A stretch of 64,000 nucleotides of DNA from contig NW_026262674.1 of assembly GCF_021869535.1 (NCBI RefSeq), forward strand, positions 2,852,001 to 2,916,000. Reading direction: 5' to 3'. The notes beneath the pieces were generated by a model. That model did not search any database. It had not been told where the DNA came from and saw only the letters and a list, made by a program, of their open reading frames with translations. This document shows positions 1-64,000 of the stretch, piece by piece. The DNA comes from Mytilus californianus (lineage: Eukaryota). Both the position numbers and the translations under genes were made by a program. Every line of letters starts with the position of its first letter. Within the stretch, counting starts at the first letter, position 1.

Positions 1-249
1 TTTATTTAAGATATTTTGTCGGTATCAACTCTGCATGTGTCAGTGTAATAATCTCTCTGGTCAAAAATCTCTCAGCTGTGCTCATACAAATAGCAATGTC
101 TTCATTTGCTGAAAAATATAATTATATCATTTTAGAAGCTAAAATATAACAATAAACAAGTATATCAGTCATGTTAAAAGTTAAAATAAAAAAAACAAAT
201 TTTAAAATCTTTGATCTAGTGATGTAGTCACTCATCTTTTACCATTATT

Positions 250-694
250 TTGTAATGTAAGCACCGGGATCTTGACAGCCACCCATCCTATATCACAACA
301 TTGTAATGTAAGCACCGGGATCTTGACAGCCACACATCTTATACCACAACATTGTAATGTAAGCACCAGGATCTTGACAGCCACCCATCTTATACCACAA
401 CATTGTAATGTAAGCACCGGGATCTTGACAACCACCCATCTTATACCACAACAGTGTGATGTAAGCATTAGGATCTTGACAGCCACCCATCTTATAACAC
501 AACATTGTAATGTAAGCACCAGGATCTTGACAGCCACCCATCCTATATAACAGCATTGTAATGTAAGCACCAGGATCTTGACAGCCACCCATATCTTATA
601 ACACAACATTGTAATGTAAGCACCAGGATCTTGACAGTCACCCATCCTATATCACAGCATTGTAATGTAAGCACCAGGATCTTGACAGCCACCC
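250..694. repeat. Minisatellite, 51-bp unit, ~8.7 copies
   Basis: Unit ttgtaatgtaagcaccaggatcttgacagccacccatcttataccacaaca recurs at 250, 301, 352 and onward; the ORF track shows matching 17-aa periodicity. Confidence 0.97.
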
Positions 695-2285
695 TGAGGG
701 TTTTTTTTAATTTATTGTTGTGAATATCGATTGCAGTGTTTATTTTTAACAGTTTTTGGTCAGATGAAAAAAAGATATCGCTAAATACTCTATTCAATCG
801 ACAATACGTTGAATGTGTATCAAAATTGATATCCCGTATACATATCTCCCCCTTTATATTGTCATTACGTCAACATGTGCCGATATTACATTCATTACAC
901 TTCTCTTTCTTAAATTTAATTTTTGTAAGTTAGAATTAAAACATATATACATGATACTTACTGTAAACAATTGGTTTAATTGACAAAATAACAGTTTCGT
1001 GCCTCCTGGTTTGTTTACATCTACACGATCTAGGGAACAAAGGGAACGCGAAAGAGTGCGCGTGAAAAGCGATACTCTACACCACGTGGTGCTGTGACCA
1101 CTAACATAGTCAAATTGACCGCGCAGGTAGTCACAATGACTAGATTAGTAGTCATATATGCTGTTGACTACCTTTCGGCTAATATTTGACTAACTGAATA
1201 GTCATAGTGACTAATTTAAATTTTCAGTGCAGGATAGACAAAAAGGTAACAGGATAGCACTTAATATGGTGATATATCATTAACGTACGTTCCTGTTACC
1301 AATAAAATAAAGTCAAAAGTAAACCAACATGCGAGGGAATTACTTGATGTTGGGTTTATTAGAAAGAGAGAAAAAATGCTGAACATTATGAATTGCTATC
1401 TTAGACTTGCATTACTGATGGTTATTTTTATAACCTTTGAAAACCAATTTTTAGAGGCATTTTTCAGTACAGCATGGAAATAATCTATCATTTCACAGAA
1501 TGAATATATATAGAAGTTTTTACTCTTGAAAACCATCTTATTGGCTACGAAAAAAAAGCTTAAAATTTTTATCTAAACCTCTTATAAATAACCCGAAATT
1601 TCTTTTGAACATGGTAACAGAAGAGACAAAATAATGCACCACCTATCAACAAATGTTTCAATATATTCTTGTATGACATTATCAAGATTGCATCTGTTTA
1701 TATGTTGTTCTATAAGTACTGTTTGTTTTGATTTGCTTATGACAAGGCTTGTTTGAACTAGTAACTTTAAATCAATTTTGCAATTTCAAAATTCGATATT
1801 TTTTTTAAATGACTCATATAATACATTGTGTTATATATCTCTGATATCCACTATTGACATCTGATAAAATCCTTGTTATTTTTTCATAGCTTTAGAATGA
1901 AAAAAGTAGCAAAGGTAGCAATGTTAAATGTAAGAAAAATATAGAGAGGATCATTTCCGGTCAAATTTTCAATGACTTATATATCTCAACAAGTACTATC
2001 TTTTAAAAAAAGATATCTGACGCATTCACATGTTAGCATAGAGTTTAAAACAAACCATGAATCGTTATCATTTTTTTTTTATATCATAGTTAAAAAAAGG
2101 CACACAATTTGACGACAAAAGAGTGACGATTCTGAAAGTTTAGTTTATGCGCTTTCTCTAAAGAATTAAAATATATACTGCATGGTATTTAACTATAAAT
2201 GTATAAATACATGATATATATATAAAGATAGTTTTCAGAGATAAAAAGTACATATACATATATTTCTGAAGCTGAGAAATAGACA

Positions 2286-3058
2286 TTAAGGATTATTCTT
2301 CTGACGTTTCAGTCTCGTTGAAATCTCGTTCTGGAATTATTTCCAAAACATGTGATACAAGTGGAAAATATCAATGAATTTCAAAAATGTTATAATCAAA
2401 CTTAACTCTGTGAAAAATTTGTGTATTTACAATGAGTATTTTTTTAGTAATAAATTTTTCAAGTTTTACAACCAAGCAAGTCAGTACTTTTAGCCAGAAT
2501 TTTGAGAAAATGGGTGAGGGGTACAAGAAATGATTTTATCAGAATCATGTACATCCCATATCATTTTTTTCCATTCAAATTTCTTAGATATATATTTTTT
2601 CAATCATTTATAACAAGAAAATTGAAATAATATGCATTTTGTTCTTAAAACTGAGAAAAATCACAAATTTACAAAATTGACAGCATGGTAAATTTGACAC
2701 AAAAAAGCATCAAAATATGAAAAAAAAACTTTCTTATATTAACACCTACCTATAGTTTTTTAAGTTAAATTTATTCAGATTGGTCCACTTCATCTTTATT
2801 GAAAGTATGAAAAAAGTTTAATTGTGACTGTGATTTTTTTCATGATAATAGCCCAAAAATAGGTAAAAAATGATGAAAAATGGGAAAATCATCAAAATTG
2901 GGTACTTTCAAAGGGACGTAGCAAAAAAAGGAGTGCACCACCATATGGTTTTTTCTTCACCAATTATTTTTTTATAGTCATATAAACCCAAAAATTAGGT
3001 TAAGAAAAAAAGTTTAATTCTAGAAATTTGTGGCTCCTCAGAGGTGTACATCCTTAAC
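2286..3058. mobile_element. Possible degenerate non-autonomous DNA element with TTAA-flanked ends
   Basis: Left end ttaaggatt and right end gtacatccttaa share only an 8-bp inverted match including TTAA; the interior is AT-rich and non-coding. Confidence 0.35.
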
Positions 3059-4167
3059 ACCAGATGTGTCAGTAAAAACAAGCACACGAACCTTGCATTT
3101 TGTTTCTGCTTTTAAGATCAATATACTAGTACTATAAATATTGAACAGTCTTTTAAAAAGCTTGTTATTTTCAAACTGAGTAGCAAACATCCTTGATTAT
3201 GAAATGTGTGAGAAAATGATAAATTATTTTTTTTAGAAAATAAGACAAGTATTAAAATAAACTTAGACCCATAAGATAAAATATGTGCAGTATAATTGAA
3301 ATAAAAGTTTGAATTTTGTTTTTTTATTAGTGAATGGTGTTTTAATGATTAGCGTGCGTGTATGCTTGTATTGTGTTTAATCTTTAGTGTTCATAACTTA
3401 ATTGGTATTACAAACAAAGAGAAATTTGATTGAAAGTGACTGGTTTGTTATTTCGACATACTCGGCCGGGTTTAATATTGGTCACATATGATGAAGTCAC
3501 GCGGATAACTCCGTATACTCTCTCTTGTGATTGAGAAAACTAACGGTATAATTTATAACGAAACAATTTACCAACAACAAATATGACAGACATGAACCAA
3601 CAAAAACAGACGGAGTTAAACAGTGTAACAGTACAACATAAGAACAAACAATAAAAATCAGTTGAAAAAGGCTTAACTCATCAGATAGATACAATGATAT
3701 ACACCTAAAAAGTGTACCAAAAAGGAACCAATAAATAATAGTATCTATAAAAAAAATGAAAACAACACGTTATAAATTGAATGCGTCCGAAGCGCTTTTC
3801 TGGATTTACCTTCATCAGGAATATTCAAAGCCGAATATTTGAAAGCCAAGGTCAAGGATGTAGAAGGGCAGAAAACGTTCAAGAGCTATCAATCAAATAT
3901 AACCTAAAAAAAAATGCCAAATCCATCTACGGTCAACTTTGCCTGAGGGAGTTGAAACCGTAGTTTCTGTATAATTTCAAATATAAATATTTCGGATAAC
4001 AGATATACTTCATCAGTATAATCATGGTGATGTAAAATGGATTATAAATCTATTCTGATTTAACTTAAACAATTTTAAGGTTATACAAATTAAAAAACCG
4101 AACCACGCTTGGTATTATTCTAAAATTTCAAAGTTGACCCAGGTTAAGTATTTACAGAAGTCCATTG

Positions 4168-4324
4168 CAGAGGCGGATTTAGAGGGGGGCCAGGGTGCCC
4201 AGCCCCCTTTTGGTGGAAAAATTTGGTTGATTATATAGGGAATCACTAATGCATGACTGGAGCGGACCCCCTCTTATGCAGTCAGTGCCCCCCCCTTTTA
4301 TAAACATTTCTGGATCCGCCACTG
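4168..4324. mobile_element. MITE with GC-rich terminal inverted repeats (cagtggcggatcc family)
   Basis: Begins cagaggcggatt and ends tggatccgccactg. Related ends occur at ~27025, ~31634 and ~33330-33475. Confidence 0.75.
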
Positions 4325-5149
4325 TTTTTTACTAGTATCTGATATTTACAATAGAGACTGCATCGATATGCACCTAAAAAGAATATTAATGTGCAATATG
4401 AGTTGGTACAATTCTAAAATTTGACAGGTGACGAAAGTTGTATTCTACATGTCTGTCATAATTCACCAGATAATAGTACGACATGAAAATTAGTAAACAA
4501 ATTATCAATAAAGTGCAAATATTTATTACCGTAATTATGGGGATATATGATAATTTTGGGTGGAAATGTGAAAGAGGTATATCTTGACATTCTGAGCATG
4601 TTTGTCCTTGTCAGATTTTCATATGACCATGTGAGCTATAAAATAAATAAATGAATTCAAAAATCATGAGTTACTCGTCCTTTTTCTAAAAAAAGTTCAT
4701 CGGAAGATACCAAGAACTTGTTGATAAATATTCCATATCAACTTCACAAATAATACATGATGGTCTTGAACTATAGATTCTAGGGACTGACACGTTGTTT
4801 ATCATCTTAATTACGTGTTATAGTTTTCTTTTATTTGTCTTTGTAAATATTTAACCTTTACTGCTTAGACCTTTTTTTATTATATCCATTTGGAATGGTT
4901 CAATACTTAAGCATCCCGCCAATATGTTGTTGTGCTGTGGTCATTTTTGTATTCTTGTCTTTCTTTTTTGCTTTTGTGCTTTGTCTATATGCCTTTTTTG
5001 TGTTTCTTTGTTCATATATTTGTTTGTTTTTATAGTGATTAAGATTATAACACAATGTTGACTGCTGTACCCCTATTTTTGACATTTTTACCTATTATGT
5101 CTGTGTTCCCACATTGTTGTCAATATATGCAATATAATGGAATTTTAAA

Positions 5150-5355
5150 CGACTGTCATACAAGTAAGATATTTAGCTAGCTAAAAAAGCAGGTTTAATC
5201 CAGCATTTTCTTCATAAGGAAATGTCTGTACCAAGTCAGAAATATGACAGTTATTTTCCATTCGTTTGATGTGTTTGAGCTTTTAATTTTGCCATTTGAT
5301 AAGGGACTTTCAAATTAGAATTTTCCTTGGAGCTCGGTTTTTTTGTTATTTTACT
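5150..5355 (-). mobile_element. Dispersed non-autonomous repeat (aaagtaaaatcacaaaaatactgaactcc family)
   Basis: Similar copies at ~25160-25330, ~54645-54780, ~55575-55735 and ~59955-60165, in both orientations. Confidence 0.8.
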
Positions 5356-6180
5356 TTTCCCCTCCAAGATCATTATATAGATAGTTGATTTTAAACAAAC
5401 AAAAATGATTAAATCTCTCTGTAAATTATGTTTCTACCATAAGAATTGATAATATGTTTCTCCTTTGAATGAAAATTCATACAAATAAATTGCATTTCTA
5501 TGTTAAAGTTTTCAGATGTAATAAAACAAAATTAAATGTATACATGCAACAATCATTTGAGATAAAAAAAAATGACGGTAATGATTTTCAGTCACCTAAA
5601 CTACCTGTAATATTGTATCATATTGATATTCATAAAAAAATCATGTATATAGCGATGGAAGAGTCTGTCAGTATGTTCGTTCCTCCAGTCCTCTTTCCTT
5701 TCTTTTGTCATTCTTTCCACTTTCGTATCTGCAACTGCTCAACAGAAATATTTGAAACTTTGACAGATATTTTATCACATAATGGACTTTTGAATCTTTA
5801 ATTTCGATTCTTCATCTGAAAGATTGTTGTGGTTTAGTCTGGGTTGCCATGGTCTGTGCACTCAGTCATATCTGCATACTTAGTTCCTAAACACTTTATT
5901 ACAATTTATTGAAATATTCTTAAAGTAGCAATCTTAACCGTATATGCTATTGTGCACCTCCTATTTTTTTTTTATCGTAATCATTTTGGGACTTCCTTTA
6001 CCAAAGCATGAACTATGGACGGTGAATCATTTTGTGAGCTTTGCTCAAGTCTGAACATTCAACTTTCTAAATTAACTTTCTTGAACAAACGCTTGACATG
6101 TTTGGAATCAAAATTGGTCTTCAATTGTTTGGTACACATTTAATTAAGTTATGTTGAAAACTTGTTGTTTCTAAAAAAAA

Positions 6181-9100
6181 CATTGTAAAGTAATGCCATT
6201 CAAACATGTGACGTAATATTGTAAAGTAATGCCATTCAAACATGTGACGTAATATTGTAAAGTAATGCCATTCAAACATGTGACGTAATATTGGAAAGTA
6301 ATGCCATTCAAACATGTGACGTAATATTGGAAAGTAATGCCATTCAAACATGTGACGTAATATTATAAATTAATGCCATTCAAACATGTGACGTAATATT
6401 GTAAAGTAATGCCATTCAAACATGTGACGTAATATTGTAAAGTAATGCTATTCAAACATGTGTCGAAACATTGTAAAGTAATGTCATTCAAACATGTGTC
6501 GTAACATTGAAAGGTAAAGCCATCCAAACATGTGTCGAAACATTTTAAAGTAATGTCATTCAAACATGTGTCGAAACATTATAAAGTAATGTCATTCGAA
6601 CATGTGTCGAAACATTGTAAAGTAATGCCATTCAAAAATGTGTCGAAATATGTAAAATAATGCCATTCAAACATGTGTCGAAACATTGTAAAATAATGCC
6701 ATTCAAACATGTGTCGAAACATTGTAAAGTAATGCCATTCAAACATGTATCGTAACATTGTAAAATAATGCCATTCAAACATGTGACGAAACATTGTAAA
6801 ATAATGCCATTCAAACATGTGACGTAACATTGGAAAATAATGCCATTCAAACATGTGACGTAACATTGGAAAATAATGCCATTCAAACATGTGACGAAAC
6901 ATTGTAAAGTAACGCCATTCAAACATGTGACGAAACATTGTAAAATAATGCCATTCAAACATGTGACGTAACATTGGAAAGTAATGCCATTCAAACATGT
7001 GACGTAACATTGTAAAGTAATGCCATTCAAACATGTGTCGAACTATTGTAAAGTAAAGCCAGTCAAACATATTACGTAACTTGTGAAGTAAAGCCATTCA
7101 ATCATGTGACGTAACATTGTATAGTAATGCCATTCAAACATGTGACGTAACATTGGAAAATAATGCCATGCAAACATGTGACGTAACATTGTATAGTAAT
7201 GCCATTCAAACATATGTGACGTAACATTGTAAAGTAATGCCATTCAAACATGTGACGTTACATTGTATGGTAATGCCATTCAAACATGTGACGTAACACT
7301 GTAAAGTAATGCCATTTAAACATGTGACGTAACATTGGAAAATAATGCCATTCAAACATGTGACGTAACATTGTAAAGTAATGCCATTCAAACTCTTGAC
7401 GTAACATTGTAAAGTAATGCCATTCAAAAATGTGACGTGACATTATATAGTAATGCCATACAAACATGTGACGTAACATATATTAAAGTAATGCCATTCA
7501 AACATGTGACGTAACATTGGAAAGTGATGCCATTCAAACATAATTATTACGTAACTTGTGAAGTAAAGCCATTCAATCATGTGACGAAACATTGTAAAGC
7601 AATGTCATTCAAACATGTGACGTAACATTGTAAAGTAATGCAATTCAAACATGTGACGTAATATTGTAAAGTAATGCCATTCAAACATGTGACGTAACAT
7701 TGTAAAGTAATGCCATTCAAACATGTGACGTAATATTGTAAAGTAATGCTATTCAAACATGTGATGTAACATTGTAAAGTAATGCCATTCAAACATGTGA
7801 CGTAACATTGTTTAGTAATGCCATCCAAACATGTAACGTAACATTGTAAAGTAATGTCATTCAAACATGTGACGTAACATTGTAAAGTAATGCCATTCAA
7901 ACATGTGACGTAACATTGTAAAGTAATGCCATTCAAACATGTGACGTAACATTGTAAAGTAATGCCATTCAAACATGGGACGTCACATTGTAAAGTAAAG
8001 CCATTCAAACATGGGACGTAACATTGTAAAGTAAAGCCATCCAAACATGTGACGTAACATTGTAAAGTAAAGCCATACAAACATGTGACGTAACATTGTA
8101 AAGTAAAGCCATCCAAACATGTGACGTAACATTGTAAAGTAAAGCCATCCAAACATGTGACGTCACATTGTAAAGTAAAGCCATCCAAACATGTGACGTA
8201 ACATTGTAAAGTAATGCCATTCAAACATGTGACGTAACATTGTAAAGTAATGCCATTCAAACATGTGACATGTGACATAACATTGTGAAGTAAAGCCATT
8301 CAATCATGTGACGAAACATTGTAAAGGAATGCCATTCAAACACGTGACGTAACATTGTAAAGTAATGCCATTCAAACATGTGAAGTAACATTGTATAGTA
8401 ATGCCATTCAATCATGTGACGAAACATTGCAAAATAATGCCATTCAAACATGTGACGTAACATTGTAAAGTAATGCCATTCAAACATTTGTCGAAATATT
8501 GTAAAGTAATGCTATTCAAACATGTGACATAACATTGTAAAGTAATGCCATTCAAACATGTGACATGTGACATAACATTGTGAAGTAAAGCAATTCAATC
8601 ATGTGACGAAACATTGTAAAGTAATGCCATTCAAACACGTGACGTAACATTGTAAAGTAATGCCATTCAAACATGTGAAGTAACATCGATAGTAATGCCA
8701 TTCAATCATGTGACGAAACATTGCAAAATAATGCCATTCAAACATGTGACGTAACATTGTAAAGTAATGCAATTCAAACATGTGACGTAATATTGTAAAG
8801 TAATGCCATTCAAACATGTGACGTAACATTGTAAAGTAATGCTATTCAAACATGTGACGTAATATTGTAAAGTAATGCTATTCAAACATGTGACGTAACA
8901 TTGTAAAGTAATGCCATTCAAACATGTGACGTAACATTGTTTAGTAATGCCATCCAAACATGTAACGTAACATTGTAAAGTAATGTCATTCAAACATTTG
9001 ACGTAACATTGTAAAGTAATGCCATTCAAACATGTGACGTAACATTGTAAAGTAAAGCCATCCAAACATGTGACGTAACATTGTAAAGTAAAGCCATCCA

Positions 9101-12100
9101 AACATGTGACGTAACATTGTAAAGTAAAGCCATCCAAACATGTGAAGTAACATTGTATAGTAATGCCATTCAATCATGTGACGAAACATTGCAAAATAAT
9201 GCCATTCAAACATGTGACGTAACATTGTAAAGTAATGCCATTCAAACATTTGTCGAAATATTGTAAAGTAATGCTATTCAAACATGTGACGTAACATTGT
9301 TTAGTAATGCCATCCAAACATGTAACGTAACATTGTAAAGTAATGTCATTCAAACATGTGACGTAACATTGTAAAGTAATGCCATTCAAACATGTGACGT
9401 AACATTGTAAAGTAATGCCATTCAAACATGTGACGTAACATTGTAAAGTAATGCCATTCAAACATGGGACGTCACATTGTAAAGTAAAGCCATTCAAACA
9501 TAAGACGTAACATTGTAAAGTAAAGCCATCCAAACATGTGACGTAACATTGTAAAGTAAAGCCATACAAACATGTGACGTAACATTGTAAAGTAAAGCCA
9601 TCCAAACATGTGACGTAACATTGTAAAGTAAAGCCATCCAAACATGTGACGTAACATTGTAAAGTAAAGCCATCCAAACATGTGACGTAACATTGTAAAG
9701 TAATGCCATTCAAACATGTGACGTAACATTGTAAAGTAATGCCATTCAAACATGTGACATGTGACATAACATTGTGAAGTAAAGCAATTCAATCATGTGA
9801 CGAAACATTGTAAAGAAATGCCATTCAAACACGTGACGTAACATTGTAAAGTAATGCCATTCAAACATGTGAAGTAACATCGATAGTAATGCCATTCAAT
9901 CATGTGACGAAACATTGCAAAATAATGCCATTCAAACATGTGACGTAACATTGTAAAGTAATGCAATTCAAACATGTGACGTAATATTGTAAAGTAATGC
10001 CATTCAAACATGTGACGTAACATTGTAAAGTAATGCTATTCAAACATGTGACGTAATATTGTAAAGTAATGCTATTCAAACATGTGACGTAACATTGTAA
10101 AGTAATGCCATTCAAACATGTGACGTAACATTGTTTAGTAATGCCATCCAAACATGTAACGTAACATTGTAAAGTAATGTCATTCAAACATTTGACGTAA
10201 CATTGTAAAGTAATGCCATTCAAACATGTGACGTAACATTGTAAAGTAATGCCATTCAAACATGTGACGTAACATTGTAAAGTAATGCCATTCAAACATG
10301 GGACGTCACATTGTAAAGTAAAGCCATTCAAACATGGGACGTAACATTGTAAAGTAAAGCCATCCAAACATGTGACGTAACATTGTAAAGTAAAGCCATC
10401 CAAACATGTGAAGTAACATTGTATAGTAATGCCATTCAATCATGTGACGAAACATTGCAAAATAATGCCATTCAAACATGTGACGTAACATTGTAAAGTA
10501 ATGCCATTCAAACATTTGTCGAAATATTGTAAAGTAATGCTATTCAAACATGTGACGTAACATTGTAAAGTAATGCCATTCAAACATGTGACATGTGACA
10601 TAACATTGTGAAGTAATGCCATTCAAACATGTGACGTAACATTGTTTAGTAATGCCATCCAAACATGTAACGTAACATTGTAAAGTAATGTCATTCAAAC
10701 ATTTGACGTAACATTGTAAAGTAATGTCATTCAAACATTTGACGTAACATTGTAAAGTAATGCCATTCAAACATGTGACGTAACATTGTAAAGTAATGCC
10801 ATTCAAACATGTGACGTAACATTGTAAAGTAATGCCATTCAAACATGGGACGTCACATTGTAAAGTAAAGCCATTCAAACATGGGACGTAACATTGTAAA
10901 GTAAAGCCATCCAAACATGTGACGTAACATTGTAAAGTAAAGCCATCCAAACATGTGAAGTAACATTGTATAGTAATGCCATTCAATCATGTGACGAAAC
11001 ATTGCAAAATAATGCCATTCAAACATGTGACGTAACATTGTAAAGTAATGCCATGCAAACATTTGTCGAAATATTGTAAAGTAATGCTATTCAAACATGT
11101 GACGTAACATTGTAAAGTAATGCCATTCAAACATGTGACATGTGACATAACATTGTGAAGTAAAGCAATTCAATCATGTGACGAAACATTGTAAAGTAAT
11201 GCCATTCAAACACGTGACGTAACATTGTAAAGTAATGCCATTCAAACATGTGAAGTAACATTGTATAGTAATGCCATTCAATCTTGTGACGAAACATTGC
11301 AAAATAATGCCATTCAAACATGTGACGTAACATTGTAAAGTAATGCCATTCAAACATTTGTCGAAATATTGTAAAGTAATGCTATTCAAACATGTGACGT
11401 AACATTTTAAAGTAATGCCATTCAAACATGTGACATGTGACATAACATTGTGAAGTAAAGCAATTCAATCATGTGACGAAACATTGTAAAGTAATGCCAT
11501 TCAAACACGTGACGTAACATTGTAAAGTAATGCCATTCAAACATGTGAAGTAACATCGATAGTAATGCCATTCAATCATGTGACGAAACATTGCAAAATA
11601 ATGCCATTCAAACATGTGACGTAACATTGTAAAGTAATGCAATTCAAACATGTGACGTAATATTGTAAAGTAATGCCATTCAAACATGTGACGTAACATT
11701 GTAAAGTAATGCTATTCAAACATGTGACGTAATATTGTAAAGTAATGCTATTCAAACATGTGACGTAACATTGTAAAGTAATGCCATTCAAACATGTGAC
11801 GTAACATTGTTTAGTAATGCCATCCAAACATGTAACGTAACATTGTAAAGTAATGTCATTCAAACATTTGACGTAACATTGTAAAGTAATGCCATTCAAA
11901 CATGTGACGTAACATTGTAAAGTAATGCCATTCAAACATGTGACGTAACATTGTAAAGTAATGCCATTCAAACATGGGACGTCACATTGTAAAGTAAAGC
12001 CATTCAAACATGTGACGTAACATTGTAAAGTAAAGCCATCCAAACATGTGACGTAACATTGTAAAGTAAAGCCATACAAACATGTGACGTAACATTGTAA

Positions 12101-12762
12101 AGTAAAGCCATCCAAACATGTGACGTAACATTGTAAAGTAAAGCCATCCAAACATGTGACGTAACATTGTAAAGTAAAGCCATCCAAACATGTGAAGTAA
12201 CATTGTATAGTAATGCCATTCAATCATGTGACGAAACATTGCAAAATAATGCCATTCAAACATGTGACGTAACATTGTAAAGTAATGCCATTCAAACATT
12301 TGTCGAAATATTGTAAAGTAATGCTATTCAAACATGTGACGTAACATTGTAAAGTAATGCCATTCAAACATGTGACATGTGACATAACATTGTGAAGTAA
12401 AGCAATTCAATCATGTGACGAAACATTGTAAAGTAATGCCATTCAAACACGTGACGTAACATTGTAAAGTAATGCCATTCAAACATGTGAAGTAACATTG
12501 TATAGTAATGCCATTCAATCTTGTGACGAAACATTGCAAAATAATGCCATTCAAACATGTGACGTAACATTGTAAAGTAATGCCATTCAAACATTTGTCG
12601 AAATATTGTAAAGTAATGCCATTCAAACATGTGACGTAACATTTTAAAGTAATGCCATTCAAATATGTGTCGAAATATTGTAAAACAATGCTATTCAAAC
12701 ATGTGTCGAAACATTGTAAAGTAATGCCATTCAAACATGTGACGAAACATTGTAAAATAATG
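6181..12762. repeat. Satellite, 36-bp unit, ~180 copies, with higher-order structure
   Basis: Consensus aacattgtaaagtaatgccattcaaacatgtgacgt over ~6.6 kb; 12-aa periodic ORFs in two minus frames; diagnostic variant units recur in blocks. Confidence 0.99.
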
Positions 12763-12994
12763 TGATTGCTTCTTTGTTAGAAACTAGAAGTTTGTTGGTC
12801 TGTTTATCAAATTAAATGGCAGACGGTTGACAGAGACCATCCTCTTTAGTGAGAATTTCCTTGTAATGTTTTCCATTGTTTGTTGTAATGACTGCATTTG
12901 AAGAAGCCTCTCCGACAACGAAGATGTTTCCGTCATTATCTAAACAAATGCCGGCAAGACACTGCAGTAAAACTGAATCATCCTTAAATAGATA

Positions 12995-13183
12995 TAAGAA
13001 GATGTGGTATGAGTGCCAATGAGACAACTCTCCATCCAAGTCAAAATTTATAAAAGTAAACCAATATAGGTCAAAGGACGGTCTTCAACACGGAGCCTTG
13101 GCTCACACCGAACAGCAAGCTATAAAGGGCCCCAAAAATTACTAGTGTAAAAAACGAGAAACGAGAAACACTTATGAACCACA
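12995..13183 (+). mobile_element. Dispersed repeat (agaagatgtggtatgagtgccaatgagacaact family) inserted in the pseudogene
   Basis: Near-identical copies at ~39845-40020 and ~61195-61420. It splits the propeller frame between HIWT and FKDDS. Confidence 0.85.
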
Positions 13184-13814
13184 TGTCCAAATATGTGATC
13201 CATTATAATCACAACATACTACACTGTGAATGTCTCTATTAGTGAAGTAAATCTTGTTTTCGAATACAGATATGTTAGAATTCATGTGCAAGTCATAATT
13301 GATCACCGAGAGGGAATATTATCAACAATGTTAAGTTTAGTAATACCACGTCCTTCAACACAGACAAACATTGAGTCATAATCACGTGCGATAACCCTTG
13401 ACGATTACGAAGGTTGATGAATTTAATTTTCTTTTGGCTTTCAACGTCAATAATGTGAATTCCAGTCTTCTTTAAGGACCCTCCGAATATGATAGCCACA
13501 GTTTTATCATTGATAAATATTGAGTCAAATTAGCTACTATGATCAAACATCATGTTATAACTGAATGTACCATTAGACTGCACAACCTTCAGCATTTTAT
13601 GGTCAATGAAGAATACATCGCCACAAACTTATATGCAACAACCTCTAATACTAGTATTGTCCCCACCTGTTTTAATTTTCTTTAACTAATTTCACATTAA
13701 TAATGGTTCTCGCTGGATCTTTAATCATTTCTTTTTCAAGTTTGTCAAATTGTTTATTTATTTGAGTTCTTATTTGTTGAATATGTGCAAGATTTTGTTT
13801 CTTCTTTTTTTTTC

Positions 13815-15207
13815 TGAGTCTAACAGTCTAGTTTCTAAATCTTGATAGTCTTTGGATGCCTTAGTGACTTCAGACGACAAGAGAGATTCAGATTTGGAAA
13901 TTGGTGCTAGTTCATTATTTTGGGTTACACAAATGGCCTTTTCACATGACTCTGAGTCTTACGTTCTAGTTTCTAAATCTTGAAAGTCCGTTGATGTCTT
14001 TTTAGTGACTTCAAACGACAAGAGATATTCTGCTTTGGAAATTGGTGCTAGTTCATTATTTTGGGTTACACAAATGGCCTTTTCACATGACTCCGAGTCT
14101 TACGTTCTAGTTTCTAAAACTTGAAAGTCCGTTGATGTCTTTTTAGTGACTTCAAGCGACAAGAGAGATTCGGATTTGGAAATTGGTGCTAGTTCATTAT
14201 TTCGTGTTGCACAAATGGCTTTTTCACATGACTCTGAGTCTAACGTTCTAGTTTCTAAATCTTGAAAGTCCGTTGATGTCTTTTTAATGACTTCAAACGA
14301 CAAGAGAGATTCGGATTTGGAAATTGGTGCTAGTTCATTATTTCGGGTTGCACAAATGGCTTCTTCACATGACTCTGAGTCTAGCAGTCTAGTTTCCAAA
14401 TCTTGAATGTTCTTGGATGTCTTTGTTACTTCAAACGACAAGCGAGATGCAGATTTGGGAATTGGTGCTAGTTCATTATTTCGTGTTGCACAAATGGCCT
14501 TTTCACATGACTCTAAGTCTAACAGTCTAGTTTCTAGATCTTGAAAGTCTTTAGATGTCTTAGTGACTTTAAACGACAAGAGAGATTCGGATTTGGAAAT
14601 TGGTGCTAGTTCATTATTTCGGGTTGCACAAATGGCTTTTTCACATGACTCTGAGTCTAACAGTCTAGTTTCTAGATCTTGAAAGTCTTTGGATGTCTTA
14701 GTGACTTCAAACGGCAAGAGAGATTCGGATTTGGAAATTGGTGCTAGTTCATTATTTCGGGTTGCACAAATGGCTTCGTCACATGACTCTGAGTCTAGCA
14801 GTCTAGTTTCCAAATCTTGAATGTTCTTGGATGTCTTAGTTACTTCAAACGACAAGCGAGATGCAGATTTGGGAATTGGTGCTAGTTCAGTATTTCGTGT
14901 CGCACAAATGGCTTTTTCACATGACTCTGAGTCTAACAGTCTAGCGTCTAGATCTTGAAAGTCTTTGGATGTCTTAGTGACTTCAAACGACAAGCGAGAT
15001 TCAGATTTGGAAATTGGTGCTAGTTCATTATTTCGGGTTGCACAAATGGCCTTTTCACATGACTCTGAGTCTAACGGTCTTGTTTCTAGATCTTGAAAGT
15101 CTTTGGATGTCTTAGTGACTTCAAACGACAAGAGAGATTCTAATTTGGAAATTAGTGCTAGTTCATTTTTTCGGGTTGCAAAAATGGCTTCTTCACATGA
15201 CTCTGAT
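13815..15207 (-). repeat. Coding-type tandem repeat, 138/141-bp unit (46/47 aa), ~10 copies
   Basis: ORF 14100-15131 repeats SFEVTKTSKDFQDLETRLLDSESCEKAICATRNNELAPISKSESLL; units are spaced ~138-141 bp apart. Confidence 0.95.
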
Positions 15208-15569
15208 TGCCAGATTTATGTTGATATTTTGGCCATCGGGATACCTGAAATATATATATATATATATATGTAATCTTATATACAACTGGATGATTCTGTT
15301 TAGTCCCATGATAACCAGTATTTCTTTCTTAAATATTCAATCAAATGCCATTCAATATTTTATTGGAAAGAGCACAATAGAGGTGATCCAAATAAAGATA
15401 TAGTTGAGACGTTTTTCCTCCGTTCACACACATGCACTTTTTCATCACATTGAAATGCTTCAAATGTCTTCTCTACTTTATTAGTTAATAATACTCCATT
15501 TCACTAGCATCTTTTTACTACAAATATTTGGAAAGTATCTTAATTTTAAAGCAACATGATTATTGAACA

Positions 15570-16320
15570 AGAGGCTCCTATTAGTCATCTGGCATTTTTA
15601 GTTAAATATAAGGCGAAAATGCAACAAGAAAATGTGTGTGAAATGGAAACTTTTGGGCCTTCTGATCATATTGGCTGGACCAAGTTTCTGTATATTCGTT
15701 ATGGTTTTCAAGATAATAAGCAAAGGTAAAAAATGTGTTTTAGGGCTCATAGATTTCATGTCTATTAGATTTATTTGTAGGTTTTTTATGCAATTCAAAA
15801 ATAGTCTATCTATAATTTTAGTTTTCAAAATGTTTGGTAAAACACTAATATTGACAAAAAAACATTATTCTAGGGAAATAACTCTTGAAACGAGTCGGCT
15901 GACTTTTGGTATTTTACAGTTTCTGTATGAGAAACCCAACACGATTGGTATAAAAGAACAGAGTTCCTATGTCCCAAACTCCTATGAGAAGTCGTCTGAC
16001 AGATTTGACTTAAATGGACAGTAGGTATATCTCAGCTTTCTGAACAATTTCTGCCCCTGCCAGATCTTCTGTTTAATAGCCCTTTTCAAGATAACAGACA
16101 AAAATTTCATCTTACTCCTATGTTTTATTTTTAGCAATGTCCGCCGACATGGTTTTCAGGCAAGATCATCGGACACATTTCTAAAACTAGATAGCCTAAT
16201 GATGATTGTGGCCATGTTTGGTTAAATTTGGCTAAGTAGTTAGAAGAGAAGATTTTTGTAAAATTTAACGGAAGACAGACGCTAAGTGATTTGAAAAGCT
16301 CACTTGGTCCCTTGGGTTGA
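15570..16320 (+). mobile_element. HINE/pearl-like non-autonomous element, degenerate
   Basis: Starts aacaagaggctc and ends gacagacgctaagtgatttgaaaagctcac. Similar termini at ~31893 (aacaagaggctct) and ~56940 (gacggacgccaagtgatgagaaagctcac). Confidence 0.55.
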
Positions 16321-16764
16321 TCATTTTATGGAAAAGAAATATGTTTATAACACTATGGATGTCCATAACACAGATTCTGATAAAGTTTCTCGAGCAGAAA
16401 ACATAACTATTAAGTAAACCTAATATCAAGGAATATTGTCGTACTTAATTAAAGAGCAGTTAAATATCATGGGTATACTACAATGGGCTCTCAAGTATGG
16501 GTATACATTCAAATAATTCAAAAAGTCCCTCATGCATAAAATGAAACACAAAAAATTACAACTATGTGTGATAGGTTTACTGATAAGACCATAACTGCAT
16601 TGTAAGCTTGAAAATGTTTTTCATTTCAATTCTGCTATTCAAATACCTTTATCTTTAAAATTGAGAATGGAATTGGGGAATGTGTCAAAGAGACAACAAC
16701 CCGACCAAAGAGCGGAAAACAGCCGAAGGCCACCAATGGGTCTTCAACACAGCGAGTTGAACCA

Positions 16765-16992
16765 TTGAACTTTAACCATTCCTAGGAGAATCCTAAGACA
16801 ATCTTTTTGACCAAACAGTGAAGCCAAAAAAACAGGTGTTAGTTCCTGACCAGCACAAATGTCAAGTCGAGCACCATGTCTTACTAAATAGGCATGGACA
16901 GTAGCATGACCGTTCACTGCAGCAGTGTATAGAGCAGTGTATCCTGAGAAGATCTGGTGGTTTATGTGGGCTCCATTTTCCAGTAGCACTTT
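16765..16992 (-). pseudogene. Ankyrin-repeat coding fragment (about 2.5 repeats); exon of an unresolved gene or a gene remnant
   Basis: VLLENGAHINHQIFSGYTALYTAAVNGHATVHAYLVRHGARLDICAGQELTPVFLASLFGQKDCLRILL fits the ankyrin consensus (G-x-T-A/P-L-x-x-A-x-x-x-G ... LL-x-x-GA). Dispersed repeats abut both sides. Confidence 0.7.
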
Positions 16993-17460
16993 AAATAAAG
17001 GCAACAGTAGTATATCGCTGTTCAAAAGTCATAAATCTATTGAGAGAAAACAAATCCGGGTTACAAACTAGAACCGAGGGAAACATTAAACGCATCAACT
17101 ATAAGAGGTAAACAATGGAACAACAGAAACACTGAAGTGCAACAAAAACAAACGGCCAGCATACATAGAAACGAACTATTTGATAACAACTGCCATATTC
17201 CTGACTTGGTACAGGACATTTTAAGAAAAATGGTGGGTTGAACCTGGTTTTATGGCTAGCCAAACCTCCCGCTTATATGGTAATGTTAAACAATATCGCT
17301 AAAATGACAACACTACGTGACAGAAATAAAGCACAAAAAACGCAAGAACAATCAGCATAGAGAAACGCACAAATAAATAATATAATAGTCGTTACAACAT
17401 GTAAACCGCAGAATAACAACGAACATCTGCCATTAACGACAGCACAGGACATCACAAACA
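16993..17460 (+). mobile_element. Dispersed repeat (aataaaggcaacagtagtataccgctg family)
   Basis: Related copies at ~38690-38830, ~42540-42710 (reverse), ~54625-55130 and ~58930-59185. Confidence 0.85.
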
Positions 17461-17709
17461 GTGACGTATTTTTGTAACGAATATATAATCTTGAAATTCA
17501 TACAATTATTTTCACAATACTAGTCCAAACAACTATCATGACTATGACGGTATTGAAAGGCTATTTTAAATAAATGCTGTGATGACGTCATATAATTATT
17601 TGTACTAACACAATACTTTATCCATGGAAAATGGAAATTAATTCGACTATACTGACAAATAATTTTCACACATTCCATGCTGTCCACATTTAAAGCTGAA
17701 ATTACAATA

Positions 17710-18110
17710 TAAAATTGAGAATGGAAATGGGGAATGTGTCAAAGAGACAACAACCCGACCATAGAGCAGACAACAGCCGAAGGCCACCAAAGGGTCTTCA
17801 ATGCAGCGAGAAACTCCCGCACCCGGAGGCGTCCTTCAGCTGGCCCCTAAACAAAAATGTATACTAGTTCAGTGATAATGGACGTCATACTAAACTCCAA
17901 ATTATACACAAGAAACTAAAATTAAAAACGATACAAGACTAACAAAGGTCAGAGGCTCCTGACTTGGGACATGCGCAAAAATGCGGCGGGGTTAAACATG
18001 TTTTTTGAGATCTCAACCCCCCCCCCCCCTATACTTCTAGCCAATGTAGAAAAACAAACGTACAACAGTACGCACAGTAAAACTCAGTTTAAGAGAAGTT
18101 CGAGTCCGAT
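17710..18110 (+). mobile_element. Dispersed repeat (aaaattgagaatggaaatggggaatgtgtc family)
   Basis: Related copies at ~16657-16755, ~28575-28695, ~52645-53020, ~57455 and ~59785-59895 (reverse). Confidence 0.85.
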
Positions 18111-18699
18111 GTCAAACATCAACTTTACAAATCCGGAAAAAATTTGAAGGATTTCAATTTTGAGATTTTTCCTTATTTCTAACACATTTATAAATACAAA
18201 CGATACTTTGTTGGCCTCAGTAATGTTTGTTTTTATACATAAACCTTTATTTCAGATATTTTTTCACCAAAAAAAATCCTCAAATTGACTTTTTTTAAAC
18301 AAAACTTAAAAAAAATCCAGTTTTCAACCAATAAAATGTTTATATCACCTTAACCTTCCAAATCGTATAAAACTTACGTAACAATCAAGTGTCATGATGG
18401 ACGATAGTTCAAAAATATTTTTAAATTAGCTTTAGTGTGCGAGATATCAAGCCAGAAGCAACAGTACACTACGGTCAAATATGACTTCATATTGAATTTG
18501 CGATACTGTTTTTATACTTTATTTAAAGAGGACTTGTTGCTACTATTATTTATCGATCAATACCACTGCTCTATAACATAGTCTCCTTTTGAGTAGTTTA
18601 CACTGGTTAATGTCTATAACATGATCGGTTTTACTCTCATCATCCCTATGCCTTTTCCCCTTGCAATGTACCACAGACTTTAAAAGGTATTCAAGCCTG

Positions 18700-20160
18700 A
18701 TCTCCAGCTTCATGATTTCTGTCACCTATCAGAAGACCTGCATTAATGTTTCCACACATTTCACTTGATTACATGGACACAGGTATGTACATGACAGTTT
18801 CTGCTCAAAGCAAACACATTCTTTTGAGCGAACATATTTTCTTTTACAAGTACAGACAATGTCTAATAGGAAGTCCGAAGACATTTGACCCTCGCAAAAT
18901 ACCGGCTTCAATCAATCATTATCAATCCATCAAACTTTAGCGGAGATCTAAGAGGTGGTTTAGGAAGGTGTAATGTCATCCATATACTTGTCTGCAAAAA
19001 TGCTCGAATCAAATTTTGAACAAATGTTGATTCGCAAGGGGGAAGCTTGGTCAGAGACGCCTCTTTTGTAACAAAATATTTTACACGTAATGTACGTATT
19101 GATTATACTGTGTGCGCTTTTGAATTTACCCTTTTTGATCATAAACCAATGGAACTTCCAACTGAAATAGATTCATCAACATCACAGATTGGCAGGTTTA
19201 CTCAATCGGACGCAGCACAACATACCTGTTATTGTTTACTTATGCCAAACATTGCTTATGTAGACTCACACCCTTAAATTGAAAGCATGGCAGGCACGCA
19301 TTACTTTGGCTGACGATGGAATTCAAAAAATTGCATAGTTCATGTATAAGTATAAAGCGTCTTTCATCCTTGGTCTTGTTTCAAACTTTTGTGTTTTTCA
19401 GGGAAGAAAAATAGTGGACATAAAGAGCTAAAACGTCCGTGTCCTATGATCCTTCTTTTACAGGTACGACTTCTAACTTGTCTATCGGCATCCATGACAT
19501 GCAAAATCATACGTGTGGATAAGCTTCTTCGTGGGTTCTATAAATCTCCACGCGATCAATGACAGTTTTTGCACAAAAGAGTTTCACCATTTGAGGATCG
19601 GAAAAAGTTCCAGCTAAAGTTAGTTTATCATTATTTGCTAGTGCATTAGGTTTGTTTTGGCGGTAACAAACAATAAAATTCCCAAGAAACTCTTGTTTAT
19701 TTTTTTTGGAATATGAACACTTTTTACACATGTTACAGTCAAGATCCTTCGTGTAAAGTTTGATCTTTAATAACGTTCGGCTACCTTGATAGAAATTTTG
19801 AAACCCATATCTGTCAAAGACATCAACAACAGAGGTAGCCCTTGAAAAACAGCGGAGCTGAAATTGAATGAGCTCTATTCCCAGATCACTAAATGCCATA
19901 CCTTCCCTAATCAAAATGATGAGCTATTTATCGAACTCGGAGAAAAGTAACAATACAATGTTTCTTTCTCGAGTTGATGACAAAGATCGGCTTTACATGA
20001 TTATCTCATAGTTTCATCATAAAAAAGGGTTGTAGGGATCGAACTAATCGGAAATGTCGAAATTGTTTCAACAATGATGTCATCTCGACTATTCGCTAAC
20101 ATCAATGCTCTCGGAACACCAGTTTAGTATTGATATGAAGATTCAAAATTTCTCCTGTTT
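18700..20160 (-). mobile_element. Decayed DNA-transposon ORF, C-terminal half (XPG/FEN1-like nuclease plus Cys-rich tail), Academ-like
   Basis: Fragments across frameshifts: FPISSIPTTLFYDETMR*SCKADLCHQLE; VVDVFDRY; THEEAYPHV; S*DTDVLAL; RRFILIHELC; GCEST-like; CTCKRK...CVCFEQKLSCTYLCPC. An XPG domain plus Cys-rich finger is the described layout of Academ (AcademX) proteins. The superfamily assignment is from recall, and no TIRs were identified. Confidence 0.6.
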
Positions 20161-20708
20161 TAAACATTAAATTTGTTTTCTTCGTTAGGTCCTCAAATGT
20201 TTTAACATTGACCGAGGGATATTATCAAAAAAACTACGAGTCTCCCTCGTGCAAAGCAGTGATTCCTTGTCTGGATTTGGCTATACTTTGGGTCCTTTTT
20301 TGTTTGATCTGCTCTTCAACATTTTTATTTCATTTTGGATATTCAAATATTTTGGCCTCGAGCATCACCGAAGAGACATTAATTGCCGAAATGCGCATCT
20401 GGTGCATTAAAATTGGTACCGTTTAGGCCCTTCGATAAATTATTTTGAAAGTTTATCAACATCATCAAAGCCGACATTAACAGAGGTCTGCATTTCTTTC
20501 GATGCGTGCATTCCAGTTGACGTGCACCTCATTCAACCATTTATTCATTGCAAATACAAAAGTCGACTTCCCTATACTAGTTAATTGACTTTCAGTGGAT
20601 GTTTTCATTTTTCAAAGGACTTGACGAGTCGTACATTTCGAGGAATTTTAGCTGAAAATATCCGTCAAAATATTTTTCTGACCACTAATGAATTTAATGT
20701 TATTCCAG

Positions 20709-20884
20709 GTGAGCGATTCACGGTAGCCTTTAGTTTCGTTTGGTTACGGAGTTAAAAAGCTTATTTCGACTTATTATTTTATTGCCGCTTATTTACTTTA
20801 TTTCCATTTTTCAATTGTTTCATCAAATTGAAAATTCTGTCAACACGTATTCATGTTATGACCGTAATTTAAATATAGTTACAG
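20709..20884 (+). other. Candidate 5' UTR intron of the TRIM-like gene
   Basis: Donor cag|gtgagc at 20709 and acceptor ttacag| ending at 20884, 50 nt upstream of the ATG. Confidence 0.35.
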
Positions 20885-20933
20885 GTATATCTAAAAATAG
20901 ACTTCACATCAGGGAAGTTTGATAATACACAAT

Positions 20934-22856
20934 ATGGCGACTTCGGCGGTTATGAAGGTGGAATCTCTTAAAGACAACTTTGATGATTTATTAACATGCA
21001 CTATTTGTCTTGAGACTTTCAAAGAGCCCAAGTATTTGCCCTGTCTTCATACGTTTTGTGAGTCATGTATTAACACTTATATCAATTCGACTGATAATGA
21101 GGAGAAACCAACAGGGTTCAAATGTCCTTTATGTAAACGCCTTGTTTCAATTGTTGACAATGTTGAAAACCCCAAAACATGGGCTAGACAATTACCTTTG
21201 AATCATTTGATAATGTCGATGATAGATAGAAAAGCAATGAAAACATCCGAGAAGCTTTGTGATGCTTGCAGTTTCAGAAATTTATCTCAGAATGCCGTGT
21301 CCTTTTGCACGGTATGCGAGGAGGCATATTGCGAAAACTGTGAGGTTCATCACAAAACATACAAAATAACGCGAAACCACAAAATCGTTCCAATCAAAGA
21401 AATAAATGCTGATAATTCTGCCTTAAATTTGTTGGGAGTTTTCACTTGTGACGAACATCCAGACGAGAGAATAAAGATATATTGCAAAGACCATACAAAG
21501 CCATGTTGTACAGTTTGTGCTACGGTCCATCATAGAAGGTGTGCACAAGTCGTTACCATAGATAAAGCTGTATCCGGTGTAAAAGATTCTACAAAGGCAC
21601 ATGATCTTATGAATAAGTTGAAAGAAAAAAGCGATCAGTTATGCAAAGTTCTTCAAAATCGCAAGCAAAACATATCAACATTTGAAAAAGAAATAGAAGC
21701 TATTGAGACAGGAATAAGTAACTTGCGGGAAAAGTTAAATAGACATTTAGATAAACTTGAACAAAAGTTAAAAGACGAAGTTAGGAACACACGGAAATCT
21801 AACGTCCTAAAACTGAACGATGAAACTATAGTATTATCCACACTAAAGAGCACCATTGATAATTGGAAGAATATTTTTGAGGCTTGTTTATTTCAAGGAT
21901 CGGAATTACAATGTTTGGTTACAATGGAAGATATATTTAGTAAACTACCACAGTTCGAAGAGGATTTGTCTAAAGTAGTGCGTGAAATCCGAGAACTATC
22001 AGTAGAAATAGAAGTTACAGATGTTATTAAAAAAGTAGACACTCTTGGTAGTGTTAGTCTGAAAGAACGAAGACCTTCGATCTCTGGAATAAAGACCATA
22101 AATTTCCTCACAGGAAAATTTAAAGTTGTATTTACAATAGATATTAGTGGACACTATATAAGTGGAATATTCTTTAATGATGATATAGTTATAACAGATT
22201 ATAGTAGTAAGAAGATAGTTAGCTATGACCCCAACGGACAAAAGAAGAAAGAACTAAAAATTTATGATAAACCGTCTGACATCACTAAAGTGAATGGTGA
22301 AACTGTTGCTGTGTCGTCATACCCACACAAGATCTTTGAGATTAATATTGAAGCAATGACATTACTGAGAACGCTGACCGTTAATGTAAATGTATGGGGA
22401 TTGTGTTTTGTAGGAGATGAATATATTACCTCTCAATGTAAAACTATTTCATGGTTGAACTCTGAAACCGGTGCAAAACTTAGATGTTGTACTACGGGTT
22501 CAAATACACCATTTGTTACTTGTTACAAGTCGAATAAGTACATCTATACAAATAGCAATAATTCTATCAGACAAGAATCGACCACAGAAAAATGTTTCGA
22601 TTACAATAGTAAAGCTTTAGTAACTCCGCTTAGCCAGGCTATTGATTATGATGGGAATGTTTACGCTGTTGGGCATGAATCTAAAAACATTCATCAGCTA
22701 ACCTCTACTGGAGAATTCGTCCGAATAATTCCTTTATCCGATATAGATAATACATTGAATGCTAATCCGTGGGTAATGCGATTTAAAGAGGATAGTAACA
22801 GGTTTCTGTTGACGTTTCATTATCAAGGAAAAGTACGTATATGCGAAATTGAATAG
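20934..22856 (+). CDS. TRIM-like E3 ubiquitin ligase (RING, two B-boxes, coiled coil, NHL-like beta-propeller), 640 aa, single coding exon
   Basis: RING CTICLETFKEPKYLPCLHTFCESC...CPLC; B-box1 CDAC...CTVCEEAYCENCEVHH...H; B-box2 CDEH...YCKDHTKPCCTVCATVHHRRC; heptad region; propeller motif AIDYDGNVYAVG. The ATG at 20934 (aatATGG) is preferred over the TTG at 20919. Confidence 0.93.
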   Translation: MATSAVMKVESLKDNFDDLLTCTICLETFKEPKYLPCLHTFCESCINTYINSTDNEEKPTGFKCPLCKRLVSIVDNVENPKTWARQLPLNHLIMSMIDRKAMKTSEKLCDACSFRNLSQNAVSFCTVCEEAYCENCEVHHKTYKITRNHKIVPIKEINADNSALNLLGVFTCDEHPDERIKIYCKDHTKPCCTVCATVHHRRCAQVVTIDKAVSGVKDSTKAHDLMNKLKEKSDQLCKVLQNRKQNISTFEKEIEAIETGISNLREKLNRHLDKLEQKLKDEVRNTRKSNVLKLNDETIVLSTLKSTIDNWKNIFEACLFQGSELQCLVTMEDIFSKLPQFEEDLSKVVREIRELSVEIEVTDVIKKVDTLGSVSLKERRPSISGIKTINFLTGKFKVVFTIDISGHYISGIFFNDDIVITDYSSKKIVSYDPNGQKKKELKIYDKPSDITKVNGETVAVSSYPHKIFEINIEAMTLLRTLTVNVNVWGLCFVGDEYITSQCKTISWLNSETGAKLRCCTTGSNTPFVTCYKSNKYIYTNSNNSIRQESTTEKCFDYNSKALVTPLSQAIDYDGNVYAVGHESKNIHQLTSTGEFVRIIPLSDIDNTLNANPWVMRFKEDSNRFLLTFHYQGKVRICEIE

Positions 22857-22996
22857 AAAAGTACGTATATTCGAAATTGAATAGAAAAGTACGTATATGC
22901 GAAATTGAATAGAAAAGTACGTACATGCGAAATTGAATAGAAAAGTACGTATATGCGAAATTGAATAGAAAAGTACGTATATGCGAAATTGGATAG
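22829..22996 (+). repeat. 28-bp tandem repeat x6 made of the TRIM gene's last 8 codons plus stop
   Basis: aaaagtacgtatatgcgaaattgaatag at 22829, 22857, 22885, 22913, 22941 and 22969. The first copy encodes KVRICEIE* and contains the real stop. Confidence 0.97.
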
Positions 22997-23442
22997 ACAG
23001 GCCTTACTGGCTAAATTTGAAAAATAAAAATGTCACTAATATGTTAAAATGGATTACACAAAATGATTTGCTCTCATTTAATCTGTTGTTATATCACTAA
23101 AAATAAAATTAATCTGTTTAAACCAAATATTCCCTTAGTGGCCATTTGATATTAAAAAAGTGAAAGGAACAACAAACAATGAACGAGTAATTGCATTTAG
23201 GGAATTTTAGGTAATAAAAGACGGGAAATTGTTTTATTTTTGTCTTTTTGTCATGGGATTGCCAGTTTACTTTGGTATATGTCGCCTCTCTTTTAAACCT
23301 GTATGCACAGTAAAATTTTAATTTGATCACTGAAGGTGAAATCTTCGATATGACTGTTTCCACTACTTATTATCCTAGGCATGTATATGTATGACAATCA
23401 GTAAATCAATATATCCGTTGCTTAGATGGCCGCAGAAATAAA

Positions 23443-23725
23443 AGAGGGACGAAAGATACCAGAGGGACAGTCAAACTCATAGATCGAAAACTAACTGACA
23501 ACGCCATGGCCAAAAATAAAAAGACAAATAGACAAATAATAGTACAGATGACACAACATAGAAAACTAAAGACTAAGCAACACGAACCCCACCAAAAACT
23601 GGGGGTGATCTCAGGTGCTCCAGAAGGGTAAGCAGATCCTGCTCCACATGTGGCACCCGTCGTGTTGCTTATGTTATTACAAATCCGGAAATAGTCTAAT
23701 TCGGTAAGTCACATTCGTGAAAAGG
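23443..23725 (+). mobile_element. Dispersed repeat (aaaagagggacgaaagatacc family)
   Basis: Reverse-complement copy at ~40353-40630; partial copies at ~41395-41570 and ~51035-51105. Confidence 0.85.
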
Positions 23726-26700
23726 GAATAATATATTACGTTTTAACGATTCACTCAGTTTTTGTTTGTTACTATAAAAATAAGGAGATGTGGTATGATT
23801 GCCAATAAGACAACTATCCACCAAAGTTCAAATGAAGTTGATGTTAGCAATTATAGGCAACCGTACGGCCTTCTAAAATGAGAAAACCCATACCGTATGG
23901 TCGGCTATAAAAGGTCACGACATGACAATTGTGAACCAATTCAACTGAGAAAACTAACGGCCTTATTTATAACAAAACAATTTACGAAAAACCAATATGA
24001 CAGACATGAACCAACGACAACCACTGAACTACAGGCTCCTGACTTGGGACAGGCACATAGAGAATGTGGCGGGGTAAAACATGTTTGTGAGCGCTCAACC
24101 TCCCCCTAACCTGGGACAGTGGTGTAGCAGTACAACATAAGAACAAACTATAACAATCAGTTAAAAAAGGCTTGACTCAACAGATGGATACAAATAGAGA
24201 TACATCTAGCAAAAACACAGAGTGGACGAGGACGGGTACTTATACATCCCCACAAAAAAAGACACTAAGTACAGATCTGAGAGTACTCGCAGTTACTGAC
24301 AGCTAGTCCAAAGCCAATAACAACTAATAAAAAAAATCATGTATCTAAGACTAAAACCTATATTTGTAATTTCTAAATTGATTACAATTTATTATTCGAT
24401 TTTTACCTGTAGAAAACTTTAAATTTTAAACAGGACAGCATATCCTAATTTGTACGGTGATGTTGTTTACCGAGCCCGGAAATTTAGATACGACTCGGGT
24501 AAACTTATCGATCCTTTTAAATAAACATATTCTAAAAGGTTACCGATTCAACAATGTAAATAAATCTTTGAATAAATGTTTTTTATAGGTACAAATATTG
24601 ATTTTGTTATCAGTAATTTAAAACCATGCTAGATAATATTGTTACACATACATGCACTTTCATGGTTCTACAATCTATCGATACTATATTTTTGCATTGC
24701 ACAAGGTCATGTTTTCTCTGACTGTTAATGACATCTTTACAATAAATCTATGAGATGTCGGATGTCAACTGATTGATATTTTGATCTAAGATACATGATT
24801 TTTTATTAGTTGTTATAGGCTTTGAATTAGCTGTCAGAAATTGCGAGTACTCTCAGAAGATCTTTACTTTGTGTCTTTTTTGTTGTATAAATTCCCTGCA
24901 ACGTCCGGTCTGTGTTTTTGTCGTTGTTTTTTCTACTTTGTATCGATCTGTTGAGTTAAGCCCGTTCCAACAGATTTTTATAGTTTGTTTTTATATTGTA
25001 CTGTTACACCACTATTCTAATGTAGGTGAGGGGTTGGTGCCAGTAAACATGTTGAACCACATTCTTGTGCCTGTCCCAAGTTAGCAGCCTGCAGTTTAGT
25101 AGTTGTCGTTGGTTCGTGTCTGTCATATTTGTTTTTTTCCGTAATTTTTTTTTGTTATAAAAAGTAAAATAACAAAAATACCGAACTCCAAGGAAAATTC
25201 AAAACGGAATGGAAAACAACTGTCATATTTCTGACTTTGTACAGGCATTTCCTTATGTAGATAATGGTGGATTAAATCTGGCTTTATAGCTAGATAAACC
25301 TCTCACTTGTATGACAGTCGCATAGAATTCCATTATATTGACAACAATGTGTGAGCAAAACCAAAAACAGACATTATAATTAAAATTATCAAAAATTGGG
25401 GTACAGCAGTCAACGTAGTGTAAAAAAATAGAATATGATTTTGTTTTTGTTCAATCATTAATGAAAGTGAAATAGTTTATAATAATTTGCTTTTAGCAGC
25501 CAATTTGGTTCAATTTTGTCAAAATAAGCTAAGAAACTTCGTTGAAGAATTATTCACTTGCAAGTGAATTATTCGACCTCATTCAATCCGTATTCATGTG
25601 ACCTTCAATTCAACCCTTTAGCTAGATTTTGGTACGCATGAATTAGGCGTGCTAAGCTATCAAAAGGAAAAGAATGTCAACAATGAAAGTGAAACAAGGG
25701 TAAACCATTTAGCTGACTGATTTGATTCACGAAAACTCATTCTTATACAGGTAAAAACGATGATTGACATCTTTTATTAACCTATAGTATTAAATCAAAC
25801 AGACCTAGAAAAATCCGATTGCACATGTTCGCTATCTATTTATATCTATATTTATGTTTATATCAGGTAATATGACCGTCGGCAGTCTTCGGAGGTCGCC
25901 CCGATGATTAATTAGATGGCGTCTAGACTAAAATACACACGAAATGCCGATACATATTATCGAGTTTAATAGTTTATTTAGCACTTTTTATAATTTGGAT
26001 ATACGTTTTAGTATGTTATAAATCAAATATGAGAAATTGAGTCAAATCGTTGAACATGAATTTGACAGCTAATGTCCCTTTAATCACTATAAAAACAAAT
26101 AAGTATTTCAATAAAGAAAAACAAAATGGCATATAGACACTCTATAGACAAAGTACATAAGAAAAAATGAAGGACAAGAATACAAAAATGACCATAGCAC
26201 AATAACACAATGGCGGTATGTATAAATATCGAGCCACGCTAAAAGTATATTACCAAAAATGGACTAAACGATAAAGGTTAAAATTAAACAAAGACAAATA
26301 AAAGGAATACTATAGATTAGGCAGAATAAAAGGAATACTATAGATTAGGCAGTTAGTTCTCCCAATTGAATAGTTTCACATTTTTCATGTCGGGGCTTTT
26401 TATAGCCGACTATACGATATGAGTTGTTCTTATTGTTGAAGGCCGTACGATAGCCTATAATTGCTTACATCCACTTCATTTGAATTTTGATTAATAGTTG
26501 TCTTATTGACAATCATACCACATCTCTTTTTTTGTAATATAAGATTTTAAGATCGGTAAACTTATATTGGCCAATTTGCCTATAAACGTGAATTTATATA
26601 TAAATAGCGAAAAACAAACAGGAAAACTGAATTATTAATTTCAATATTAATTATATGAAAAATTGCATTGTAAGGGCTCTCATGTGTACAATTTTTGCCA

Positions 26701-28750
26701 GATTTTATCAAAGGTTTGTATTATCAATGTCTCAGACAAGCTCGGAAATCCCTTTTGATCCACCTTTTTATGCCCTTGAAAATATTAATTATATTGAAAA
26801 TTGCATTATAAGCTTTCTCAAGCCTACATTTCTGCATAAAGATATTTATAAAAGTTTTGAAGAACCAAAACGTAAGTTTTTTTAAGTTATTGCCCTTGGA
26901 CAGAAAAATATGTGCAACGCGGGGGACATTGGAACTCTGTTCTCTTATTAAAGTTGTATCTCGCGCACATGACATTTTCTAAGATCCGCCTAGTTTTCAC
27001 ACAGGCTAATTAAGTAAATGCAGGGGGTGGATCCAGAATTTTTGTAAAGGGAGGCGTAATTCCTTTTTGAACAGTGCAATTTTCAATAAAATTAATATTT
27101 CCGAGGGACATAACTCTTCTAAAAATAGTTGATCGACATTGATTCTCGTATTTGTCCTAGACATTGCTGATATAAACCTTTCATATAAATTTGATAAAAA
27201 TCTGGCAAGAATTGTATACATAAGAGCGCTTTTTTCATATAAATTCATATTTCCAAGGGGCATAACTCTTCTTCAAATAATTGATCGAAACTGATTTTCG
27301 TACTTGTGCGAGAAATTGATGATATAAACCTATGATACAAGTTTTATAAAAATCTGGCAAGAATTACACACGTGAGAGCGCTAACAAGACCCGACTGACA
27401 AGCGCACGGACGCCCAGTTTTTCTTTGTCCCCGCAACGCTTTGCGCGGTGGGCCATAATCATTTTACTAACCTAAAGGGAAATGATTTGTATAATCTTCA
27501 AAAATCGTCTTTCGTCCATATGACATTGTGTTCTATTACAACAAGTATAAGAGTTGCAATAAAGATGAAATCTTATATTTTTATCAATTGTAGAATCACA
27601 TTATTAAATGCAGGCGTTTTCTTCTGAATATATACTTAGTAGTAAATTTTGAAGGTGGGAGTTTCGGAATTCATTTTTATAGATTTACCTTATAGCATTA
27701 TGGTAAATCAATTTAATAGTGAAACCTTTGATGAACTAATCACTCATAGGATCAATGTTGAACTGTGCTCACGATACCCCCCCCCCCCCCTTTTCCCTTT
27801 CTAATAAATATTTTGTAAGCAAGGAGTTTATGAGCAATGGATGTCAAAATGCATCAAACAGTTTAGCATGAAATCTGAAGCTTTAGTCCAAATTTCAGAA
27901 AGCACGGATTTGTACTTCATGAGGAAAATAAGAAAACATTTTCATAAATGGCATTAACGTGTAAGAATATAAATGTATTTAGTAAACAGAAAGTGGATGA
28001 GAGATGAATCTGAAAATGACACACGCAGCATAGCATGCTCACATGAAGCTTGATAGCTCAGTATAATTTGTAGCGTTCTGCAACTTTCAAAATGGCCACT
28101 TCTGGCTACCAATAACAATGGCGTATCTCCTCTCTTTAATGTTTTACACTCAACATTAACATCTGAAAAAAATCACTTATACATTACAAGTGTGTTAACA
28201 GATCAGTGTGGATATATATGCAGTAATTGTTTTATTTATATTAGTAGGTTTGACAGTGTTTTCTCCACCAAGTTTATGATTTGGTGGTGCCACAACCAGA
28301 AATTTCCTGAACTATATCTATGTCTTTCTCATAGGGTTCTATGTTAAACTGTGTTCCATTTGGGAATATTGCTTTTTCAGATAAGTAGCAAAAGCTTAAA
28401 ATTACCACAGCGCAGGGTTCGGTATTAACTTTTTGATATACCATATAACGGTAAATACCTTGTTTATTATAAGCAGGCACACGGTAACGAGTTGAATACT
28501 TAATATATATTAATTACAAGAGCATATGTCCACTACAGTGATTTTATCAAGAGGTCAAAATCACTATCATATAGAATAGAGAATGGAAACGGAATGTGTA
28601 AAAAAAAAAACCAACCAAACCAAAGAGCAGTAAATAGCCCAAGGCCACCAAGGGGTCTTCAACGCAGCGAGAACATCACGCACCCTGAGGTGGGCTTTGA
28701 TAAAGTCAGGGTTGTAGTTTCCACATAAACTGATTTCACTACAAAAGTTA

Positions 28751-30486
28751 AATGGTCATTATCATAAATTGGTCATTTATTATCAGGTGAATGGTATGCT
28801 TAAATCCTTGAATGAGTCGTTCATCTCCATTGAATGGTCATCATCATAAATTGGTCATTCATTATCAGGTGAATGGTATGCTTAAATCCTTGAATGAGTC
28901 GTCCATCTCCATTGAATGGTCATCATCATAAATTGGTCATTCATTATCAGGTGAATGGTATGCTTAAATCCTTGAATGAGTCGTCCATCTCCATTGAATG
29001 GTCATCATCATAAATTGGTCATTCATTATCAGGTGAATGGTATGCTTAAATCTTTGAATGAGTCGTCCATCTCCATTGAATGGTCATCATCATAAATTGG
29101 TCATTCATTATCAGGTGAATGGTATGCTTAAATCCTTGAATGAGTCGTCCATCTCCATTGAATGGTCATCATCATAAATTGGTCATTCATTATCAGGTGA
29201 ATGGTATGCTTAAAGTCCTTGAATGAGTCGTCCATCTCCATTGAATGGTCATCATCATAAATTGGTCATTCATTATCAGGTGAATGGTATGCTTAAATCC
29301 TTGAATGAGTCGTCCATCTCCATTGAATGGTCATCATCATAAATTGGTCATTCATTATCAGGTGAATGGTATGCTTAAATCCTTGAATGAGTCGTCCATC
29401 TCCATTGAATGGTCATCATCATAAATTGGTCATTCATTATCAGGTGAATGGTATGCTTAAAGTCCTTGAATGAGTCGTCCATCTCCATTGAATGGTCATC
29501 ATCATAAATTGGTCATTCATTATCAGGTGAATGGTATGCTTAAATCCTTGAATGAGTCGTCCATCTCCATTGAATGGTCATCATCATAAATTGGTCATTC
29601 ATTATCAGGTGAATGGTATGCTTAAATCCTTGAATGAGTCGTCCATCTCCATTGAATGGTCATCATCATAAATTGGTCATTCATTATCAGGTGAATGGTA
29701 TGCTTAAATCCTTGAATGAGTCGTCCATCTCCATTGAATGGTCATCATCATAAATTGGTCATTCATTATCAGGTGAATGGTATGCTTAAATCTTTGAATG
29801 AGTCGTCCATCTCCATTGAATGGTCATCATCATAAATTGGTCATTCATTATCAGGTGAATGGTATGCTTAAATCCTTGAATGAGTCGTCCATCTCCATTG
29901 AATGGTCATCATCATAAATTGGTCATTCATTATCAGGTGAATGGTATGCTTAACGTCCTTGAATGAGTCGTCCATCTCCATTGAATGGTCATCATCATAA
30001 ATTGGTCATTCATTATCAGGTGAATGGTATGCTTAAATCCTTGAATGAGTCGTCCATCTCCATTGAATGGTCATCATCATAAATTGGTCATTCATTATCA
30101 GGTGAATGGTATGCTTAAAGTCCTTGAATGAGTCGTCCATCTCCATTGAATGGTCATCATCATAAATTGGTCATTCATTATCAGGTGAATGGTATGCTTA
30201 AATCCTTGAATGAGTCGTCCATCTCCATTGAATGGTCATCATCATAAATTGGTCATTCATTATCAGGTGAATGGTACGCTTAAAGTCCTTGAATGAGTCG
30301 TCCATCTCCATTAAATGGTCATCATCATAAATGGTCATTCATTATCAGGTGAATGGTATGCTTAAATCCTTGAATGAGTCGTCCATCTCCATTGAATGGT
30401 CATCATCATAAATTGGTCATTCATTATCAGGTGAATGGTATGCTTAAAGTCCTTGAATGAGTAGTCTATCTACATTGAATGGTCAT
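28751..30486. repeat. Satellite, 82-bp unit (some 83 bp), ~21 highly homogeneous copies
   Basis: Unit atcataaattggtcattcattatcaggtgaatggtatgcttaaatccttgaatgagtcgtccatctccattgaatggtcatc; period checked at 29521 versus 29603. Confidence 0.98.
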
Positions 30487-31204
30487 GATCACCTAAAACT
30501 TACATTTTCCCGCGTTTCAAAGAATAGCGGGCAACATTTGTATTAACGATGCGTATGAATTTTCTAATTTAGTCACGTGAAAATTTTCATGTGTGGGAAA
30601 ATATTTTGAAAGCCTTCACTTTCTATCCAACAGTCGTAGTGTCAAGTTTATTTTTACATATTTCAGATATGTAATAATTTTTGGTTTTAATTCATGTTTT
30701 TGCTCATGATTCGTTGTGTTTTGTTTCGAATAATTATATATATATATCTTTTTTTTATACTGTCCAAGTATACCTCTTGAGACGGTCTTCCGAGCATTGG
30801 GTTTTTGGACACAGGTTTCCAACTTTTTTTCACTACATATTTAGTTATTAATGTAGTTTGAACGAGTTAACTCGTTTTAGTTGGTTGTTCCTGGCCGGCG
30901 GGATCGTCGATGATAGAGACTTTATCATTATTTGTTATTTAACTTAAAAATACAGCATACCAGCATTCAGTCATCATTTATAATTGTAATGATTTATTTA
31001 TGTATTTATGCTTATGAGTTATATTCGTGAATTTATTGAAATCCGGTGTCCTTCAAGCTGTCTGGGTTATCGGCAATATGAATATATTGTTTTGTTTTAT
31101 TTAAGCCTATTTATTTATGGGAAAGAAGTTAAGGTAATACACTTATTGCATCTGTAACGTGAACATTTAAGGGCAAGGCAGAATACCAACAAACACATAA
31201 AATA

Positions 31205-31545
31205 GCTAAAATGTTCTATTACGAAATCAAATAATTTAATTTGGGATGTAACGCGTCTTCTGATTGGCTGACGTTGTTTTGTTTATCAGCTCATAGACAT
31301 AATTTTGTCATGTGACCGTGACGTCGACAACGTTTTTCATGGTTTACTCCGGTTTAAAATGGAATTTAGAATTAAATTATAAGAAATGACTGTAATATTT
31401 TTTTCTGTCTATTCGAAATAACATAAAAAATGTGGTGCACACTTTAAAATAACCCGCTACGCGAGTTATTCAGTGTGCACCATATTTTTGATGTTATTTC
31501 TTCATAGACAGAAAAAATATTACAGTCATTCCTTAAATAAATCAC
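31205..31545 (+). mobile_element. Non-autonomous element with a long 3' palindrome
   Basis: Arm gaaatgactgtaatattttttctgtctat pairs with atagacagaaaaaatattacagtcattcc. A second, rearranged copy lies at 34405-34865. Confidence 0.8.
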
Positions 31546-32778
31546 AGTTTACATCAAATGATTTTAATGTTAATAAGGCACCTATTCCCAACTGGAATAT
31601 TATATCAATTTTAACCATTAAATGTCACTAATCAGTGGCGGATCCAGAGGGGGGCGTAGAGGGCGTACGTCCCCCTTGGCTTGCACTTTTTTTTTGTAAA
31701 ATGATTAATCAGACTAGACTTCGTGAACTTTGCCATTTCCCGTGTATTTAATTTTTATGCGACAATTCTTTACTCATAAAGATATTTTTCGCTCGTATTT
31801 ACTGTAATATATTATTGATTATGTCAAAGTCATGTGATTCGCTACGGTGGAGTTGACCAGTGCGTCGAAAAAACGTCACTCAGTCATTTTGAAACAAGAG
31901 GCTCTAAAGCGCATGTTTGGCTCATCTGGATCCAATTTTGTGCATTATCATTGATCAAAATTGCAGTCTAGAATATAATTCATGACTATCAATAACTCCT
32001 AAAAGGAGTCGACTGACAATTTTTGACAATTTGATGTCTTGCTGATCATTTTTCTGTTTGCAGTTTTTCTTGATCTTCTTTAGTTTTGGTCAAAAATGCC
32101 AAGAATATGTTATAATCATCATTTAGGAGAAGGAGAAAAAACTCCTATAAGGAGTCAATCATCAATTTTGACTGTGTTGACTTGTTTGTAAATCTGTATT
32201 GCTTATCATTTTTACTATTAAAACTTCCTATCTATCTATAATAATTACCAAGATAAAACGCAAACAATTGGTAAAAATCGTTACTTTAGTACAATAACTC
32301 CTATCAAAGTCGATTAAAGATTCGAATTTAGCCATCATGACTTACATGAAGATCTTGTACTGCTGATATTTTTTGCTATCGATGATTGTTTTCAAATAAT
32401 AGTTAAAACTGAAAAAAATGGTAAAAATAATCATTTCATAGCAATAACTCCCAAATCAAGTTTTCGGGTAAATAGACAGTAGATAGACCTCAACAGTCAA
32501 ACATTTCTACCCTGTATCTATCTAAAGCAGTTGGCAAAAATAAAAGACAAAAACCCTATATGCCCTTTTTTAACCATGCATGTAGAATACATGTGCCAAG
32601 CACCTGTGCAACGACGGCGCCAAGTGATCCCAATTTAGTTTTCTGGATGAACTGTCCCGGTTGACCTATGGTCTTTTGATGACGCTTCATATGATATTTC
32701 TTGTGGTGTAAAGATATTTGCATTGTGACGTCAAAATATTCCGGAAAACCATCAGTATTCAGGCCATCTAAATCAGTT

Positions 32779-32975
32779 ACTGTAAATTCAAAAATTATTG
32801 CGAGGTATTTATTAATGCGAATAATGCGACTGGGTGACGATCGCAATTACAAGAACACGCATTCTTAGGTATCGGAATGCAGGTTTTCCTGAAATCGCAA
32901 TAATTAATCTAGCATTTTTGCCACTTCTTCAAAAATAGCAATAATAAATGCATGCAATAACATCAGAATTTACAT
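32779..32975. mobile_element. MITE with tactgtaaattc...gaatttaca termini
   Basis: Inverted ends tactgtaaattc and gaatttacat; ~200 bp and non-coding. Confidence 0.55.
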
Positions 32976-34644
32976 GGGCCATGATCAAATCAGTTGCATA
33001 TCGTGCCAATTTTTATGACACGTATACATGTCAACATGCAAAACCCATTTGATGTCGTGACTCTAGAAAATGATCAAAGGTAATGTTTTTCAACCGATAG
33101 TTACGTCTTAAATTTATATAAACATATAGACATTTGTGAGCTTACCTGAACTTAACAGTCAGATAGAGTAAAGGGGCGTGTCAATTCTATCGAGTTCTCT
33201 AGGCCGAATGAATTGATACGCCCCTTTTATGTCAATCAGATACAAAATAAAAAATAAAAGACGCGACAGTTTTCAAAGTGATCGCACATTTTAGAATTTT
33301 CACTTCTGATCATATTTCTTATATTTCAGATGCGGATCCAGGATTTAGAAAAGGGGCAGGGGGCCCCCAAACTATACAACGTTTAGAGTGGGACTTGTAA
33401 AACGTATATGCAATAACCATATATGTGGCTCCGTAAAGGGGGCGGACCCCCTGACCCCTAAAATCCACCTCTGTATTTGAACATGTTAGACGTTTTGTAT
33501 CAAATCAGATAATGACTGGTAAACTATTCACCTAAATTGTATTGGTAAAGAAATATATGAATATTGGAATTAAGAGAATTTAAAGATAGGAAAGCATTCT
33601 GCAATGTCAGAATAAGTGCAGACACCCCAAAAATAGAGATGGATAGTTATCGATGATCCCACTGTCTGTATCACTCTGCTCAGCACTTCATAAAATTGCA
33701 TATCACGGCTTTGTGACGTCAAGTACGTTAACCCGAAAAAATTCAGACATATCACCAACGTTGATAAGTTTGTATAAAATATCTAAAAATAGATAGGGTA
33801 GGTCGACTTCTCACCTATTAATTGTCCATCTGTGATATTTTTTTTTTTGTAAATAGGAGAATGTCATGTCATAGACAACTAAATGAAAGACAATAGCTCC
33901 AAAGCATAAAAAAGTCAATCTCATTATTTAATTGCAATAACTCGGGTCGTATAAGGAGTCTATCGAGGTTTTACAGTTTCCCTCTATCTGTTAAACGTTT
34001 CAAGTTCATATGTTTTAATAGCCATAACTCCCATGCTGCTTTAAAGTACATTACTGCATTACTAAGTATAGACCACTTTCAAGTGTACACTAACTTGAAA
34101 ATGACTTGATAACATTAAATTAATTGAATTTTTCGGTTTTACCATTTTAAACGAATACTTCGTGTAACCTGGGAACAGTATATCTAACTGTCAATATATA
34201 TGTTCCTGGTGTAACCCTATGCCACCTGTACAAAATAGGTGAAAAAATAGACACAGTTTTGGGAACGGAAATAATACAATGTGTTTCCAGATATGAAACT
34301 AACAATAGAAAAAACCGGTTAAATTTTTGTTTTTATTGAAATGAAATGAAGTATCATTCCCGTTTCCATTCTCTATTCTATCGTATTGTTGTGTTTATAT
34401 CATTATAATTTAATTTTGGATGTAACACGTCTTCTGATTGGCTGAAAGTGTTTTGTCTATCAGCTCGTAGACATAATTTTGTCATGTGACCGTAACGTCA
34501 CCAACGTTTTTTTCAAAATTTACTCCTTAAAATGGAATTTAGAATTAAATTATAAGGAATGACTGTAATATTTTTTCTGTCTATTCCACATAATTTAATG
34601 AACAAATAAATTATGTTTTTTTGTGTTCTTGAAATTATGTTTTA

Positions 34645-34926
34645 TTGTGTTCTTGAAATGTGTAAGTGTATTTTGCATTCAAACTACTTTACGCATTTAA
34701 ATTATTTAAGGAATGACTGTAATATTTATTCTGTCTATGAAGAAATAACCTAAAAAATGTGGTGCACACTTATAAATAACCTGCTACGCGGGTTATTCAG
34801 TGTGCACCACATTTTTTTTATGTTATTTCTTCATAGACAGAATAAATATTACAGTCATTCCTTAAATAATTTAAATGCGTAAAGTAGTTTGAATGCAAAA
34901 TACACTTACACATTTCAAGAACACAA
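34645..34926. repeat. Long near-perfect palindrome, ~125-bp arms
   Basis: ttgtgttcttgaaatgtgtaagtgtattttgcattcaaactactttacgcatttaaattatttaaggaatgactg... is mirrored by ...cagtcattccttaaataatttaaatgcgtaaagtagtttgaatgcaaaatacacttacacatttcaagaacacaa. Confidence 0.95.
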
Positions 34927-35519
34927 TTAAACCAAACAAATAATTATGCACACCAAAATTGCTATTTGTTCATTAAAAACGATAATTCGTAAATGGTGTG
35001 CTTTGTATATAACTTGACTTTTAAAGTTTTCCGGACTTGAAATTAGGAACTGAATAAGTAAAGATGTAACGCCAACTATTTTTCAAAAGTTTTAACCATA
35101 ATCTTAATACATTTGTACACACAGTGGATACGTTTTTTTTCTATTGAACGGTACGATACCGTGTATCACGGAAACAGTTTTTCAATGGTCAATATCTTAA
35201 CATCCACTACAAAAAGAAGATGTGGTATGATTGCCAATAAGACAACTATTCACCATACACCAAATGACTTGAACGTTATCAATAGATCTAAGTGGTTTCT
35301 CACATTGATCATAATATAAGTGTTAAATCTCAAACCAATTGATTTCACGTCAATAAAATACTAACAACACAGTTTATTAATATGACATATTCTTAAAATT
35401 TAATATTAAAATATTATAGTTTCTAATATACATGTATACTTATACAAATAAAGAGATAAGAGGCGTTTTAGTCATAGCAATTATAAATCAATATAATAGC
35501 GATAAATAGGACCGGAATC

Positions 35520-35541
35520 ATGGACATAATGACGGCTAAAG
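35520..35541 (+). CDS. Candidate first coding exon (MDIMTAK-G)
   Basis: aatcATG; phase-1 donor g|gtagta (weak); joins in frame to give the signal-peptide-like MDIMTAKGLIIATIFFAWITPS. Confidence 0.45.
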
Positions 35542-38500
35542 GTAGTATAATTATAACTTAGTTATGTCTAGCACATATTTAAAAAAAAATATATAACTTT
35601 TAAATAATGATAGACGAATAAAAAAAAATATAGTACCGAAAAAAAAAGTTGTTATAGAATTGCAAAGAATCTTTTCAATAATAAACCAATAGATGAATTA
35701 AATAGATAAATGATTTAAAAAAAAAGATATCGCAGTCAAATCATTTTAAAATAAAAATAAAAAAGTAGTGTTTTGTATATATATACTGTTTTTTGCCTTT
35801 TCCGTCTTTTTGTCATGGCGTTGTCAGTTTATTTTCGACTTTACGTTTGAATCTCTCTTTGGTACCGCCTCTCTTTTGTGGAAGCGCGACATAGCGATCC
35901 TTCATTGTGAGGGTTTGGATGGGGCGTCCTACAACTTTTTAAGCCATTTTTCTCTATTCTTTATATTTTTTATCCTTTATTCTCTACTTTGTGTCCAATA
36001 ATCTCTATTCTGTCAACCCCGTTTAGACCCTCCATTACACTCGATATTATTTCCTTGGTGTAACTAATAGTATGTTTATTGTTCACATTCATTTGCTGTT
36101 AAATATTGTACTCCGTGGAAATGCTTCCGTCTTTAATTTTAAATCAACTAGGATTGCCAGTTTTCCTACCGTAGGTTCACTGTTCTCCCCAGGTGCTCCA
36201 GTTTCCTCCATCAATAAAAGCTGGTGTCCACGGTGAAGCCAAAAGTGCAAAAAAAGTGGCTAAACACCAAAACTCAAATGTAGTTTTCTCCTACTCGTTA
36301 TTGTACCATGATTATGTGCTTAATAAAGACTCCAGAATTTTACTTTGCATTCAACGCAAAATATAATAAATTTTGATAACTTCCTCGATTTATAACTAAC
36401 ATAATTATTAAAGTCGCTTCCAATTTAACTGTAAACAGTTGAAATGAATAAAAAAAACAACATAAAAAAAAAGGTTTCGAAAATACGCAATTAATCAATT
36501 TATTTGTAAATCACGTGGTGCTGATACGCTTCCGTACTGTTAGGTTACACAATAAGAATTAAACCATTCTAATGAGGTATACACTGATGGTCTTTTCAAA
36601 CACAAGGTTTTAATGTATGTGAAGTAAGCAGCCGGTTCGTTATTCGATATTCGATATTCAATATCCAACCGGCTGCTAGCAGTCAGTTGGATATTCAAAA
36701 TTTAGTTGAAAATCATAAAAAAATTAAATACTTGATAACATTAAAAGCACGATTTTCATAGTTAAGAGGACTGATAAGATACGTAGGAAATCGTTTAAAA
36801 ACCTCTTCAAGCTGTCGTAAATTCTCGTTGTCCTCGAATATAAACCCTTTTCTAAGTTGCATATTTGTCTTTATGTAATATAGATTTTTATCAATAAAAC
36901 AACTTCAAATATGTACTTTTATATATGATATTTCTTAACACAAAAGGAAAAACCTATAACTCTAGAAACATTTAGAAATATAAATAGAAATATTTATGGA
37001 AAGCCCAAAGGTTTTATAAGTTTTATTCGCAACTGTTATTTGTTCAATCGACTAACATTACATGCATTATCAGACTTGTTATTTGTTCAATCGACTAACA
37101 TTACATGCATTATCAGACTGAGAAAAATTTTAATCATTCGGAAAATTCTGCCAAATGAGATCTTCGGTTAGAAATTTTTACTCTCACCGAATAAATATGG
37201 CAAGTTAGAAAGGATGATAAATTTTGGCTTGCACCACAGTTGTGAAATTTTTAAATAATCTGACCTCTTTGAAAGATATTTAAAACAAAACTTCGTTTTT
37301 ATCATGTTGGACTTAAATACTCATGTTACCCAATAACGATTCGTGAAATATTTCAATACACAAAACTGCTGTGTTAAAAAAAGGTAGATATTGCCTTCAT
37401 CAAAGCTTTAGACTTGTTATAATTAGCAATTAAATCGCGGGCATAGTGCTTTCAATGGCGTTTTTAAACTACCTGTACTTTTTTGCAGGTCTGATTATAG
37501 CAACAATCTTTTTTGCTTGGATTACTCCGTCAGAAGAAAGAGGTAAATAAATTGAAATGACAATTTTAGGGGATACCCAACACTTTGACTAAAATAGATT
37601 TGGCTCGTTTAATTTTCATAAAATTTTTACAAAATATTATAAAAATATAAAAAAATAAAGAAATCAATGAGTTTCCTTTTTAGTTGTTACAACTAATGAG
37701 TTTCCTTCTTTGTTGTTACAACCATTGAGTTTTCATCTTTGTTGTTACAACCAATGAGTTTCATTTTTTTTATTTTAATGTTGCAACCAATGAGATTCCT
37801 GGTTTTTTATGTTGCAACGAATGAGATTCTTTACTCTTACAAAGCAACAAAGGAGATCCTATCACAAAATGGGTTTTATTGCACTGATAATAAAAATAGA
37901 GCAGATTAAAATACAGTGGCAAGTTCGAAATTTAAAGGAACACACACCAAAGACCAATCAGTTACAATCTTATGAATCTGTAGCGGAAGAAACAGATATT
38001 TGTGTTCACTACATTTAAGACTTTAAGGTTTACTGTAAAACGTCAAATAGTCTGATGCCGTTGAATTGTTCAAAATAGGGTTCAAGACAAAGGAAACCAA
38101 AACGTTGCCCTAATTTCGCTCTATTAATAGCTGCTGTAACCTTGACTTTTGACCTATTGACCCAAAATTGAATAGGGGTCTTTCCACACAATGAGACATT
38201 ATAATCTGAGTTCGGTAATAGTAGAACATTGTGAACATACAGTGCAAAAACTAACATCCGGAAAAAAAAATTGGACTATAGCAGCCGTAACTTGACCTCT
38301 AACCGATTGAACTGAAAATCAATAGTTTTCCCAATCACATGGGGCATTATCGAACTAAATTTGGTAAACAGTGGTTAAATTTTTCTCCCGAACTAAGTTT
38401 GATAAAAGCTGGACATTTTGTTCAAAATGAAACAAATGGAAACCAAAATTTACTGAATAAACTCATCATAGATACCAGGCTTAAAATTTTGTACGCCAGA

Positions 38501-41500
38501 TAAGCGGGTTGTCTTCAAAAGACTCATTAGTGACGCTCGAATCAGAAAAGTTAAAAAGGCCAAATAAAGTACGTAGTTGAAGAGCATTAAGGACCCAAAA
38601 CCCAGAAAGGTTTTGCCAAATACATGCCAAGGTAATATATTCCTGAATAGTGATCTTCCTCCTCTTCCCAATGGACATTGGAATGCAAAATAAAGGCAAA
38701 AGTAGTATACCGCTGTTCGAAATTCATAAATCGGTTGAGAAAAAACAAATCCGGGTTACAAACTAAAACTGAGGGAAACACATCAAATAAAAGAGGAGAA
38801 CTACGACACAACAGAAACACTGTTTTAAAACAAAACATGTTTAACAAAAAATGTTACTAATGGCTAAAAAGTTAACTGAAATGTTGCCTCATCGAACATC
38901 AGAACAGCTTTCATCATGTTATATGCTGCATTTCGTCATGTTTTAAGCTGCATTCATCATTCTATAAGCTGAAACTTCGCCGCAACTCTGCTAAAAATAA
39001 AAAAAGCTAGGAAACCAAGTGAGCTATCAAAACAACAGAAAAAAATATGCACCAGAAGGGTCAGCAAATATTTGCGTTTCTCCTGTTGTCGAAAATGAGT
39101 CAAAACCACTGTTTAATACAATACCGGAGTCGAAGAGTCAACAAAACGGAAAATTCCGATATCAAAATTAAAAAAGGTATGCATTATTGAAACACCTATA
39201 TAACTGCACAAAATTGAAATGAACAGTACATTTTTACCATTTATCTTTTTTGTATTAACGACATCTGTTTTATTAATTATATTCCTGTTTAAATATGTCT
39301 AACACGTGTTATCATTTGCCGCAGGACTGTTCTGCTACACATGTTTTAAAGCCAAGAACCCAGACCTTTGCCATGCTGACACACAATGTGAATTAGAAAA
39401 GGTAACACATGTTATGATTGATGAAAGATCATTTGTGCTTGAAATGAATTTTACATTGCATTTCAAAATAACACCAGATTTCAGACCAGGATATTGGGTT
39501 AATTTACACGACTGTTTCCTTGCATGTGAATATTTGACGATTATGTTAAGCTTTGGACATAGTCTTACGATGCAAACAGATTTTTCATTTTGCGTTTTGG
39601 ATGAAAACATACGCGTTTGAACTCTTAAGTGGTAAACTTAGTGCAGATGTTGGGATTATGCAATGTTCTCTTCAACTTTAGGAACCAGAGAGACAAAATC
39701 TTCGAAAATCTTCGTCCTTATCATATATCCAGTTGTTTTTGGACCCAACCAAGATTTAAATTGTAAACATTCTATCGAATATGGAAGATATATTTTTTAA
39801 CTTGATGTTCCTATATTACATATTCGATACGTTTAAGTATATAGATATAAGAAGATGTGGTATGAGTGCCAATGAGACAACTTTCCATCCAAGTCACAAT
39901 TTGTAAAAGTAAACTATTATAGGTCAAAGTACGGCCTTCAACACGGCTTGGCTCACACCGAACAGCATTCTATAAAGGGCCCCAAAATGACTAGTGTAAA
40001 ACCTTTCAAACAGGAAAACCAATGTTTTCAGTTGTGTTGCTTTCCTGAAATTTCATTTATCCTTATTTTTTTTCAGAACGATCAACTTTGTGGAACTCGC
40101 AGGTATAGAGATATCCATGGGTCAACATCGTATGAAAAAGGATGCGTGCCTAAATTAGTGAGTCCAATATTCATCCGCTATGTATATTACTTAATTTATT
40201 TTACTTGGTCGTGCATTTATACGATATTTTAATACATTATAGTTATTGAAAGGGAGAAAAAGATTTTGGCCTCATTGTTTTTAAAACAAAACCTGATCTA
40301 AGATATTTAACAAGGCTTATAACTTGGAACGCCAGTTTTGTTCCTTTTTCACCACGAATGTGACCTACCGAATTAGACTATTTACCGGATTTGTAATAAC
40401 ATGAGCAACACGACGGGTGCCACATGTGGAGCAGGATCTGCCTACCCTTCCGGAACACCTGAGATCACCGCCAGTTTTTGGTGGGGTTCGTGTTGTTTAG
40501 TCTTTAGTTTTCTATGTTGTGTCTTGTGTACTATTTTTTGTCTGTTTGTCTTTTTATTTTTTAGCCATGGCGTTGTCAGTTTATTTTCGATCTATGAGTT
40601 TGACTGTCTTTTTGGTATCTTTCGCCCCTCTCTCGTCAAAGTAAGACTTACATTTTTGTACTAGTGGCGATACCAAAAAAGGGACAATCTTAAATTGAAA
40701 AGGGTCAGATAATGCAAACATACAAAGATTTACAAATCGAGTATTGATTAAAAGTAAAAATCATAAATAACTAAATTTGTAATTTTCTTTCATTTGAACA
40801 TCTCTAATTTATTTCTTCTTCCAAATATGCTTCCATATACTAATGTTTTGTCTCTGTTGTCTGTCTGTCCTGGTTACTTTCTTCTCCTTTGTTCTTGTGC
40901 TGTTATATAGACATGCGTCTTTTCCGTGTCTGTCTGTCCTGGTTACTTTGTTCTAGTTTGTCCTTGTGCTGCCATATAGACATGTGTCTTTTCTGTTGTC
41001 TGATTGTCCTGGTTTCTATCTTCCCTTTTGTTTTTATGTTGTAATCTTGGTATTCTATATATCTCTTATATTACTTGTATTACTGCGACAAGACTAGTCG
41101 TTACATTCTTATTAACCAATTTACTTTCATATTAAGACCATATTAAAAAATGACTGGTTTAATTATCTTCGGGAATTTCCAAGTGTTATATTACTTCATT
41201 TTCTGAAAGCTCTTTCACATATGAATCTCATTTTTATTATTTTAGCGTATACGTCTTATCATCTCGAGGTAACATGTCTGTTGGATTTTGAGCATTTTTA
41301 ATATTCTTAACTTAATATTCCGTTGTGGCATATGCTACTGGCTACTTACATTTCATAAGTACCCTTTGAATTACTGTTCTGTTAGTATAATTTGCACCCC
41401 CGGTTTTTGATGGGGTTCGTGTTGCTCAGTCTTTAGTTAACTATGTTGTATTTTTGCATATTGTTGTTTTTTGTTTGTCTATTGGCCTTGTTCTGTTTTT

Positions 41501-44500
41501 GCCCTGGTATTGTCAGTTTATTTCGACTTATGAGTTTTAATGTCCCTTCGGTATCTTTCGTCTCTCTTTTCTGTTGATTGTCCTGTCAAATGCTCTACGA
41601 ATACATCTTTTCAAGTAACTGACGTTTATTCTTCCATCAATAGAAACGGGGTATAAGAGTTACTGTGACACTTTCTACTAAATGAATTCTATACATGAAA
41701 AATCCGAAAATATATTAGCGTTTATATACCATTTACGTCCATCTCTTAATACCATTTTATTAAAAACGTGTGACTTCTCACCCTCTTCACAAGTTCTTAT
41801 TCTAAATTTACAGACAAACTGAAAGAAAAGTCAAACTTTGCATTGATTAAATAAATTGACCATCGTAGAATCAAATATCTTGTTTTAGGCAAAGAGAAGT
41901 CATAACTTCATAAAATCTCTTCGGCTTCAGCAAAAAGTTATCTTATACATTAGCAAAACCTTGATATGTTGATTAACAATGCATGCAGATTGTTATTTGT
42001 TCGTGGACATGTTTTTTTAATAGACTGTATTCCTATGAGAAACAACTGTGTTACTTTGATAGCAGCCTAGCTTTTTTATTCGTACTCGGAAATGTTCCAC
42101 CTTTCCTTGCTACAGCTGCCTTGTTTCTTTCACCGAGTGTTTTTGGTAGAGTTCATGATATGTTTCTGCCTTTTTTTTCTCGGTTATTTTTTTCATGTTG
42201 TTTGCCTTTTCGTCTTTGTTTCTGTCTAACAGATGGTAATCTACATCGACTAAAGATTTAGGTTGACCTTTAGGGTGTCCTTAACCTCGTATTTTTAAGA
42301 ACCAAACCATTTACAATATCTTATCTGTCGTGAGTGACTAATTGCATCTTACTTTATTGCATTGTTTATGTTTATAATAAATCCAATGTTGACCAAGTTT
42401 CAATTATTGTCCATTAATTATAAGACATTAGTGGTACTGATCTATTTCAATTTTTCTTAAATTCTTTTATCCACATGTGAGACGAATAGTTTAAAGTACC
42501 AAGTCATGAATACGACAGTTTTTATCACATAGTCCGTTTCTATGTATGTTGGCGTTTGTTTTTGTAGCAGTTCAGTGTTTCTGTTGTTCCGTTTTGTTTC
42601 CTCTTATAGTTGATGTGTTTCCGTCAGTTTTAGTTTGTGACCCTGATTTGTTTCAGTTAAATCGATTTATGACTATTGAGCAGCGGTATACTACTATTGC
42701 CTTTATTTAATACATTGTTTCTTGCAATTTTTATCAGATGTGTCCGAATTCAAGAACTATTGACCAGTTTAGCCCTGTCGGACGCCGTCGCCGTCGCCAG
42801 ACCGAAGACGTCATACAATGTTGCGACACTGATTATTGCAATAAAGATCACTTCAAATCAGGTATGGAGCGTCAACAAATTTGAATAAGCACTGTCATAC
42901 GTTTACGACCCCAAATATGGAATTTAATAACTCCGTATATATCGTATTAGGTCACACTGTGTAACGAATTTATCTTACCGACTATCTTAATATTGGGGAA
43001 AAACGTATAGCAAAAATACTGAACTTCAAGGCAAATTCAAAAATGGGAAGTCCATAAAAACTGACAAAATCAAACGCTATCAATCAACGAAACAAGTGAA
43101 AAACAACTGCCATATTCGTATTAATATTTAGACGTAGTTGTAAACCTTGATATCACAATTTTAGCACATCATTAAACAGAGCATTCAATTTTTACAATGA
43201 GAAAGTCACCGTCAATAAGACATGTTTTTGTCTAAAAAGCATAACAAATTATAATTATGCATGCTGACAATGTATATTAATTTGAGAACAACACCGGTTT
43301 TTGCTTAAAGAACGTAACTCTACTACTAACAGTGCAGTGTATTTAAGATAATCCACGCCACTGGCTGTGTATTCAACAAAATTCACGTCCACTGACTTAT
43401 ATCTGATATATACGGTTCCCATGTTTGCTTAGAAATGAAAAAAAGGTGAAGCAGCGGAATAGCTTGAGTCCCTCATTGTTTAGGTACTTTTTTTTTTTTG
43501 ATAAAAATGATTCCGTGTCTTTGGGCAAAACATTGACATGACATAATACATATTAAGTTCGATAAAGCCTTTGCAACCATGACTGATATCGATATCTCAC
43601 CGATGTATGATACAGTCATTGATTGTATTAAACTATCGACTTTTATTTTTAACTTAAAAGTATGATAAAATCCAAAATATCATATAATAGTTAAATTTAG
43701 TTTATGGAAGAATATTATTCCATGTTTAGAGAGCCAGAGACAGGAGCAAGAATGTATGGAACTAACTGTGACATTTATCGTTGACAGATAGATTTCAAAA
43801 ATTGAAAACACAATTATTGTTAAAGAAAAGTATGATAAAAAACTTTCGAATATAGATAAAAGTTTAAAACTATATCTTTATATGAAATATGAAAATTAAA
43901 TTAAAATGGAGGACTACATTTTCAAACATTAATATAATAGTCAACTTTTAACAAAGGTCCGTATAAATGACCACAACAAGGTAGTCAAATTAGGTCGATA
44001 CAAAACAATTCGAAGAAAACATAGAACTTGTAAAATATTAGATGATGAGGAACACTTTTCCTTATCAAATTAATACAAATATTAGAATTTTTGTTAAAAA
44101 TGTTTTTTTAGAAAACACCTTTTTTGGTATAGAACTTCAGAGAGTATGAAGCCACACTGTCATAATCTTAAAAATTATCTGCAAAAAGAGTGAAGAACAG
44201 TTGAATATCTAACCAACAGGGCGACGGACGACGATCGACCTATAAATTTGCAGGTGTCAGGTGTGCAATTTTGAAGCACAACATAAAATCTTTTCTTTGT
44301 TTGATACTTGTTGGTATAACGACCAAAGAATCATATAAAAGAAAATCATTCAACAGACGTTAACAATATCAAATCGATTGAAAAATAAAATAAAATAAAT
44401 TCTTATCTTTTTTAATTTTTTTTTCTCTCCGCTTCGGTGATAAAAGATACACAGTGATAGTGATTGGGCTTTATAAAGCAAACCATGGCGTCCAGATTGA

Positions 44501-47500
44501 TCAACGATCTTTCTCAATATATTTACATATAAGTAATTATTAACTTGACTTGCTTAACTTGATTTAGGGTTGAGTTGTTTGCACCTTGTGTATAGTTGTA
44601 GTTTATGTACTGTGTATTTTTTTTGTTGTGTGTTGCATAACTTGATATAGTTTTACTTTTGCCATGAAGATTATTTAAATATTTTGGAAATAACAAAATA
44701 CACGAGGCTAAAAGAAAGTAACCGGTGCCCTATGAGCAACGACAAATCCATAAAAACAAAAGCAATAAACCACGATGTACCTGACTTTGGACATCCATAT
44801 GTACCTCGCCGTTTGTACCATACACCACAACGAAAACTTCATTTAAACTTGAGGCATAATTTTCGACAAAACTCACATCTTTGATTTGCGACAAAAGGAC
44901 AACATTGAAATACGAAAAAGGTCACACAGAAGAAAATGTCAATAAAACACAAAATGATTGTGCACGCCCAATTGAAGAATGGGGCAGAATTTTTTTGTGT
45001 TTTTTCTAAATATTTTCTGTGATCAGAAGATGTGACCGCCATGGCATGTTAACGTATATGGAGCTACGCCCCTGCTAAATCAAATAAATTTGCAAGAATA
45101 ACTGTCTAAAAAATCCTTTATGTCTTCTACTATATATAAAAAAAATATAAAAACTTATGGCATTGTCTTTATTGACTTAAACTTTTAATTTATTAATGCT
45201 TGCTTACATAATGAGCATGATTCTTATTTTAGCGCCAACGACTCCTATCCCTGATGTCTCTACAGGTTCATGTCAGTCACAAGATGTAGAGCATTGCGTA
45301 GTATGGTCACAAGCTTTGAAATCGGACATTTGTAACGAACCAATAGTGGCGAATCATTTGTGTCGTCATTTTTGTGGACGCTGCGGTGTTGAAGTGACAA
45401 CTGATCAACAAAAAAATTGTATAGACGAACCAATATGTCAGGCTTTAAGTCAACATTTTCCAATATGTTCAGACGAAATAACGGCAGTGAAAACATGTCC
45501 AAAAACCTGCAAAAGATGTGGTGACGTCATGCCTGCAACAAGTACAATTAGTTCAAGTAACATGCTATCCGAGGAAACGTCTACTATAAATTCTAGGCTT
45601 ACATCACAAACAGCTCATCCAAATGAAAGTACTGCATGTAAATATCTATTATCACGATATAATCAGAAAATCATTTGCAGCGATAAGCTTATTTCAAAAA
45701 TATGTCCACTTACTTGCAATGCTTCCGGTATAATGCAGTCATCCATCAATAGTAAAGACATAACAACTTCCGGTGGAGCCACTTATGACGGAACAACTCC
45801 TGTCTCTAGCAAGATCACACCAATTACTGCGATACCAAACTTCACCGGAAATGGTTCTCCCAATAATTCAAGTGGTGTACCAAAAATGTACAATAATACA
45901 AGTCCCACAACATCTACAACCAGTCTACCAGTGATAACCCACCCACACTGCCGTGACCTTGATCCAAATTGTCCATATTTGCAAAAAAGTGTCAACATTT
46001 GTTCTAATGCTGAAGTTGCCCTCGGTATAGGATGTCACCTGACCTGTGGATATTGCAGTAAGTTGTCTATGAAATAACACTTTTTAAAAGCTTTCTTAAT
46101 AAAGGTATATTTCTCTGTTGATTTAGATTATAAATTTTTGAAAATAATTGTCCGTTTTGTTTTGTATTTTATATACAGTTAACAACATATTTTATGAAAC
46201 TATCTGTTGATTTTTGATAACATTAATTTTTAGATACTATTACGTCTTGAAATTGTGACTAGTTCAATGATTGAAAACAACTCTTTATAAATTTCGTGCT
46301 TCCGAAGCGCTCAATAAATATATTGAGTATTACCTTAAACTCAAAATTAATCAAACTTCCAACAATTCTTTTTTCCATAAAATATTTGACAAGCACGAAT
46401 TGTTTGTTTATAGAGACAAAATTAATAATAAAAAATATAATACGTTATGAAAATTACGTCGTCAATTCAAATATTAGCAATAAATAATGAAAAAAAAAAC
46501 AAAAAAAAAAACGAGGAAGACATAAGCTTAAACTATTTTCAATGTGTCAATTATTCCCAGACATGTATGTCTGACTGATCTCTTCACTTACATATGGAAA
46601 TTGACAACGATTTTCGTTTGAGAGCACAAATGTGAAACAAATGAGCTGATTTCAACTTTCTACATGGGAATTTTCCATTTCTATGTAGCAACATATCAGC
46701 AGCGCATGCATATGGAGTAGATATCTCAAAGTAAATAAGATATTCCAGAGCTTGTGTTTTCTATCGTGATTTCCTTGATAGATGAATGCTGCTTAGGTTT
46801 CCTAGTGGTAAAATTGAAGTTATCTCTTCGAAATTAAAGTTCAGTTAACTCTACCATGCTTTGGTTGACCTGGATGAAATATCTGTTACGGTTAATACTG
46901 CCATGTGTTGCTGGAATATGAATAATATTACCTCTAAACTTGAAAGTGATTGTATCAATTTGTTAATATTTTTTTTTTAATTTGTGAATAATATCCTATA
47001 GGTAACCACTTTCCATGTGCTGATTTGGATGGTTTGACACACTATTGTCAATATGAACCTAGGGATGTTGTCTGCTATGACGAACAATCAGTAATTAAAT
47101 CTCAGTGCTATGCTACCTGTGGACACTGTGGTGAGTATGTGTGTAACTTAATTAACTTAAAATATGCTTTGGCCTTGAGCATCAGTGAAAAGACATTATT
47201 TGTTGAAATGTGGATCTGCTGCAGTAAAATTGGTATCGTTAATGTTATTACTACCACTGGGTCGATACCACTGCTTATAGACTGTTAGTCCCCCAGGGTA
47301 TCGCCAGCCCAGTAGACAGTTTTTCGGTACTGGAAGAGTACTTCGGTACTTGCAGGAAATTCGGAGATTATTTTATTTGAATTTGCTGTTATTAAATTTA
47401 AAATTCGTCTTAAATTAAGGAATGTATCTCCCTCATGCATAGTTCTGATTTTTTGTCAGGGTTTGGCGTTACTTTTGGTCGTTTTTATTATTTAATTAGC

Positions 47501-50500
47501 TCTTAAACGATTGTATTAGGTTTTGCCTTGAAAGTATTTTGGCCTAGAACATCCAGAAGAGACATTGTTTGCCGATAAAGCCTGTAAAGACAATGATACA
47601 CAACATTATTGCAAACAAATCAACATTGATGTGGACTGCTTCAACGAACAACACATAATTACTTCCGGTTGTTACTCAACATGTCATCGCTGTGGTGAGA
47701 GACATTTTAAATGAGAAACAAATTATTTTCGCGACTTTCGCCAGTCGAAAAATAATGAGAATATAAATCGTCGCGAAACCGTAACACTTGGATCTTCCCT
47801 TATTTAAATGCACTATGTAAATATGAAAATAGCGAAATTAAATCGCCGCGAAATGGACTAGAAAGGGCTAAACGCAAAAGTCATCAGTAGAAAAAATACT
47901 TTAAAAAGAATTTGCAAAACTTCACGACTCAAATTAGCACAGACAAGACCATGACACAAAGAAAAAGATGAAATGACATATAGCAGCCCAAAAAGCTCTA
48001 TGGAAGTGAATAATAATCAAGCAACTCTTTAAATATTTTCATTGACGTCATTTTTAAAATCTATTGTCCTGTCTTCATGTTTGAAATAAGTCTTTTTTTT
48101 TAACCAGATCTGTATCCAAATTCTGATGTAACACTTCCTATGGTGACAATGGATTCAACAGTTGGCTTGGTAACCAAAGAACCGGAAATCTTTCAAACGA
48201 CTCCTTTAGGTGACAAATCGTGCCTTGACCATGAAAATCAGAACATGCAATATTGCCGTCTTCTAGATAAAAATATAGTGTGTCAGAATGAATTATACAT
48301 CAAAAGTTATGGCTGTTTTTCTACTTGTTCTCGTTGTGGTAAGATATATAATAGTCCATGTACCATAATTGATCATGTGATCCCTTATCATGTGATCCCT
48401 TAAAAAAGCAGGAGGTAGGTGTAACAAATAGACTTCCTCGTCAAAAACAGGGAATCGTAGTATAATTTATTTAGCAAATGTCGATAGAATTGCAGCATCT
48501 ATACTCGAATGTGAACAAATAGAAATGAATTTTGGAACAACAATGTTTCTTTACTAGCTAGTTTGGTGGGGTTTGTGTTGCTCAGTCTTTTGTATGAGTT
48601 GGTAAACAGGTCGAATGGTTTTAAAAAGTGAAAGGAACATTGAAAGATTTCAGTTATGGTATGACTTATTTGTATTGAAGTGCAATTATAATCTAATCTA
48701 ATTTAACGTGCGGGTTTTGTTGCATGATATGCACATTTCTTCATTTACTTTCAAGTCAGAGCCAAACGTAACTAAAATGTAGAAGAATAGAGGATGTTGA
48801 AATGCCTTAACGATAAAAAACAACAATGAAATTGATCTTCCTTTGCTTTGGCGTTTGTTAAGTGCGGATCGTGTGTCATAAATAGATACACAAATTATAA
48901 CTTCTTTTCCATTATATGAAGATCAATATTTGCTGTAATTCTAAGCGAATATCCAAAATCTGAAGTATTTGAAAATTTATCTGTGGCGTTGCTGTAATAT
49001 TTGTTTCACTTATGTGTCATCAACTTATATACTAGGATAATCTTTAATCATAGTTTGATTTGATTTTGATTTTTGGTGTTTTAACGCCACTTTTAAGCAC
49101 CGCTTTTGGGCTATTTCGTGGCGGCCAGTTTTTATTGGTGGAGGAAGCCGGAGTGCCCGGAGAAAACCACCGACCTTCGATAGGAAAACTGACAATCCTA
49201 GTGAATTAAGATTGGAGTCGAGTGCACCCGCACGAGCGGGGTTCGAACTCACAACCTCAGTGTTGACTGGCTAGTGATTACAGTAGTAACTACTTAGACC
49301 ACTCGGCCACCGAGGCCCCTTTCATAGTTTGAAAATGTAAATCTAGATGTCATTATCTAATTTACATTCATGAATTTTAAGTTAATTTGGGGTATGCATC
49401 AACGGGACAATAATACAACGACATCAATAACAAAAGATACAGAGAGCAATATCAAATCTTCAACAATAGATCGCATATTTCCTTTTTCTCATATCAACAA
49501 TTGTTAAACATATGATACACGTTGATGGAATAAATGTAATTATATACTAAAGACTATTTGTCTTGTGTTCACTTGTTTTCCGTAGATCTTATTAATAAAC
49601 CAACTACAACAGAAGGACAGGAGACAACAAATAGTGAATTAAATACGGAAGGGCTCACAACTAGTTTGACAACCACTACTGGCACAGACGAAGCAATATC
49701 AGAATCCTCAACGACGAATGAACTTTCAACTACGGAAGAAATGTCGACTGTAGAAGAAACTACCGAAAAGATGTCGACTACCGACACAATATCAACAACA
49801 GAGGAAATGTCAACGACAGAAGAGGTGTCTACAACGGAAGAGGTATCAACAACTGAAGAAGTGTCAACAACTGAAGAGTTGTCAACAACAGATGAAGTGT
49901 CAACAACTGAAGATGTGTCAACAACCGAAGAGGTTACTACCACAGATGAAGCCACGACTGAGTCAATCTCGACCACAGAGGAAACCACATTAGAAGCGAC
50001 AACTGAACAAACCACAGAGCAAATGACGACAACAATTGAGCAGACGACAACAGTAGATCCGTTTGCAGCATGCAAAGGTCCTATTACAAAAAGTGAGGAG
50101 AATATATATATGTTTACGGTTGGCCTTATACAACAATATCTTTTTTTTAATCCAGCAAATTGATTTCACAAAAAAAAAACATCCAAAACAATGGAATCAG
50201 ATTTCTTCAGCCTTTAAACTTTCAGTCTCTTTAAAAATAATGTTTTGTAATTCTGTCAACAAACAACATCTTTTTTGTGTGTAAATCACATTAATGACAT
50301 AAACTGATTGATAAATGAATTAGGTATTGACAATTCACTTGGAAACTCAACATATACCCCGCGACACTTACCAAGGAGGAAACTATGGATAATCATAGGT
50401 CTTTTCTATGTTTCTTTGGAATTTCAACCAAAGATAAAAAAAAACTGGATCTACCTTCACTGTATTGGATACCTAAATTACACAAGTTTCCTGGCAAACA

Positions 50501-62075: not shown

Positions 62076-63250
62076 CTTGAAACTTTCACCATTGACAGCT
62101 ACATAATCATTCAAAAATACTGATATCAAAAATCTTTTAGAATATAGCTATTCATTAGCTCTCGATACACAAAGGTTCAAATATATCAAGCAAGAATTTG
62201 TCATAGTTGTCAAAACTCAAGTCAAAGGACTGGTGTACCAATAAAGTTTTTTTTTCTATTCAATTCAAAACATCCTGACTTTAAACAAAACTACCAAGTG
62301 CTTACTGAACATCACATATACAAATATACCATCTACTTTTCATAGAAAAAGAAGGCATTGTTAGAAAAATAGCCCGAATATCCAAGAATATAAAGAATGA
62401 AATTGATTTTATAATAACTTTTCTTCATAAAAATAATTATGCATATTACATACATAAATATTTCAACATGTACAGTACATACGCATAATATATACAAAAT
62501 TTTAAAATGCAAACCGTTAACTCAACAAAGAAAAACAGCTTTCACTGTATAACTTACATAACCGACCGTGGGAGACTCACGTGGGTAGTCAAGGTCATTT
62601 GTAGAAGTCACTCACATAAAACGTAAGTCATATGTATAATCACAATAAAACTTGATACAACTACCAACATGACCAACAAAAACGCTTATTATGTAAAATT
62701 CTCATAAAAAATTACTTTGCGATTAAATTTATCTGTGATTACATGATTTCTGATTATGTATTGACTAGAAGCCAAAAATATGCTGAGGAAACATGATTTT
62801 CATTATTTACGTTTAAAAGTTCAAGGGGGAGTTGGGAGAATTTCTTGTGGATAATAAAAAATTTTTAAAACATGAAAACATATTTGAGTGTATCCTAAAT
62901 ACTAAAAATAGATCGTTATATCAGTCGTTTCCTAAATAAGGAATTCATTAAATTTCACATCAAAATTGAAGAACTTGTGTTTTGTAAATACATGTAAAAA
63001 TATTTATTTATGTCATTAAAGTTGCTCTTTTTCAAAATTACTTTAAATGCTAAAATGAGCACGATACTATTTTCGTAAAAATTTATATAACAATCCCATT
63101 TCAGTATTGCTATTTATAAATATACAATGTTATCTTTGTACAATACAAACCAGGTGATTTATCTCCTGCTAGTGTTCAATGAACTATTCTTTAAAAAGTG
63201 GTCACTCCTGACATACTGCGACAACACTCTAATTTAACATCTTATAGTAA

Positions 63251-63465
63251 GGGAGCTACCATTTGATTTTTATGGGCGGGGGGCAAGGATGAAATTTGAA
63301 AAAAATAGGCAGGACAGGAGTTTTGACAATTAATGTAAAAAAAAAAAAAGGCAGGACCGAATAGAGTGAAAAATAAAAACGCAGGACAGAGACTAAAAAT
63401 TAAAAAAAATGCAGGACAAAAATTTTTCATCCTAGCCCCCCCATAAATATCAAATGGTAGCTCCC
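63251..63465. mobile_element. MITE with TIRs gggagctaccatttga / tcaaatggtagctccc
   Basis: 16-bp perfect terminal inverted match that extends imperfectly inward. Confidence 0.88.
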
Positions 63466-63685
63466 ATTATTACATATCAACTAACCGGAATTATTCAATG
63501 CACTACTATATATACCAATAAAAAAATTAAGGTAGACATTTTGAGGCATTGAAAATAGGGTTGTATTGGCAACCCTAAACACTAGTAGTTTTGTTTTTGG
63601 CCTTACACAAAGCTTTATTTCAGTTTAAAACAAAATGTCTATAAAGTCTAATTCTTTCAAGTATCCCTAATAAATGCTGTAAAAA

Positions 63686-63820
63686 CTTCATATCAGTTTT
63701 ATGGCAAGTAAACAGTCTAATTATCTTCTGGTATCACCACATACACTACTTCCTTCATATCAGTTTTATGAAAGGATAACAGTCTGATTATCTTCTGGTA
63801 TCACCACATACACCACTTCC
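63686..63820 (-). repeat. 67-bp tandem duplication covering the last codons and stop of the edge ORF
   Basis: cttcatatcagttttatg...ttatcttctggtatcaccacatacac(t/c)acttc at 63686 and 63753. Confidence 0.92.
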
Positions 63821-63999
63821 TCACCATTCTCCATTCCTTCATAAATGATCCCTTCTGGCAAGTTAATAGTAGTAGTTCCATCAAACAGAGTTGTTCCCCC
63901 TGAGGCAGTGATTTCTCCCGACTCTGAATCAAACTGAATATGCTGAACAGCATTAGAAGAGTCTCCTTCTGATGTCTGTATCTCGTATGACCCTGGGAC
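63766..63999 (-). CDS. 3' end of an unidentified acidic protein running in from the window edge
   Basis: Open frame from the edge to the TAA at 63766-63768: VPGSYEIQTSEGDSSNAVQHIQFDSESGEITASGGTTLFDGTTTINLPEGIIYEGMENGEEVVYVVIPEDNQTVILS*. GC content is above the flanks, and the ORF track missed it because the start lies outside the window. Confidence 0.6.
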   Translation of the reverse strand, partial: VPGSYEIQTSEGDSSNAVQHIQFDSESGEITASGGTTLFDGTTTINLPEGIIYEGMENGEEVVYVVIPEDNQTVILS

Positions 64000-64000
64000 A

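What the first reader, a model, noticed from the sequence alone, without database searches (positions are those of the whole stretch)
6181..12790. The 6.6-kb satellite is an expansion of the terminal 11 codons of a TRIM-like gene
Seen: the minus-strand frame runs ...FDKQTNKLLVSNKEAIT-LFYNVSSHV-TGA (stop at 12731-12733) directly into the array. The unit atggcattactttacaatgttacgtcacatgtttga reads MALLYNVTSHV*. The seed copy is therefore the gene's final beta-strand plus stop. This is an unusually traceable birth of a satellite from coding sequence. The direction of origin (gene to satellite) is inferred.
Basis: partly seen in the sequence, partly recalled or inferred. Interest (0 to 1): 0.8.

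Follow-up and report, generated by a model that had tools for sequence, protein, structure and literature searches.

The report
Minisatellite born from a pseudogene's tail
A 6.6-kb, single-locus array of 36-base repeats in the California mussel genome was made by repeatedly copying the last few codons, the old stop codon and nine following bases of a now-dead TRIM-NHL-like gene; the origin is unusually easy to trace, but the process is ordinary and the array is probably functionless.

Summary
Window 6179-12766 (minus strand) holds 181 head-to-tail 36-bp units plus an 18-nt partial unit. They start directly at the end of a TRIM-like reading frame.

The 36-mer occurs nowhere else in the 1.65-Gb assembly, which is Mytilus californianus: 141 genome hits, the same 141 as in the window.

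The direction gene to array is supported. Intact 561-aa paralogues end ...ETAFLYNVT-TAA without an array. The whole unit aligns ungapped, 28/36, with their last 8 codons, the stop and 9 nt of 3'UTR. An AlphaFold model shows TAFLYxV is the final strand of a six-bladed NHL propeller.

- The unit straddles the family's ancestral stop. TAA became TCA in this lineage, which added three codons up to the next TGA.
- The host is a badly decayed pseudogene, not a gene. It also carries a second array (138 bp x10) made of its own B-box region.
- This is a single-locus minisatellite, not a satellite.

A neighbouring intact TRIM gene has a 28-bp x6 repeat of its own last codons plus stop. A test on 50 family members found no clear excess of such events over the background rate of tandem duplication.

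Verdict: real and neatly traceable, mechanistically ordinary, probably neutral.

The parts
6179..12766 (-). 36-bp minisatellite: 181 units plus an 18-nt partial unit. Mean pairwise unit identity is 85%. Some multi-unit blocks are duplicated at 94-95% identity.
12731..12766 (-). First unit. It is the pseudogene's own last 11 codons plus TGA (ATC ACA TTA TTT TAC AAT GTT TCG TCA CAT GTT TGA). In coded organism D the orthologue reads ATG GCA at its start, as the array consensus does.
12731..15212 (-). Decayed intronless B-box / coiled-coil / NHL-propeller (TRIM71-like) pseudogene. It is colinear with 561-aa paralogues but lacks the first ~22 codons, B-box2 and about 150 codons of coiled coil. It has stops and at least two frameshifts.
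12812..12814 (-). In-frame TAA where paralogues have a Phe codon (SAI*FDKQ versus SAIFFDKQ).
12988..13184 (.). Insertion of a very high-copy dispersed element that splits the last propeller blade (...GSHIWT | FKDDS...).
   Evidence: depth 10^5-10^7 versus single digits beside it; loose ends at 12988/12994 and 13184
13813..15206 (-). Second array of the same pseudogene: 138 bp (46 codons) x10, 90% matches. The unit is the second half of B-box1 (CEEAIC...ATRxxELxPIxKxxSLxSF) joined to the coiled-coil start (EVT..TS..FQDLETRLxD), with B-box2 deleted.

Best explanation
This is a locus-specific minisatellite, born in place from the 3' end of one member of the very large Mytilus family of intronless B-box / coiled-coil / NHL-propeller ('TRIM71-like') genes.

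Shown: the repeated 36-bp segment is the gene's own tail. It comprises the codons of the last propeller strand (T/M-A-F/L-L-Y-N-V-T), the family's ancestral stop codon (TAA, already mutated to TCA in this lineage) and the next 9 nt up to a second in-frame TGA.

Inferred: a first tandem duplication arose by replication slippage or unequal exchange. An imperfect direct repeat, TTACAATGTT ... TTAATATGTT, is present in the tail and 3'UTR of the closest paralogues and may have helped. Because the duplicated piece contains a stop, the first copy still ends the protein normally. All further copies lie in the 3'UTR, so the array could grow without harming the protein. Growth to 181 copies went by unequal crossing-over, including duplication of blocks of tens of units.

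Shown: the host gene is now a pseudogene. It has a premature TAA, frameshifts, internal deletions, a repeat-element insertion and a second array of its own B-box region.

Inferred: the array is best read as neutral, non-functional DNA.
For: - Array and junction.
- Locus restriction: 141 genome hits equal the 141 window hits. BLAST of an array piece finds one locus only. The positive control for dispersal worked.
- Homology of the unit to the family tail: the multiple alignment of 17 paralogue tails runs without gaps through the stop into the 3'UTR. The ungapped unit-to-paralogue match is 28/36, the same divergence as the gene body (71-77%).
- Position of the best match: it lies at the predicted position in 15 of 19 loci, and the score exceeded the largest of 20 shuffles in most of them.
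- Tail conservation: the AFLYxV tail is kept even in 40%-identical members.
- Structure: the final strand in the AlphaFold2 model (pLDDT 94.4) is residues 265-271, TAFLYSV. The fold is an NHL propeller, TM 0.72-0.79 to Thin, Brat and TRIM2.
- Order of events: none of 152 exact-length units keeps TAA at the ex-stop codon; 124 have TCA. The stop was therefore lost before amplification, or the change was homogenised.
- Independent data: a contig from another sample of the same species spans 12733-13010 with 0 differences. A 93%-identical orthologue contig in coded organism D breaks at the same unit1/unit2 border, and array-like words are present there.
- Block duplications: 94-95% identical copies lie 1266, 1813 and 3050 bp apart. 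Unit-lag identity peaks at lags of 71-105 units.
- Pseudogene status.
- Expression: no RNA reads on the array or tail in the one RNA run laid, of which about 6% was read.
Against: - The distal end of the array is not a clean duplication boundary. It stops in mid-unit (...TTACAATGTT) against unrelated sequence, so a later deletion or decay must be assumed.
- The 3' flank could not be matched to paralogue 3'UTRs. A multi-copy repeat lies about 130 bp beyond the array.
- The order of pseudogenisation and amplification is unknown.
- The array length rests on one assembly. Short-read contigs confirm the units and the junction, not the 6.6 kb.
- Absence of function rests on one RNA run and on lack of conservation evidence, not on a test.
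- The microhomology that may have seeded slippage is weak: about 9/11 in AT-rich sequence.
Confidence: 0.85

Rival explanations
1. The 3' ends of these intronless TRIM-NHL genes are a mechanistic hot spot for tandem duplications that include the stop codon. On this view the array is one extreme outcome of a recurrent, family-specific process rather than a chance event.
For: - The intact TRIM gene 8 kb away (20919-22856, + strand) is followed by 28 bp x6, made of its own last 8 codons plus stop.
- Among paralogues, L034/L025 has a 99-nt and L037/L046/L048 a ~264-nt tandem duplication straddling the stop.
- The same pseudogene carries a second array made of its own sequence.
Against: - In 50 family loci, tandem duplications cover the stop in 4 (8%). 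These are probably only 2 independent events.
- The background is 3-6% of positions in the 3' flank and 0-3% inside the CDS. That is no clear excess over neutral background.
- None of the 20 more distant members shows such a duplication.
- The profile fits random duplication plus selection, since only duplications that include the stop spare the protein.
Confidence: 0.1
2. A pre-existing satellite, for example one carried by a mobile element, landed next to or truncated the gene. On this view the resemblance to a coding tail is coincidental, or the direction is satellite to gene.
For: - Bivalve tandem repeats are commonly carried by mobile elements (PMC7492417, PMC11136912).
- A dispersed 51-bp repeat lies 5.5 kb away and shares a 15-nt stretch (14/15 identical) with the unit.
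Against: - The 36-mer exists at this locus only.
- Dozens of paralogues on other contigs carry the homologous sequence once, at the same position and colinear over all 36 nt.
- The unit's divergence from the paralogues equals that of the gene body.
Confidence: 0.02
3. The array is functional, for example as a regulatory or structural RNA source, a chromatin element, or a coding repeat in another frame.
For: - The two other frames of the array are open over about 90-107 codons.
- Array-like words also occur in a second, coded species, so the array may be several million years old.
Against: - No RNA reads on the array or tail in the RNA run laid.
- Units have diverged to 85% mean pairwise identity, with indels of 35-42 nt that break any frame.
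- The host gene is dead.
- The open frames are what a 36-nt (12-codon) period gives whenever a frame of the unit lacks a stop.
Confidence: 0.04
4. The array length is an assembly artefact, through over-expansion or collapse of a shorter or longer repeat.
For: Only one assembly was available. Short-read contigs cannot span the array.
Against: - Units carry many distinct variants arranged in large non-identical blocks, which is not the look of an artefactual expansion.
- Independent runs of the same species show array units at depths up to about 50 times the flanking single-copy depth. The tool warns that this is not a copy number.
Confidence: 0.04

Closest known systems
Minisatellites / VNTRs at gene 3' ends (single-locus arrays of 10-100-bp units made by slippage and unequal exchange; general knowledge)
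   Same: Unit of 36 bp, head-to-tail, one locus, a few kb. Grown by unequal exchange with block duplications. Lies in what was the 3'UTR.
   Different: The unit can be traced base by base to the last propeller strand, the former stop and 9 nt of UTR of the host gene. The copy number (181) is high. Length polymorphism was not tested.
Satellite DNAs seeded from identifiable non-satellite sequence (rDNA spacer, mobile-element parts; 'any random sequence' in theory: PMC5615363; TE-derived arrays PMC7004042, PMC9659126; OwlRep PMC5765563)
   Same: Tandem amplification of a short piece of pre-existing unique or functional sequence whose source can still be recognised.
   Different: The source here is protein-coding sequence plus its stop codon, not rDNA or a mobile element. 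The array has not spread beyond its birthplace and is tiny compared with true satellites.
Mobile-element-borne satellite-like arrays of bivalves (Helentron-associated repeats in oysters, PMC7492417; TE-related satDNAs, PMC11136912)
   Same: Short arrays in euchromatic, gene-rich bivalve DNA. The 51-bp repeat at window 229-694 behaves this way (726 dispersed hits).
   Different: The 36-bp array is not dispersed (141 of 141 hits at this locus) and has no element-like flanks.
The 28-bp x6 'stop-codon repeat' of the neighbouring intact TRIM gene
   Same: The unit is the gene's own last 8 codons plus stop, and the first copy terminates the protein normally.
   Different: It has 6 copies instead of 181, an intact host gene, an unrelated unit sequence and a different TRIM subfamily (RING present, 645 aa).

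Membership tests
Minisatellite (single-locus tandem array) | Unit of about 10-100 bp repeated head to tail | tested here: met
   Period 36, 181.5 copies, 89% matches; unit parsing.
Minisatellite (single-locus tandem array) | Confined to one locus | tested here: met
   141 genome-wide hits equal the 141 window hits. BLAST of an array piece finds one locus.
Minisatellite (single-locus tandem array) | Length polymorphism among individuals | not testable with these tools
   Only short-read contigs of other individuals were available.
Classical satellite DNA | High genomic abundance, with long arrays at several loci or in heterochromatin | tested here: not met
   One array of 6.6 kb in 1.65 Gb.
Mobile-element-borne satellite-like repeat | Many dispersed short arrays with shared flanks | tested here: not met
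   No copy outside the locus. By contrast the 51-bp repeat has 726 dispersed hits.
TRIM-NHL proteins (host gene family, judged on intact paralogues) | B-box zinc finger | tested here: met
   PF00643 at 30.6 bits (cut-off 24.1) in L020 ORF. The database names it 'TRIM71-like [Mytilus californianus]'.
TRIM-NHL proteins (host gene family, judged on intact paralogues) | C-terminal six-bladed NHL propeller | tested here: met
   AlphaFold2 model with pLDDT 94.4 and 24 strands. Foldseek top hits are the Thin, Brat, Mei-P26 and TRIM2 NHL domains, TM 0.72-0.79. The Pfam NHL hit alone is below cut-off.
TRIM-NHL proteins (host gene family, judged on intact paralogues) | N-terminal RING finger | tested here: not met
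   No RING family among the Pfam hits of two 561-aa paralogues. The proteins start directly with a B-box. Hence 'TRIM-like'.
TRIM-NHL proteins (host gene family, judged on intact paralogues) | Coiled coil between B-box and propeller | tested here: inconclusive
   Only sub-threshold Pfam coiled-coil hits (PML_CC, KIF21A_4th).
Functional gene (the window copy itself) | Uninterrupted reading frame colinear with paralogues | tested here: not met
   TAA at 12812-12814, 2 stops in 13398-13682, matches in three frames, internal deletions, inserted repeat.

The most novel reading that the evidence does not exclude
Tandem duplications that include the stop codon are a recurrent, mechanistically favoured way in which the 3' ends of Mytilus intronless TRIM-NHL genes evolve. 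Examples are the two adjacent genes in this window and at least two further independent events among 50 paralogues. Such duplications would create 3'UTR arrays that can grow into satellites and perhaps contribute to gene death. The 6.6-kb array would be the end point of that series.
Probability: 0.1. Interest if true: 0.5.

Novelty: new member of a known kind. Interest (0 to 1): 0.3.

Why it matters
Sources of tandem arrays are usually unrecognisable, or are mobile elements or rDNA spacers. Here every base of the unit can be assigned to a codon, a former stop or a UTR base of a known gene family, with dozens of single-copy paralogues as outgroups. That makes it a clean teaching example of how a minisatellite is born. 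It also illustrates a simple rule: a tandem duplication inside a gene is harmless only if it carries the stop codon with it. It does not reveal a new mechanism, and it is most likely neutral DNA in a dead gene.

Tried and rejected
1. Hot-spot idea. I tested whether tandem duplications are enriched at stop codons in 50 family loci. The stop was covered in 8% of loci against 3-6% in the 3' flank, which is not convincing.

2. Relation between the 51-bp repeat at 229-694 and the 36-mer. They share a 15-nt stretch, 14 of 15 identical (shuffle p about 0.001). The 51-mer is a dispersed repeat (726 hits), so it is unrelated in origin. I treat the match as chance or unexplained.

3. Gradient along the array. 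Identity to the paralogue tail is 25.9-27.6 of 36 in every sector. No polarity of growth can be read.

4. Short higher-order period. There is only a weak signal at a lag of 8 units. The stronger signals are large block duplications.

5. Matching the distal flank to paralogue 3'UTRs. This was not possible. Window ~5645-6050 is a multi-copy repeat, and the last ~130 bp next to the array are unique.

6. Literature. I found no description of this array or of a Mytilus 36-bp repeat. The reviews read name rDNA spacers and mobile elements as known seeds and allow 'any random sequence' (PMC5615363; PMC10048060).

7. Pfam hits of the 343-aa repeat ORF (Diedel, RNase P p29 and others). None has a matched stretch that passes on its own, so I treat them as repeat-inflated noise.
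Full report
**Observation**

Tandem Repeats Finder reports one array at window 6179-12762 with period 36, 181.5 copies and 89% matches. Read on the minus strand, the frame ...FDKQTNKLLVSNKEAITLFYNVSSHV ends with TGA at 12733-12731. The next 36 nt already form the first regular unit. Walking the array unit by unit gives 181 units: 152 of exactly 36 nt and the rest 35-42 nt. An 18-nt partial unit follows and stops at about 6179 against unrelated sequence. The window has no N.

**Is it locus-restricted?**

The window is contig C94:2852001-2916000 of a 1.65-Gb assembly with 175 contigs.

- The consensus 36-mer with up to 3 mismatches has 141 hits in the whole assembly, all on the reverse strand, and none for the reversed control.
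- The same pattern counted in the window alone gives 141.
- A 361-bp piece of the array finds a single candidate region, this one.
- The search does detect dispersed repeats: the 51-bp repeat at window 229-694 gave 726 hits on many contigs and both strands.

**Whose genome and which gene family?**

An intact paralogue ORF (L020) is 100% identical to an NCBI protein named 'E3 ubiquitin-protein ligase TRIM71-like [Mytilus californianus]'. All close relatives are Mytilus proteins of about 561 aa. A C-terminal query finds 1302 candidate loci in the genome.

- Pfam finds a B-box above threshold and only weak NHL and beta-propeller signals.
- An AlphaFold2 model of the C-terminal 272 residues, built from a 38-sequence alignment, has pLDDT 94.4 and 24 strands.
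- Its best structural matches are the NHL domains of Thin, Brat, Mei-P26 and TRIM2, TM 0.72-0.79.
- No RING was found.

The family is therefore B-box / coiled-coil / NHL, 'TRIM-like', and intronless. Seven of 19 sampled loci have one open 560-562-aa frame.

**Direction of origin**

The 238 bp upstream of the array find at least 20 paralogous loci at 70-77% identity. Most lie in a cluster on C2 at 64.49-64.77 Mb. Their frames end ...KLLVANxxETAFLYNVT-stop, with no array behind.

A multiple alignment of 17 tails runs without gaps from the coding region through the stop and into the 3'UTR. In codon phase the comparison is:

- paralogue: ACT GCT TTC CTT TAC AAT GTT ACT TAA AAT GAT TGA
- unit: ATG GCA TTA CTT TAC AAT GTT ACG TCA CAT GTT TGA

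That is 28 of 36 identical, ungapped, the same divergence as the gene body.

I aligned a unit dimer locally against each 3.2-kb paralogue locus on both strands. The best hit fell exactly on the predicted CDS end in 15 of 19 loci. Its score exceeded the largest of 20 shuffles in most of them. Such positional coincidence cannot be chance.

The AFLYxV tail is conserved even in 40%-identical members. In the model it is the last beta-strand, residues 265-271, TAFLYSV.

Hence the family tail is ancestral and single-copy, and the array is derived from it.

**Refinements**

1. The unit straddles the family's stop. The TAA of the paralogues is TCA in the units, and the frame runs three codons further to a TGA that also exists in the paralogues' 3'UTR (AAT GAT TGA). 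None of the 152 exact-length units keeps TAA; 124 have TCA. The stop was therefore lost before amplification, or the change was homogenised.

2. The first copy is not special. It matches the paralogue tail at 25/36, against 28/36 for the consensus. In coded organism D the orthologous first copy begins ATG GCA, like the consensus, where the window has ATC ACA (places 12763/12764).

3. No sector of the array is closer to the ancestral sequence than another.

**State of the host gene**

Matches to paralogue proteins run on the minus strand from 15212 to 12743 in three different frames. The damage found is:

- an in-frame TAA at 12812-12814 where paralogues have Phe;
- two more stops in 13398-13682;
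- about 150 codons of coiled coil missing;
- an insertion at 12988-13184 with read depths of 10^5-10^7, a very abundant dispersed element that splits the last blade.

Window 13813-15206 is a second array, 138 bp x10. Its 46-codon unit is the second half of B-box1 joined to the start of the coiled coil, with B-box2 deleted. It is a pseudogene with two arrays made of its own sequence.

**Independent data**

One call of read laying was made on 1,351 letters (window 12450-13800), within the operators' limit.

- A contig from another sample of the same coded species (X2) covers 12733-13010 without a difference. This confirms both the array/gene junction and the junction between the gene and the inserted element.
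- Array bins in X2 reach about 50 times the neighbouring single-copy depth. The tool warns that this is no copy number.
- In coded organism D (X17) a contig 93% identical (16 differences in 233 nt) covers 12732-12964. It begins exactly at the border of unit 1 and unit 2, as the X2 contig does. That is what a 31-mer graph does on entering a repeat. Array-like words are present there at modest depth.

This suggests, but does not prove, that an array already existed before the two species split. It agrees with the 15% mean divergence among units, which exceeds the 7% divergence of the flank.

The RNA run (X21, about 6% read) put no read on the array or the tail.

**Growth**

Mean pairwise unit identity is 85%. 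There is a weak lag-8 signal and stronger peaks at lags of 71-105 units. A 361-bp stretch has 94-95% identical copies 1266, 1813 and 3050 bp away. This is the signature of unequal exchange that duplicates blocks of tens of units.

**Mechanism (inferred)**

A tandem duplication of 36 bp that includes a stop codon leaves the protein unchanged, because the first copy still terminates it. All later copies are 3'UTR. The array could therefore have started while the gene was alive. Whether it did is unknown.

In the closest paralogues the tail motif TTACAATGTT is followed about 27 nt later by TTAATATGTT. This is a weak direct repeat that could have primed slippage.

The distal end of the array is not a clean boundary, so a later deletion or decay has to be assumed.

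**A possible wider pattern, tested**

It ends ...KVRICEIE-TAG and is followed by 28 bp x6 (22828-22997), its own last 8 codons plus stop. Some paralogues also have tandem duplications straddling the stop: period about 99 in L025/L034, and about 264 in L014/L015/L029.

I asked whether stop codons are a hot spot. In 50 family loci, self-comparison found tandem duplications covering the stop in 4 (8%). These are probably only two independent events. The comparison values are 3-6% of positions in the 3' flank and 0-3% within the CDS. None of the 20 more distant members had one.

That profile is what random tandem duplication plus purifying selection predicts. I found no clear excess, and the sample is small because further loci could not be fetched.

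**Comparison with what is known**

Reviews state that tandem arrays can in principle arise from any sequence. They list rDNA spacers and mobile-element parts as documented seeds (PMC5615363; PMC10048060). In bivalves the described arrays are mostly tied to mobile elements (PMC7492417, PMC11136912).

By unit size, length and single-locus status this array is a minisatellite, not a satellite. Its distinguishing feature is the base-by-base traceability to a coding tail and its stop. I found no paper describing it.

**Verdict**

The observation and the gene-to-array direction are confirmed. The host is a pseudogene. The unit spans the ancestral stop. The array is a locus-bound, probably neutral minisatellite. 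It is a tidy example of a known process rather than a new one.

Noticed in passing
window 13813-15206 (minus strand): The same pseudogene carries a second array, 138 bp x10. Its 46-codon unit is a deletion derivative of the gene's own B-box1 joined to the coiled-coil start. The frame stays open for 343 codons.
   Followed up: partly
window 20919-22856 (+) and 22828-22997: An intact 645-aa RING/B-box/propeller TRIM gene ends ...KVRICEIE-stop. It is followed by six 28-bp copies of its own last 8 codons plus stop, a small-scale parallel to the 36-bp array.
   Followed up: partly
L014, L015, L029 (= L037, L046, L048) and L025 (= L034), paralogues on contig C2: Tandem duplications straddle the stop codon. 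In L014/L015/L029 the last ~220 nt of CDS plus stop are repeated once (period ~264, 75-83% identity). In L025 the last ~55 nt plus stop are repeated (period ~99, 72%), with a further copy about 1 kb downstream (81%).
   Followed up: partly
window 229-694: A 51-bp x9 repeat is dispersed genome-wide (726 hits with up to 3 mismatches, both strands, many contigs), typical of element-borne arrays. It shares a 15-nt stretch (14/15 identical) with the 36-bp unit (shuffle p about 0.001), which remains unexplained.
   Followed up: partly
window 12988-13184: A ~200-bp element inserted in the pseudogene's last propeller blade is extremely abundant in DNA contigs of three coded organisms. It is also present in RNA reads.
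   Followed up: no
window 16744-17025 (minus strand): An open frame with ankyrin-repeat-like sequence (...GYTALYTAAVNGHATVHAYLVRHGARLD...) lies upstream of the pseudogene. It is probably an exon of an unrelated gene.
   Followed up: no
window 28751-30491: An 82-bp x21 array (also scored as period 329 x5), 98% matches, very homogeneous. I did not examine it.
   Followed up: no
window ~5645-6050: A multi-copy dispersed repeat (dozens of 66-83% identical hits) lies about 130 bp beyond the distal end of the 36-bp array.
   Followed up: no
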